A stretch of 64,000 nt of DNA, taken from an uncultured Verrucomicrobiae bacterium. GTDB taxonomy: Bacteria; Verrucomicrobiota; Verrucomicrobiia; Chthoniobacterales; UBA10450. Position 1 is the stretch's first letter, and every line of letters begins with the position of its first letter. The notes below the pieces were generated by a model. That model saw only the letters and a program-made list of their open reading frames with translations, had not been told where the DNA came from and ran no database searches. The translations under genes were made by a program, and so were the position numbers. Below are positions 1 to 64,000 of this stretch, in pieces. The stretch is taken from NCBI GenBank assembly GCA_963815455.1, contig CAWFGO010000001.1, positions 288,001 through 352,000 on the forward strand, in the 5' to 3' direction.

Positions 1-1
1 G

Positions 2-211
2 CAGATTTTCACCGCAAACTCCGACTTAACGCTGCTGTCGTTTATCAACACGCTGGGCGGCAGCCAAGGGGGTATCTATCTTGACAATGTTTCCGTAACT
101 CCAGTGGGTCCGAGCGTCCCCGATTCCGGCTCCACTTTGGCAATGATGCTTCTCGGCCTCTTCGGTCTCGGCTTCCTCGCTCATCGCTGGCGCAACCCCC
201 TTTGCGCGTAG
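2..211 (+). CDS. C-terminal part of a VPDSG-CTERM sorting-domain protein (truncated by window start)
   Basis: Manual translation of frame +2: ...IYLDNVSVTPVGPSVPDSGSTLAMMLLGLFGLGFLAHRWRNPLCA*; VPDSG motif, TM helix and basic tail. Confidence 0.85.
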   Translation, partial: QIFTANSDLTLLSFINTLGGSQGGIYLDNVSVTPVGPSVPDSGSTLAMMLLGLFGLGFLAHRWRNPLCA

Positions 212-232
212 CGCCACATCGCTTGGTTAGGC
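212..232 (-). mobile_element. Truncated attC (inverse core GCCTAAC plus a few bases) at the distal end of the cassette array
   Basis: Minus strand GCCTAACCAAGCGATG just after the MBL gene stop; complementary to the GTTAGGC that opens this cassette at 1218-1224; the rest of the hairpin is absent. Confidence 0.6.
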
Positions 233-246
233 GCGATTGAGGCAAT

Positions 247-1189
247 CTAGATCTCCATTAAATCTTTGCCGACGACGATTCGTCCGGTGAAGTGTTTACG
301 CACTCCTTCCGTCCACTGTTCGTCGGTGATCGATGGGTCGTCCCCTGGGACGAAGTGTGTAAAGCACCAACATCCTGACTCCAGCTTGGGCGGCGATCTT
401 GCCCACGTCTTCAGGCACAGTGTGGCTCGCCAACAGGTGCTCTCGCAATCTAGTCGCATCGGGCAAACGCCTGACCAGCGCTTCGATACCTGGCGGATAG
501 ATGACTTCATGCACGAGCACGTCGGCAGCTTTGGCGAACTCGGCGAGTTCCGGCGCGTAAGTCGTATCGCCTGAAATTACAACTGAGCGATCCTTTGCAT
601 CGAACCGATACGCGTAAGCCCGCTTGACCAACGGGTGACGCACCAGGCCGGCACTGACTTTCACGTCGTCGTTCTGCAAGACCACGCCTTGCTTACTAAT
701 GTCATGAGGGAAGATCAGTTTGCGTGGGTCTCGGCGGCCCTCGTCTTCGATGCGTACGTCGATGTCGAGTTTCATGTAACTGAAGAAGTCCTGCGTCATT
801 TTCTCCAGTCCTGCTGGGCCGTAAGCGTCAATTCGAGCGGCCAAACCGGTGACCCAGGCGTTATAGAACAACGTGCCGTACTCTAGATTATGGTCGGAAT
901 GATGATGCGTGATAAAGATATAGCGCAGGCGGTTAAAGGGTACGCCAGCGGCCAGGAGTTGGCGCGAGGTACCATATCCGCAGTCGATGACGTAGGGGAC
1001 ATCGTTGATCAAGAGGAGAGTCGAAGAGTTGCTACGACCTGTTGCGCCGACGCGGGGCCCGCCTTTCGTGCCGAGCAGGATGAGGCGCGTCCCTTTCTTT
1101 TCCTGACTCATGCCCAAGCGAGGAATCAAGCCGCACGAAAGCACAAAGCCTGTGGCACCGATCAGGAACTTTCTACGACTCTGTTCCAT
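247..1189 (-). CDS. Cassette gene: Tat-exported MBL-fold metallo-hydrolase (RNase Z/AtsA-like); frameshift near 361
   Basis: SRRKFL Tat motif, THHHSDH metal motif, SGDT, HE, SHT; the C-terminus (THFVPGDDP...GKDLMEI) continues in the frame of ORF 247..510. Confidence 0.85.
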
Positions 1190-1217
1190 AACTAGTAATC
1201 GCGAAGTCAGTCTGATC

Positions 1218-1433
1218 GCCTAACGCGAAAGAAGTGAGCCACCGCCACCGAAGGCGAGCGGGGTCCGTAGTCTGCCTGCCGCGCCGTCTCGTCTCGCCGT
1301 AGCCGGGACGTAGGCGGAAGCTTTGCGAAGGCGGGTGGTCAGCTTGCCGCGCCGAAAAGGGGTGGAGGCGGGTGGTCATGTTGTCGTGCGCAACGCGCAA
1401 CGGGTGGCGGTTCGCTGCAGTGATGGGTTAGAC
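1218..1433 (-). mobile_element. attC site, enlarged (216 bp) by nested REP-like insertions
   Basis: gcctaac...gttagac ends; inner arms ccgccacc/ggtggcgg as in sister attC sites. Confidence 0.8.
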
Positions 1434-1826
1434 CGTTTTGCGTGCCAACAAATATCCGGGCACAAGGGAAACTGGAATAATCGTGAGCACACAGAGGACA
1501 TTGTACCAAACTGGATACATCGACGCGAAGAAAACGATGAGCAGCGTAGAGACGACGCCGAACACAAGCGTGTTGAGCACGGAATGTGGTCGCGACATGC
1601 GAGCAGTGATGTAAGCGCCGAGCAATGTGAAGGCGATGCCACAGACATAACCGATGACGAGAAATAACGGATCGCTTGCGAGCGTCTGTAGAACCGCTTC
1701 GGGTCCCTGACCGCTTGCGCCACGAAGCGCAACGAAAGCGAACGTGACCGCGGCGGAGACGATGATTGTGCCGATGAGGTCTGTGGCCAGCCCAGCGATG
1801 AGAGCAACGATGCGAATGCGCTTCAC
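1428..1826 (-). CDS. Cassette gene: 4-TM membrane protein
   Basis: 132-aa hydrophobic ORF; stop codon lies within the attC inverse core GTCTAAC. Confidence 0.8.
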   Translation of the reverse strand: MKRIRIVALIAGLATDLIGTIIVSAAVTFAFVALRGASGQGPEAVLQTLASDPLFLVIGYVCGIAFTLLGAYITARMSRPHSVLNTLVFGVVSTLLIVFFASMYPVWYNVLCVLTIIPVSLVPGYLLARKTV

Positions 1827-1832
1827 GGTCTA

Positions 1833-2126
1833 GACCTTATGGCTGCGGACGCGGGGTGAGCGAGCGAACGCAGGGTTGAAAAAAAGAGTGTGTTTGCCGT
1901 TCATATTTTTCGCGGGCTACTCCGGTAAGGGAGCAGAGCCGCACGAACGGCCGGCAGGTGCCGGAAGCGTTCCAGTTTTAAACAACTCGAACAAGCAAAC
2001 ACACCAATGAAAAAAGAACTCTATCTTGGGCTGGATGTCCACAAAGACTGTATCAATTCGCCGGCGGATAACGGAGGAAGGGCGCAAGGGGGAAGTAATG
2101 AGAGCGGTGCGATCAGCAACGACCTG
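1833..2126 (+). mobile_element. IS110-family element remnant (5' non-coding end plus transposase N-terminus) interrupting an attC
   Basis: MKKELYLGLDVHKD at 2007, then EEGRKGEV in a shifted frame and SGAISNDL, typical of the IS110 DEDD N-terminus; truncated at ~2126. Confidence 0.75.
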
Positions 2127-2157
2127 CCGAGCGAGTTGGGTAGAGGTGCATCGCCCG

Positions 2158-2829
2158 TCACTGTTTCCACTTCTGCAATACACGATGAACTGCTTCTTCC
2201 ACGACGGCTCGTGCCTCTGATCGCCCGCGTCCCTTCATCAGGAGCTCGTCGTATTTTGTTTCTTGATGCCGGATATGGGCGATTACAGCAAGTTTGACTG
2301 CCGCCTCATCGAGCACTTTGGCGGACGCCGACCTTCCAATTCTCCCGCTATACTTAAGGCAGGCGTGCTCGGCTATTTCTCGTTCTCTTCCGGCAGGGGC
2401 GCCGGGAAAGAGTTGCCTCACTCGCGCCCCAAATGTTTCCACATATTTGCCGTCGAGTTCCTTCCTTCGAATAGCCTCCCGTTCTCTCCGAGAGATTCTA
2501 ACTTCATTATCAGCCAGACATTCCTGTTCCGCTTTTTCCAACCCTTGCGCTTCGACCAACAGTCCTTGCCTCTCGTAATGCTTCCGGGCGCGACTCCATT
2601 TTAGGACCACCGCAACCAGAGTTGAATGTTTGCGGGCGCGCCGGGTCAAGGCGGCGTTTCCGGACGGTAGAAAAACAAGATGATCGAAATCGGCACATGC
2701 CAGGCATAATGCTCCTTTTTCTTCAGCAAGAGTAATCCATGCCTGGCGACCCAAGTTTTCGCCACATTCGCTGCAGGTGGATTCCCGCGACGAAATAAAG
2801 ACTTTCAACTCAGGAGTCAGCTGCCGCAT
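2158..2829 (-). CDS. Cassette gene: DUF2293 domain protein with N-terminal Cys motifs
   Basis: LFPGAP...IAEHACLKYSGRIGRS...AVIAHIRHQETKYDELL; CSEC/CLAC. Confidence 0.85.
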   Translation of the reverse strand: MRQLTPELKVFISSRESTCSECGENLGRQAWITLAEEKGALCLACADFDHLVFLPSGNAALTRRARKHSTLVAVVLKWSRARKHYERQGLLVEAQGLEKAEQECLADNEVRISRREREAIRRKELDGKYVETFGARVRQLFPGAPAGREREIAEHACLKYSGRIGRSASAKVLDEAAVKLAVIAHIRHQETKYDELLMKGRGRSEARAVVEEAVHRVLQKWKQ

Positions 2830-2832
2830 TAG

Positions 2833-2956
2833 GCCTAACGAGACGGAAGTGAGCTACCGCCACCGAGGGCGAGCGGCGCTCGAAGTGAAGAGGTTTTAGT
2901 CATATCAAAATGTGGACGCACGACGGGTGGCGGTTGGCTCGACTGATTGGTTAGAT
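2833..2956 (-). mobile_element. attC site (124 bp)
   Basis: gcctaac...gttagat; imperfect inverted arms. Confidence 0.9.
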
Positions 2957-3208
2957 CTACTGGTTTCGCTCGAGTGCTTTGGCAATACGCTCAGCAAGCT
3001 CCTCCATCTTCTGCATGTGTTGCAGATGGCGCTCTTTTTCTTCACGATGAAGCTTAGCAGTGGGCGACTTAGATTGACGACGAAATAGCAGGTACAGTAT
3101 CGCGAGAAACAGGAGAATCGGCAAAAAACCGACAAGTGTGTCGAGAAGCTTGTTGTCTTGCGACTGCGCGAGCAGTGAGAGCGTGGAGAGAACGTCTGAC
3201 TTAATCAT
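2957..3208 (-). CDS. Cassette gene: small single-TM protein
   Basis: 83 aa; one hydrophobic segment plus a coiled tail; fills the space between two attC sites. Confidence 0.75.
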   Translation of the reverse strand: MIKSDVLSTLSLLAQSQDNKLLDTLVGFLPILLFLAILYLLFRRQSKSPTAKLHREEKERHLQHMQKMEELAERIAKALERNQ

Positions 3209-3221
3209 AACTGTGAAGTGG

Positions 3222-3344
3222 ATCTAACGAGAACAAGATGAGCGACCGCTGACAAGAGCGGGCTGTGCTTCGAGTTTCAGTGTTGAAGTCATCGGAAATA
3301 AATTGTCGCGCCGGTCAGCGGTTCGCTCGAGCGCCTGGTTAGAC
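3222..3344 (-). mobile_element. attC site (123 bp)
   Basis: atctaac...gttagac. Confidence 0.9.
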
Positions 3345-3383
3345 GGCGTCGCGTGGAGTTTCGCTAGATGTAGCATCGGACCT

Positions 3384-3629
3384 TTAGTCTGTCGGAACGG
3401 CGATCCAAAGGACAGCAATTCCGAAAAGGAGAAAGAGTAGCATCGCAGGCCTGGAGAAACGGCGCAGCGAACCATCGTTCCGGAATAACGCTTGGCGAAC
3501 GGGATCACGGCGTCCGCCACGCCAGAGCCAATGTGGTCCAGCATTGTTGGTCCGAGAATCGACAAACAGCAGCGCGAGTCCTACTGCAGCGATTAGAGCG
3601 GTCACGAGCATCTTGGCTTGGACATGCAT
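3384..3629 (-). CDS. Cassette gene: small 2-TM protein
   Basis: 81 aa with two hydrophobic segments between attC sites. Confidence 0.7.
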   Translation of the reverse strand: MHVQAKMLVTALIAAVGLALLFVDSRTNNAGPHWLWRGGRRDPVRQALFRNDGSLRRFSRPAMLLFLLFGIAVLWIAVPTD

Positions 3630-3634
3630 GAGTC

Positions 3635-3757
3635 GTCTAACGAGAACAAGCTGAGCGACCGCCGCCGAGAGCGAGCGCGGCTTCGACTGAAACTGTTTTA
3701 ATCATCTGAAATCTGAACACACGCCGGGCGGCGGTTCGCTCCAGCGTTTGGTTAGGT
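3635..3757 (-). mobile_element. attC site (123 bp)
   Basis: gtctaac...gttaggt. Confidence 0.9.
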
Positions 3758-4408
3758 CTTGGTCGCACGAACTAGAATAAGTTTATTGTGCTCTGGCTGA
3801 ATGGCGATGCGGCCCGGCTGAGTCTCAACGACTTTCAGTCGCTTCGACACCAGCGCCAACGAAGTCGGCTCGGCGGCTGTATAGCGGACAATAGACTGCG
3901 AAGTCGGCGCTTCGGGCGGACGAATGGGATAGTAAGCAGAGACTCCGCCGGGCAAATGCGGCTGAGTGTAGCGAATCGCTGCGGTAAACTCTGAACGAAC
4001 CGCGCGGAGAGGAATCTCAAACTCCAGAAACGCTAATCTCCAGTCCGCCGGTAAGCCGCGCAGCGGCCCTCCGCCGGACGATCCGGTCGGGCGAAAGACT
4101 CGCTTCCCGACGGTGACGGTCGCGGCTGTGGACGACTTGAGCGAGCCGAAGCTCTGCTCGCCGTGGACGATGATTGGGACCTCAATGGTAATGTGGTCGG
4201 CTTTCTCGCCGAGGAACGCATACTCATCCTTTCCCTGGCGAAACGAGTAGGTGCCGGAAACAACCGAATGTGTGGACTGAACGGCGATATCCACCGTTTC
4301 GGCGACCAATGAAATAGTGCGCCGCGTCGAGTCGATTGCGATCGGGTTCGCGCCAGCGAATCCGATCATGCTGATTCCAATTGCGGCGAGCGTAAGGAAA
4401 ATGCGCAT
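3752..4408 (-). CDS. Cassette gene: secreted hypothetical protein
   Basis: Signal peptide (MRIFLTLAAIG...AGANP); stop within the attC core ACCTAAC. Confidence 0.8.
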   Translation of the reverse strand: MRIFLTLAAIGISMIGFAGANPIAIDSTRRTISLVAETVDIAVQSTHSVVSGTYSFRQGKDEYAFLGEKADHITIEVPIIVHGEQSFGSLKSSTAATVTVGKRVFRPTGSSGGGPLRGLPADWRLAFLEFEIPLRAVRSEFTAAIRYTQPHLPGGVSAYYPIRPPEAPTSQSIVRYTAAEPTSLALVSKRLKVVETQPGRIAIQPEHNKLILVRATKT

Positions 4409-4418
4409 AACTGGAAAG

Positions 4419-4542
4419 ACCTAACGAGACGGAGTTGAGCGACCGCTGGCGGGAGCGAGCGCGGCAAACATCAAGAACGGTTTCATAAGATCAAATCTGG
4501 TCATCACAACGGCCAGCGGTTGGCTCGAGCGATGGGTTAGGC
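4419..4542 (-). mobile_element. attC site (124 bp)
   Basis: acctaac...gttaggc. Confidence 0.9.
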
Positions 4543-5048
4543 GAACGGTTCCATGCCAAGAGACCGAATGCAAAAATCGCGGCCCCGGAACCTGCGAAAA
4601 CCAAGAAATCAACGAACGATGAACCGAACGCAAAATAACGCGCCCGGTCGAATTCGAGCGAGGTTTTGCGCGCCCATGAGGAATAGTAATCCATCCACTC
4701 GCCACGCCAGTAGCTCAACAAATATGAATCGGGCGGTGCGGGCCCGAACTGCTTGATCGCTTCCTCGGGAAAGTGCCCATTCATGAGCTGGATGAAACGC
4801 GCGCTGTGAACTGTTTCTGGCTGCTGCGCAGCCCACGACTGGAACTCTGTCTCTGTGGGCAATGTGCCATGCTGTGCAACCCACGAGTCGATGTACGTTC
4901 GAGCGCTCTCGAAAGCCGTTTGGATCTGGCGGCTGTTGTCCAGGGTGTGATCAACCAACGAATTGCTGAGCAGCGTTAGCGTTCCATAGCCGAGCAAGGC
5001 GATACCAACTACAAAGAGGGGAACCGCTATAAACATACGATGTGCCAT
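4491..5048 (-). CDS. Cassette gene: 2-TM protein with WRGEWxxYYSSW motif (reads into the attC)
   Basis: 185 aa; N- and C-terminal TM segments; homologous to 5674..6171. Confidence 0.8.
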   Translation of the reverse strand: MAHRMFIAVPLFVVGIALLGYGTLTLLSNSLVDHTLDNSRQIQTAFESARTYIDSWVAQHGTLPTETEFQSWAAQQPETVHSARFIQLMNGHFPEEAIKQFGPAPPDSYLLSYWRGEWMDYYSSWARKTSLEFDRARYFAFGSSFVDFLVFAGSGAAIFAFGLLAWNRSPNPSLEPTAGRCDDQI

Positions 5049-5052
5049 ATTC

Positions 5053-5159
5053 GCCTAACGATAACAAGATCAGCCACCGAGCGAAAAACCCCACGGACGG
5101 CAAACAGAATCAGCTAGGCGCATCACAGAATCGAGGTTGGCTGCATCGTTTTGTTAGGT
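5053..5159 (-). mobile_element. attC site, divergent shorter type (107 bp)
   Basis: gcctaac...gttaggt; cagcca/tggctg arms. Confidence 0.8.
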
Positions 5160-5286
5160 GGATGCGGTCGAATCAAGATAGGATAACTCCTATGGTATCA
5201 GTAATAGAAGACGGGAACGACTATTTAATTACTTTTATTAAGAGTCGGCGAAAAAGCGAACAACACAAACTCCCTAAAAAAATGTT

Positions 5287-5511
5287 TCAATGTTCAGACA
5301 TGGGTTTCAGAAAATGAGTTTGTCCTTTTTTCGGAGATTTTATTTTACCAAAAGTGAGCGCAAACTTAACTCGTTCATTAAGGACTTTTTCACTGGCTTC
5401 TTTAGAGCCAATAAAACACCAAATACCACCGCCTTCGGGATCGCGAGATTCGTAGGAAAAATCATCAATCTTCCTCCATTTAGGCAGAGTTGGAATTTTG
5501 CCTTTGGCCAT
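5287..5511 (-). CDS. Cassette gene: small basic hypothetical protein (AT-rich cassette)
   Basis: 74-aa ORF in cassette orientation. Confidence 0.55.
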   Translation of the reverse strand: MAKGKIPTLPKWRKIDDFSYESRDPEGGGIWCFIGSKEASEKVLNERVKFALTFGKIKSPKKGQTHFLKPMSEH

Positions 5512-5555
5512 AGGACTTAATTTATGGACTCAAAAATCACGCAAAGCGAGCATAC

Positions 5556-5679
5556 ATCTAACGAGAACAAGATGAGCGACGGCGGACGAGGGCGCGCGCG
5601 GCTCGGAGTGGAAGTGTGGAAGTCATCTCAAAAGTGAATCGTACAGCGGTCCGTCGTTCGCTCCATCGCATGGTTAGAC
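5556..5679 (-). mobile_element. attC site (124 bp)
   Basis: atctaac...gttagac. Confidence 0.9.
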
Positions 5680-6171
5680 CTTTTTCGCGCCACGGAGTAA
5701 AGGCAATCTGCTCACTAGAAGCAATCCCGCCGCTATGGCGATACCGATGACGCCCGGCCAAGAGAAAGCCCACCAAGAAAGCTGATCGGCGAGCGTATAA
5801 TGCCTGTCCCACGACGAATAGTACTCCGCCCACTCGCCGCGCCAGAACCAGAGTACCCAGCCGCCGGAGGCCGGCCAGCCCTGTGGGTAGCCAGAGTCGA
5901 CTCCCCCACCGGCTGTCGTATCCAACTGATAATCGTAATGGAAGTAGCGCACCGGCAGCGCTTGGCTGATGCCCGCGAGCTCGCCGGCTGATGGCAGCCG
6001 GGCCTCTCTGCTCTGGAACGCCTCAATCGCACTGACGCGATCCTGCATGTCCGCCAAGACCAAGCGATTCTTTGCGACCTGCTTTGGACCCGTTCCGAGC
6101 ACGAGCAATGACAACGCCAGCGTCAATAGAGATGCAGCAAAGATGATCCACCGAGCGATGCGTCTTCCCAC
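5674..6171 (-). CDS. First cassette gene: 2-TM protein with WRGEWxxYYSSW motif
   Basis: 165 aa; starts 2 nt after GTTAGAC; stop within the attC core. Confidence 0.8.
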   Translation of the reverse strand: MGRRIARWIIFAASLLTLALSLLVLGTGPKQVAKNRLVLADMQDRVSAIEAFQSREARLPSAGELAGISQALPVRYFHYDYQLDTTAGGGVDSGYPQGWPASGGWVLWFWRGEWAEYYSSWDRHYTLADQLSWWAFSWPGVIGIAIAAGLLLVSRLPLLRGAKKV

Positions 6172-6173
6172 GG

Positions 6174-6191
6174 GTCTAACGAGAATTAGAC
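6174..6191 (-). mobile_element. attI-like site
   Basis: Minus strand GTCTAATTCTCGTTAGAC: inverted L box, short spacer and GTTRRRY, with no attC hairpin upstream; heads the array. Confidence 0.7.
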
Positions 6192-6284
6192 GAATAAACG
6201 TGTAAATGCACGTGCATTTTGAAATGTACGGAGAGAATGCATTTCTGGCTGGTCATATCGTATCGGATTGAGTAGGGGCATTTT

Positions 6285-6485
6285 ATGCCCGAAGTTGAGC
6301 CTCATTATACCCTATCACTCGTAAACCATCAAACCGGCCAACGTCTCCACCTCGAGTTGGTCGATCTCCCGTTTCCGGCCCGGAGTTATCGGCTGCGAAT
6401 AAATGGTGAATGGGCGAGAAAACTGCCCGTAGCCAGCAAGACCGCCGTCCTGAGACAATTGCGCCAGTGGTGGGTGAGCCATTGA
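6285..6485 (+). CDS. Small hypothetical protein, divergent from the cassette array
   Basis: 66-aa ORF preceded by AGGGG; no recognisable motif. Confidence 0.6.
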   Translation: MPEVEPHYTLSLVNHQTGQRLHLELVDLPFPARSYRLRINGEWARKLPVASKTAVLRQLRQWWVSH

Positions 6486-6575
6486 GGTCAAGGCCTCCTT
6501 CGGCCCCCGGGGGGCTCGACCGGCGGATAAAACCGGTTTGGCTTTCGTTCCGGGTTGTGATTGAACTGGGCAAAC

Positions 6576-9359
<2,784 letters not shown>

Positions 9360-9396
9360 CCGCGGATTAGGAAAAACGAACCAGGCTGTTTTTCTT

Positions 9397-9638
9397 ACAG
9401 AAGGAAACGAAGATAACGAAGTAGACAAAGACTGTTCCTGCTCGCCTCGAACGTGCAGAAGCACGTCCCTCCGAAAGGGACCTTTGTTACCTTCGTTACC
9501 TTCTGTTCAAAGCAGACCGGTTTTTCTGCGACTGACATTGGCTTAAAAATGCCCTGCTAGGAAAAAAATCCGCTGAGGACAGCGGACCCTACAATCTTCT
9601 TCTTTCCGACCCCTTCGTTAACTTCGTTTCCTTCTGTT
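9397..9638. repeat. Cluster of ACAGAAGGAAACGAAG / CTTCGTTWCCTTCTGTT repeats with a GTAG-type REP
   Basis: Copies at 9397-9421, 9481-9507 and 9613-9638; hairpin plus ctaca at 9569-9593. Confidence 0.65.
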
Positions 9639-9687
9639 AAAACTAGCCCGGTTCGTCAAAGGGGAGCTACAACTGTGGCAGTTCTCG

Positions 9688-10008
9688 CTAACGCCGCATG
9701 ATGTGAATGGACAGGATGCGGCTTTGATGACGAGCGAGCAGATAATCGATGAAATCGCCAATAATCGAATTCGGTTTGTGACCCAACTTCGTCACCACCC
9801 GGCAAATGAGCGTGCTGCTGCGGCCGTGCCATTCCAAATTGATGGCGCCGTGAGCGGTTTCGCTATGAATCTTGGCCCAGCCGTGGGGCCGGCCGGGACG
9901 CTGGTGCTCGGTCGGAACCAGATTAAACCGCTTAATCTGAACGTCGTTCATGATCTTTTCCCGCAAAGATCCGCGCCCGGACGTGATGACTTGAATCACG
10001 GTCTGCAT
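9688..10008 (-). CDS. Hypothetical protein
   Basis: 106-aa ORF with globular-like composition. Confidence 0.7.
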   Translation of the reverse strand: MQTVIQVITSGRGSLREKIMNDVQIKRFNLVPTEHQRPGRPHGWAKIHSETAHGAINLEWHGRSSTLICRVVTKLGHKPNSIIGDFIDYLLARHQSRILSIHIMRR

Positions 10009-10142
10009 CGCTCTTGTTAGGGTCGATGAGCCCGTGATTTTTGCAATTCTTCTTTGCCGGGGCTAGAAATCATTTGTCCGGATACGGCCGGATGCAATCG
10101 GGTGGACGATTGTAATGCAGCTTTCAAGGCCAAAGGTTCAAA

Positions 10143-10535
10143 ATGAGGGAAGATCGTATTGAGGCTCCATATTCCGGGGGAAAATCCTTGCGCATCCTCG
10201 TTGTCGAAGATCATGGCGATACTCGTCGAACCTTGTCCCGCCTCCTCAGTCACTTTGGCCATGAAATTTCGGTGGCCGACTCCCGGCACAGCGCGCTGGA
10301 AATGATTGATGCGAAGAACTTCGATGTCGTTCTTAGCGACATTGGCCTGCCGGACGGCACCGGTTACGACGTGATCGCGCAGGCTAAACGCAAAAACGCC
10401 ATCAAGGGCGTGGCGCTGACCGGCTTCGACCAGGACGAAGACGTCAAGCGCAGCAAAGAAGCCGGGTTCGATTTTCACCTGACCAAACCGGTGGATTTCC
10501 ACGCGCTCCGCACCGTGCTGGGCCAGATCGCCTGA
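10143..10535 (+). CDS. Single-domain response regulator (receiver)
   Basis: ILVVEDH...SDIGLPDGTG...ALTG...HLTKPV. Confidence 0.92.
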   Translation: MREDRIEAPYSGGKSLRILVVEDHGDTRRTLSRLLSHFGHEISVADSRHSALEMIDAKNFDVVLSDIGLPDGTGYDVIAQAKRKNAIKGVALTGFDQDEDVKRSKEAGFDFHLTKPVDFHALRTVLGQIA

Positions 10536-10556
10536 TCGCGGTCCATAAATCAGAAG

Positions 10557-11834
10557 CTAGAACTGGCCTTCCAGCGAATCGAGATAGGCCGAAAGCGCGT
10601 CTCGCCGTCGCGGGACCGGAGCGAGCGATTCGCCCGCCGCTTTCAGATAATCCGCGAACGTTTCGCTCGTTGCTTTCGATTGAGTCGCCTCGAACCAATT
10701 CAGATAATCTTCGATCTCGCTCATCCGAGCGGTCAGCTCGGCGCGGGTCGTTTTCAAACGGGCGAGGCGCTCGGATAATTTTCGCCGTTTTCCCGAAACG
10801 AGCAGTGTTGCAATGCGCTGATAATCGAGGACGATCGGCCGCATGACCGGATTGGCCCGGGCGCCCAGCAACAGCAGTTCCCCGCTCAATCGATCAAGCG
10901 CGATCTTTTCCGCCGGGGAAAGTTTTCGCCGCAGAAAATCGCTTAGCTCTGTCGTGCGGGCTGATGCTCCCGTTCCGGCGATTTTGATGCGCAGTAGTTT
11001 GCCGAGTTGCTGCTCAGTTTCATCAAACCCGAGCAATTGAGAATTCCGCGTGGCGCTCAGTCGAGCCACTCTCGATTGCCAAATCTCGTCCACATCGCCG
11101 CTTAACAATGGAAACTGTTTTCTCAGATCGGCCAGTGGATCGCTGGAGGCGCTCGAGAGATTGTCGATGTAGCGGAGGAGCCGTGAGGAACCATCGGTTC
11201 CCTCGAGGAGCAATTGCACGAATGCGAATGAGTAGGCGCGATAGAGCGTTCGTCCCGGAGAATCGAGCAATGCGGGACGCTGCCGGAGAAATTCCTCCAG
11301 CGGCATGATTTTTCTGGAGAGAGCAAGCGCCTGGATCAATGGCTGTTGATCCCGGCCGGGTGTGAGCGCCAGCACGCCATCGAGCAACCAGTCGGGCGGT
11401 TCCACGTAAACCGAGCCGGGAGCGATGTTCGCTTCGCTCCGGTAAATCATTTCCAGCAAAATCGCGCGGAGCAATTCACGTTCGATCAGTGAAGCATCGG
11501 CGTCTTGTCCGACAGTGAGATCCAGTTGCAGCTTCAGCCCGGAACCGGTCTGGCTGAACCGCAATTCGGCGCTTGGCAATTCCGGAACGTTCGCCTGCGG
11601 CGATTGCAAATTGACCACGATTGGCGTTTTCCACCGGTCCGGCTGCCCCAGTATCTTGAGCAGGTTGGCCTTGGTCTGTTCCGCGATCTGGGAAACGGCG
11701 CCCCGCCGGGTCGTATTCGCGCCATAAATGACGAACTGGCGCGACGGACTGACGCTGTGGTCCGGAAGCGCAGCCGGGAGCGGATGGCAAATTAGGATCG
11801 ACAATAAGAGAAGCGAACCGCGATTCATCAGCAT
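10557..11834 (-). CDS. Secreted hypothetical protein
   Basis: 425-aa ORF with signal peptide. Confidence 0.8.
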   Translation of the reverse strand: MLMNRGSLLLLSILICHPLPAALPDHSVSPSRQFVIYGANTTRRGAVSQIAEQTKANLLKILGQPDRWKTPIVVNLQSPQANVPELPSAELRFSQTGSGLKLQLDLTVGQDADASLIERELLRAILLEMIYRSEANIAPGSVYVEPPDWLLDGVLALTPGRDQQPLIQALALSRKIMPLEEFLRQRPALLDSPGRTLYRAYSFAFVQLLLEGTDGSSRLLRYIDNLSSASSDPLADLRKQFPLLSGDVDEIWQSRVARLSATRNSQLLGFDETEQQLGKLLRIKIAGTGASARTTELSDFLRRKLSPAEKIALDRLSGELLLLGARANPVMRPIVLDYQRIATLLVSGKRRKLSERLARLKTTRAELTARMSEIEDYLNWFEATQSKATSETFADYLKAAGESLAPVPRRRDALSAYLDSLEGQF

Positions 11835-11975
11835 CCTCGATCAAAGAATAGCCGCGGCGGGAGCCACATCGCCAGCAAAAGAATCTACAGGCGAAACTCT
11901 CGCGCGTTTGAGGTGTGTAATCCCCAGAGAGCCGGCAGGCTCGCACAGGGTAAGAGGGTGAGTCTGCCGGCTTCG

Positions 11976-12728
11976 CTATTGCAGCGGCACCGGCGCAGTC
12001 AGGACGACAAATTTGTCGTGAAACTCGATGGCGCCCATCTTGGAGACCAACTTGTATTCACGATCCAACGCAGACCAGACATCACTAAAAATAATATCGA
12101 TGAACTGCATTAAGAGCGGATGAATCGGGAGCCGCCCAATGCCGCCGCCATTGCTCGACACTACTGGCTTGCCGTCACCGATCCGGACCGAATAACTCGC
12201 GGTGGTATAAACCGAAAATCCGAAAACAGAGCGCTCCACCGTGATGGCGCAACTGCCCTCCCGAAATTGGGCAATCGCGCTCTCAAACATCAGGAACGGC
12301 TTGTTCAACTTCGATCGCTTGGTTTTTAGCGCGGATTGCAAGTGATTGTTCACTTGTTTCTCGGTGTACTGCAATTGAACCGGGGCATGACGAAGAATTG
12401 CGTTCTCCAAATCGAAGTTGATCTGCGAGAGAATGAGGTCGCCTGTCTTCGGGGGCGGAGGAAGATCCGGCGGCAAAATCATTTGCACCACAGCCGCCAC
12501 CGCGCACGCCCCGAGGACCATTTTGCAGAATCGAAAAAACTTGAGACGAAGTTTCAACGCCGTTGGATCAAACAGCTTGCGCACACGACGCTGCGTCTGC
12601 TTTAGGCTTTCCTTCTGCGAAACTCGCGACGCACCGGCGGAACGCTCGAGCTTGGTCCCGCAGCTGTGACAGTAGATGCGCTCAGACTCGTTCTCGTGCT
12701 GGCACTCGGGACAAATCAGTTTAATCAC
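11976..12728 (-). CDS. Zinc-ribbon domain membrane protein
   Basis: CPEC...CHSCG at the N-terminus; one TM. Confidence 0.8.
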   Translation of the reverse strand: MIKLICPECQHENESERIYCHSCGTKLERSAGASRVSQKESLKQTQRRVRKLFDPTALKLRLKFFRFCKMVLGACAVAAVVQMILPPDLPPPPKTGDLILSQINFDLENAILRHAPVQLQYTEKQVNNHLQSALKTKRSKLNKPFLMFESAIAQFREGSCAITVERSVFGFSVYTTASYSVRIGDGKPVVSSNGGGIGRLPIHPLLMQFIDIIFSDVWSALDREYKLVSKMGAIEFHDKFVVLTAPVPLQ

Positions 12729-13081
12729 GCGCCGGATTCCTTCTTTGTTTTGCTGGGGCTGGTCGATGTCGATGTTGCGGGTGCAGTCTTGCCGCTGGTC
12801 TCTTTCGCGGGCGTCGATTTATCTCCACCGCTCGCGGCAGCCGGCGCCTCTTTCTTGGCCGCTTCTTTGTAAGAATTACTCCGATAATCGGTTATGTAAA
12901 ACCCGGACCCCTTGAAGATCAGACCCGCGCCGGTCCCGAGGAGGCGTTTCACTTTCCCGTGGCCCCATTTCGGCAACCGGCAGAGCTCTTTCGGACACTC
13001 CTTAAACGGCTCGTCCCGCATGGATTGAAACGTCTCGAAATTCTGGCCGCACTTCTGGCAGGCATACTCGTAAGTGGGCAT
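12725..13081 (-). CDS. FmdB-family zinc-ribbon regulatory protein
   Basis: MPTYEYACQKCG...CP...IFKGSGFYITDY. Confidence 0.9.
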   Translation of the reverse strand: MPTYEYACQKCGQNFETFQSMRDEPFKECPKELCRLPKWGHGKVKRLLGTGAGLIFKGSGFYITDYRSNSYKEAAKKEAPAAASGGDKSTPAKETSGKTAPATSTSTSPSKTKKESGA

Positions 13082-13263
13082 GATCGGTGAAATTATCGGC
13101 CGGCGAAGATGGCCGGAAGTCTGCATGAAACAAAGCACAATTCAAGCCGGAGCAAACTTCGTGCAGAGCGGGCTTTTTACGCGAAGTTCATTACCTGGCC
13201 GGACGCTGTCGATCCCTTGACTTTGCCTCGCTTGCGAATTAGGAAATTCGTCCGAAAAAATTT

Positions 13264-13878
13264 ATGTTTTCATCGTTTTATCGCACATTGGCAGTTCCGT
13301 TTTTCGCGGCCCTGGTGGTCTTCCTGGCCGGTTGTGAGTCGAACGATCCGCGGTTCTCCACTCAGACCCAATATTTGGGTGGTACGCATGGGACCTCTCC
13401 GGCTCCGGGCGCACCCCAGGACAACATTTCTTACTGGGATGGCGACGGCGCTGGAGGAAAACCATCGATCAAAATCAGCCTGGGCGAGCAACGCGCTTAT
13501 TTCTACAAGAGCGGCGCGCTGGTGGGCATCTCCCAGCTCTCCACCGGCCGGGAGGGTTTGAACACGCCCCACGGCAAATTTTCCGTCATCCAGAAGGACA
13601 TCAACCACGTCTCGAGTCTGTATGGCGACTATGTTGATGCGGCAGGCAACGTGGTGAAGGCCAATGTCGATGTAAACAAGGACCCGAAACCGCCCGGCAC
13701 CCATTTCAAGGGCGCGCCGATGCCTTACTTCATGCGCGTGACCCAAGGCATCGGTCTTCACGCCGGTTATCTTCCCGGGTTTCCAGCTTCACATGGCTGC
13801 ATTCGAATGCCGGAGTTCATGGCCGAAAGCTTCTTCAAGTCCGTCTCGGTCGGAACGCCGGTCACGATTACAAATTAG
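13264..13878 (+). CDS. L,D-transpeptidase (YkuD) family lipoprotein
   Basis: Lipobox LAGC; GLHAG...ASHGCIRM. Confidence 0.9.
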   Translation: MFSSFYRTLAVPFFAALVVFLAGCESNDPRFSTQTQYLGGTHGTSPAPGAPQDNISYWDGDGAGGKPSIKISLGEQRAYFYKSGALVGISQLSTGREGLNTPHGKFSVIQKDINHVSSLYGDYVDAAGNVVKANVDVNKDPKPPGTHFKGAPMPYFMRVTQGIGLHAGYLPGFPASHGCIRMPEFMAESFFKSVSVGTPVTITN

Positions 13879-13953
13879 AATGCTTACCCGGGCAGTGTCT
13901 GGGCTTGCAGAAATTTTTTCCCGGCGGCATGCTCGATGTCTGCCAGCCGAAAT

Positions 13954-14967
13954 ATGATCGTCATCACGCAACCAAACGCCACCGAGGCCCAGATCAACCG
14001 GATCGTTGCGCGGGTGCGCGAGCTCGGTCTCGACGCCCAAATCAGCCGGGGCGCGTCGCGGGTGATCATCGGGGTGATCGGCCCCGAAGCGCTTCTGCGG
14101 GAGAAGCCGCTCGCCGCCATGCCGGGTGTGGAGGCGATCGTTCCCGTGTTCACACCCTACAAGCTGGCCTCGCGCGACTCGCGAACGGCGTCATCGGTCG
14201 CCGTCGGAGACGTGAGAATCGGCGGGAACGAAAACGTCGTCCTGATTTCCGGACCGTGCTCGGTCGAAAGCAGCGAACAGATTTTATCGATCGCCAAGAC
14301 CGTCAAACAGTCGGGCGCGAAAATTCTCAGGGGCGGCGCCTTTAAGCCGCGCACCTCGCCCTACAGTTTCCAGGGTCTGCGCGAAGACGGCCTTCGTTTC
14401 CTCGCGGAGGCGCGCGCCGAAACCGGTCTTCCCGTCATCACCGAAATCATGGACGCCCGCGATTTGCCCATGATCGAGAAATACGCGGATTGTTTGCAGG
14501 TCGGCACGCGCAACATGCAAAATTTTTCGCTGTTGAAGGAATTGGGCCGGAGCCGGTTGCCGGTTCTGCTTAAGCGCGGATTCAGCGCCACCGTTAACGA
14601 ATTGATCATGAGCGCGGAATACATCTTGAGCGAAGGCAACATGAATGTGCTCCTTTGCGAACGCGGCATTCGCAGCTTCGAGCCGGCGACGCGCTACACC
14701 CTGGACCTCAGCGCCGTCCCAATTCTCCGATCCAAAACGCATCTGCCATTGATTGTCGATCCAACCCACGCCATCGGAGTGCGCGACTTTGTTCCGCAAA
14801 TGTCGCTGGCCGCTCTCGCCGCCGGGGCCGACGCGCTCATGATCGAGGTGCACGACTCACCCGAGCTGGCCAAGAGCGACGGTGAGCAAGCGCTCACCCC
14901 GGCAATGTTCGCCGATCTCGTTCCGCGGTTACGGGCCGTGGCTGCCGCCATCGGGCGCAAGTTGTAA
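13954..14967 (+). CDS. aroF: 3-deoxy-7-phosphoheptulonate (DAHP) synthase, type I-beta
   Basis: GPCSVES, RGGAFKPRTSPYSFQG, LLKRG, LCERGIR. Confidence 0.95.
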   Translation: MIVITQPNATEAQINRIVARVRELGLDAQISRGASRVIIGVIGPEALLREKPLAAMPGVEAIVPVFTPYKLASRDSRTASSVAVGDVRIGGNENVVLISGPCSVESSEQILSIAKTVKQSGAKILRGGAFKPRTSPYSFQGLREDGLRFLAEARAETGLPVITEIMDARDLPMIEKYADCLQVGTRNMQNFSLLKELGRSRLPVLLKRGFSATVNELIMSAEYILSEGNMNVLLCERGIRSFEPATRYTLDLSAVPILRSKTHLPLIVDPTHAIGVRDFVPQMSLAALAAGADALMIEVHDSPELAKSDGEQALTPAMFADLVPRLRAVAAAIGRKL

Positions 14968-15114
14968 CCACAAGATTCGTCGGCGCGCTCGGAGAGAGCG
15001 CGCCCTGCCTGAAAACATTCCTGCGTTCCTGCTTTCCTTAGATATTCTCCGCGAAAATTCCCAGGCCCCGCGAGCAGGTTTTGAAGTCGCGGCGTTTTCA
15101 GCGAAAGCTCTTTT

Positions 15115-18100
15115 GTGGAAAAATCGATCCGGGTCGAGCTGTTAGAATTGGTCGAAGCGGCCGAACCGATCGCCGGCAAGTTGCGCGCGATCGGCGATGG
15201 TCGCCCGGTCACGTTTTCGCACGTGGTTGAGTCGGCCCAGTCTTTCCTCGTCGCCTCCATCGCGCGCAGAATCAACAAGACGATCTGGGTCCTTTGCCCC
15301 AGCGTTCATTCCCAGGAAATATTTTACGAAAGCCTGCTAAACTGGTGTCCAAACGCGTTGTTCCTGCCGGAAGCCGAGTTTGCCGCCGTTGAAAACATCT
15401 TGCCCGATCCGGAGATCGCCGCCGAACGGCTCGCCTTGCTCTCGCAGATCGAACGCGAAAAAGGACCGCACCTCGTTGTCGCCACCCAAGCCAGCCTGGA
15501 TCAAGCCGCGCCCGAGCGCGGCACACTGAAGTCCGCCCTCGGCCAAATTCGGAAAGGATCGGACGAGAAAATGGAGCAACTTCTCGACCGGCTCATCGAA
15601 GGAAATTATGAGCGCGTCGCCCAGGTCACGACGCGGGGGCAGTTCGCCGTGCGCGGCGGCATTGTCGATCTTTACTCGTGGCAGGCGCCGTTGCCGGTGC
15701 GCATCGAATTTTTCGGCGACCAAATCGATTCTCTGCGCGAATTCGATATCGATACCCAAACCGCGGTCCGCGAATTGAGCAGGATCGACATCCTCATCGG
15801 CGCAGCCGATCAGCAAACGGGCCGGGTCCGCGATTACGTCGCCGACGATCATCTCAAGATCGACATCGAACCGGAGGAGAATTCCAGCGCAGAAGTTCAA
15901 ATTAGCGAAGGCTGGATTGGGCAAAGCCACCGTCATCCCGAGCGAAAACGCCCGTCCGGCTCGGATCGAGGGATCCCGCTGGAAAATCGAGAGGTCGCGC
16001 CACGGGATCCTTCGACTCCGCTTCGCTCCGCTCAGGATGACATTGCGGGCGAAGATTACGCGGGCGCGTTTGTCGCCGCGGCGACCGATATTGGCGAATT
16101 CGCCATTGGCGATCTGATGCTGGTGGAAGCAAAGCGTGCGCAGCTTGTCGCACGCTTGAAAGAATGGCGGGCGAGCAAGGCCAGAATCGTCATCTATTTC
16201 CAAACCGAAGGCGAGATCGAGCGCTTTCGCGAGATTATCGACGACAAGGAAACGCTCAACGATGTCGATCTTGTCGAAGGCACTCTGGCTCACGGTTTTT
16301 GTTTTCCCGCCGCCAATCTCGTGGTGCTCTCGGCCGCGGAATTGTTTGGGCGTTTCGCCGCTCATCCACGGCGGCGTCTGCATCGAGCCGAACGTCAGCG
16401 GGCCCAGATCGATTTCAGCGAGCTGACCGAGGGCGATTACGTTGTTCACCTCGAGCACGGCGTCGGACGGTTTTTGGGTTTGATCAAACTTCCCAAGACA
16501 TCGGGAGGTGTAGAGGCGGGCGTGTCGCCCGCAAACATTTCCAAAATCGCGGCCGGCACGGCCGCCACTACACCAACGCAGGAACAAGAAGTTCTTGCGC
16601 TCGAATTCGCCGGCGAAGCCAGGCTTTACGTCCCGCTCGAGCAGGCATACCTCGTTTCGCGTTACGTCGGCGTAGGCAAGAAATCGCCGCCGCTCAGTTC
16701 GCTCGGCAATTCGAAATGGGCGCGGGCCAAAAGAGCCGCCACGGCATCCATTTTCGATTACGCGGGCAAAATGCTCGCCTTGCAAGCGGAGCGCGAGACC
16801 CATCCCGGGCACGCCTTTGGTCCCGACACCAAATGGCAAAGAGAGTTCGAGCACTCGTTCCCATTTCGCGAAACGCCCGATCAAATGAAGGCGATCGTCG
16901 ATACCAAGATCGACATGGAACGCCCGCGGCCGCTGGATCGCCTGATTTGCGGCGATGTCGGGTTTGGAAAAACCGAGGTCGCGATTCGCGCGGCGTTCAA
17001 GGCCGTGATGGAAGGCAAACAGGTCGCCGTGCTCGCGCCGACTACCGTTTTGGCCCAACAGCATTTCGAAACCTTCCGGCAGCGCATGCTCGATTACCCG
17101 GTGCGGATCGAGATGCTCAGCCGGTTTCGTTCGCAAGCGGAACAGAAAAAAGTTTTACAACTCTTGCGCGAAGGCGGCGTCGATATTGTGATCGGCACGC
17201 ATCGGCTTATCTCCGGCGACGTGCTTTTCAAGGATCTGGGTCTCGTCGTCATCGACGAGGAGCAACGCTTCGGAGTTTTGCACAAGGAAAAATTCAAGGA
17301 ACTGTTCAAACTTGTCGATGTGCTGACGCTCTCGGCCACGCCGATTCCGCGAACTCTTTATCTTTCGCTCGTGGGCGTGAAAGACATGTCCACGATCGAA
17401 ACTCCGCCGCTGAATCGGTTGCCGGTGGAAACGGTGGTCTGCGGTTACGACGAACGAATCATTCGTGACGCGATCAATCGCGAACTGGAACGCCAGGGCC
17501 AGGTTTTCTTTTTGCATAACCGGGTAATGAGCATTCAGCGCGTGCGCGATCGCATTGCCGATCTGTGCCCGCAAGCGCGAATCGAGATTGGCCACGGTCA
17601 GATGGATGCCGACGAGTTGGAAGAGGTCATGGCCCGGTTCGTGACTGGGAAGATCGACGTGCTGGTGTGCACAACGATCATTGAGAGCGGTCTCGATATT
17701 CCCAATGCCAACACGATCATCATCGATCGCGCGGACCGGTTCGGTCTGGCCGATCTTTATCAACTGCGCGGCCGAGTCGGGCGGGCCGAGCACAAGGCTT
17801 ATGCTTATCTGCTTTTGCCGCGCGAGATGATGTCGGTCGGCGCCGCCCGCAAACGGATCAATGCCATCAAGCAATACAGCTCGCTCGGGTCCGGATTTCG
17901 CATCGCCATGCGCGATCTGGAAATTCGGGGCGCGGGCAGCATTCTCGGCACGGCCCAGAGCGGTCACATCGTGGCGGTTGGTTTCGATTTATACTGCCAG
18001 TTGCTCAAACAAGCCGTCGCGCAGATCAAGGGCGACAAATTGCAACTGCGCGTCGATGTCGATCTTCGGCTCGATTTCGCGGCCACGAACGAGGCGGAGT

Positions 18101-18552
18101 TCATGCAGGAACCGAAAACGTCATCGACGGTAGAATCATCTGTAGGGGAACCTGACAGGTTCCCTAATCAAACGCGGGAAGCTTCCAACTTCCCCTACAG
18201 CCGCATCCCGGCATTTATTCCGATCGGCTACATCGGCGACACGACTCTGCGCATTCAAGCCTACCGCCACGTCGCCGAGATCGCGGCGCCCAAACAGTTG
18301 GCGCGCCTGCGCCGGGATTGGCGCGACCGCTTCGGCGCGTTCCCGCCCGCGGTTGACAATTTGTTCCTTCTCACCGAGATCAAGCTCGCCGCAGCCGAGG
18401 CCGGTATCAGCCGGGTAGAAGTAAGGGATCGGAAGGTGATGCTGACGCGGCGCGGGGATTTAATACTTGTCGGTGGCAAATTCCCCCGTTTAGTTGCAGA
18501 TAGAATCCAGGAACATCTCGGCGAACTCCTGGCACTGATAAAAAAACTATGA
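15115..18552 (+). CDS. mfd: Transcription-repair coupling factor
   Basis: [27 protein letters not shown], CarD-like and TRCF domains. Confidence 0.97.
15932..16041. repeat. GTCATCC..GGATGAC palindromic repeat inside mfd
   Basis: Same family as copies at 41300, 42864, 53895, 54000, 60279 and 63054. Confidence 0.85.
16509..16572. repeat. GTAG-type REP doublet inside mfd
   Basis: tgtag-hairpin-spacer-hairpin-ctaca. Confidence 0.8.
18141..18199. repeat. GTAG-type REP doublet inside mfd
   Basis: tgtaggggaacc..ggttccc...gggaag..cttcccctaca. Confidence 0.8.
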
Positions 18553-19544
18553 AACGCGTGATTCGTCCTTTTGCCATGGCATCGTTGGCCGTCGCCGCGC
18601 TTGTGCTCGCGCTTGCGCCGCTTTGTCACGCAGCCTACGCCGCCGAACCGGAAGTTGTCGATGGAATCGCTGCCGTCGTGAACGGCGAGGTGGTGACATA
18701 CTCGCAGGTCCGGGTCGTGTCTGCGCCGCGGGAAAAATTGCTCCGCTCTCAGTACACCGGGGACGAACTCGCGGCCAAGATCAAGGAAGCGCGCCAGGCA
18801 GCTTTGCAGGATCTGATCGATCGGCAGCTGATCATCCAGGCGTTTAAGAAGGAGAATTATCAGGTCCCGGATCACTTTGTGGAGGAGCGGTTGCACGATA
18901 TCATCCGCGAATCGTTTGGCGGCGATCGCAACACCTTTATCAAAACGCTCGAAGCCCAAAATTATACGCTGGGCGAATTCAAGAAGATGGAAATGGAGCG
19001 CATGATCGTGCAGGCGATGCGGGGCAGAAACGTCAAGATGAACCTGATCATTCCGCCGGCGAAGGTGGAGGAATATTACAAGAAGCACATCGACGAATTC
19101 GCCGTGAAAGAACAGGTCAAACTGCGGATGATCATGATCCCGGGCAAGGCCGACACTGGCAACTCCGCCGCCCAGAAAGCGATGGCCGAGGAAGTTCTAG
19201 GAAAACTGGCCAGCGGCGCCGAGTTCGACCGCATGGCCCAGGTTTATTCGGAGGATAGCACCCGCGACTTGGGCGGCGACTGGGGCTGGATCGAACGCAA
19301 AACGCTGGCCGGTGTGCTTGAAGACGTCGCTTTTAATCTTCCGGTGGGAAAAATCAGCGGCATCATCGATTTCAGCGGCAATTATTACATCCTCAAAGTC
19401 GAAGACAAACGCGGCGGCGACACCAAATCGCTCGCCGAGGTCCGACCCGACATCGAGAAGAAATTACTTCAGTTGGAAGCTCAGAGCCTCCAGGAACGCT
19501 GGCTCACCAGCCTTCGCTCGAAAGCGTTCATCAAAACGTTCTAG
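18549..19544 (+). CDS. SurA-like parvulin peptidyl-prolyl isomerase
   Basis: VDGIAAVVNGEV; YSEDSTRDLGGDWGW. Confidence 0.9.
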   Translation: MKRVIRPFAMASLAVAALVLALAPLCHAAYAAEPEVVDGIAAVVNGEVVTYSQVRVVSAPREKLLRSQYTGDELAAKIKEARQAALQDLIDRQLIIQAFKKENYQVPDHFVEERLHDIIRESFGGDRNTFIKTLEAQNYTLGEFKKMEMERMIVQAMRGRNVKMNLIIPPAKVEEYYKKHIDEFAVKEQVKLRMIMIPGKADTGNSAAQKAMAEEVLGKLASGAEFDRMAQVYSEDSTRDLGGDWGWIERKTLAGVLEDVAFNLPVGKISGIIDFSGNYYILKVEDKRGGDTKSLAEVRPDIEKKLLQLEAQSLQERWLTSLRSKAFIKTF

Positions 19545-19752
19545 TCCTCTTCATTAAATGTTGGACGTTGGGCGTTAGGCGGTGAACGTTTGCGATTAGT
19601 GGACAGAGTATTTCAGTATTTCGTGCGGTCTATCGCCGTTCATTGTTCTCGCGGCAGTTGGATTTATCCTGAGCCTCGCCGCGCACATCCGCGCGGTTGA
19701 AGGTTTACCGACTCACGCTTGCGAGAATGCTCCGAGCTGCTGACAATGAGCG

Positions 19753-20685
19753 ATGCGACCACGCATCGGTATCACCCTAGGAGATTGCGCCGGGATTGGG
19801 CCGGAGATTGTCGATCTTGCCCTGAAGTCGGGACGTGTCCCCGATTCCGCGGAATACGTCGTCATCGGACGGCAAATCGAGTGCAAACCGGGCGCGCCTA
19901 CCGTCGAGACTGCGCGCGCGGCCGCTGCTGCGCTGGAAGAAGCGGTCACGCTCAACCGGCGCGGCGAGATCGAGGCGGTTGTCACCGGACCGGTGCACAA
20001 AGCCCGGATATATGAAGCCGGTTTCAGATTTCCCGGCCAAACCGAGTTCTTCGCCGAACGTTGCGGCGTGAAAAATTTCGCGATGTGTTTGACCGGTGGA
20101 AAAATCACCGTCGCCCTGGTCACCGCTCACATTCCGCTCAGCGAAGTCTCACGCGCGCTCAAACAATCCGAAATCGTCCGCGTCGGCCTCTTACTCGCCG
20201 ATTTCATCCAAAGCCGCCATGACCAAAAGAACTTGACCGCTTTAAGCGGTCAAGTTTCCTCGGATCGCGAAAAAACAGAAGTGAGCATCGCGGTGGCGGG
20301 GCTAAACCCACATGCCGGCGAATCGGGCAAGCTCGGCCTCGAAGAAACTAAAATCATCGCGCCGGCCGTCGCAGAGCTGAACTCGTCACTCGTCACTCGT
20401 CACTCGTCACTCGCCTTCATCGGCCCTCTTTCTCCGGACACGCTGTTCCATCGTCTTGTCGAAGGCGAATTCGACGCTGCGCTTTGCATGTATCACGATC
20501 AGGGATTGATCCCGCTGAAACTCCACGCATTTCATAGCGGCGTAAACGTGACCCTCGGCCTGCCCTTCCCTCGCACCAGTCCGGATCACGGGACTGCGTT
20601 CGATATTGCCGGCAAAAATATTGCCCGGCCTGACAGCATGATCGCCGCGATCAACCTCGCCGTTGAGTTGAGCCAAAGACAATGA
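19753..20685 (+). CDS. pdxA: 4-hydroxythreonine-4-phosphate dehydrogenase
   Basis: ITLGDCAGIGPE, GLNPHAGE, MYHDQGL, RTSPDHGTAFDIAG. Confidence 0.95.
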   Translation: MRPRIGITLGDCAGIGPEIVDLALKSGRVPDSAEYVVIGRQIECKPGAPTVETARAAAAALEEAVTLNRRGEIEAVVTGPVHKARIYEAGFRFPGQTEFFAERCGVKNFAMCLTGGKITVALVTAHIPLSEVSRALKQSEIVRVGLLLADFIQSRHDQKNLTALSGQVSSDREKTEVSIAVAGLNPHAGESGKLGLEETKIIAPAVAELNSSLVTRHSSLAFIGPLSPDTLFHRLVEGEFDAALCMYHDQGLIPLKLHAFHSGVNVTLGLPFPRTSPDHGTAFDIAGKNIARPDSMIAAINLAVELSQRQ

Positions 20686-21308
20686 GACGAATCGCTCCTT
20701 TTCACCTCGCCCTGCTGATTGGTGTCATAATCGTTATGGCATGGTCCGGTTGGCAACCGTACGATCGAATGACGTGGTGGCTCGAAATTTTGCCAGGCCT
20801 TGCCGGCTTACTCGTCCTGATCGCGACTTATCATCGATTCCGATTCACCTCGCTCTGTTACACGCTGATCGCTTTGCACATTTGTCTCCTGTGTGTGGGC
20901 GGTCATTACACTTACGCGCGGGTCCCGCTTTTTGACTGGCTACGCGAGACTTTTCATTGGCATCGCAATCATTACGATCGGCTCGGCCATTTCGCCCAGG
21001 GTTTGGTCCCGGCCATGATTGCCCGCGAAATGTTTCTCCGGCTTAACGTGATCGGGAGACGCGGTTGGATGCCGTTCCTAATCATCTGCGTGTCTCTCGC
21101 CATCAGCGCCTTCTACGAACTGATCGAATGGTGGACCGCGATGATCAGCGGCGATGCGGCGGTGAGTTTTCTCGCCACCCAGGGCGACGTTTGGGACACC
21201 CAGGAGGACATGTTCATGGCGCTGATCGGCGCGATCTGCACGCTGATTTTCCTGCGGCCGTGGCAGGATCGACAATTGAGACGGCTCCCGAGCGGGATCA
21301 CATTTTGA
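20682..21308 (+). CDS. DUF2238 (YjdF-like) membrane protein
   Basis: GGHYTYARVP, RNHYDRLGH, YELIEW, QGDVWDTQEDM. Confidence 0.9.
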   Translation: MRRIAPFHLALLIGVIIVMAWSGWQPYDRMTWWLEILPGLAGLLVLIATYHRFRFTSLCYTLIALHICLLCVGGHYTYARVPLFDWLRETFHWHRNHYDRLGHFAQGLVPAMIAREMFLRLNVIGRRGWMPFLIICVSLAISAFYELIEWWTAMISGDAAVSFLATQGDVWDTQEDMFMALIGAICTLIFLRPWQDRQLRRLPSGITF

Positions 21309-22117
21309 ATCTAACGATCGATAAATACATCTCGGTCTTCAACATCGGGCTTCAGAACACGTTCGTGTATCGCTGGAATTATTTCCTGCGCGCGCTCTTC
21401 GGTTTGATCCCGCTCGCCGGCACGGTCTTTCTCTGGAGCGCCGTGTTCAAGGAGCGCGGCGGTAGTCTGCACGGCTACGATTACGGCTCGATGATTTATT
21501 ACTATTTGCTCACCATCCTGGTCAGCAACCTGGTCACGCCGACCGAGGACGAATGGCAAATCGCCGCTGATATTCGCGAGGGCCAGATCAATTCGCTGCT
21601 GACCAAGCCGATGAGTTATCTCACTTATCGGTTCAGTATTTTTCTGAGCGGCCGGCTCGTTTACACCTTTGTCACCATCCCGCCGATCGCGCTGATCTTT
21701 CTTTATTTCCGGCATTACATCGAGCTGCCGCACGACGCGATGACCTACGTTTACGCGACGATATCGACGTTAATGGCGGCGGTGATCCAGTTTTTCATCA
21801 CTTATTCCCTGGCCATGATGGCGTTTTGGATCCTGGAAATCTCCACCATCGTTTTCATTGTTTACTCGTTCGAATATTTTCTCGGCGGCCAGATGTTTCC
21901 GATCGACATCATGCCGGCCGGTATCCAGGCCGTTATGAAATGGCTGCCGTTTTATTATGAGTTGTTCTGTCCGGTCGCGATTTTTCTCGGACGCCTTCAA
22001 GGCGTCGCACTGATGCAAGCGCTCGCCATCCAAAGCGGCTGGCTCCTTATCGCCTGGGCCTGGGCGCACTTCATGTGGAAACGCGGTCTTGGCCACTACC
22101 AGGCCGTCGGCGGATAG
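21305..22117 (+). CDS. ABC-2 family permease (DUF990-type)
   Basis: IAADIREGQINSLLTKP; GQMFPIDIMP; YQAVGG. Confidence 0.88.
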   Translation: MNLTIDKYISVFNIGLQNTFVYRWNYFLRALFGLIPLAGTVFLWSAVFKERGGSLHGYDYGSMIYYYLLTILVSNLVTPTEDEWQIAADIREGQINSLLTKPMSYLTYRFSIFLSGRLVYTFVTIPPIALIFLYFRHYIELPHDAMTYVYATISTLMAAVIQFFITYSLAMMAFWILEISTIVFIVYSFEYFLGGQMFPIDIMPAGIQAVMKWLPFYYELFCPVAIFLGRLQGVALMQALAIQSGWLLIAWAWAHFMWKRGLGHYQAVGG

Positions 22118-22131
22118 GCTCAACGAATCGA

Positions 22132-23431
22132 TTATTTCACAGGCGAGCCCGCCAACGAGTGCAACCCAAGTATCGTCACCTTGTGGCGATAGGTATGTCC
22201 GTTACTGCTGTCGTCGTGAAGGACGGAGTGGAGTTTATAGCTCAATGTCCCGGTGGACGCATTGACTGGCTTATCATATTTCAAATTGTCTATCCAAACG
22301 CCAATTTCTCTCACGTGGTGATCATCACACGGATAGTCCAGATCCCAGCCTGTGAGCATTGGGATCGCATAGGCGTAGGGAATATTGTCGATGATAAATT
22401 CTTCAGTTTGTACACTCGGCACTCCGCCAAGGCAGGCCCCAAAAAATCCCGTGTCTTCGCCGGGCAAAATTGAAAATGGCGGCTGTATCACGCTCACATC
22501 AGGGCCACCCATGGCCGAAACCAACTCGCCGAACTCGTAATCTCTCCTTGCGTCATTGTCCTTGTAGATCGCGCACGTGTTCCAGCTCACAAAACCCGAA
22601 TCAACGTGCCCGGTGGGAGGCGGGCTCGGCAGTGGATCGAGCTTGCCGTCGGCCTTTTCGATAGGACTGGTGCTGCACGAATGTCTCGCTGTGCTCCAGA
22701 TTGTAAGCGATCTGAAGCAAGTGGTGATCACGGCCTCCCGTCCACGCAAATCCGAATCCACGCGGCAGGACAGCTACAGACTGGTTGGGGCCGAAATTGG
22801 CGTTTTGAAGAAAGGTGGGGAAACAGGAGAGAGCGGTTGTAGCGTTCTCGTTTGAGGCAGCAAAGAAATTGTCCGACGCGCTGGGCGCGCCGCTACCCTT
22901 GCAAAAGGAATCGGCATCGCCCTGATCCACAACGGCGTGGAGATTGGCGTCGTTCCAGGCAACCACGGTGAAGTGGTAGCGCCAGGCAATCGACTTATCG
23001 AAACCATCGTCCGCCAGGATGCCTGCCGCGTTCCAGGTCAGCTTTCCTTCCCGTCCGGTCCGTTCCAGTTTAATTTTCCCGATCAATGTCGCCACGGCTG
23101 CGACGTGATGGTCCGCGTTATAATTTAGTTTCCAGCCGTTAAGAAACACCGTCGCCTGATTGGCGTACTCGGGGATTGCCACGCTTTGCTCCACCTTAAT
23201 GAATGGCTTGTTGTGGATCTCGGCAGAGCCCGAACCCTCCATCACCTTAATCGTTCCCGGATCTTCAAAAACGGTTGTCGGCGGATCGCTAGAGACTGGC
23301 GTCAACGGCAAATCGTTGATGAGCTTACAAAGCTCCGGGTTCGGAGGATGGTACTTGCATCCAGCCGGAAGGATGAGCAGACCGACCGTCGCAATAACGC
23401 TAACAAGACCTAGCAGTCGCTTTATCTTCAT
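22132..23431 (-). CDS. Putative lipoprotein with three internal repeats; frameshift near 22657
   Basis: Lipobox PAGC; ORFs 22601..23431 and 22132..22761 join at an A4 run; repeated G(W/F)...DHH(V/L). Confidence 0.7.
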
Positions 23432-23520
23432 CGTATTGCCTCGTGTTCGTCGTTAAGGCCTACTTGATAAGTCCACTGCCCGACCCTAAGCAAGCCAATA
23501 ACTCGCCCCGGAGTTCTCGG

Positions 23521-24738
23521 TTATTCGTAGCGCAGGGCTTCGATCGGATCGAGCTGCGCGGCCTTGCGCGCGGGATAGAATCCGAAAAAGATTCCGACGG
23601 CGGCGCTGAAGAGAAACGCGACGACGATCGAGCTCGGAGAAATCAGCGAGGGCCAGTGCTTGAACGCGGAGATCGCTTTGGAACCGACGACGCCGACGAC
23701 GATGCCGATAATCCCGCCGACCGAACTCAGCGATACCGCTTCGATTAGGAACTGGGTGAGAATATCGCGGCCATGCGCGCCCACCGCCATTCGTGTGCCG
23801 ATCTCCCGGGTCCGCTCAGTGACGCTCACCAGCATGATGTTCATGATGCCAATACCACCGACCACAAGCGAGACGCAGGCGATGGCAAACAATAATCCCG
23901 TCATGACGTCAGCCGTGGCGGTGGCGGCTTCGGCAATTTCCTCCTGCGTGCGAACGGTAAAATCGTCATCGCGCCCGGGACGAATATTATGCCGCTGTCG
24001 AAGCAAGCTGATAATTTGGTGTTGCCCGGTGGCCAGATCCTGCGGGTTAGCCATTTGAACGTCGATGTTGCGCAGGGTCGTTCCGCCGGTCACGCGTTTC
24101 ATCGCGCTCGTGTACGGCATAATCACGATATCATCCTGATCCACGCCTTGCGTGCTTAATCCTTTTCGCGCCAATACTCCCGTCACCACAAACGGAACAT
24201 TTTTGATGCGCAACACCTGACCGATCGGGTCCTCGCCGCCGAACACTTGCGCAGCAGTCGTGGCCCCGATCACACAAGTCTTATTCGCGCTCCGCACATC
24301 CTGTGGCGTAAATAGCACCCCGTCCGCCAGCGCCCATTGCCGAATATCCAGATAATCGGCGGATTCGCCGTAAATCCGGGTAAACCAATTCTGATTTCCG
24401 GCTGCAACCTGTGATGTCGATACCACCTCCTCGCTCACGGCGATCACTCCGGGCACTTCCCGCCGGATTGCTTCCGCATCTTCAATTTTCAAGGTCCCTG
24501 CCCCGCCCCAGCCCGTTCGAATTCCGCTCGAGGTCGTGCTGCCGGAAAAAACCAGGATCACATTTTCGCCCAGACCGGCGATCTGCGCTTCGACTTGCGC
24601 TTTCGCGCCGTTCCCAATTCCCACCATGGCAATCACCGCGCCCACACCGATGATGATGCCGAGCGCGGTCAGCACGGAACGAAGCTTGTTCCGCCGCAAT
24701 GCGCGAAAGGCGATTTTGAAAGTGCGTCCAATCAGCAT
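23521..24738 (-). CDS. MacB-like ABC transporter permease
   Basis: GGIGIMNIMLVSVTERTREIG; LDPIEALRYE. Confidence 0.95.
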   Translation of the reverse strand: MLIGRTFKIAFRALRRNKLRSVLTALGIIIGVGAVIAMVGIGNGAKAQVEAQIAGLGENVILVFSGSTTSSGIRTGWGGAGTLKIEDAEAIRREVPGVIAVSEEVVSTSQVAAGNQNWFTRIYGESADYLDIRQWALADGVLFTPQDVRSANKTCVIGATTAAQVFGGEDPIGQVLRIKNVPFVVTGVLARKGLSTQGVDQDDIVIMPYTSAMKRVTGGTTLRNIDVQMANPQDLATGQHQIISLLRQRHNIRPGRDDDFTVRTQEEIAEAATATADVMTGLLFAIACVSLVVGGIGIMNIMLVSVTERTREIGTRMAVGAHGRDILTQFLIEAVSLSSVGGIIGIVVGVVGSKAISAFKHWPSLISPSSIVVAFLFSAAVGIFFGFYPARKAAQLDPIEALRYE

Positions 24739-24752
24739 GGCAGGATCGACAA

Positions 24753-25532
24753 TTACATTGGTGAAGGCTCGTCGACGTTCATCAACTTTTGCGCCTCGAT
24801 CTGGGCGTCGAGCCGCTGCGAGACCGCGCGGTCGCTTTGTACCAGGCCATCGCGCATGACCACATCCCGCCGCGCATACAAAGCGATGTCGGGCTCGTGC
24901 GTTACCATGATGATGGTAATGCCGCGTTCGTTGAGCTGTTGAAACACTCCCATGATCTCAACGCTGGTGCGGCTGTCGAGGTTACCCGTTGGCTCATCGG
25001 CCAGAAGAATTTCCGGCTCGTTAATCAAGGCGCGCGCGATGGCGACACGTTGCTGCTGGCCGCCGGAAAGCTGACTCGGATGATGATCCTCGCGGCCTTG
25101 CAGCCCGACCGAGGCAAGCACCGCATCGGCTTTCTCCCGCAATTGCGCATTATTGAGTCGATGCCGGCCGTAAAGCAGCGGCAGCTCCACGTTTTCGCGA
25201 GCTGATGTTCGCGGCAGCAAATTGAACCCTTGAAACACAAAACCGATCTTACTGTTTCGAATATCGGCCAGTTGATCTCGATCCAGGTTTGAAACATCGG
25301 AACGATCCAGAAGGTAACGGCCGGCGGAAGGCCGATCGAGACAACCGAGAATGTTCATGAGCGTCGATTTGCCCGAGCCGCTGGCGCCCATGAGCGCGAC
25401 GAACTCGCCCCGCTTGATCTCGAGCGAGACGCCGCGGACCGCGCGCACTTCCATTTCGCCGGATCGATACGTCTTGCAAACGTTGTCTAACGAAACCAGC
25501 GCGCCATTTGCCGATGTCGATCCGCTGAACAT
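24753..25532 (-). CDS. ABC transporter ATP-binding protein (MacB/LolD-like)
   Basis: [27 protein letters not shown]. Confidence 0.95.
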
Positions 25533-25542
25533 GTCGATCTTG

Positions 25543-26742
25543 TTAGAAGCGCCGCTGCTGCCCGCTAAATGGATTCGCCGGTGGCGACTGCGATGTTGCT
25601 GCCGTGCTCAACGCCGCCGTCACGACGCGATCTCCTTCTTTCAATCCCTCTGTGACCTCAGTGGAAATGCCGTCGCTGATCCCGACTTTTATTTGCACCG
25701 CCCTGGGCTGGTTGGAACCGGCAGGCAAAACGTAGATGGTCCGCTCGTTCCGGGGACCTTCGCGTGAAGCCAGCCCGTGCGGACCTGGCTTGGATGACCT
25801 CGCCGGCGACGACTTGGGCGGAGGCGTGCTGTCCGCGGGCCGGAAACGAAATGCCGCGTTCTTCACCTGCAGGGCATCATCGCGTTGGGCCACGATAATC
25901 GACACATTGGCGGTCATTCCCGGTTTCAATTTAAAATCGGCATTGTTCACGCCGATCACCGTGTCGTAAGTCACAACGTTTTGCACCGTGATCGGCGCAT
26001 TGCGCACCTGCACAACTTTCCCGTGAAACGTGCGGAACGGAAACGCGTCCACCGTAAAATCGACGTCCTGATCGATCGTCACCACGCCGACGTCCGCCTC
26101 GGCCACGTTGGTGTCGATCTGCATCTTGGTCAGATCGTTGGCGATCGCAAAAATTACCGGCGCCTGCAAACTCGCGGCAACGGTTTGTCCAACATCGACA
26201 TTGCGCGAGATGACCTCGCCATCCACCGGCGAAGTGATCGTGCAATGGTCGAGATCCGCTTTGGCCCGGGCGAGCGCGCCCTGTTTAATTTTCACGTTTG
26301 CCTCCGCCTGATGAAGAGTTGCCATCGCCTGATCGACATCGGCCTGGGCCGAATTTTTCTTCGCGAACAATTCCTGGGTCCGCACGGCGTTTAACTTCGC
26401 CAGTTCCAGCGCGGCCTGGGCGTTGGCCAAGTCGCCCTCGGCCTGCGTCACCGCAGCTTGAAACAGGACCGGATCGATCTGCGCCACCACCTGACCCGCT
26501 TTTACCTTCGAATTAAAATCGGCGAACAGCTTTTGAATATTGCCCGACACCTGGCTGCCCACCTGCACGTTGACCACCGGATTCAATGTTCCCGTCGCGG
26601 TCACGGCCTGGGTCAGTGGCCCGCGCGTCACGACGGCGGTTTGATAATTTCCTCCGCTCCCACCCCGCCGGCATTGGCGCACGACGAACAGGAGCATCAA
26701 CATAGCAACCACGGCCACTACGATTGGAAAAAAACGCTTCAT
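25543..26742 (-). CDS. Periplasmic adaptor subunit (MacA/HlyD-like)
   Basis: [34 protein letters not shown]. Confidence 0.93.
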
Positions 26743-26788
26743 CGGGCAAAGAGTTGACTTCTCATACAACTAAAGACAGGAAAACCTG

Positions 26789-27583
26789 GTGCGGCGTTAC
26801 ATCGACATCTACTCCATCATGCTGCGCAACTCGCTCATTCGCGAGCTGAGTTTCAAGGCGAACTTTCTCCTCTGGATGCTTGTCGAGGTCCTGTGGTTCG
26901 TCGGCCAGATCGTTTTCTTCAGCATTATCTTCGGCAATGTCGATCGCATCGCGGATTGGACAAAATGGGAAGTGATCCTTCTCGTCGGCACCCACCAGAT
27001 GATCGCCCAACTTTTCCAGGCCTTCTTTTTTGTAAACGTGGCCAACATCCCGGAACTAGTGCGCACCGGAAAGCTCGACTCCCTGCTCGTTCTGCCGATC
27101 GACAGCCAGTTCGCTGTTTCCACTAAACAATTCAGCCTCGACAGCGTGGTCAACGCCGGCCTCGGCGGCGTGGTGGTTTGCGTATCGCTGTCGCGCCTCG
27201 GCGTCGTGCCCAATCCGATGTCGATCCTCCTTTACCTGACCGCGCTCGGTTTTGGCGTCGCGGTGCATTACTCGATCATGCTCAGCCTGGCCGCGGTGAG
27301 TTTTTGGATCGTGCGCGCCCAAGGGCTGGTTTACGGCTACTTCAATTTTCTCAATATCGCGCGTTATCCCGACGTGATTTATCCGCGACTTTTCAAGTTC
27401 ATTTTCAGCTGGCTCATCCCGGTCGTAATTATCGCTAATATTCCCGCGCGCCTCCTCATCAAACCGCTCAGCCAGCCGGCCTGGCTCATGTTTCATCTCA
27501 TCGCCGCCTCATCTCTCTTCTTCTGGTTTTCCCGGTTGTTCTGGCGCTTCGCTCTGCGCCACTATTCCAGCGCCAGTTCGTGA
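26789..27583 (+). CDS. ABC-2 family permease (DUF990-type, second subunit)
   Basis: VRTGKLDSLLVLP; ARYPDVIYP; ALRHYSSASS. Confidence 0.88.
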   Translation: MRRYIDIYSIMLRNSLIRELSFKANFLLWMLVEVLWFVGQIVFFSIIFGNVDRIADWTKWEVILLVGTHQMIAQLFQAFFFVNVANIPELVRTGKLDSLLVLPIDSQFAVSTKQFSLDSVVNAGLGGVVVCVSLSRLGVVPNPMSILLYLTALGFGVAVHYSIMLSLAAVSFWIVRAQGLVYGYFNFLNIARYPDVIYPRLFKFIFSWLIPVVIIANIPARLLIKPLSQPAWLMFHLIAASSLFFWFSRLFWRFALRHYSSASS

Positions 27584-27792
27584 TTCTTCTCGAGCAGGCT
27601 GTAGAGTGCGCTGTCCTCAGCAGATCTCCCTATTTTCATTCGTGTTCGTTGGTGTTCATTCGTGGTTAAAAAATGGCCTAAAACAGAAGCGATTTTTTTG
27701 GCCGAATCCGCTTGCGCCCCAGGGGAATTGTTCTTAATTAAGCCTCCCCTTCGGGCAAAGACCCAAAAACAAGCCCAAACAAGCCCTTAACT

Positions 27793-28494
27793 ATGGCTAA
27801 GCCAAAGAAAAAAACAGGTTCGACGAAGAAGTCTGCTGCAGGCAAAGCGCCCAAGCCGGCACGGAAGGCGTCTGCCAAAAAACCGACCCCGAAAAAGGCG
27901 GGCCGCGTCTCGACGAAACCCGCAAAACATTCGCCCAAGATTTCCAAGGGTAAGAAAATTGTCATGGACTCGCCTGCGCAAATGGTCGGCCAAAACCATA
28001 GCAACAAAAAACCGAGAAAACTCGATCCGTTCACGCGCAAACAGAAGGACAACCTTCTCCACCTCCGCGATGCCATGGTCGATTCCATGACTGGCGTTGC
28101 CCAGGACACGCTGCGCTCGCGCGCGGAAGGGAGCGAGGCTTCGGCTTTCGGCATGCATCAAGCCGATGCCGGGTCGGACGCATACGATCGCGATTTCGCG
28201 CTAAGTTTGCTGTCGCAGGAACAGGACGCGCTTTACGAGATCGATCAGGCGCTGAAACGCATCGAGCTCGGGACCTACGGAATTTGCGAAATGTCGGGCA
28301 AATCAATTCCTCGCGCCCGGCTGGAGGCCATCCCGTTCGCGCGTTTCACGGTGGAATGCCAGTCGCAGCTCGAGAAACAAAATAGAGCCTCTCGGGTCCG
28401 GCAATCGGTCACCTCGCTCTTTGGGCTCACTGACGAGGATGGGGCCGAAGGCGAAGAGGAAGAAGCCGCGACGCCAGCCGAGACCAAGGAGTAA
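27793..28494 (+). CDS. dksA: DksA/TraR family transcription factor with Lys/Ala-rich N-terminal tail
   Basis: [13 protein letters not shown]...[14 protein letters not shown]...RLEAIPFAR. Confidence 0.88.
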
Positions 28495-28496
28495 GA

Positions 28497-28670
28497 ATGG
28501 CCCAGGAAATCATCACTCTCGAATGCACCGAGGCGAAAGCGCTCGGTCAACCCGTCTCGCGTTACATGAGCAAGCGGAACAAGAAAAGTCCGCGCACCCC
28601 GAACCGGCTGGAAAAAAAGAAATACAACCCGTTCTTGCGGAAGCACACCTTGCATCGCGAAACCAAATAA
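28497..28670 (+). CDS. rpmG: 50S ribosomal protein L33 (not in ORF track)
   Basis: Manual translation [12 protein letters not shown]...[21 protein letters not shown] (57 aa). Confidence 0.95.
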
Positions 28671-28676
28671 CACCCC

Positions 28677-28916
28677 ATGGAACCCAAAACCGCCAAACGC
28701 CGTTCCGCTTTTCGTCGCGCCAATCGCACCATGCCGCGGCGCAGGATCGACATCGCCATCGAAGCGATCGATTACAAGAATCCCGATCTCCTCCGAAAGT
28801 TCGTCACCGAAAGCGGCAAAATTCTCCCCCGCCGCGTCACCGGAATGCCGGCGCATCTGCACCGACGGATCACCCGCGAAATCAAGCGCAGCCGCTCAGC
28901 GCTCTTGATGAAATAG
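28677..28916 (+). CDS. rpsR: 30S ribosomal protein S18
   Basis: [26 protein letters not shown]. Confidence 0.96.
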
Positions 28917-28965
28917 TGGCATCGGCATCCTGCCGATGACCTCATGCGCTGGAAGCGCATGCCAC
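28916..28965. repeat. GTGG-type REP doublet between convergent genes
   Basis: gtggcat...atgccac; sister copy at 51168-51223. Confidence 0.75.
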
Positions 28966-29333
28966 TACACCTTCCGCGTCTTCTCCGCTTCCTCGATCAA
29001 TTTCCAAAACTCGCGGGTCTGGCCAAGTTGGGCGTCTTCGGAGAGCGGCAGTTTGCTGCGGAAAAGAAAATCGCGAAACGTGTTCTTGTGCAAAACACGG
29101 TGAACCTTGATCCCCTCCTCCGTCTTGGCGAAATAAATTCGATAATCCTTCGCTCGATAACGATATAGCTTCTTTCCCTTGCGTTCGATCACACCGAACC
29201 GCTTGGAATCGAGCCGGTCCAAGTCTTCCGGCAGGATCTGAAACTCGGCCAGCAGCTCAAGCTGCAACGATTTCGGCAGGGCCGAGAGTTCGGCCGCGCT
29301 TAACTCGTTGAAAATGATCTGGAACATGAACAA
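28965..29333 (-). CDS. RelE-fold-like protein
   Basis: FQIIFNELS...LYRYRAKDYRIYF...VHRVLHK resembles RelE/ParE. Confidence 0.7.
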   Translation of the reverse strand: MFMFQIIFNELSAAELSALPKSLQLELLAEFQILPEDLDRLDSKRFGVIERKGKKLYRYRAKDYRIYFAKTEEGIKVHRVLHKNTFRDFLFRSKLPLSEDAQLGQTREFWKLIEEAEKTRKV

Positions 29334-30422
29334 TCAAAGATAGACACGCTGAACCCGCGCGCCAATGCGCGTGATGATTTCCCACGTAATGGTCTGGGCT
29401 TTCTCAGCCAGCTCGTGAGCAGAAATTTCCTCGTTCCCCTGCCGTCCCATCAGGACGGCTTCGTCGCCAACATCGACATCGGCGACATGCGAAACGTCGA
29501 TCATGATCAAGTCCATTGTCACTCGGCCCAGCAGCGCGCAGCGCTGGCCGCGAACCAGCACAGCGGCATCGACATTCGAAAGATGGCGTGGATAGCCATC
29601 GGCGTAACCGCACGTCAGCGTTGCAATACGCATCTTCTTCGGCGTAACAAACGTGCGGCCGTAGCTGATCGAGCTTCCCTTTGGCATTTCGCGAATCAGA
29701 CCAATTCGCGTTTTCCAGGTCATGACCGGGTGCACAAGTTTTTGAAATTCCGGCAATGGCGAGATCCCGTAAAGCATGATACCGGCGCGCACGATCTCGA
29801 ACGTCGGCTCGTTGAACGCCAGTGTCCCGGCGCTTTGCAATACGTGCGTCTTGTAACTGCCCGGAACTTTCTCGCGAATTTGCTCAACGATTTTTCGAAA
29901 TCGAATTAATTGCTCGCGCGTGTATTGCGCATCCACATCCGAAACCGGCATGTGGGTCGAGATGCTGTGGATGTCGATGTTTGGCAATTTGGAAACACGC
30001 TTGAAAATCTCCAACGCCTCGCCTTCCACCGCGCCCATCCGTCCCATTCCGGTATCGATCTTGAAATTGATCGAGACTTTGCCGAGCTGGTCAAAAGCTT
30101 CGGCTTCGGCGAAATCGGAGATCGTCGGGATGAATCCTCGCTCGGCGATTGTCGATCTTTCCCCCGGGACGGCGGGACCGAGAATGATGATCGGATGCGC
30201 GAGCGACTCGCGCAGCGCGATTGCTTCCTCGAGATTGGCCACGCCGAACAGTTGCGCGTCGTCCGCCAGCGCTGTCGCTACACCGACCAGGCCGTGCCCG
30301 TAAGCATTGGCCTTGACGATGACCAGCATCTCGGCTGATCCGATCTTTTCGCGAACCACGCGTGCGTTATGGCGCAGCGCGCTTCGATCAATCTCGGCCC
30401 AACAGCGATAAGTCTCTTTCAT
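29334..30422 (-). CDS. alr: Alanine racemase
   Basis: VKANAYGHG, KIDTGMGRMG, GYADGY, GRVTMD. Confidence 0.96.
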   Translation of the reverse strand: MKETYRCWAEIDRSALRHNARVVREKIGSAEMLVIVKANAYGHGLVGVATALADDAQLFGVANLEEAIALRESLAHPIIILGPAVPGERSTIAERGFIPTISDFAEAEAFDQLGKVSINFKIDTGMGRMGAVEGEALEIFKRVSKLPNIDIHSISTHMPVSDVDAQYTREQLIRFRKIVEQIREKVPGSYKTHVLQSAGTLAFNEPTFEIVRAGIMLYGISPLPEFQKLVHPVMTWKTRIGLIREMPKGSSISYGRTFVTPKKMRIATLTCGYADGYPRHLSNVDAAVLVRGQRCALLGRVTMDLIMIDVSHVADVDVGDEAVLMGRQGNEEISAHELAEKAQTITWEIITRIGARVQRVYL

Positions 30423-31006
30423 TTCGTGATGTGCGGTTCGCGCATATAAATCGGTTCGAGCGGTGGCAAAGAAAAGCCGCGGTGCGGGTCTTGCGCAAGT
30501 CGAGCCAGCAACAGCGCAGAGGGATAGCGCATTACGGCGCGCTCAAATTGCGGGAGCGGCTCCGACGTGAAGATCGACATGTTCCGGTCAACGCCATCGA
30601 GTCTATCTTTCAGTTCCTGTTCGCCAAGCAGCGTCGGACCATCGACAAGCCCATTCTCGCGAACATGGGCAAAGAAAAAAGATTTCCGACGCGCATCGCC
30701 GATCACGCAGTATTCAGCACCTTCCATGGCACAGATCGATGGATAACCGATCAACCGCGCGCCCGATGCGGCCTGCAACCCAATCGCGGTCGAAATCGCG
30801 ATCCGCGTTCCAGCGTAGGATCCCGGACCGAGCCCCACAATAATTGTATCGGGCGTACCGAACTTCTTTACAACGATGTCGATGTTCTCGAAGAAGGCGG
30901 CCGAATTCTTGCGATCGTTTGGCCATTCTCGAAAAAATTCAGTGTCATCATCCAAACGCGCCACACTGCCGCGCGCGGTAGAAAGTTCGAGCGCCAGAAT
31001 TTTCAT
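30419..31006 (-). CDS. tsaB: tRNA threonylcarbamoyladenosine biosynthesis protein TsaB
   Basis: MKILALELS...GPGSYAGTRI...DARR...EPIY. Confidence 0.92.
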   Translation of the reverse strand: MKILALELSTARGSVARLDDDTEFFREWPNDRKNSAAFFENIDIVVKKFGTPDTIIVGLGPGSYAGTRIAISTAIGLQAASGARLIGYPSICAMEGAEYCVIGDARRKSFFFAHVRENGLVDGPTLLGEQELKDRLDGVDRNMSIFTSEPLPQFERAVMRYPSALLLARLAQDPHRGFSLPPLEPIYMREPHITK

Positions 31007-31416
31007 CTCGGTGTAATGGCGCGAGTGTTTCCCGATTTGATTTCGAAGTCGATCCAGCGTGCCTGTTCCGGAATCAGTTCGGGGAAACGGTCGGCCCATT
31101 CGATTACCGAAACGCCGTCACCAAAAAAATATTCGTCCAGGCCGAGCCGGTCTGCGTCTTGTCGATCTCGCAGCCGGAAAAAATCGAAATGATAAACCGG
31201 CAATCGGCCCTGTGAATATTCATGGATGATGGTGAAGGTGGGGCTGGTCACAACCGCTGCGCCCTTAAGCGCAGCGACCAGGCCTTTCACAAATTCCGTC
31301 TTGCCGGCGCCGAGATCGCCTTTGAGCGCAAGCACGGCGCCCGGCTTGATTTCTTTGGCAAAGCTCCGGGCGAAGTCTTGCGTCTCAGCTGGACTATTGG
31401 AAATGAACGTAGCCAC
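31003..31416 (-). CDS. tsaE: tRNA threonylcarbamoyladenosine biosynthesis ATPase TsaE
   Basis: GDLGAGKT, VTSPTF, YHFDFFRL, IEWAD. Confidence 0.95.
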   Translation of the reverse strand: MATFISNSPAETQDFARSFAKEIKPGAVLALKGDLGAGKTEFVKGLVAALKGAAVVTSPTFTIIHEYSQGRLPVYHFDFFRLRDRQDADRLGLDEYFFGDGVSVIEWADRFPELIPEQARWIDFEIKSGNTRAITPR

Positions 31417-32332
31417 TTCTTAATTTTCGATTTTCGGTCCGAGCCGGACGGGCATCTTTCGATTTTCGATCTAATCGTCCGATTCGCGTCAGCAGGAGCT
31501 TCGGGAACTTTTTCCGCCAACTTGTTTCCAATCGTTTTCGGTCACGCGGCGATACGGCGAAGAGCAGTTCGTAATCTTCACCGTCGGAGATGGCGTTGTC
31601 GACGGTGGCGCCGCGATTGAGCGGCAAGCGGTCGATGTCGATCTTAAAACCGGTTTTGCTGGCGCGGGCAAGACGCGGGAGGTCGGCGCCGAGGCCGTCG
31701 CTCAAATCCATCATGGCGTGGATCGAAAAATTTTCCGTGAGCCAGCGCGACTCCGTAATGCGCGGCATGAACCGCAAATGTTTTCCATCGATCGCACCGC
31801 CAAGGCGTCCAGTGACGAAAAGATCGTCGCCCGGTTTTCCGCCACGACGCGAGGCCCAGCGCGCCTTTTCAACCAAGCCAACCACGCTTACGGAAATGAC
31901 CGCCGGCCCGGGCGTGCCGCTCATTTCTCCACCTACGATGCTAACATGAAAGCGCATCGCAGCTTTTCCTAACCCGCGATAAATCCTTGTCACCCAATCG
32001 CTGTTCGTTTGCTTGGAAACGATAAGGGTGATGAGCGCGAACTCAGGCAGAGCGGAAGTGGCGGCAAAATCGCTGAGGGGACGCATCATCGCTTTCCAGC
32101 CCACGTCGAGAGGATTGGCCCGTGGCAGGAAGTGGACGCCTTCGACCACGCAATCCGTCTTGAGCACAATCAAGTCGGCGCCAGAAGCACTCCGGACCAC
32201 TGCGCAATCGTCGCCGGCGCCCGCCACCACCGATTTCGCCCGGGGAAGACGAGGGATCAGTTGAGCGAGCATCCGGTCTTCGCCCAGTTCGCGCAGGCGA
32301 ATCCGGCGGGAGACGGATTGTTTCAATTTCAT
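31394..32332 (-). CDS. thiL: Thiamine-monophosphate kinase
   Basis: GDDCA, VEGVHF, DLSDGL, GEDYELLF. Confidence 0.94.
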   Translation of the reverse strand: MKLKQSVSRRIRLRELGEDRMLAQLIPRLPRAKSVVAGAGDDCAVVRSASGADLIVLKTDCVVEGVHFLPRANPLDVGWKAMMRPLSDFAATSALPEFALITLIVSKQTNSDWVTRIYRGLGKAAMRFHVSIVGGEMSGTPGPAVISVSVVGLVEKARWASRRGGKPGDDLFVTGRLGGAIDGKHLRFMPRITESRWLTENFSIHAMMDLSDGLGADLPRLARASKTGFKIDIDRLPLNRGATVDNAISDGEDYELLFAVSPRDRKRLETSWRKKFPKLLLTRIGRLDRKSKDARPARTENRKLRSGYVHFQ

Positions 32333-33129
32333 TGCGGACTGAGCTCCGGAAAAGCGAGCGCGGTCAGAGAGACCGCATTGAAAACTGAATGCATCGTCAT
32401 GGAAACGAGAATAGAGCCGCTCCATTCGTAGGCGATGGCCAGACACGCGCCTAGGACGAGGAGTGGCGCGAACGACGGCAAATGGGTATGGACGGTAGCG
32501 AAGAGAAGTGAAGTGAAGGCGATGCCGACAAACCGGCCGGAGTAGCGCCGAACAACACCATAAATAAAGAAACGAAACAGAAACTCCTCCACCACGGGCG
32601 CAATCACCACGGCAAAAACAATGATCATGATTCGTTGATCCATCGTGTTCGAAGCGCCAAAAAGCTCGACGATGCTCTGTTTGCTTGAAGCGTCTCGGAG
32701 AAAAACCTGCGTGAGGCTCTCGGCCAGCATGAGCAACGGATAAGCCGCCAGCAACAGGATTATGCCTGTGCTCACCGCGCGCAGAAAACTAATTCTGGAG
32801 AACCCGGCTAACGAATCCAGGTCGAATCCACGAAAGGTGAGGAGGGCCACGATGAACAGGACAATCGCCACGTTGACCAGCAGGTTTTCCAAAAGCACCC
32901 GGCTGTTTATTTCGACTGGCTGGCCGGAAAATGATGCCTTCACCCCCAGCAAAAGAATGAGGACCAAAAAAGTGGCAAAGCCCGCCTCAGGCAATCCGAA
33001 TCTTTTTTCCGATTCGATGTCGATCGGCGCAGCGCGCGCATTAATCTGTCGAACCAGAGCCAAGTAGATGTAAGCGGCCAGAACGAGGAGAATGCCTCCC
33101 AGCGCCACTAAGAGGCCATCGGGTAACAT
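32329..33129 (-). CDS. CPBP (CAAX/Abi) intramembrane metalloprotease
   Basis: APVVEEFLFR, FATVH, HSVFN. Confidence 0.92.
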   Translation of the reverse strand: MLPDGLLVALGGILLVLAAYIYLALVRQINARAAPIDIESEKRFGLPEAGFATFLVLILLLGVKASFSGQPVEINSRVLLENLLVNVAIVLFIVALLTFRGFDLDSLAGFSRISFLRAVSTGIILLLAAYPLLMLAESLTQVFLRDASSKQSIVELFGASNTMDQRIMIIVFAVVIAPVVEEFLFRFFIYGVVRRYSGRFVGIAFTSLLFATVHTHLPSFAPLLVLGACLAIAYEWSGSILVSMTMHSVFNAVSLTALAFPELSPQ

Positions 33130-33141
33130 GCGTCCCGTTGC

Positions 33142-34146
33142 CTACGGAGCGTAATAGCCCGGCAGAAAATACGCGCGTCCCGATTCCAATTGCGGAACGA
33201 GTTGCCCTGGCAGCCGGAGTTCGATCTTCGAATCCGCCTGATTGAAGAGCTGAAAAAGATGACTGAGATTGAATGGCGGCGCGTATTTCACGACCTTGGC
33301 GTCCGGTGCGCCGCCCAGTTCTCTCGCCTTGGAAAACGCATCCTCAATCTGCCCGAGCCCATCGATCAATTTGTGCTCGTAAGCGTCCCGGCCCGAGAGA
33401 ATCCGGCCATCGGCAATCGTGCTCCGGAGCAGCTCGGCCGAAAGATGACGCTCCTTGGCCACGATGCCGAGAAATTTGTCGTACGTTTTCATAACGAAAC
33501 TTTGGACAAGCTCGCGCTCTTCCGGCGTGATCGGCCGGGCGCCGTTGAGCATGTCCTTGAACTTGCCGCTTTTGAAAACGACAGCGGAGAGTCCGACTTT
33601 GTTAAACAACTGCTCGTAATTCAGGGTCTGTATGATGACACCGATGCTGCCGGTAATCGTCGTGTCGTTCGCCATCAGGAATTTGCCGCCACAGGAAACA
33701 TAGTAACCGCCCGAGGCGGCCAGCGAACCCATGTAAATCACGACCGGCTTTTTTTCGCGCGCCTTCAGCACGGCGTGGTAAATCTGGTCTGAAGCTGTCA
33801 CTTCTCCTCCCGGCGAATCGATTTCCATCACGATCGCCTTGACCCGATCGTCCTCGCACGCCTGTTGCAGCGAGCCGCGCAAATCGTCCACCATCGTTTC
33901 ACGCGCGTTTCCCGGAACCGAGGAACTAATCAAACCGCGCAGAGTAATGAGCGCGATCTTGTCCGCGCCGCCATGGCCACGTTCCACCAGGATTTCCCGA
34001 AACCGCGGCATCGGTTCCACCTCCCTGGCCATTCCGCCGATTCGCTGAAACATGGCCATCACCAGCACGAAATTGATGAACGCGCTCGCGCAGAGCGCCA
34101 CGAACAGAAAAATGCTCAGACAACCCAATCTGCGATCTGCCGCCAT
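33142..34146 (-). CDS. sppA: Signal peptide peptidase SppA
   Basis: IDSPGG, AASGGYY, TGSIGVI, KSGKFKD. Confidence 0.95.
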   Translation of the reverse strand: MAADRRLGCLSIFLFVALCASAFINFVLVMAMFQRIGGMAREVEPMPRFREILVERGHGGADKIALITLRGLISSSVPGNARETMVDDLRGSLQQACEDDRVKAIVMEIDSPGGEVTASDQIYHAVLKAREKKPVVIYMGSLAASGGYYVSCGGKFLMANDTTITGSIGVIIQTLNYEQLFNKVGLSAVVFKSGKFKDMLNGARPITPEERELVQSFVMKTYDKFLGIVAKERHLSAELLRSTIADGRILSGRDAYEHKLIDGLGQIEDAFSKARELGGAPDAKVVKYAPPFNLSHLFQLFNQADSKIELRLPGQLVPQLESGRAYFLPGYYAP

Positions 34147-34410
34147 AACGGGAGGACAGTGGCGGAGAATGCTCCGGCCGACAAGCGCTTTTCATGGGGC
34201 GGAACTTTGCCCGTTTGTGCGCTTTCGAGCGCCATCGTCACGATCGAGAGTTGCTGTTTTCGTCGTGGCCCGCCTGGAATCTGTGGCCGTCCCCATCCCA
34301 TCATGCGACCGCGACACGACCAGGGAGCGAATAAAGTGGGGATTCCAACGGGGAAGATTTTCAGGGAATCGGGCTGGCGTGGAAGCTGCTCAACCAGTCC
34401 GTAACGATTT

Positions 34411-34629
34411 ATGAACAGCACGGGAAATCTTATGGTAAGCGAGACCTCCTCGCGTCGTGTCCGCAAGTCCAAGCCACGACGGAAACCGCGCGGGCGGGCG
34501 AAAAAAGCTGCCTCATCTGATCAGAATGGCGATCCAGAGCTCGCCGCGCCGGGCAGCCTTACCCGCACCAAAGCCCTCCTTCTTGCCGCTCTCCGGGTTT
34601 GGGAATTAAAGCACCGCATCGGCGACTAA
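34411..34629 (+). CDS. Possible small basic hypothetical protein
   Basis: 72-aa ORF in an otherwise empty interval; no motif. Confidence 0.35.
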   Translation: MNSTGNLMVSETSSRRVRKSKPRRKPRGRAKKAASSDQNGDPELAAPGSLTRTKALLLAALRVWELKHRIGD

Positions 34630-34714
34630 AGCCGATCGTGTTTAGCTCGCGCATCGCCTTTCTTTTATTCCGGGCTGTTCGATTTCGCCCAGGGCAGACT
34701 GGGCCGAGTAATCT

Positions 34715-35392
34715 TTAAGGAGTCGGCTTGCGCCGACGATAGCCCATGACAATCCAACCAGTGGCGGCCGCGAAACCGAGCAGCGCAAACGTGCTCGGCT
34801 CCGGGATCAACGCGACCACGAAAGTGCCCGCCGGGATAATGTTGTTATCGTTGAATTGCGTATCGGCGACTTCCGAGATGCGCGGGCTGGTGGTGGTGGA
34901 GCGAATGGTCAAGCTCTGTCCGATTAACCCGCTGGCTCCGGCGTCAATTGCGAAGGTCAACGTGTTAATCATGTAGGTCCCCGGCGGGATTTCGCTGCCC
35001 GGGGTACTGTCGTTGGTTGCGCCTAAATCGCGCGTTTCGGTCATATAACCCGGCGTCGCACCGCTGGTGGTGTTAAAAAAAGCAGGATTGGGCACGGTCT
35101 GATTGGGGTCGGGGAATTGAGAGGAATATGTAACCCCCGTGATGCTCAGGAACGGCGCCCAGGCATTAGGCACTTCCAGCCAATAGGAGAGACCGAACGA
35201 ACTGTAACCGCTGTAGGTCAAAAAAACATTCAGCGTAACGCTGGTTCGCGGGATCCAAGTGTCCGAACTGGTAAACGCCAACGATTGGCTGTGCGCTCCT
35301 TGTGGCGACCCGATCGGATCCGAATTGGTTGCCTGGCCAAAGACGCTGGCTGCCAGGATGCAGCTCACTCCGAGTAATAGTGCTTTTTTCAT
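34715..35392 (-). CDS. PEP-CTERM sorting-domain protein
   Basis: Signal peptide; IPEPSTFALLG, TM segment, RRRK tail. Confidence 0.9.
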   Translation of the reverse strand: MKKALLLGVSCILAASVFGQATNSDPIGSPQGAHSQSLAFTSSDTWIPRTSVTLNVFLTYSGYSSFGLSYWLEVPNAWAPFLSITGVTYSSQFPDPNQTVPNPAFFNTTSGATPGYMTETRDLGATNDSTPGSEIPPGTYMINTLTFAIDAGASGLIGQSLTIRSTTTSPRISEVADTQFNDNNIIPAGTFVVALIPEPSTFALLGFAAATGWIVMGYRRRKPTP

Positions 35393-35622
35393 TGGCTTCC
35401 TTAATGTTTTCGTCACGGCAAATCTATCGCATAGGCATCCATTATCGAGCTGTTGGCAAATTCGAAGGCAGCAGCTTCGCATGGGATTGGATTGGTACCC
35501 ACGGCGAATATGATCGGCTGGGTTAGCGCGGTTTTACGTTGTAACCCTTTAACTTTTTTAACGTCCCCTCCCATTCCCACTGGATTTTCTGCGCCGCTCG
35601 GCGACATATTGCGATCGCATTT

Positions 35623-35696
35623 GCGCCCGTAGCTCAGCCGGATAGAGCATCGGATTTCTAATCCGAGGGTCGGGTGTTCGAGTCACCCCGGGCGCG
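35623..35696 (+). tRNA. tRNA-Arg(TCT)
   Basis: Cloverleaf: acceptor gcgcccg/cgggcgc, anticodon arm tcgga-tt-TCT-aa-tccga, T arm gggtg-ttcgagt-caccc; CCA not encoded. Confidence 0.95.
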
Positions 35697-35764
35697 CTTT
35701 TTTGTCTAAGATCGACAATGAACCGCGCAATCAGCCGATGACGACCGAATAGGCAGTAGTCATC

Positions 35765-36130
35765 ATGTTTTTTCCTCTCCGGTTTCTCAGGATTGCTCTG
35801 CCCCTTCTTGCATTCGCCACGCTTGTCTTGGGCGCTGAGTCTTTGGACCAAACGATCGATTATCTGATCGATTACATTGCAAAATCCGACGCTAGGTTCA
35901 TTAGAAATGGAACCAGCTATACACCAGCGGAAGCGGTTGAGCACGTCAAAGCGAAGTATGCTCACTTTAAAAACAGGATCAAAACTCCGGAAGATTTTAT
36001 CCGGTTCTCGGCTTCGAAAAGTTTATTGAGCGGTAGACCATATCTCGTGCGAACACACGAAGGAAAAGAAATGCGCCTGGACGAATGGCTGACGGCTGCG
36101 CTCAAGGAACATCGCGCACACATTCAATGA
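35765..36130 (+). CDS. DUF5329-like secreted protein
   Basis: FIRNG...AVEHVKAK...TPEDFI...SKSLLSGRPYLV. Confidence 0.8.
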   Translation: MFFPLRFLRIALPLLAFATLVLGAESLDQTIDYLIDYIAKSDARFIRNGTSYTPAEAVEHVKAKYAHFKNRIKTPEDFIRFSASKSLLSGRPYLVRTHEGKEMRLDEWLTAALKEHRAHIQ

Positions 36131-37380
36131 TAAGATCCAAAACAACCGTTTGCCTTTTCTCGGTCGGTCTCCTGCTGACCGGATGCGTTCTTAAGAGCGG
36201 CAAACGGGTAAGCGAGGAAATCACCCCGCTCTACTCGGCCCGGTCGCCAGAGTTTCGACAATCAGCAGGCTCGCTGCTTGGTCCGAACTTTGTCGCTGGC
36301 AACAACATCACTACACTCGTGAACGGCCGGGAGATTTTTCCCGCCATGCTCAATGCCATTCGTTCGGCCAAACATTCCATTACCTTCGAGACCTATGTCT
36401 TTTGGAATGGCGAGATCGCGCGCCAATTTACCGTTGCCCTGGCCGAACGAGCCCGGGCCGGCGTAAAAGTGCACGCAATTCTCGACGCCCACGGGACTCG
36501 CCCGATGGGATGGGATAACCTGGCAAAACTGCGCGAAGCCGGTGTCGAGGTAGTAAAATATCATACCATTTTTTGGATCGACATCCGCCGTTACAACAAT
36601 CGCAGTCATCGCAAATTACTGATCATCGACGGGAAAACCGCGTTCGTCGGCGGAGTTGGAATTGCCGATGAATGGTCCGGCAATGCCGATTCGCCGGAAC
36701 ACTGGCGCGACAACCATTACAAGGTGACGGGGCCGGTCGTGGCCCAGTTGCAGGGCGCTTTCATGAACAACTGGCTGAAAACCAAGGGCACTGTCCTGCA
36801 CGGGTCGGATTATTTTCCTCCGCTCAGCAGCACCGGGCCCTGCCTTGCCCAGGCCATTACCAGCTCGACCCGTAGCGCGAATCTCGACCTGATGTATCTC
36901 CTCGCCATCGCTTCCGCGCGGAAGAATTTGCGCATCGAAAACGCTTACTTCCTGCCGGACGAACTAACGCGCAAAGAACTAATCGCTGCCGCCAAACGCG
37001 GCGTGAAAGTTGAAATCGTTGTGCCGGGAAAGCATATCGACCAAAAACTCGTACGGGCCGCGTCGAAGCGGCACTGGCCCGCGCTGATCGAGGCCGGGAT
37101 CAAGATTTACGAGTACGAACCGACCATGGTGCACGTAAAATTAATGATCGTGGATGACGCGTTCGTTTCAGTCGGCTCGGGCAACTTCGATAATCGCTCC
37201 ACCCGGCTTAACGACGAAGCCAATCTCGATGTGCTGGATCGACAATTTGCCGCCCAGCAAACGCGCCTGTTCGACACAGACAAAGGCAAGTCTCGTCAGG
37301 CCTCGCTCGATTCGACGGGAAAACTAATTTTCCTGCACCCGCTCGAACAAGCCGCCGGCCTGGCCTCACCGCAACTGTAG
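36127..37380 (+). CDS. cls: Cardiolipin synthase / phospholipase D family protein
   Basis: Two HKD motifs: HRKLLIID and HVKLMIVD. Confidence 0.9.
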   Translation: MIRSKTTVCLFSVGLLLTGCVLKSGKRVSEEITPLYSARSPEFRQSAGSLLGPNFVAGNNITTLVNGREIFPAMLNAIRSAKHSITFETYVFWNGEIARQFTVALAERARAGVKVHAILDAHGTRPMGWDNLAKLREAGVEVVKYHTIFWIDIRRYNNRSHRKLLIIDGKTAFVGGVGIADEWSGNADSPEHWRDNHYKVTGPVVAQLQGAFMNNWLKTKGTVLHGSDYFPPLSSTGPCLAQAITSSTRSANLDLMYLLAIASARKNLRIENAYFLPDELTRKELIAAAKRGVKVEIVVPGKHIDQKLVRAASKRHWPALIEAGIKIYEYEPTMVHVKLMIVDDAFVSVGSGNFDNRSTRLNDEANLDVLDRQFAAQQTRLFDTDKGKSRQASLDSTGKLIFLHPLEQAAGLASPQL

Positions 37381-37426
37381 GGCGTCTGTGTCAGACGCCA
37401 CTGCCGTCTCACAGAGATGGCCTACA
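37376..37426. repeat. GTAG-type REP doublet between convergent cls and ada
   Basis: tgtagggcgtctg..cagacgcc...cctaca. Confidence 0.8.
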
Positions 37427-38483
37427 AACCTTTCAGTTTCCGTTCGTGATCGAGCAGCCATTTCTTGCGCCACAGTCCGCCGCCGTAACCGCATAAAGTT
37501 CCATCGGCTCGAATAACGCGGTGGCAAGGGATGATGATGCACATCATGTTTTCACCATTGGCCCGACCGACCGCGCGGCGCATCTCCACGTCGCCGAGCT
37601 TTTCTGCCATCCAGGAATAGGAACGGGTTTCACCAACAGAAATGGTTCGCAATAGTTCCCAGGCTCGCAGTTGAAACGGCGATCCAACCGGCGCCAGCGA
37701 GACATCGAATTTCAAATTCTTCCCCGAAAAATAATCGGCCAGCTGCGAACGCACCGCATCGAGATGTCGATGTTCTCCAGGAACGACGTTCGTCCGCAGA
37801 CGGGTGCGCAGGATCGACAATTCACGGTCCATGGCGCGCCGATCGACAAACTCGAGCAGACGCAATCCTTCGTCGTCGGCGATGGCCAGCATGGCCCCGA
37901 GCGGTGTTTCAATTCGCTCGGCCAGCAATACCGATTTCGTTTTCGCCGCGGCCGGCGGCTCGCCGAAAATTCGGGCAAAAGCATCTCGAAAACCGCTGGC
38001 CGACTCAAACCCGCTCCCATTTTTCGCTTCGTCGACGCGTCCCCCACGCTGCACTTCACGCAGCGCCCGGCCCATCCGCCGGGCGCGATAATAGGCTTGG
38101 AACGTCATCCCGTAATGGCGCCTGAACTGCCGCCGGGCGGTGGAAGGATCGATCGACATCGCCTCCAGTTCCTTGTCCGTGAGCCGGCCGTCAGGCGCGC
38201 GCTCCACTTCGGCCCGCAACCGCTCGATCAATTTCGGCGCGTGTCCTTCCGGGTCCATTGGATGACAGCGCAAACAGGGGCGATAGCCGCCATGCAGCGC
38301 TTCACTCGGGTTTGCAAAAAAATCGACATTCTCTCGCGCGGGTTTTTTCGCAGAACAGGTCGGCCGGCAAAAAATCCCGGTCGTTCGCACGCCGACATAA
38401 AAAATTCCTTCGAAGCTCTGATCGCGATTCAGTAAAGCGCGATACATCGTCTCCGGTGGTGGAAGAAGTTCCATTGTTTTCAT
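37422..38483 (-). CDS. ada: Bifunctional Ada regulator / O6-methylguanine-DNA methyltransferase
   Basis: CRPTC, RPCLRC, AraC-type HTH, IPCHRV. Confidence 0.95.
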   Translation of the reverse strand: MKTMELLPPPETMYRALLNRDQSFEGIFYVGVRTTGIFCRPTCSAKKPARENVDFFANPSEALHGGYRPCLRCHPMDPEGHAPKLIERLRAEVERAPDGRLTDKELEAMSIDPSTARRQFRRHYGMTFQAYYRARRMGRALREVQRGGRVDEAKNGSGFESASGFRDAFARIFGEPPAAAKTKSVLLAERIETPLGAMLAIADDEGLRLLEFVDRRAMDRELSILRTRLRTNVVPGEHRHLDAVRSQLADYFSGKNLKFDVSLAPVGSPFQLRAWELLRTISVGETRSYSWMAEKLGDVEMRRAVGRANGENMMCIIIPCHRVIRADGTLCGYGGGLWRKKWLLDHERKLKGL

Positions 38484-38553
38484 GTCAACACGTTACGACG
38501 CTTTATTGTAGTCGCGCACCGACGAATTTCAGGCAATGAATTCTGTCTTCTTC

Positions 38554-38678
38554 TGTAGCGGCGGTCTCTGACCGTCGCCAATCTTTGAAGATGAAGTCAG
38601 CGACGGTCAGAGAACGCCGCTACAACTTTGGAGGGCGTTTCTGTGAAACGCCATGGCGTCTGACCCAGACGCCCTACA
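38554..38678. repeat. Two tandem REP doublets (GTAG/GGAG type)
   Basis: 38554-38624 and 38629-38678, each ending ctaca. Confidence 0.8.
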
Positions 38679-38680
38679 GA

Positions 38681-39148
38681 TTACCACCGGTGATACGCGG
38701 GATGCCCTTCCGTAACCGCAACGAAAATCCCGCGGCAGGTCGCGCAAACTTTTCCCCCGGCGGTCAGTGTTCCTTCCACGGTGGCGCGGTCGTCTTTAGA
38801 ATCGACAACTTTCGCGGAAAGATAAACCGGACCACTCGTCGGCGTCGGCCGCAGAAGCTTAATCGCATATTCGGCGGTGACCGTGCACGGCGCGTGATCC
38901 TCCTTCGCCTGTTTCATCAAATGATAAGCCGCGGTCCAATTACAGTGGCAATCGAGCAGTGTGCCGATAATCCCGCCGCACAAGACACCCGGGAAAGCTT
39001 CGTATTTTTTCTCGGGAATAAATTCGGCAACAACTTCATCGCCCTTGGGAAAACTGCGAATGCGCAGACCGTCGGGATTCGCCGGGCCGCATCCAAAGCA
39101 GGCGTTGCCCGGCGCGTATTTTTCCTGAAGCGATTGCGATCAGTCCAT
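38681..39148 (-). CDS. PaaI-family thioesterase (in-frame TGA at codon 3)
   Basis: SLQEKYAPGNACFGCGPANPDGLRI...GGIIGTLLDCH...HPAYHRW. Confidence 0.8.
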
Positions 39149-39248
39149 TTGTCGGATCGGCCGTATCGGCGGTCATAGACGCCGCTACAGCGAGTCGATC
39201 TGCGATTATTTTCGCGCGCCATCAGTTGGCACGCCGGGATATTGTCGA

Positions 39249-40352
<1,104 letters not shown>

Positions 40353-40395
40353 CTTGTTCTTCGATTCTAGCAACGATACGGGCCGCGACAAATAA

Positions 40396-41271
40396 TCAGT
40401 CGTGCGATCCCAGCCAATCTTCCGCCGCCGGATCGTATTCGAGCAGGTCGTAGAGTTCCTGCCGTGTTTGCATCCTGTCGATCCAGTCCTTCGGCGTGCC
40501 GGCCTTCTTCAGGCCGGCGAAAAATTCTCCGGTTGTTTTCATGGCAACCCGGAACGCGCTCTGCGGAAAGATCACCATCCGATAGCCCAAATCGGACAGT
40601 TCCTGGAATGAAAGCAGCGGACTCTTGCCGAACTCGGTCATATTGGCCAGCAGCGGCACCTTGATCTCGTTGGCGAAATCGCGGAACTCGGCCACGCTTG
40701 GCAATGCTTCTGGGAAGATCGCGTCCGCGCCCGCTTCGACATATTTTTGCGCGCGTTTTACCGCGCCCTTGAAATCTTCGGTCGCACGCGAATCGGTCCG
40801 GGCGATGATCAGAAAATCCTTGTCGGCGCGTCCTGACACGGCCGCTTTGATCCGGCCTACCATCTGGGCCGCTTCGACGACGGTCTTGCCGGCCAAATGC
40901 CCGCATCGTTTTGGAAATTCCTGGTCCTCGATATGGCAGCCAGCCAGGCCGGCTCTCTCCAGTTCCCGGATCGTCTGCGCAACATTGTCTTCACCAAACC
41001 CTGTATCAGCATCGACAATCGCCGGAATCGTCACCGCTTTCGCGACATACCCGGCAAGCCTGACGACCTCCGGCATTGTCAGCAAGCCGATGTCCGGAAC
41101 ACCGGCTGTGGAGTTCGCCATTCCCGCGCCACTAATATAGACAGCCTCAAATCCGGCCCGCTCAACCTGCCGGGCCATCGACGCATTCGGCACCCCCGGC
41201 ATCAGGACGGCGCCCTGCGCGATCAACTCACGCAATCTCGTGCTCTTGCTCATGCTCATGCTCATGCTCAT
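40396..41271 (-). CDS. prpB: Methylisocitrate lyase
   Basis: DADTGFG, KRCGHL, IARTD, ANMTEFGK; start uncertain within (ATGAGC)4. Confidence 0.92.
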   Translation of the reverse strand: MSMSMSMSKSTRLRELIAQGAVLMPGVPNASMARQVERAGFEAVYISGAGMANSTAGVPDIGLLTMPEVVRLAGYVAKAVTIPAIVDADTGFGEDNVAQTIRELERAGLAGCHIEDQEFPKRCGHLAGKTVVEAAQMVGRIKAAVSGRADKDFLIIARTDSRATEDFKGAVKRAQKYVEAGADAIFPEALPSVAEFRDFANEIKVPLLANMTEFGKSPLLSFQELSDLGYRMVIFPQSAFRVAMKTTGEFFAGLKKAGTPKDWIDRMQTRQELYDLLEYDPAAEDWLGSHD

Positions 41272-41299
41272 GCGTCGCCAAATAACGAACGATGCGTTC

Positions 41300-41382
41300 G
41301 TCATTCCGAGCGAAGCCGAGGAATTCCGTGGCGAAAGCTTTAGCGCAATTCAACGGGATCCTTCGACTTCGCTCAGGATGAC
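41300..41382. repeat. GTCAT..ATGAC palindromic repeat
   Basis: gtcattccgagcgaag...cttcgctcaggatgac. Confidence 0.85.
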
Positions 41383-41402
41383 AATGCCTACTTCGTGCTT
41401 CG

Positions 41403-42803
41403 TCATTCGTCATTCGTCATTCTCGCGGCCTGCATCAATTCATCGACATTTCTTGCCCCATCCAGCTTCCAGCCAAGATCGACAATCTTCTTCGCTCTTC
41501 CTTCGCCAAGGAATGGCACGACTAAGGCATTGAACTTTCCTTCCAATTGCTCGTCGCTCACCGGATTCAGGGCATTGCCAAGCGGATAATCGACGCGCTT
41601 GGTCAGGGTGCGTCCGTCTTTCAAGGTAACGTGCACGATGTTCGCGACCGCTTTGGCGTAGAGCGAGCTCAACTCGTCGTTCCGCTGCACCGTGACATTC
41701 TCCAAGAATTTCCAGATCTTCGGGTCCATGAAACGCGCCGGCTGGAATTGTTTATCGGTTACTTCGCCATCGATCAGGGCGATGCTGGTGATATATGGCA
41801 GGCTGTGATCCGCCGTCTCGCGCGTTTCCGGTTTCCATTTTTCCGGTTCGCTTCCGATAATATCGACTGAAGCATCGTGGCTCTCGATCCGGACCGATTG
41901 AATTTTTGCCGGATCGCCTATTTCCTTGCGCAAGAATAAGGCCGCCTCGATCGCGCTCTGGCTGTGATACTCGGCCGGCCAATATTTGATGCTCGTCTTC
42001 AGAATCATCGAGGCCGGCCCCTGGCCTTTCATCGCTTCCTGTTTCTTATCGAAGACTTCGGCCACATTGCCTAACGAGACACCGAGCTCCTTTTCAAAAC
42101 CCATTTGTCCCTCGAAAATCGGCGCCGGCCCGGTCATTCCTGCCCGTGCCAGCAACGCCGCATAGACTCCGTGACGCGCAGCGTGGGCGAAGGCGACTCC
42201 TTTCCAGTGCGAAAGTTCTCCCACCCGGGCCTGTCGAAACGCCGCGCAGTTGACCCCGGCGATGTTGACGGCATGCCGGGTTTTCTCCGGATCTAGCTTC
42301 ATTAATTTCGCGGAAGCAAGCGCGGTCGAGAAGGCTCCGTATGTTGGGTGATCCCAACCGCGCGCGCGAATACTGGCTGCGTCGCACAGACGGCATTGCA
42401 CTTCGTAGGCCAGCGCCGCCGCGGTGATCGCGTCGCGTCCATTCGCGCCGACGTTTTCCGCAACGGCGAAAACCGCGGCAAGGTTGTCGCTCGGATGCGC
42501 CGGCTCCTTCGAGAGGTAGGTGTCGTTGTAATCGAAGTAGCGGATGCAACAGCCCGTCGCGAACGCCGCCCAATCCGGCGGCGCTTTGTGACTCGTGCCG
42601 ATGATTGTCGATCCCGATTTGGCCGAAAATTCCGACGCCACTTTGCGGGCAATCGCGCACGGTTCTTCATTCCAGGCCCCGAGCGCGCAACCGAAGGAAT
42701 CGATCACCCGCCGTTTCACTTCGTGAACGACGTCCTTGGAAAGATCTTCGAATTGGAGCGAACAGGCGTAGTTGGCGAGTTGATGAGCTAATGATTTGGT
42801 CAT
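41403..42803 (-). CDS. prpD: 2-methylcitrate dehydratase (MmgE/PrpD family)
   Basis: DYNDTY...HPSDN, LSHWKG, ETADHSLPY. Confidence 0.92.
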   Translation of the reverse strand: MTKSLAHQLANYACSLQFEDLSKDVVHEVKRRVIDSFGCALGAWNEEPCAIARKVASEFSAKSGSTIIGTSHKAPPDWAAFATGCCIRYFDYNDTYLSKEPAHPSDNLAAVFAVAENVGANGRDAITAAALAYEVQCRLCDAASIRARGWDHPTYGAFSTALASAKLMKLDPEKTRHAVNIAGVNCAAFRQARVGELSHWKGVAFAHAARHGVYAALLARAGMTGPAPIFEGQMGFEKELGVSLGNVAEVFDKKQEAMKGQGPASMILKTSIKYWPAEYHSQSAIEAALFLRKEIGDPAKIQSVRIESHDASVDIIGSEPEKWKPETRETADHSLPYITSIALIDGEVTDKQFQPARFMDPKIWKFLENVTVQRNDELSSLYAKAVANIVHVTLKDGRTLTKRVDYPLGNALNPVSDEQLEGKFNALVVPFLGEGRAKKIVDLGWKLDGARNVDELMQAARMTNDE

Positions 42804-42863
42804 GAGAAAAGTGTGGCTGCAATGTGGCGATGAATGAAGCTTGAGCAAGCGGACAAGGCTCTT

Positions 42864-42955
42864 GTCGTTCTCAGCGGAGAGAAGCGGAGTCGAAGAATCC
42901 CGCGGCGCTAGCTTAAACTTTCACAACGGGATTCCTCGACTTTGCTCGGAATGAC
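42864..42955. repeat. GTCAT..ATGAC-family palindromic repeat
   Basis: gcggagtcgaagaatccc...gggattcctcgactttgctcggaatgac. Confidence 0.8.
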
Positions 42956-43014
42956 AAGAATTGGAAAATTCATCCGTGCCCATCCGCGTAATCCGTGGTT
43001 AAAGTTCTTCCGAC

Positions 43015-44370
43015 ATGAGCAAAGTATACCCTGACGCCAAGGCCGCATTAGAGGGCCTGCTCCACGACAACATGACAATCGCCGCGGGCGGATTCGGGCT
43101 GTGCGGGATCCCGGAAAATCTCATCGCCGCTCTGCACGACAGTGGCGCGAAGGGCCTTACCATTGTCGGCAACAACGCGGGCGTGGACGATTTCGGCATG
43201 GGCGTTCTGCTCACAACGCGGCAGGTGAAAAAGGTGATGGCTTCTTACGTCGGCGAGAACAAAGAGTTCGAACGTCAGGTGCTGGCCGGCGAACTCGATC
43301 TCGAGCTTATCCCGCAGGGCACACTAGCCGAACGGTTGCGCGCCGGCGGCGCGGGCATCCCGGGGTTCTACACCCGCACCGGTTTCGGCACCAAATTGAC
43401 CGAGGGCAAGGAGACGAAAGTTTTCGACGGAAAGGAATATGTGCTCGAACCCGGAATTACCGCCGAGGTTTCGCTCGTAAAAGCATGGAAGGGCGACAAA
43501 TCCGGCAACCTCATTTTTCGAAAAACCTCACGGAACTTCAACCCGATGATCGCCAGCTGCGGCAAAGTTTGCGTGGCCGAGGTGGAACAACTCGTTGAAG
43601 TCGGTGAGCTCGATCCTGACCAGATCCACACGCCGGGCATCTTTGTCGATCGCATCATCCAGGGAGAAAAGTACGAAAAACGGATTGAGTTCCGCACCGT
43701 ACAAGGCAGCACGACCGCAAAAAAAGAAAATCCGATCCGCGAGTTGATGGCGAAGCGCGCTGCCCAGGAGTTGCGCGACGGTTACTACGTCAATCTCGGC
43801 ATCGGCATCCCGACGCTGGTGGCGAACTACATCCCCGTAGGCATGAACGTTACGTTGCAGTCCGAGAATGGCCTGCTTGGCATCGGCCCGTTCCCGACTG
43901 AGGATGAAGTGGACGCCGACTTGATCAACGCCGGCAAACAAACCATCACCACCATGCCTGGCTCGGCCTTTTTCTCCAGCGCCGACTCATTCACGATGAT
44001 TCGTGGCGGCCATATCGATCTTGCTATTCTCGGCGCGTTCGAAGTGACGGACAAAGGCGACATCGCAAACTGGATGATTCCCGGCAAGATGGTCAAAGGA
44101 CCAGGTGGCGCGATGGACCTGGTCGCCGGGGTGAAGCGTGTCGTCGCGGTGATGGAGCACACCTCGAAGGACGGCAGCCCAAAAATTTTGAAACAATGCA
44201 CGCTGCCCATCACTGGCTTGGGAGTCGTCAACCTCATCATCACCGATCTATGCGTGTTCGAGGTGAAACAGGGCGGCGGCCTCGTTCTCATTGAATTGCA
44301 TCCCGGCGTTACGGTCGACGACATCCGCGCAAAGACTGGCGCGCCGTTCGACATCGCCCTCAAGCGCTGA
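43015..44370 (+). CDS. Succinyl-CoA:3-oxoacid CoA-transferase, fused A+B subunits
   Basis: [38 protein letters not shown]. Confidence 0.93.
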
Positions 44371-44470
44371 AGAATGTGGGAGGGGCCTCGGTGCTCCGAC
44401 CGCGGCGCCAAAAGTGGTGAAAAGTATTAAAAAGTGGTAAAACGTCACGCCATCTGCTATGTTTTGAGCC

Positions 44471-45013
44471 ATGGAGGTCTTGGAACTCGTCGTTGAGAAG
44501 TCGATTGGGAAAGCCGTTCTCGCGCGCCATTCGAAGCTGAAGTCGGCCTTGCGAAAAGTCGGCCAGCGGGGCAGCACACGAACAGGCGCGTGCTCGACCG
44601 AAGAAGAAAAGCAGCGAATCACTGCGATCATAGAGCTTTGTTTCGAATACCGTCGTGAGAGCGATCCCGAAGAGCGTCAAAACATTCTCCGGACGTTAGA
44701 CGAAATCGCGGCTAATCAGCCGATCGAGCTTCCATCACAGAACATCGAGCAATGGGATGACGAGCTGGCAGCGCGAGGTCGCGATTACGCTAAGCTCCGA
44801 GAGATGGACGAAGCGCGAGTCGATAAATTCTTGAGGAAATACTCCTCACTAAAGCATCGCGCCGGTTTCAGAACGCAAGCGGAGGTCGCCAAAGCGGCTG
44901 GGATCGGCCGCACTCAAATTGCAGTGCTCGAATCGGGTAAGCACATGCCGCAGCAAAAGACGCTGCAAAAGCTCGCCACGGCGTTCGGTGTTGACGTGGC
45001 CGACTTGATGTAA
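44471..45013 (+). CDS. XRE-family HTH protein (antitoxin-like)
   Basis: C-terminal TQAEVAKAAGIGRTQIAVLESGKHMP...LATAFGV. Confidence 0.85.
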   Translation: MEVLELVVEKSIGKAVLARHSKLKSALRKVGQRGSTRTGACSTEEEKQRITAIIELCFEYRRESDPEERQNILRTLDEIAANQPIELPSQNIEQWDDELAARGRDYAKLREMDEARVDKFLRKYSSLKHRAGFRTQAEVAKAAGIGRTQIAVLESGKHMPQQKTLQKLATAFGVDVADLM

Positions 45014-45391
45014 CTAGCCCCAAGGCTTTTGCCCCTTCTTCAACTCCGCCTTCAAACGCCGGATGCGGTCGTCGGCACGCAATTTATCCGCGGTGGAGAT
45101 GGCGTTTGTCTTTTTCCAGAACAAGTCCACGACGTAGATCGCCTTTGCCTTTTCATCGACCCAAAACATCGCCCGCAACCAGCCCTGCTTCCCGATTGCC
45201 GGATCTTCGACGACTAACTCCATCCCCTCGCCGCACGGTTTGATATTTAGATCGGGAACGTTTGGGTAGAATCGCAGAGCAGAGGCTTCTCTAATAGCCG
45301 CACGGAGTTGCGCAGTCGTCAGAATTTTCTTCGCCGTCTTCTGAACAACTGGCAGTGGCAGGACTTTATAAGTAGAAGCGTGCCTGAGCAT
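45014..45391 (-). CDS. RelE/HigB (Gp49-like) toxin-fold protein
   Basis: GMEL...WLRAMFW...IYVVDLFWKKTNAI..D..RA pattern. Confidence 0.65.
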   Translation of the reverse strand: MLRHASTYKVLPLPVVQKTAKKILTTAQLRAAIREASALRFYPNVPDLNIKPCGEGMELVVEDPAIGKQGWLRAMFWVDEKAKAIYVVDLFWKKTNAISTADKLRADDRIRRLKAELKKGQKPWG

Positions 45392-45392
45392 T

Positions 45393-46673
45393 TTACGTCG
45401 CCGGCTCCCGTGGGCAGAGCAGGACCAACACGGACGCTATAATCCAGCATCCGATCATGAAGATAAATCCCGTGTTAAATGAGCCGCTGCTCTGGCTTAA
45501 ATTGCCAATGATCTTCGGCCCGATGTATCCGCCGATGCTCGCGGTGCAGTTGATGAAGCCGACCGCCGCAGCCGCAGCCGAACTGGTGAGAAAAGACGAC
45601 GGCAGCGCCCAGAACGATGGCAAATACGCGACAGTGCCGAAGCCGAGCAGCGCGAATACGGTAATGAGCAGCACATTCGAATGCGGAATAAAAAACCACG
45701 CAATCAGTGCCAGCGCGGCGGTCAGTTGAGGAGCTGCAAAATGCCAGCGCCGTTCACCCGTGCGATCGGAGCTCCAGCCTAGAATCAGCATGCCGACGAG
45801 GCCAGCACCGAACACCAATAAGGCAAACCAGCTCACGCGGAGCACGCTCCATCCGGTGAACCGCTGGAGCATCGTCGGCTCCCAAAACCAAAACGCGTAG
45901 CCGCCGGTATAGGTGAAGAAAAGTCCCGCCGTCAGCATTAATACGGCCGGATGCCGCAGCGCCTGCCAGATCGTCATCTGCTCGACGTGAGCTTTCGCGC
46001 GCCGCTCTTCCGCCAGCCGCGTCGTGATCCAATCGCGCTCGTCGGAACGCAACCATTGTGCCTCGTTAGGCCAATCCGGCAGCACGAACAACGCCACGAT
46101 TCCGAGCACGATGGCCGGGATGCCTTCGAGGAGAAACAGCCAGCGCCATCCGGGGATGCCTAGCCAGTGCACACGCAAGATGCTGCCGGCAATCGGACCA
46201 CCGAGCATAAAGCCGATCGGAATGGCGGCCATGAACCGCGCCACCGCCTTGGCCCGGTCCTGAACAATGAACCAGTGAGAAAGATAAACGATCACACCGG
46301 GAAAAAATCCGGCCTCGGCTGCGCCCAACAGGAAACGCGCGCCGTAAAGCTCCAGAGGCGTGCGCACAAAGCCTGTGAGTGTTGTGAATGCGCCCCACGT
46401 GATCAGAGTTAATGCCAGCAGAAGCCTCGCGCTCCAGCGTTCGACCAGCAACGCGCCCGGAATTTGCAGGGCGAAATAACCGATAAAGAAAATCCCGTAG
46501 GCCGTGCCGATGACCGAATCCGTCAGGCCCACATCCTTCATTCCGAGCGTCGCGTAGGCGATGTTGGTACGATCGAGATAGTTCGCGACATAAAGGAGAA
46601 AAAGGAACGGCAGCAGCCGCCACGCGATTCGACTGCGCGTCCTTGCTCCGGCGTCCGGTTGTAAAGAAGCCAT
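45393..46673 (-). CDS. MFS transporter (anion:cation symporter-like)
   Basis: YLDRTNI, RFLLGAAEAGFFPG, GWRWLFLLEG. Confidence 0.93.
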   Translation of the reverse strand: MASLQPDAGARTRSRIAWRLLPFLFLLYVANYLDRTNIAYATLGMKDVGLTDSVIGTAYGIFFIGYFALQIPGALLVERWSARLLLALTLITWGAFTTLTGFVRTPLELYGARFLLGAAEAGFFPGVIVYLSHWFIVQDRAKAVARFMAAIPIGFMLGGPIAGSILRVHWLGIPGWRWLFLLEGIPAIVLGIVALFVLPDWPNEAQWLRSDERDWITTRLAEERRAKAHVEQMTIWQALRHPAVLMLTAGLFFTYTGGYAFWFWEPTMLQRFTGWSVLRVSWFALLVFGAGLVGMLILGWSSDRTGERRWHFAAPQLTAALALIAWFFIPHSNVLLITVFALLGFGTVAYLPSFWALPSSFLTSSAAAAAVGFINCTASIGGYIGPKIIGNLSQSSGSFNTGFIFMIGCWIIASVLVLLCPREPAT

Positions 46674-46803
46674 AATGTGGGAGGGGCGTCGGCCTCCCGC
46701 CAGCCATCTAATAGCTGGTGGGGCGAGACTCTGTCGAGCCGACAAGATCAACCTGAAGCAGCGGCGATTGACCTCAACCCGCCATCGTCGTTACATTCAT
46801 TTC

Positions 46804-47208
46804 ATGAAGACATCTTTCTTCTTCGCGATGTTCATCGCACTTATTCCTGCTGCCGCCTTTTCCGTCGGCACAGAAAACTTTGCCGGCGAATATGCCGACA
46901 AGAATTATCACGGTAAATCCGTCTTCCAATTGAGCCTCGAACAAAGCGGGAGCGACGTCTCGGTATTTTTCAGCGCGGTCCACAGTGACGGAAGCGGCGC
47001 GGCGCCGGAAGCGGACGGCAAAGGCAAAGTGACCGGCGGCGCAGTTCAGTTTACCTGGACCGACAGCCTCAATAATTCCGGAACCGGCACGATCAAGAAA
47101 TCGGGCAAAGACGTGATTGTCTCGATCAAAGCAAAGAAAGTTGCTGATTCACGATGCTTGGAGTTTTACGGCGACAATATCCGCCTCAAACCGGCCGGGA
47201 AAAAGTAA
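46804..47208 (+). CDS. Secreted hypothetical protein
   Basis: Signal peptide plus beta-rich domain. Confidence 0.75.
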   Translation: MKTSFFFAMFIALIPAAAFSVGTENFAGEYADKNYHGKSVFQLSLEQSGSDVSVFFSAVHSDGSGAAPEADGKGKVTGGAVQFTWTDSLNNSGTGTIKKSGKDVIVSIKAKKVADSRCLEFYGDNIRLKPAGKK

Positions 47209-47266
47209 GGAAAATTCGCACAAAGTCCGCAACCGTCCGAGATCTGACCTGTCCTCAACCTCTGAT

Positions 47267-49087
47267 TTACACCATCGGCCGAAATCTTCCGACGATTTCC
47301 TGTAATCGGCCGGTGATCTGGCCTAACGAACACACTTCCACCGTTTCCAGCAACGCCGGGAAACAATTTTCGCCGCGATCGACCACGCCGGCGAGCTTGT
47401 CCAGCGCCCGCTTCGCTTTCTCGGCGTTTTTCTTCTTGAACTTGGTCAGACGATCGACTTGCAGCTGCTGTCGGGAACGCGGAGTCCGGGCCAGTTCCAT
47501 CTCCGGCATTTCATCGGCGCCGTTGCGGTAGCGATTCAAGCCAACGATGGGACGAGTGCCGTCGTAGATTTGCTGTTCATACCGATGCGCGGCGGTTTGA
47601 ATCTGGCTGCGTTGATAGCGGTTCTCCACAGCGGCAAGGACTCCGCCTAACGATTCGATCTGACGGAATTCATCGAGGATGGCTTTTTCGACCGCCCGCT
47701 CAACCGCTTTCATACCCGGCGAGCCGCTGAGCATGTTCATGGTGTGCTTAAAGATTCCCGATTCCTCGAGCAGGATCGCCTGGCCATGCGCGGCGAGACG
47801 GATCCATTCTTCGCTCGGAGTCGTAAACGGTTCGTCCGCGCTGTTCGAGTGGCACGAATTCGTGCCGTTCATATAGGCGAGCATCAACTCCGCAGCGGTG
47901 CGGGTGAGATTGTTTTTGAACTCAGCCGCGATGAGCGAGCGCCCGCTGGTTTGCGTATGCAGCTTGAACATCTGACCGCGTGGGCCCGCCCCAAACACGT
48001 CGCGCATTCCGATCGCCCAGATTTTTCGGGAGACGCGTGACAGGGCGATATATTCGACATCGAGACCACAATCGAGAAAGAAGGAAAGACGCGGGGCGAA
48101 TTGATCGACCGGAATTCCGCGCGCTGCCAGCATCTCCGCATAGGCAAACCCGTTTGAGATGGTGTAGGCGGCCTGCTGAACAGGAGTCGAACCGGCTTCG
48201 CCGATGTGATAGCCGCTGATCGATACCGGGTACCAACGCGGCATGTTGCCGGTCGTCCATTCAATCATATCGCATAGAAAACGGAGCGATGCTTCGGTTG
48301 GAAAAATCGTTTCGTTCTGAGCCTGCACTTCCTTGAAGATGTCGGCCTGAATCGTGCCGCGAAGTTTCGGCACAACACTCGCGCCGAAACGTCGTTTCGC
48401 GGCGGCGATGTACATCGCCATAATGATCGGCGCCGGCCCGCTAATCGTCATCGATGCGGAGAAATCGGGCGAGCCGACTTCGAATCCGTCGTAAAGCCGA
48501 ACCATGTCTTCCACTGTGTCGACTGCGACACCGCCCTCACCGATTTTTCCGAAAACGCCGTCGGCATCGGAATCGATCCCATAAAGCGTCGGGCCGTCGA
48601 ACGCGGTGCTGAGACGCTTGGAACGCTGATGCGCACTCAGAAAATGGAAACGCTTGTTCGTGTCCTCGGCCAGCATGAGCCCGGAGAACAGCCGGGTCGG
48701 CTCCTCCTGGGCACGCGCGCCGTTCTTTTTAACATTCGCTCCATTCGCAGATGTCGATCTTTTCCCGTTACTCCCCGGCTCGATTTGGGGCATGGGCTCG
48801 AGATACATTTCGCGATACGCGCCGTTCAGGAATGGAAACTCGCCCGGCAATCCGTCACCGAACAAGTAACGCGCAATTTCACCCGGTTCATCGATTTCAG
48901 GCAACGCCAGACGCGGTAACGGTAAACCAGTCGGTGCCTGCGACATTGGAATATCGGCTTTGATCTTGTTCCAGCGTTCGGTCACTTCGCGTCCAAATTT
49001 TTCATCGGACCGGGCGCGCTTCACTTGATCGAGCACAAACCTTCCGTGCTTCTCGACTGCTTCAACTACTTGTCCCAGCTTGCTCAT
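47267..49087 (-). CDS. Acyl-CoA mutase large (substrate-binding) subunit, IcmF C-terminal-like
   Basis: PTRLFSG, RLSTAFD, GTIQADIFKE, SISGYHI, QTSGRSL. Confidence 0.9.
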   Translation of the reverse strand: MSKLGQVVEAVEKHGRFVLDQVKRARSDEKFGREVTERWNKIKADIPMSQAPTGLPLPRLALPEIDEPGEIARYLFGDGLPGEFPFLNGAYREMYLEPMPQIEPGSNGKRSTSANGANVKKNGARAQEEPTRLFSGLMLAEDTNKRFHFLSAHQRSKRLSTAFDGPTLYGIDSDADGVFGKIGEGGVAVDTVEDMVRLYDGFEVGSPDFSASMTISGPAPIIMAMYIAAAKRRFGASVVPKLRGTIQADIFKEVQAQNETIFPTEASLRFLCDMIEWTTGNMPRWYPVSISGYHIGEAGSTPVQQAAYTISNGFAYAEMLAARGIPVDQFAPRLSFFLDCGLDVEYIALSRVSRKIWAIGMRDVFGAGPRGQMFKLHTQTSGRSLIAAEFKNNLTRTAAELMLAYMNGTNSCHSNSADEPFTTPSEEWIRLAAHGQAILLEESGIFKHTMNMLSGSPGMKAVERAVEKAILDEFRQIESLGGVLAAVENRYQRSQIQTAAHRYEQQIYDGTRPIVGLNRYRNGADEMPEMELARTPRSRQQLQVDRLTKFKKKNAEKAKRALDKLAGVVDRGENCFPALLETVEVCSLGQITGRLQEIVGRFRPMV

Positions 49088-50273
49088 CGTTTCCTCGCTT
49101 TCGGTTTTGGGGTGCGACGGCCGGAAACCGCCGCTCCAGAAGAACGTCTCGAAACTAAATCGTAAAGCTTATCCACGCCAGGGTCGCGGTGACGTTTTGC
49201 CACCGTGGCGACGATTTGTTGCTGACGTTTGTTTTGGGTGAGCCGGTGTTCTATCTCCGATAAAGCGGCTTTCGCGCGGTCGAGATCGGTCTTGTTCACG
49301 ACAACAATATCCGCGACATCGAGCATGACGATCTTCTGCAACTGCAAACGCGCGCCGTAATCCGGATTCATCACGAGAATTGTTTGATCGACAAGGTGAT
49401 TACGGAAAGGCAGCGCCTCCTGCCCGGTACCGACTGTTTCGATAATGACGTAATCGAAGCCGGAATTGGCGAGCAGCGCGAGACAACTTTCGGTCGCGGG
49501 CGACAAGCCGCCGGCCTGCCCCCGAGTGGCCATGCTCCGCATGAAAACGCGATCGTCCTGTGAATTAATCATGGTTGCCCGGTCGCCTAACAATGCGCCT
49601 TGGCCGATGACACTGGGGTCGTGCGACAGGATTGCGATGCGCGTCTTTCGATCTCGCGTAAGAAAACGAAGAACCAGTTCGTCGATCAGCGTCGTCTTGC
49701 CCGCACCTCCCGGCCCGGTAATCCCGATGACGCGGGCGCGCTTAACGTTTGCCTTGGGCGTTGAATGTTGATGTTGGGCGTTGATTGTTTTCCTTGCGCA
49801 AATGCGTCTTCGATCTCAGTGAGCTGCCGCGCCAGCGCGAGATCGGCCTTCGCATTGGCCCGGCGTTTACGCGCCTTCCCGTAATGCTTCTTGGCGTATT
49901 CGACCATTTCGATCAGCGACGTGCCGGCGAAAAAGATCTGGTCGACGCCCTTCTTCTTCATCAACCGGGCGTCGTCGTGGGTAATGGTGCCGCCACCGCC
50001 GCCGAAGACCGCAATGTCGTTCGCGCCTTCTTGTTTTAACTGGCGAACGACTTCGGCGAAGAATTCAATATGTCCGCCGTTGTAACTGGAAATCCCAACC
50101 GCCGCGACGTCTTCCTGAATGGCCGCGCGGACAATGTCGCTGACGTAGCGATGAAATCCGAGATAGACCACTTCGATTCCGTTGCGGATAAATTCGAGAT
50201 TGATCGTATTGATGGCGCTGTCGTGTCCATCGCAAATCGGAACGGCGGTTAGGATGCGGATCGGTGAAGCCAT
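49084..50273 (-). CDS. Cobalamin-binding domain fused to a MeaB-like GTPase (IcmF N-terminal-like); frameshift near 49770
   Basis: DGHD, SSYNGGH, GGGG; then GITGPGGAGKTT, LGDR, ETVGTGQ, NKTD in the shifted frame. Confidence 0.85.
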
Positions 50274-50357
50274 CTGGTAGACAGGATTAACAGGATTTTT
50301 CAAATTTCCAAATCAGCTTTCTTCTTTCCTGGTTTCCTGATTAATCTTCCTCCGGCC

Positions 50358-51110
50358 ATGTCTGATCTCGATTTCACCAGCAAAGTTGTGCTCGTCACGG
50401 GCAGTTCCCGCGGGATTGGCGCGGAAATGATCAAGGCTTTCGGGAAACACGGCGCCCAATGCGTGGTTAATTACATCGCCGACCCTGTCGGCCAAAACAA
50501 GGCGGATGCAGAAGCCGTGGCGCGCGAGTTGAACAAGCCAGTCCTCATTCAATGCGACATCACGCGTCCGGCGGAGGTCGAGACAATGATGAAGCAGATC
50601 GCCGATGAGTGTGGCGGGCTCGACATTCTGGTCAACAATTCCGGAGTCATTCGCGACCGCACGATCAAGAAGATGTCGATCGAAGAATTCGAAGGCGTCG
50701 TGCGGGTAAATCTCACTGGTACGTTTACCGTTATCAAAGCAGCGATGTCGATCTTGCGAGCCGGTGGCCGCGTCATCAACATGTCTTCCGTCAGCGGACA
50801 AATGGGTTTGTTCGGTCAGGCCAATTATTCCTCGAGCAAAGCGGCCATCATTGCACTTACCAAAGTTTCGGCGCGCGAGTTGGCGCGGCAAAACATTACC
50901 GTGAACGCAATCGCCCCCGGCTTCATCGACGTCGGGATGAGCAAAGGAATGCCGAACGAAGTGACGGAAAACTTCAAAAAACAAATTCCGCTCGGCCGGC
51001 TCGGCGACGCGAAGGAAATTGTCGATGCGGCGCTGTTTTTGGCCTCGCCGATGGCCTCCTATATCACCGGCCATGTCCTCGATGTGAACGGCGGTTATTA
51101 CATGGGCTGA
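50358..51110 (+). CDS. SDR family 3-oxoacyl/acetoacetyl reductase (FabG-like)
   Basis: TGSSRGIG, GQANYSSSK, NAIAPGFI. Confidence 0.92.
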   Translation: MSDLDFTSKVVLVTGSSRGIGAEMIKAFGKHGAQCVVNYIADPVGQNKADAEAVARELNKPVLIQCDITRPAEVETMMKQIADECGGLDILVNNSGVIRDRTIKKMSIEEFEGVVRVNLTGTFTVIKAAMSILRAGGRVINMSSVSGQMGLFGQANYSSSKAAIIALTKVSARELARQNITVNAIAPGFIDVGMSKGMPNEVTENFKKQIPLGRLGDAKEIVDAALFLASPMASYITGHVLDVNGGYYMG

Positions 51111-51262
51111 GCAGCGATGGCTCGAAAGCTCGCGAAATTGCTCGCTGACGATTTCGTGCCAGGCATCGTGGCATCGGCTTCCAGCCAATGGAAATCCAAA
51201 CATCGACAGGATGTCGATGCCACTCCACTGCGCAAACAGATCGGACTCTGACCGTGATCATC

Positions 51263-52375
51263 GTGCCCAATCTGCTTGCCCGAGTTATTGGAACTGCCGC
51301 AGTTTTTCTCCTCGCGTCGGGAACATCGGATGGTGCCCAGGAACTTTCAGAAGATCGCGAGCTCAAGGAACTCGATCTCAAGGTCTGGGACTGCGTGAGT
51401 CACTTTGAGGGAAGTGCTCGAACGCCCGATGGCGTCGAGCGCAATCGCCTCAAGAATCGTTCGCCGCTCGAACTGGCCGGGCAAAATATTTCCTCGATGG
51501 ATACGGCAGCGTTCCTGCGTCACCTGGCTGACTTCGATTCGCAAACAAAAAACAAAAAGCGAAAAGAGGTAAGCCCGGCACAGAAAAAACAACTCGACTT
51601 GCTTGAAAAGCAAATCGTCTCGCTGACGGGCTACCTCGTCCTGGTCTATCCCGGCCCTCCTGAAACAACCAATTGCAAGAGCGTGGATTTTCACGATTGG
51701 CACTTGGAGGTTTGTGAAAAACCGCCCGATCATCCGCCACAAATCGGCGATCCAACTCCGATCATTTGCGAAATCAGCCCGCGAACACAGACCGCGATTT
51801 ACCAGGACAACATCCGTCTCCAACAGTTGTCCGCGTATTTTCGCCGGTCCGATCTGACCTATGAATCCACCGGGCACAAGGCGCAGAAGATTCGCGTGAC
51901 CGGCTATCTTTTGTGGGATGACGAGCACAATGATTCGCAAAAGGATGTCGGAACGACTATTCGCTCGATCGGCCGGGACCTGTACCATCACCCGTGGCGA
52001 TCCAGCGCGTGGGAAATTCATCCGGTGTTAAAGATCGAGAAGCTCGACGGGGTCATCCCGCGGGCGGAAAGCCCGCCGCCTTCTACGCCACCTGAAGTTT
52101 CACCGTCACCCGGCGAAACAACACCTCCAGAAGCGCCGGTCGCTCCAAGTGCGTCGCCGCCGATGCCAACACCTGTTCCGACTGCCACGCCGCAGAGATA
52201 CGTCACCATTCTGCGACAAGTGAAAATCAAGATCCCTTACGGCGAGACCGTCCTGCAACGCGGGATGCGATTGCCAATCATATCGAGCAACGAAAAAACG
52301 GTCACGGTTGAATACATGGGCAAGAAACATCTGATTCCAATCGAATCGACCGATCTGCGGGAGAGGTCAAAATAG
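51263..52375 (+). CDS. Secreted hypothetical protein with Pro-rich linker (start uncertain)
   Basis: DWHLE...RVTGYLLWD...WEIHPV domain, Pro-rich linker and a small C-terminal domain. Confidence 0.75.
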   Translation: MPNLLARVIGTAAVFLLASGTSDGAQELSEDRELKELDLKVWDCVSHFEGSARTPDGVERNRLKNRSPLELAGQNISSMDTAAFLRHLADFDSQTKNKKRKEVSPAQKKQLDLLEKQIVSLTGYLVLVYPGPPETTNCKSVDFHDWHLEVCEKPPDHPPQIGDPTPIICEISPRTQTAIYQDNIRLQQLSAYFRRSDLTYESTGHKAQKIRVTGYLLWDDEHNDSQKDVGTTIRSIGRDLYHHPWRSSAWEIHPVLKIEKLDGVIPRAESPPPSTPPEVSPSPGETTPPEAPVAPSASPPMPTPVPTATPQRYVTILRQVKIKIPYGETVLQRGMRLPIISSNEKTVTVEYMGKKHLIPIESTDLRERSK

Positions 52376-52418
52376 AACCCGCGCTGTTATAATGCGCTGG
52401 CGACAGCGCACGCCCCGT

Positions 52419-52480
52419 TGTAGCCGGGGTCGTTGACCCCGGTTTCTGGAATTCGGCCGAGGTCGGCGCCCTCGGCTACA
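52419..52480. repeat. GTAG-type REP doublet
   Basis: tgtagccgggg...cctcggctaca; relative at 53322-53398. Confidence 0.8.
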
Positions 52481-53282
52481 GTTTTACGCGCTCGACATGC
52501 GAATAAATATTGAACGAAGGTGGGCGCAGAAATCCGATGAGAGTTTGATTGCTTTCGCGGGCGAAACTTACCGCCAGCGATGAAGGAGCGGACACTGACG
52601 CGACAATTGGAACGCCGCCAGCGAGCGCTTTTTGCATGATTTCGAAAGACGCGCGGCCGCTGACCAGAAGAAGATGTCGATCCAACGGGAGTAGTTCGTC
52701 GAGAAACGCGCGGCCGATTGCTTTATCGACTGCGTTGTGACGGCCGATGTCTTCGCGAGCAACGATCAATTTCCCATCGACATCGAAAATCCCGGCCGCA
52801 TGGATTCCACCGGTGCGCGTGAAATCTCCCTGCTGTTCGCGAAGTTTCGCCGGCAACGAAAGTAATGTGCCGATGTCGATCCTAATGTCAGTCGATCGAA
52901 TCGCCGGGAAACTCTGACGAATCACGTCGATCCCGGCCTTGCCGCAAAGGCCACAACTGCTCGAAATCGTTCCGAATCGTTGCACCGAATTGAGTTCCAC
53001 TTTTACACCGGACGCAAGATCGACATCGATCGTGTTCTCATCGCCAATCGCAATCTTCGCGATCTCGTCGCGGCCACGAACAATTGCTTCGGAAATCAGA
53101 AATCCGGCGGCGAGCTCTTCATCGTGACCGGGAGTTCGCATCGTGGTGGCCAAAACTCTGCCGCCGACGCGAATCTCAAGCGGCTCCTCGATTGTGAGAT
53201 CATCCGGCTGATACTCGAGTTCGCCGTCGCTCTTGCGTCGGATAATTTTTTCCGAACCGATTCCGTCCGCACGTTCATTCAT
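52476..53282 (-). CDS. fdhD: Formate dehydrogenase accessory sulfurtransferase
   Basis: EEPLEI, MRTPG, SSCGLCG, REDIGRHNAVDK. Confidence 0.95.
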   Translation of the reverse strand: MNERADGIGSEKIIRRKSDGELEYQPDDLTIEEPLEIRVGGRVLATTMRTPGHDEELAAGFLISEAIVRGRDEIAKIAIGDENTIDVDLASGVKVELNSVQRFGTISSSCGLCGKAGIDVIRQSFPAIRSTDIRIDIGTLLSLPAKLREQQGDFTRTGGIHAAGIFDVDGKLIVAREDIGRHNAVDKAIGRAFLDELLPLDRHLLLVSGRASFEIMQKALAGGVPIVASVSAPSSLAVSFARESNQTLIGFLRPPSFNIYSHVERVKL

Positions 53283-53427
53283 GAAAACCTTTCGAACATC
53301 CAGCCCGCGATTACTCGCCGTTGTAGCCGAGGGCGCCGACCTCGGCCAGCCCAAGATTTTCACGCCAAAGAATGCCGCGGTCAGCGCCCGCGGCTACAAC
53401 TCGCAGGAAGAATCAACCGATGTTATC

Positions 53428-53904
53428 ATGAACGCCGTGGAAATCTGTCATCTTTACATTTCGCCGGGGCACAATTTTGTCGATCATCACGGGCGTGAAC
53501 CGGATAAGTTTCCGGCGATTGAGGTCGAGACAATCGAATGCGTAGCCGGCCGCGGAATCCGAGGCGATCGCTATTTCGATCACAAGGAAGATTACAAAGG
53601 CCAGATCACATTTTTCTCCGAAGAGGTTTTCGACGAACTCTGCGGCGCCTTACAGGTCGAGGGCAGCTCGCCGTCGCTCCCGCGGCGAAACGTGATCACG
53701 CGCGGGGTCGATCTAAACGAATTGATCGGAAAGGAATTTGAAATCCAGGGCGTGCGTTTTTTTGGCACTCAGGAATGTGCCCCGTGCCATTGGATGGACG
53801 ACGCGATTGCTCCCGGTGCCAAAGAACTTCTCAAAGGCCGCGGCGGTCTGCGGGCAAAAATTCTCAGCGATGGCGAATTGCGTTCCAACAATCTGCCATC
53901 CTGA
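53428..53904 (+). CDS. MOSC domain protein
   Basis: GIRGDRY, RRNVITRG, CAPCHWM, GRGGLRA. Confidence 0.9.
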   Translation: MNAVEICHLYISPGHNFVDHHGREPDKFPAIEVETIECVAGRGIRGDRYFDHKEDYKGQITFFSEEVFDELCGALQVEGSSPSLPRRNVITRGVDLNELIGKEFEIQGVRFFGTQECAPCHWMDDAIAPGAKELLKGRGGLRAKILSDGELRSNNLPS

Positions 53905-54172
53905 GCGGAGTCGAAGGATCTCATTATTTTTCAGAAAGGAATTAGAGACCTCTCGACTTCACTCGACATGACAGGAATCGAGATCGCGCGCATAACTCTG
54001 TCATCCCGAGCCCAGCGCCCGCCAGGCCGTAGCTTTATGCGAAGGCTGGAGGGACCTCTCTTCCGGTCGAAGGGACGCAAGCGTTCATTTCGTCTAGATC
54101 GACAGCGACGCGCTGCGAAACACGGCATCATATTCTTCATTCGTGGGATCCTTCGCCTTCGCTCAGGATGAC
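53895..54172. repeat. Two tandem GTCAT..ATGAC repeats; the second is a long copy with a nested insertion
   Basis: 53895-53972 and 54000-54172; the latter aligns with 60279-60417. Confidence 0.85.
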
Positions 54173-54178
54173 AGGAAG

Positions 54179-54767
54179 ATGACAATCAGCGCAGTGCTAC
54201 TTGCCGGCGGTGAATCGCGCCGGATGGGCCAGGACAAGGCGACCGTTCTTTTCGACAGAAAACCGCTTTGGCAAATTCAGCTCGATCTCCTGCGCAAATT
54301 GCAGCCGTCGGAAGCTTCTTGTTTCCGCGAAAACGGATCCGGCCTGGCGACCGTCGGACGTAGTATTCGTGCCCGACAAACTGCCGTCACGCGGCCCGCT
54401 TGGCGGACTGGCAGCAACGTTAGGCCGGATTCGAACGAAACACTTGCTGGTTCTGGCCATTGACATGCCATTTATGAACGAAGAACACTTGCGCTTTCTT
54501 TGTCGACAGATCGAACCCGGCTGTGGGATTCTGCCGATGATCGGCGACCAGGCCGAACCGCTGGCGGCGGTTTATCCGATCGAAGCGGATGTCGATGTTG
54601 CCGCCGCGCTTTCCGGCGCCGATTTTTCGATGCAGGCGCTTACGAATCGACTTGTGAAGGCCGGTAAATTGCGCGTGGTTCAAGTAGCCGGCGAAGAGCG
54701 CAGTTTCTACCGCAATCTCAATGAACCCGCCGATATGAAGGACGCGAATCAGGGCGAAAAATCATGA
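54179..54767 (+). CDS. mobA: Molybdenum cofactor guanylyltransferase; frameshift near 54316
   Basis: LLAGGESRRMGQDKA; then GPLGG, AIDMPF, EPLAAVY, NLN in the next frame. Confidence 0.88.
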
Positions 54768-55063
54768 CCGAAGATAATCAAGAATTGTTGGAGCGCGCCG
54801 ACCGCGACATCAACGACGAGACTGATCAGCCCACAAGCTTTTGGCAGCAGAACATCAAGATTGCCCGGCGGATAATCGTCGCCGTGGTCGGGACAACGGT
54901 TTTGCTATTCGGTATTGCTCTAATTCTTTTGCCCGGGCCCGCAGTCATCGTAATTCCGATCGGGCTGGCCATTCTGGCAACGGAGTTCGCCTGGGCGCGG
55001 CATTGGCTGAAGAAAATTCGGCAGGTCACCGATAAGGTCGTTTTCTGGAAAAGAAAGCCGTAA
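54764..55063 (+). CDS. PGPGW-like small membrane protein
   Basis: LPGPA...GLAILATEFAWAR. Confidence 0.85.
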   Translation: MTEDNQELLERADRDINDETDQPTSFWQQNIKIARRIIVAVVGTTVLLFGIALILLPGPAVIVIPIGLAILATEFAWARHWLKKIRQVTDKVVFWKRKP

Positions 55064-55104
55064 CCTGTTCAATGGCGGTTTGACCAACATCGCCGCCGAT
55101 CACA

Positions 55105-55891
55105 ATGGCTGACTTGATCCAGAAAATTGCGGATTCGTCCGACTCTGAGTTGACTGCGCCGCCGGAGCGGGCGGACGAGATTTTCCTGGAAGGGCCGCGC
55201 TCGCGTTTCGAAGAAGCGATTACGCTTTTCAAAGTGATGCGCGATTTCCTGCGCGGGTTTCGCGTCCTGCACTTTGTCGGTCCGTGCGTGACTGTTTTCG
55301 GCTCGGCCCGAATCAAACCGGACGCTCCCGCTTACGAGACCGCCCGCAAAATGGGAGAGATGATCGCCCGGCTCGGGTTTACCGTGATGACCGGTGGCGG
55401 TCCCGGCATCATGGAAGCGGCCAATCGCGGCGCCAAAGAAATCGGCGGGCGCTCAGTCGGGTGCAACATCGAGCTGCCGTTCGAGCAGGCGCCTAACGCC
55501 TATCTCGATCGTTGCGTAAAGATGCATTATTTTTTCGTCCGCAAAGTTCTGCTTCTGAAATATTCCTACGCCTTCGTATTCATGCAGGGCGGCGCTGGCA
55601 CCTGCGACGAATTATTTGAAGCGCTCACGCTCATTCAAACCGGCAAAATAAAAAACTTTCCCGATTGTGGTGATGGGAACCGATTATTGGCGGGAACTGA
55701 TCGTCGATGATCAAAAAATGGCCGACAACAAAATGATCGCGACTACCGATCTGGATCTCCTTTACGCAACCGATTCGGTCGAAGCCGCTATCGAACACAT
55801 CCGAGAAAAGGCCATCAAACCCTTCGGGCTCAAACGCGTCCCGCGTCGCAATTTGCCCTGGCTCGGCGAACAGGGATTGCTGAAATCCTGA
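55105..55891 (+). CDS. LOG family (TIGR00730-like) protein; frameshift near 55662
   Basis: VTVFGSAR, TGGGPGIMEAANRGA, YFFVRK; tail in ORF 55667..55891. Confidence 0.88.
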
Positions 55892-55900
55892 ACTGTCGGG

Positions 55901-56389
55901 TTAGATCTCGAGCCTGGCTGGCAAACGTGGCTGTTTTCGAGACGACAGAGCCGGGCGCGTTTTCTTCCCCAGCAGGATGTGAATCAGGAGCAGAACGGGC
56001 AAGGCCAAACCGACTGCAAGATGAATCCAGCTTGTCCAAGCGCGAAGCTTTTCGCCACCGGCGTAGTAAAGTCCGTAACCGGTTATTGTCAGAATGCCGA
56101 ACACGCTGAGAAAGAGCGCGCCGTTTCCGCGGTTGCGCCCGGCGCGCCAGGCGAACTTGACGTGCGCAGTTAATACGGTCCCGATCAAGACTAGGATTGC
56201 CATCGCTGCGGCGCCGTGGATTTTCATGGCCCAGGTCTTTGCCTTGGCCAAGAAATCGTCGGATGGCGGTGCGAGATAATTCCAATACGCCCAGACCGCG
56301 CCGCTGAAGAAAAGGAGCGCGAGCACGGCGTAAAGAAAATATCTGTGGAAACGCTTCAATCGGATTGAGTCTGGTCGCGGGTGTCGCAT
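55901..56389 (-). CDS. 4-TM membrane protein with His residues (cytochrome b-like)
   Basis: KIHG, AHV, WIH, IH in TM helices; linked to apbE. Confidence 0.7.
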   Translation of the reverse strand: MRHPRPDSIRLKRFHRYFLYAVLALLFFSGAVWAYWNYLAPPSDDFLAKAKTWAMKIHGAAAMAILVLIGTVLTAHVKFAWRAGRNRGNGALFLSVFGILTITGYGLYYAGGEKLRAWTSWIHLAVGLALPVLLLIHILLGKKTRPALSSRKQPRLPARLEI

Positions 56390-57273
56390 GGCGATTGGAA
56401 CCTCCAGCTTGGCGAGCCGTCACGCTCAAGCAACAATGCATCGGCGCGGTAACGTGCCAGGACCGGCGCGGCTTCTTCGCGCAGCGCGAGAACGATTTTC
56501 GTAAGCGCGTCCGCCGTCATGCAATCTGCCGCCGCCACGGTGACGCTGATCGGTTTTCGGCAGCATCGACCGGTGCGCCCATCCAGGAGCGGACTAACGA
56601 TCGCGCCGCGGACCCTGCGTTGCTCGAAATATATTCCCGAAGTGGCCATGGCGCGTTGGCGCAGCTTCACCGCTCCAGCCGGCCTGGTTGGATCGGCCGG
56701 ATGCCGGAGGTAAACGATCTCCGATGTCGATCCAAAAACGCGGAGATCGCCGCCGGCATTCACGACTCCGCCGGTGGCGCCGTTCTTTTTCAATGCTGCA
56801 ACGCCTCGATCGACCGCGAAACCTTTGGCGATTCCGCCAAGATCGACAATCACCCGGCGGCGAAAAAAGATTTCGCAGTTTTTCCGGAGAACAATATCGC
56901 GCGAATTGGCGCCGGCCTGGAAGGGATAGCCATGGCGGGGAAGATAGGCCCACCTGGCAAGATGCGGCGCAACGGTGATGTCGAACGTTGCATGACTGGC
57001 CAGAGCAAATTCGCGGGCGGATTTCATCACTCGCCAGGTCCAGGGATGGACCGTTAAGCCTCTTGGAAATGCGTCACGATTCATCCGGGAGACATCGCTT
57101 CGCTGGTCATGAAAACTCATAAGCCGGTGGATTTTTTCAATTACTCGAAAAGCGGCCTCGATTGCGCGCTCGAGATCGACATCGTTCCGGCCGCGAGCGG
57201 CGATTTCCACAAACGTTCCCAGCAACGGCCGGCAACGACGAATCTCAACCTCAGCGTTTGAGCACAATTTCAT
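56356..57273 (-). CDS. apbE: FAD:protein FMN transferase
   Basis: FDITV, DLGGIAKG, VNAGGD, ATSG, ADAL. Confidence 0.92.
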   Translation of the reverse strand: MKLCSNAEVEIRRCRPLLGTFVEIAARGRNDVDLERAIEAAFRVIEKIHRLMSFHDQRSDVSRMNRDAFPRGLTVHPWTWRVMKSAREFALASHATFDITVAPHLARWAYLPRHGYPFQAGANSRDIVLRKNCEIFFRRRVIVDLGGIAKGFAVDRGVAALKKNGATGGVVNAGGDLRVFGSTSEIVYLRHPADPTRPAGAVKLRQRAMATSGIYFEQRRVRGAIVSPLLDGRTGRCCRKPISVTVAAADCMTADALTKIVLALREEAAPVLARYRADALLLERDGSPSWRFQSPCDTRDQTQSD

Positions 57274-57775
57274 ACAATGCGAGCAGGCGCTTCACGCCGT
57301 CGGTCACGTGGCGACAGCTCAAGGTCGCGCCGCTGATGTTCTTGATGTCGCGATCGAGTTTGAGTGTCGATTGGCCGGTCTTGCCGACGAATTGCGCGCG
57401 CCATTTCTCGTCACGGATTTCGCCGCCGTAAGTTTCCCGGTAATCCATGATCTCGACCTGCTTGACGGAACCGTCGGCGTTGAGGCCGACCGCGTAGGTG
57501 ATGAATTCATGTTTGCCGACAACTTCATCGACAATGAACCAGCCGCCGCCGCCTACGCGCCAGATCTGCTGGTCATCACGTAACACACGCACGCCGCCGG
57601 CCCGCTCGATCGCTTTGCGTTGAGCGCTGGTGAGCTTGACCGGCGCGGCGGTAAGAGATTTCCCAGGAAAAATCGCGCGCTGCGCTTGATCGACGCCGAG
57701 ATATTGCACCGCAAACGCGGACGGCGCGACCAGTGCGGAAATTGGCAGCGCGATAAAGGCGAATTCGGATCTCAT
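57251..57775 (-). CDS. Secreted FMN-binding domain protein
   Basis: YRETYGGEI...ISGATLS flavinylation motif. Confidence 0.9.
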   Translation of the reverse strand: MRSEFAFIALPISALVAPSAFAVQYLGVDQAQRAIFPGKSLTAAPVKLTSAQRKAIERAGGVRVLRDDQQIWRVGGGGWFIVDEVVGKHEFITYAVGLNADGSVKQVEIMDYRETYGGEIRDEKWRAQFVGKTGQSTLKLDRDIKNISGATLSCRHVTDGVKRLLALYEIVLKR

Positions 57776-57787
57776 CAGGCGGTTGAT

Positions 57788-58623
57788 TTAAAAATTGAAG
57801 CCGACTTTGAAGCGCACGATCTGACGCTGCTCTTCAGCAAAGGTCTGGCCGTTCGCCGGCTCGTCCACGCCCTTGCCATAAATCTGATAGTTCCACGTCA
57901 ACGTCGCCCACCAGCGTTGTTGCGAGTAATGCATCGTCGGCCCGGCGTAATAGACGCGGTGCTCGAAAAAGTTCAGATCGAACAGCGGATATTCCCAGCG
58001 GGTATGAATTTCCGCACCGGCAAACCAATTCGGGGCGAAGCGATAGGTCGCGCCGGCGGCGCCTTCGAAGGAAATCTCGCGCGGGTATCCTCGGCCGGCT
58101 GTTTGCCCCAAGCCCACTCGACGCCGAAATCGACGGCGCAGATCAGCCGGTCCTCGAAGAAATCTTTTTGCAGATCGATCTCCGGTTTGATGTAACGATC
58201 GTGCTGCCTCAGGCCATCGACTTCATCGTTGATCAAATAGCCGGCCTCCAGACGAAAGGCCAGGCCGAGCGGATCCTTGAACGGACTTAGGACTCGATAT
58301 TTCGCGGCACTTTCCACGCCTCCAAAGCGATAGTTGTTTCGATTGGGAAGCCCGGGAACATCTTCATTATGGAAGTAATGTTGCACCAGCGAGACACTCA
58401 CCTGGAGCTGATCGAGAATGCCGTATTCGTATTCCGTTTCGAAATCGCGGCCGTAATACGTGCCGCCATCTTTTCCCTGACGCATGGTAACGAATTGATA
58501 AAGTTCCGCGTGTCCCGCGGGCAATGTCTCCGCGCCACGGACAAAGCCAAAGAGCTGCTCGTCCCCGCGCGCGATGGAACCGGCCAAAAAAAATGCAAAC
58601 ACGAATATCGGCCGGATTTTCAC
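57788..58623 (-). CDS. Putative outer-membrane beta-barrel protein; frameshift near 58090
   Basis: Signal peptide, AETLP...EYEYG; amphipathic strands; C-terminal VGFNF in ORF 57788..58117. Confidence 0.75.
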
Positions 58624-58740
58624 GCCACGACTCCTAACACCGTGAAACGAAGCGCGCTGCCGGGCGGTTGCTAATTTTTGACGCTTAGTTGCAGTGCAAT
58701 CGAGCGCACGCAGGACAATTCAACATCAGTCCGCAGGCGA

Positions 58741-60201
58741 CTAAGACTGCTTTGGCTTGAGCAGTGGGAACAAGATCACGTCGCGGATCGATTCCGCGCC
58801 GGTGAGGAGCATCGACAACCGATCGATGCCGAGCCCGAATCCGCCGGCCGGCGGCATGCCGTGCTCGAGCGCGAGCAGGAAATCTTCGTCGATCTTTTGC
58901 GTTTCTTCGCCGGCTTGTTCGAGCAGACGCTGGCGTTGCACAATCGGATCGTTCAACTCGGTGTAGCCGGGCGCGATCTCGGCGCCGTCGATGATTAGCT
59001 CGAATACATCGACAACGGAATTGTCTTGCGCGTTTTGCTTGGCCAGGGGAACCAACTCTTTCGGGCAATGGGTAACAAAAAGCGGGTCGATCGCTTTTTC
59101 CTCGATCAGCTTTTCAAAAACGTGCTGGGTCACTTCGAAATCGGCCAACTGCGGCAGAATTTCCAGGCCAAGTTCTTTCGCGCGTCCACGACGTCTTTCG
59201 CTCGTGATGTCGAACCAGTCTTTGCCAGCGATCTCGCGGATAAGATCGACATAGCGAGCACGACGCCATGGCCGCTTCAAGTTGATCGTTCGCACGACTT
59301 TTCCTTCGGCATCGCGATGTTCGACCTGGAGGGACCCGCAAACTTTTTCGGCCAGATGACAGATTAGTTCCTCAACGAGGTCGGCGATTTTTTCGAAATC
59401 GGCGTAAGCCCAATAGGCTTCGAGCATGGTGAACTCGGGATTATGTTTACGGGAAATGCCTTCGTTGCGGAAATTGCGATTGATCTCGAAGACCTTATTG
59501 AATCCGCCGACGAGAAGGCGTTTCAAGTAAAGCTCGGGCGCGATGCGCAAATAGAGATCGATTCCGAGCGCTTTATGCCGGGTTTGGAACGGCTCGGCCG
59601 CGGCGCCGCCGGCAACCGTTTGCAACATCGGCGTCTCGACTTCGAGAAAGCCGCGGTCTTCGAAAAAGCGACGGGCCTCGCGCACCATCGCGATCCGCTT
59701 TTCGAAAATCTCCCGCGATTGTTCGTTGGAAATAAGATCGAGATACCGCTGCCGGTAACGGGCTTCGACACCCTGAAGCCCGTGCCATTTCTCGGGCAAC
59801 GGCCGGAGAGACTTGGCCAGCATCTGGAATTTTTTGACCTTGAGCGTTGGCTCGCCGGTCTTGGTGAGGAAACATTCGCCTTCAACGCCGATGAAATCGC
59901 CCAGATCGAGTAACTGGAAAAGTTCTATCACTCCCGGACCGACTTCTTTGGCGTGGATATAAACCTGGATCCGTCCGGTGGCGTCGCGAAGATCGACAAA
60001 GTGACTCTTGCCCATGTCGCGATGGGCGGTGATCCGCCCGGCGGCGCGAAGGGTTTCGCCCTCCTTGAATTTTTCGCGCACCTCCGCGACCGAGCCACTC
60101 GGCTCGAATGCGGTCGTGCCACCAAATGGATCGATCCCTTTGGCGCGCAACGCGTCGATTTTTTTACGACGCAGCGCAATCAGTTCGTTTTCTTCATCCA
60201 T
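58741..60201 (-). CDS. lysS: Lysine--tRNA ligase (class II)
   Basis: YRQRYLDL, LRIAPELYLK, FRNEGIS..HNPEF, GIDRL. Confidence 0.97.
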   Translation of the reverse strand: MDEENELIALRRKKIDALRAKGIDPFGGTTAFEPSGSVAEVREKFKEGETLRAAGRITAHRDMGKSHFVDLRDATGRIQVYIHAKEVGPGVIELFQLLDLGDFIGVEGECFLTKTGEPTLKVKKFQMLAKSLRPLPEKWHGLQGVEARYRQRYLDLISNEQSREIFEKRIAMVREARRFFEDRGFLEVETPMLQTVAGGAAAEPFQTRHKALGIDLYLRIAPELYLKRLLVGGFNKVFEINRNFRNEGISRKHNPEFTMLEAYWAYADFEKIADLVEELICHLAEKVCGSLQVEHRDAEGKVVRTINLKRPWRRARYVDLIREIAGKDWFDITSERRRGRAKELGLEILPQLADFEVTQHVFEKLIEEKAIDPLFVTHCPKELVPLAKQNAQDNSVVDVFELIIDGAEIAPGYTELNDPIVQRQRLLEQAGEETQKIDEDFLLALEHGMPPAGGFGLGIDRLSMLLTGAESIRDVILFPLLKPKQS

Positions 60202-60278
60202 GTTCAGCGAGCGAATGTAAAGCGGTGCGCGGGCTTCGCCACGTTAAATCGATCCATGGAGATCGCGCGTACAACTCT

Positions 60279-60417
60279 GTCATCCCGAGCACTGCGAGGG
60301 ATCTCTCTTCCGGTCGCAGGCATGCAAGCGCTCACATCGTCTGCATCGACAGCGACGCGCTGCGAAACGCGATAGCTGTTCTTCATTCGCGAGGTCCTTC
60401 GCTTCGCTCAGGATGAC
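60279..60417. repeat. Long GTCAT..ATGAC repeat
   Basis: Aligns with 54000-54172. Confidence 0.85.
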
Positions 60418-60578
60418 AAGAAGAGCGAAGCATGGCCTGAGCCCCCTTTCGCGTGGAGCTGCGGCCCGGGCGGCGCTTCGCTCAACATGACATGTTGCCC
60501 ATGTGATTATGTAACGAAGCACTTTCGGCTGAATTGATTTGCAATGAAAAGATCGACAATGAGATACTCGGGGGACAA

Positions 60579-61049
60579 ATGCCTGTCGATTTACCGCAAA
60601 CAACCCAGAAAATGGGCGGACCGCTGGTCAAACAGTTCTCGGTATTTCTTCCGAACAAGGTCGGGGCGATGTTGGATGTGGTGAAGCTGCTCAATGCCCA
60701 CGATGTTCATGTGGTCGCCTTGAGCGTTTCCGAATCGACCGACTCGGCCATTGCCCGGATCATCGTGAGCGACCCGGACGAGGTGCAAGATTTGTTCAAG
60801 GAGAAGAACATCGCGTTCGGCCTGTGCGAAGTGGTGGTGGTGGAACTGCGCGAGGTGGCGACGCAATTGGTGAAACTTCTGGCGGCGCTGTTCATGGCGG
60901 AAGTGAACGTGCATTTCACTTATCCGTTGCTAACCCGGCCGCACGGTCTCGCGGCCATCGCTCTGCATGTGGACGATACCGATTGCGCGTCGTCGGTTCT
61001 GATGGGCGAAGGATTCAAGATCCTGAGCCAGAGCGAGATCTCGCGGTGA
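60579..61049 (+). CDS. Tandem ACT-domain protein
   Basis: QFSVFLPNKVG...ARIIVSDP...VNVHFTY. Confidence 0.85.
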   Translation: MPVDLPQTTQKMGGPLVKQFSVFLPNKVGAMLDVVKLLNAHDVHVVALSVSESTDSAIARIIVSDPDEVQDLFKEKNIAFGLCEVVVVELREVATQLVKLLAALFMAEVNVHFTYPLLTRPHGLAAIALHVDDTDCASSVLMGEGFKILSQSEISR

Positions 61050-61250
61050 AAACCGCGAATTCCTGATTTGGAAATTCGCAAGGACCGTGTTGTTTATCAG
61101 GTAGGGACGGTTCTCCGAACCGTCCGTAGAATTGTCCATTCCTGCCTGCCGCGCCGTAGGCCATGCGAAGGCGGGTCCATTCGTGGTTAAAACGCTTCCC
61201 GGGTTGACAGGTTTGGCATTGCGCGTTTACAGAAATGGCACGGTTTTGCC

Positions 61251-62351
61251 ATGCGAGTTCTGACTCTTTCCACTTCGCCGCACGCCGATCGGAGCTTCCA
61301 GATCGGTCTCGGGCTGGTTGTGCTTTTCGCCGTGGCGGAACTTTCGACCACCAGTTATTACTATCTGCGCCGGTTCCGCGTGGCCAAGCCCGCGGGAGAA
61401 TCGATCGCCGCGGTAACCAAGCCAAGCGTGGCCCCGCGCATCACGCCGCCTCCGATGCGAGCGACGCCTCCGCCGGCAACAGCCGCTCCGCCCGCAGTTG
61501 GAGGGCCGCGCAGCGTAGACCGGCTGGTTCAGGAAGCGACCGTCTTCCGCGGCAAAGGCGACATGACCAACGCCCTTGCCCGGTTACACGAAGCCACCGG
61601 GATCGAACCGAAGAACGCAAAAATTCTCGAAGAAATGGCGAAGACTTACGACACGATGCAACTCACCGAACCCGCCAACGACACCTGGCGAAAGATCCAG
61701 GAACTCGGCCCTTCAGCGGGCGCGTCCTACAACATGGCGGTCGCACGATTGAAAACCGGCGTGCCGACCCCGGCGCCGGCAACCGCGCCCACGGTCGCGC
61801 CGGCAGTAAAGCCGGCACCCGCGGGTCCACCCACGGCGGAGGCAACCCCAAGCGGAACGGTATTTTCGATCGCGCAAGTCAAAGCAAGCGAGGAGCCCGA
61901 TCCGGACGCGGACACGAACCTGACCCTGCGCATTGCAGTGAAGAAGCAGGCGGATGCGGTGATCGATCACACCAAGGTAAAAATCCAGGTGTTCTTTTAC
62001 GACACGGTCGATGACAAAGATATCAAGCTCACGAATGCGGAAGTAAATTACGAATGGGTCACGACGAAACACGATTGGGCCGGCCCCGACCCGGAGGTCC
62101 TCTCGGTCAATTATTTGCGGCCAAAAAACAAGGCGATGACATCGGAAGCGGCACTGGCGGCGGCCGCAGCTTCAGTGAATCCCGGAAGAAAAGGCAAGCC
62201 GGTGAACCCGAGCCCGCCTCAGGATGCCGGGAAACGGGTGTATCTCGGTTATATCGTGCGCGTTTACTATCATGACGAGCTGCAAGCCCAAAAGGCGGAA
62301 CCAAGACGGCTCCTAAAACTGTTCCCTCCCTCCGCGCCCGCATCGCCCTAA
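61251..62351 (+). CDS. Membrane-anchored TPR-containing protein
   Basis: N-terminal TM; TPR-like segment (ALARLHEATGIEPKN); Pro-rich linkers. Confidence 0.75.
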   Translation: MRVLTLSTSPHADRSFQIGLGLVVLFAVAELSTTSYYYLRRFRVAKPAGESIAAVTKPSVAPRITPPPMRATPPPATAAPPAVGGPRSVDRLVQEATVFRGKGDMTNALARLHEATGIEPKNAKILEEMAKTYDTMQLTEPANDTWRKIQELGPSAGASYNMAVARLKTGVPTPAPATAPTVAPAVKPAPAGPPTAEATPSGTVFSIAQVKASEEPDPDADTNLTLRIAVKKQADAVIDHTKVKIQVFFYDTVDDKDIKLTNAEVNYEWVTTKHDWAGPDPEVLSVNYLRPKNKAMTSEAALAAAAASVNPGRKGKPVNPSPPQDAGKRVYLGYIVRVYYHDELQAQKAEPRRLLKLFPPSAPASP

Positions 62352-63034
62352 TGCAATTGCTCATCGTGCACCGCGACGCCGCGCTGGGCGAGCAACTGGT
62401 GCAAATGGTGAAGGATTACACCGTGCACGAGTGCGATCTCGTCGCCAGCAACTCCGCCGCGATCGATTGGGGCCGCGCCCACGGCCAGTGCACGTTGCTA
62501 TTGACCCAACTCCAGGACGACGGCCTGGATGGTCTCGCTCTCGGCGGTCAGCTCAGTGAAATTTTTCCCGGCTTGCAGACGCTGTTTCTTCCGGCTTATC
62601 CCGCCGCCGACCAGCGCCTGGAAGTGGCGAACACAAAAGTTTTTCCAGAACCGATCGATGGCGAAGGTCTTCTCGGCGCGATCGCGCGCGCCGAGGCAGC
62701 CACCCCGGGTACGCCGGATTGGTTTCATGTTGTCGATGTGTTGCAGATGTGTTGTCTTAGCCGGAGGGGCGGAGCGATCCAGATGGTTAAGGGAACACGA
62801 AGCGCGATTGTGTTTTTGCGGGGCGGCCAGATTGTGCATGCGGAAACGACGGCTTGTCGCGGCAAAGATGCGTTGTTGGAAATGATGGCGTGGGAATTCG
62901 TCGAGTTTGCCTACGACGGCACGGTCCGTCCGCCGGTTGAAACGATCCGATCGCCATGGGACGGCGTGTTGATCGAGGCCGTGGCACGCCATAAACAACA
63001 AAAGCTGGCTGAGGACCTGCGGCAGCGAGCCTGA
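62351..63034 (+). CDS. Pseudo-receiver plus DUF4388-like domain protein
   Basis: Receiver-like N-terminus lacking the acidic residues; DVLQMCC...GQIVHAE...LIEA. Confidence 0.8.
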   Translation: MQLLIVHRDAALGEQLVQMVKDYTVHECDLVASNSAAIDWGRAHGQCTLLLTQLQDDGLDGLALGGQLSEIFPGLQTLFLPAYPAADQRLEVANTKVFPEPIDGEGLLGAIARAEAATPGTPDWFHVVDVLQMCCLSRRGGAIQMVKGTRSAIVFLRGGQIVHAETTACRGKDALLEMMAWEFVEFAYDGTVRPPVETIRSPWDGVLIEAVARHKQQKLAEDLRQRA

Positions 63035-63053
63035 AGCGACTGCAAGAAAATTT

Positions 63054-63136
63054 GTCATGTCGAGCGGAGTCGAGACATCCCGTTGCAACAACTTCCAGGT
63101 AACCCCTCGGGATTCCTCGACTTCGCTCGGAATGAC
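63054..63136. repeat. GTCAT..ATGAC palindromic repeat
   Basis: gtcatgtcgagcggagtcgag...ctcgacttcgctcggaatgac. Confidence 0.85.
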
Positions 63137-63175
63137 GGTTCATTTATGCAACGAGTTGCGTTATTTTACCCGGTC

Positions 63176-64000
63176 ATGAAACTCCCGCTGCTCTTCGCCT
63201 GCGTTTTCCTATTCGCGACGATGGCGGCCCGGGCACAAATCCAGGTCGATCTGAAATTGAAGCGTTTACAATATATCGCCCACGAACCGGTCATGGCGAC
63301 CATCGGCATTACCAATCTGGCCGGACGCGATGTCGATCTTCGCGATGCCGACGGCGAAGTTTGGTTTGGGTTCGAAGTGACTGGGAAAGAAGGGCAGCCG
63401 GTCGCACCGTTGCCGGTCGATAAATCCCCGTCGTCTTTGAAAATCGATGCGGGCAAGAAAGTGACCCAACGAATCAATCTCACCGAGCTTTATCCGGTCG
63501 AGGACTTCGGCACTTATCGCGTGCGTGCCCACATTTATTTCGCCGACTTGGGCAAGTATTTCTATTCCCAAACAAAAGTGTTTCAGGTGACCGATGCCCG
63601 ACCGATCTGGCAAAAGACAGTCGGGGTTCCCGAAGGAGCAGCCGGGCCGGGCAACGTGCGCACTTACTCGCTTCTAAGCAATCGGTTCCCCGATCACACG
63701 TCGCTCTACGTGCGGGTGGAGGACAAGGACCGAGGAATTGTCTATGCCACCTATTCGTTGGGCCGGAAGATCGCTTTCGACGAACCCCAGGCCGAGATCG
63801 ATCCCGCTAATCAACTTCATGTTTTACATTGCGCCGCGCCTCGCAGCTGGTCCTATTCTCATATCGGCTTAAATGGCGAACTACTTGCTCACTCCTCTTT
63901 TATGGAAACAAAAACCCGGCCACGGCTCACCCATACCGCCGATGGAACCGTGGCGGTGCGTGGAGGAATCCTCGACCAGCCGGCCGCAACCGCCGCCCAG
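63176..64000 (+). CDS. Secreted hypothetical protein (truncated by window end)
   Basis: MKLPLLFACVFLFATMAARAQIQVDLKLKR... reading to the window end. Confidence 0.8.
   Translation, partial: MKLPLLFACVFLFATMAARAQIQVDLKLKRLQYIAHEPVMATIGITNLAGRDVDLRDADGEVWFGFEVTGKEGQPVAPLPVDKSPSSLKIDAGKKVTQRINLTELYPVEDFGTYRVRAHIYFADLGKYFYSQTKVFQVTDARPIWQKTVGVPEGAAGPGNVRTYSLLSNRFPDHTSLYVRVEDKDRGIVYATYSLGRKIAFDEPQAEIDPANQLHVLHCAAPRSWSYSHIGLNGELLAHSSFMETKTRPRLTHTADGTVAVRGGILDQPAATAAQ

What the first reader, a model, noticed from the sequence alone, without database searches (positions are those of the whole stretch)
2833..5679. attC sites each encode a ~22-aa mini-ORF that stops in the recombination core, just before the next cassette gene
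Seen in sequence (minus strand): five attC sites have an ATG exactly 69 nt from the end of the TAG in the GTTAG core (ATG at 2903, 3292, 3705, 5123, 5626) and a sixth at 66 nt (4486). Peptides: MTKTSSLRAPLALGGGSSLPSR*, MTSTLKLEAQPALVSGRSSCSR*, MIKTVSVEAALALGGGRSACSR*, MKPFLMFAALAPASGRSTPSR*, MTSTLPLRAARALVRRRSSCSR*. The divergent 5053 attC keeps the ATG spacing but stops 5 codons early at a TGA. The ATG lies in the otherwise variable centre of the site, after a U-rich tract. The next gene usually starts 5-15 nt after the TAG with little room for a ribosome-binding site. Established: ORF-11 in attI1 of class 1 integrons boosts translation of the first cassette, and attC hairpins can impede ribosome passage. 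Inference: here each attC carries its own leader ORF, so any cassette is translationally coupled wherever it lands. I am not aware of this being described as an array-wide feature.
Basis: partly seen in the sequence, partly recalled or inferred. Interest (0 to 1): 0.9.

Follow-up and report, generated by a model that had tools for sequence, protein, structure and literature searches.

The report
Leader mini-genes built into attC sites
In one family of soil bacteria, most of the recombination sites that separate shuffled integron genes carry a tiny conserved reading frame ending right before the next gene, probably so that ribosomes open the site's hairpin and each gene is translated wherever it lands.

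Summary
The sites are ~120-nt attC of chromosomal integrons of one Chthoniobacterales family. Of 628 sites, 454 carry an ATG-led frame open into the 3' arm in the frame of the core TAG, against 29 and 33 in the other frames. The signal is selection on a reading frame, not on pairing or peptide: among subfamilies ATG is the most frame-0-biased of 64 triplets and the three stops the least; new in-frame stops are halved (11 vs 21.7); GTG, not CTG, replaces ATG (26 vs 2); frameshifts are rarer after the ATG (37 vs 134 of 441); synonymous excess is slight. The host barely uses Shine-Dalgarno; next genes start a median 9 nt after the core, versus 23 nt in sister families without the ORF. About half of attI-like sites do the same. 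Corrections: a third stop 15 nt early at TGA, only 139 of 377 stop-start gaps are 10 nt or less, and small ORFs in attC were described before, as anecdotal cases. Translation is inferred, not shown. New variant of a known kind; interest 0.7.

The parts
6304..6332 (-). Pc-like sigma-70 promoter match, TTGATG-N17-TATAAT, facing the array
   Evidence: the only promoter-like match in 1200-6600 (shuffles give 2.7 on average, so not significant by itself); function inferred from position
6172..6217 (-). attI-like first site; in-frame 13-aa ORF (ATG 6217, MHVHLHVYSSNSR*) ending at core TAG 6176; frame open from ATG 6256
   Evidence: same 3' motif sits beside intI genes elsewhere in the genome
5674..6171 (-). 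cassette 1 gene, 165 aa, GTG 4 nt after the attI core; stop is the TAA of R''
   Evidence: no Pfam hit
5556..5677 (-). attC, 120 nt CTAAC to GTTAG
5628..5666 (-). 5' relay ORF in the left arm (12 aa, MERTTDRCTIHF*), TGA ends 1 nt before the mini-ORF ATG
5558..5626 (-). attC mini-ORF MTSTLPLRAARALVRRRSSCSR*, stop = core TAG
5287..5511 (-). cassette 2 ORF, 74 aa, low GC, starts 46 nt after the core
   Evidence: no Pfam hit
5053..5157 (-). attC, divergent 103-nt type
5070..5123 (-). attC mini-ORF MRLADSVCRPWGFSLGG*, stop = TGA of the L' box
4491..5048 (-). cassette 3 gene, 185 aa, ATG 6 nt after the core; reads through R'' and stops 4 nt before the mini-ORF ATG at 4486
   Evidence: only a sub-threshold DUF7555 hit
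4419..4540 (-). attC, 120 nt
4421..4486 (-). attC mini-ORF MKPFLMFAALAPASGRSTPSR* (66-nt class)
3752..4408 (-). cassette 4 gene, 218 aa, ATG 12 nt after the core; stop is the TAA of R''
3635..3755 (-). attC, 119 nt
3637..3705 (-). attC mini-ORF MIKTVSVEAALALGGGRSACSR*
3384..3629 (-). cassette 5 gene, 81 aa, ATG 7 nt after the core
3222..3342 (-). attC, 119 nt
3224..3292 (-). attC mini-ORF MTSTLKLEAQPALVSGRSSCSR*
2957..3208 (-). cassette 6 gene, 83 aa, ATG 15 nt after the core
2833..2954 (-). attC, 120 nt
2835..2903 (-). attC mini-ORF MTKTSSLRAPLALGGGSSLPSR*
2158..2829 (-). cassette 7 gene, 223 aa with DUF2293, ATG 5 nt after the core
1218..1431 (-). attC lengthened to 212 nt by an insertion; its ATG is now 160 nt from the TAG and out of frame

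Best explanation
The ~120-nt attC sites of this chromosomal integron family carry a built-in, cis-acting leader ORF. Shown: an ATG(A) in the unpaired centre of the site opens a frame that is kept free of stops and frameshifts and ends at a stop the integrase sequence supplies anyway (TAG of GTTAG, or TGA of the L' box 15 nt earlier); the peptide sequence is nearly free; the host starts genes without Shine-Dalgarno; cassette genes begin close behind the core. Inferred: on the array mRNA the attC folds into a stem whose 3' arm covers the bases just upstream of the next start codon. A ribosome starts in the open loop (afresh, or handed over from a short left-arm ORF or a read-through cassette gene that stops at the same AUG), runs through the 3' arm, melts the stem and stops at the core. 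The next gene is then started by the same ribosome when the gap is a few nt, or by a new one on the opened RNA when it is longer. Because the leader travels with the upstream cassette's attC and the TTAG with the downstream cassette, every new junction rebuilds the arrangement, so translation depends less on which cassette comes before. About half of the attI sites supply the same service to the first cassette.
For: Frame bias 454/29/33 of 628, 5 to 53 sites per genome in 15 of 16 labelled same-family genomes and 3 of 4 in the other, against 0-4 in other frames. Subfamily level: ATG first of 64 triplets (41 of 50 in frame 0), TGA, TAA, TAG last three; dominant ATGs sit at 12 different in-frame distances, 30 of 32 in frame. 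Stop-creating variants 11 vs 21.7 expected, other frames 28 vs 26.3 and 16 vs 12.3. Start position 374 ATG, 26 GTG, 6 TTG, 2 CTG, 6 ACG, 5 ATA of 441 while background A>G and A>C rates are equal. Non-3n length change 134 of 441 before the ATG, 37 of 441 after. No fixed pairing partner or covarying column for the ATG. Synonymous changes 280 of 771 vs 257 expected. Opening energy at the mini-ORF AUG 8.1 kcal/mol vs 11.8 for host starts; at the cassette AUG 12.4, falling to 3.5 with a ribosome footprint at the UAG. Host SD motif 13% vs 9% controls, anti-SD pairing 18.1% vs 18.5% in 626 confident starts. Sister families lacking the ORF (3 of 33) give their cassettes longer leaders: median 23 nt (n=29) vs 9 nt (n=494). 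attI-like sites: ATG frames 47/3/11 in 80 sites. 221 of 247 left-arm ATG frames join the mini-ORF or stop within 10 nt of its start (within-subfamily chi2 24.6).
Against: No translation or expression data. The computed opening cost of cassette starts without a ribosome (12.4) is close to that of ordinary host starts (11.8), so the hairpin is not shown to block them. Stop-to-start gaps are 10 nt or less in only 139 of 377 and over 20 nt in 141; Huber 2023 (abstract) finds ~20 nt nearly abolishes reinitiation in E. coli and Haloferax. TCA and TGA interchange freely at L', so the exact stop position is not critical. Within the family, start distance does not differ behind attC with or without the ORF (median 8, n=377 vs 10, n=117). 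72 of 441 members have lost start, frame or openness, and whole subfamilies lack it (4 of 27 with 5 or more members). Counted as distinct alignment events, indels in the ORF loop are still mostly non-3n (74 of 79). Sites are related by descent, so counts overstate independence; the sister-family contrast is one lineage comparison. Deleting attC mostly had little effect on downstream expression in class 1 integrons (PMC11511950, passages).
Confidence: 0.65

Rival explanations
1. Anti-polarity cover: the ORF is translated, but its job is to keep ribosomes on a 120-nt C-rich, otherwise untranslated stretch so that Rho or RNases do not cut the transcript short; ending at the core only keeps ribosomes out of the next gene.
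For: All selection signals fit equally. Loop is C-rich and G-poor, 6649 C vs 4148 G, as Rho loading sites are (recalled). Two rho-like genes, both just under the TIGR00767 cut-off. Tolerance of the earlier TGA and of long gaps. PMC11511950 (passages) ties polar effects in arrays to translation and mRNA level, including a 98-nt untranslated stretch.
Against: Does not by itself explain why cassette starts crowd at 0-5 nt only in the family with the ORF (42% vs 12% in other frames; 1 of 29 in sister families), nor the same design at attI. The ORF covers only the 3' 60% of the site. Not exclusive of the best explanation.
Confidence: 0.2
2. Shared ancestry or a non-translational constraint (DNA folding, a protein site, a promoter) keeps the ATGA motif; the open frame is a by-product.
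For: attC of an array are related and homogenised; the core TAG and L' box are fixed for recombination; the 69-nt class dominates (303 of 583 in-frame ATGs). Unrelated long attC show a weak bias in the same direction (46/22/35 of 184; stops rank 60, 63, 64 of 64).
Against: Mutation-level tests inside subfamilies are frame-specific; GTG tolerated, CTG/ACG/ATA not; ATGs at many non-identical distances are in frame; no pairing partner; no promoter-like match inside any window attC.
Confidence: 0.1
3. The ~22-aa peptides act in trans (signal, toxin, integrase or ribosome regulator).
For: Dozens of copies per genome; N-terminal bias MT(S/K)T; slight synonymous excess (280 vs 257).
Against: Amino acids vary freely in the loop, the C-terminal half is dictated by the stem, length runs from about 13 to 30 aa and a third lose the last five residues; no Pfam match for two peptides tried.
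Confidence: 0.05

Closest known systems
Short ORFs within attC sites of class 1 integron cassettes (Jacquier et al. 2009, as described in PMC8876359 and PMC11511950; original not held)
   Same: An ORF inside attC, proposed to stop the hairpin from blocking ribosomes and to raise translation of the next cassette by termination-reinitiation.
   Different: There: a few cassettes, called 'anecdotal' in 2024, and the ORF is entered from the preceding stop codon. Here: about three quarters of all sites of a chromosomal family, fixed frame, purifying selection on start, frame and stops, a start in the middle of the loop about 48 nt from the usual upstream stop, in a host without SD use.
ORF-11 / ORF-17 / ORF-18 of attI1 (Hanau-Bercot 2002; Papagiannitsis 2017; via PMC8876359)
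   Same: Cis-acting short ORF whose stop is the TAG of the incoming cassette's GTTRRRY core; peptide sequence unimportant; boosts cassettes without their own initiation region. The 13-aa ORF in about half of this family's attI-like sites is a direct analogue.
   Different: ORF-11 has an SD and serves only the first position; here no SD, and the device is repeated at nearly every junction.
Translational coupling by RNA unfolding or reinitiation (PMC12548453 passages; PMC10666635 and PMC7518266 abstracts)
   Same: Upstream translation opens structure over, or hands ribosomes to, a nearby start; a hairpin right after a stop codon insulates against reinitiation.
   Different: The upstream partner is a dedicated dummy ORF written into a DNA recombination site, and the coupled pair is re-formed by recombination.
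attC sites of sedentary chromosomal integrons
   Same: R''/R' and L''/L' boxes, covarying stem, variable centre, arrays next to intI.
   Different: The variable centre is not free: it holds a selected start codon and open frame; 184 other long attC show at most a weak bias.

Membership tests
attC site (integron) | Inverse core RYYYAAC and core GTTRRRY at the ends | tested here: met
   CTAAC ... GTTAG at all seven window sites (consensus motif recalled; GTTRRRY also in PMC8876359)
attC site (integron) | L''/L' boxes and stem pair, with compensatory changes and an unpaired extra base | tested here: met
   columns 12/-15, 15/-17, 19/-21, 23/-24, 26-28/-27..-29 covary (MI 0.7-1.2 bits, 90-95% complementary, n=436); columns 14 and 21-22 skipped; folds
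attC site (integron) | Arrayed between single-gene cassettes, with an integron integrase in the genome | tested here: met
   TIGR02249 over cut-off at three places, each beside another array; none in this window, so this array depends on integrase in trans
attC site (integron) | Recombined by IntI as folded bottom strand | not testable with these tools
   needs a recombination assay; single-site DNA folding z-scores were unremarkable (-1.3 to +1.2)
ORF-11-like cis-acting leader ORF | Short ORF whose stop codon lies in the cassette core site | tested here: met
   301 of 454 end at the core (299 TAG, 2 TAA); 153 end at L' 15 nt earlier
ORF-11-like cis-acting leader ORF | Start codon and frame matter, amino acids do not | tested here: met
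   (evolutionary evidence only)
ORF-11-like cis-acting leader ORF | Own Shine-Dalgarno sequence | tested here: not met
   SD 4-mer in 0.3% of the 69-nt class; U/A-rich at -4 to -7 instead; host genes also lack SD
ORF-11-like cis-acting leader ORF | Translated, and raises translation of the next gene | not testable with these tools
   needs ribosome profiling or reporters
Termination-reinitiation pair | Stop and next start overlap or lie within a few nt | tested here: inconclusive
   gap 5 nt or less in 122, 10 or less in 139, 20 or less in 236 of 377; starts are first in-frame start codons, a proxy
Functional small protein family | Amino-acid-level purifying selection | tested here: not met
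   280 synonymous of 771 vs 257 expected

The most novel reading that the evidence does not exclude
The whole array is wired as an order-independent ribosome relay: promoter, attI leader ORF, cassette gene, left-arm ORF, loop AUG that collects ribosomes from all three frames (in-frame, TGA-N-ATG, ATGA), core stop, next gene. This lineage would then have removed the translational part of the position gradient that the integron model takes for granted, and its cassettes, stripped of their own leaders, would be expressed well only behind attC of their own family, tying cassette design to attC type.
Probability: 0.35. Interest if true: 0.85.

Novelty: new variant of a known kind. Interest (0 to 1): 0.7.

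Why it matters
How genes deep in long chromosomal integron arrays get translated, and what the variable centre of attC is for, are open points; small ORFs in attC are filed as anecdotes. Here a DNA recombination site shows population-level selection for a second, translational code across a whole family of abundant soil bacteria that do not use Shine-Dalgarno initiation, with a sister lineage that solves the problem with ordinary leaders. It gives a sharp test (one AUG mutation), predicts that cassette expression after transfer depends on attC type, offers a natural SD-free coupling part for synthetic operons, and warns annotators that these 22-aa 'hypothetical proteins' are parts of attC sites.

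Tried and rejected
Earlier scan notes: nothing shown. Jacquier 2009 is not held; I rely on two papers that describe it. Pairing as the reason for ATG conservation: rejected. Peptide function: little support. Promoter inside attC: none by consensus scan in the window. Counting indels as distinct alignment events gave no 3n preference; net length change between anchors was used instead. 'Hairpin makes cassette starts less accessible than host starts': not borne out. Wider spread: the pattern was not found in 148 of 150 other Verrucomicrobiota genomes, and only single matches at control level in 41 genomes each around two non-Verrucomicrobia bins; the few hits in bins labelled Acidobacteria, Planctomycetes and others may be misbinned or transferred. 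Viral contigs gave 3 loci, one usable site without ATG. The 'start at 0 nt' class is partly chance, because the core often reads GTTAGATG: the long ORF starts there in 69 of 128 cases. The Fisher test used 135 where the count is 134; I cite the counts, not that P value.
Full report
OBSERVATION. The sites are 103-120-nt repeats bounded by CTAAC and GTTAG, between single genes on the minus strand. The window also holds a seventh site (1220-1431) whose ORF is broken by an insertion, an attI-like first site (core TAG at 6176) with an in-frame 13-aa ORF, and a promoter-like match at 6332-6304.

WHAT THE SITES ARE. The genome holds about 70 such sites in several arrays (78 pattern matches; 73 candidates) and three integron-integrase matches over the TIGR02249 cut-off, none in this window. 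The pattern occurs in 38 of 39 genomes of the same family and 16 of 261 from other families of the order (the 38 include G173, which is unpublished; no other claim rests on it). In 436 sites the stem columns covary as complementary pairs. These are attC sites of a sedentary integron family.

DATA SET. From this genome, 60 regions of 20 related genomes, the 160 scan loci and 3 viral loci, a detector that asks only for the two ends and L-box complementarity gave 698 hits, 639 after removing duplicates, 628 of 85 nt or more (622 distinct sequences). It is stricter than and keeps 60 sites of this genome. No pattern specified an ATG.

IS IT MORE THAN ANCESTRY? An ATG-led frame open to the L' box exists in 454 of 628 sites in the frame of the core TAG, 29 and 33 in the other frames; 53, 0 and 3 of 60 in this genome. 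Because sites are related, I tested within and between subfamilies. (1) Counting each subfamily once, ATG is the most frame-0-biased of all 64 triplets (41 of 50) and TGA, TAA and TAG are the three least; among subfamilies of 3 or more, 30 of 32 dominant ATGs are in frame, at 12 different distances from 42 to 93 nt. (2) In 19 of the 27 subfamilies with 5 or more members (4 lack an ATG, 4 have only a short ORF and were left out), departure from consensus is 4-8% at the ATG and 7% at the following A, against 24-26% at the three bases before; 11 of 801 distinct loop variants create an in-frame stop where 21.7 +/- 3.1 are expected, while the other frames show 28 vs 26.3 and 16 vs 12.3. (3) In 441 members of 17 subfamilies the start position reads ATG 374, GTG 26, TTG 6, ACG 6, ATA 5, CTG 2, although A>G and A>C are equally common in the loop (7% and 9%); GTG occurs in several subfamilies and genomes. 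(4) Length changes that are not multiples of three fall before the ATG in 134 and after it in 37 of 441; 8 of the 34 shifted ATG frames still stop inside the site; 369 of 441 are intact. Against: as distinct alignment events, loop indels are mostly non-3n (74 of 79), only about half as dense as upstream. (5) The ATG has no constant partner in bottom-strand DNA folds and no covarying column. (6) Synonymous changes between 230 nearest-neighbour pairs are 280 of 771 against 257 expected: the frame is selected, the peptide hardly.

THE STOP. 299 ORFs end at the core TAG, 2 at a core TAA, 152 at TGA and 1 at TAA in the L' box, 15 nt earlier. TCA/TGA there is a compensatory stem pair. The TTAG belongs to the incoming cassette after recombination (established; PMC8876359 says the same of ORF-11), so each new junction rebuilds the stop.

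HOST AND CASSETTE CONTEXT. The 16S end carries the usual anti-SD, but upstream SD motifs are at 11% vs 9-10% in controls for 2,623 crudely called genes and 13% vs 9% for 626 confident starts, with no excess of anti-SD pairing; PMC10783764 (passages) lists some Verrucomicrobia as SD-scarce. Host starts favour A after ATG (54%); mini-ORFs have it in 341 of 388. For 523 of 553 sites with enough downstream sequence, the first in-frame start of the long ORF lies within 10 nt in 50% and 20 nt in 68%, with peaks at 0, 4 and 5 nt and an SD motif in 4%. Two sister families have a GC-rich attC centre without the ORF (3 of 33) and leaders of median 23 nt (n=29) against 9 nt (n=494); this is one lineage contrast. 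In 184 unrelated long attC from metagenomes the frame counts are 46, 22 and 35, ATG ranks 7th, and the stops again rank 60th, 63rd and 64th on small numbers: at most a weak general tendency.

STRUCTURE. On the RNA the stem persists and the loop is open. Opening 30 nt around the AUG costs a median 8.1 kcal/mol at the mini-ORF, 11.8 at host starts, 12.4 at cassette starts, and 3.5 at cassette starts if a ribosome footprint is held open at the UAG (120 sites, 150 genes). So the loop AUG is an easy start and a terminating ribosome would free the next one, but the model does not show that cassette starts are blocked without it.

TWO ADDITIONS. attI-like sites: of 80 collected (one locus of the unpublished genome left out; a few are probably chance matches), 40 have an ATG-led frame ending at the core TAG, mostly 13 aa; ATG counts by frame are 47, 3 and 11. 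Relay: 247 of 388 attC with a mini-ORF also have an ATG in the first 20 nt; 119 of these run in frame into the mini-ORF and 102 stop within 10 nt of its ATG. Frame-1 stops lie within 10 nt of the ATG in 211 of 388 (63 in shuffles), and frame 2 is closed by ATGA in 269. Within subfamilies the frame-1 stop is kept more often when the left-arm ATG is in frame 1 (55 of 55 vs 23 of 41 in the largest; chi2 24.6), though linkage within sub-lineages could inflate this. 23 of 353 upstream genes read into the site and stop near the ATG, as the 5048-4491 gene does; 40 read through to the frame-0 stop.

MECHANISM. Best reading (0.65): a cis-acting leader that puts a ribosome through the 3' arm and leaves it at the core, so the next gene is started by reinitiation (short gaps) or on unfolded RNA (longer gaps), the two models reviewed in PMC12548453 (passages). 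Strict reinitiation cannot be the whole story: gaps are 5 nt or less in 122, 10 or less in 139 and 20 or less in 236 of 377, and PMC10666635 (abstract) reports that about 20 nt nearly abolishes it. A hairpin straight after a stop codon hinders reinitiation (PMC7518266, abstract), which fits the need for a new start inside the site. Rivals: protection from Rho or RNases (0.2; C-rich loop, two rho-like genes), by-product (0.1), active peptide (0.05). That the ORF is selected as an ORF I put near 0.9; that it is translated and what it does are inferred.

WHAT IS KNOWN. PMC8876359 (passages of section 3 and a figure legend) describes ORF-11, -17 and -18 in attI1 and says that a short ORF within attC can relieve the hairpin barrier by termination-reinitiation, citing Jacquier 2009. 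[quoted passage not shown] I could not read Jacquier 2009, which may contain a survey of its own. Four searches on attC ORFs or on integrons of this group (listings only, apart from the two papers above) showed no report of a family-wide, frame-conserved attC ORF or of these integrons; the library lacks most subscription papers, and I read no supplements.

VERDICT. Real, family-wide, under selection as a reading frame; mechanism class known, its fixation in a whole attC family, in an SD-free host, with attI analogue and three-frame hand-over not found in print by my searches. New variant of a known kind, interest 0.7.

Noticed in passing
window 6172-6332 (-); G000 C1:1495182, C1:1718268, C2 and C3 arrays; L224-L293: attI-like sites of this family form an inverted repeat and about half carry a 13-aa in-frame ORF ending at the core TAG, an ORF-11 analogue without SD; the bases that would pair with the ATG vary while the ATG stays.
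   Followed up: partly
window 6285-6485 (+): A 66-aa ORF sits divergently where intI would be; no Pfam or NCBIfam match. The array has promoter and attI but no integrase of its own.
   Followed up: partly
window 5674-6171 and 4491-5048 (-): Two cassette proteins share a 38-nt repeat and a W-x-x-W/Y-R-G-E-W-x-x-Y-Y-S-S-W motif; an unnamed cassette family with predicted terminal membrane segments.
   Followed up: no
window 2007-2297 (+): ORF beginning MKKELYLGLDVHKD resembles the N-terminus of an IS110-family transposase (recalled motif, not tested); it lies where the DUF2293 cassette's attC is missing, next to a degenerate attC-like end near 1830-1900.
   Followed up: no
window 1220-1431 (-): attC with a ~90-nt insertion containing a duplicated 24-nt stretch and a palindromic element; similar insertions lengthen attC to 143-203 nt in relatives.
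   Followed up: no
G187, G215, G222, G101, G157: Some attC carry purine-rich short repeats in the loop (GAATTATGAA, TTGAGATG, AATTAGAAAG types) in place of the usual pyrimidine-rich centre; many still have an in-frame ATG at 48, 63 or 72 nt.
   Followed up: no
L211-L220 (families f8, f5): Sister-family attC have a GC-rich centre, lengths often multiples of three (111, 114, 120) and an ATG right behind R''; their cassettes carry their own 16-28-nt leaders.
   Followed up: partly
L294-L434 (metagenome attC): In unrelated long attC the three stop codons are again among the rarest triplets in the frame of the core TAG, on small counts; two clusters have a frame-0 ATG ORF in 9 of 11 and 7 of 10 members.
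   Followed up: partly
G000 C1:648413 and C1:1665898: Two rho-like genes in one genome, both slightly under the TIGR00767 cut-off.
   Followed up: no
G000 C2:707907-708374, C3:784758-785697, C1:691661-691942: Split or partial intI copies beside arrays, in addition to two intact ones; one intI faces the same way as its array.
   Followed up: no
window 5158-5557 (-): Low-GC cassette with only a 74-aa ORF starting 46 nt after the core and a 76-aa ORF on the other strand; may be a gene-poor or regulatory cassette.
   Followed up: no
window 296-1189 (-): Metallo-beta-lactamase-fold (tRNase Z-like) gene with a twin-arginine-like N-terminus follows the 1220 attC as a further cassette.
   Followed up: no
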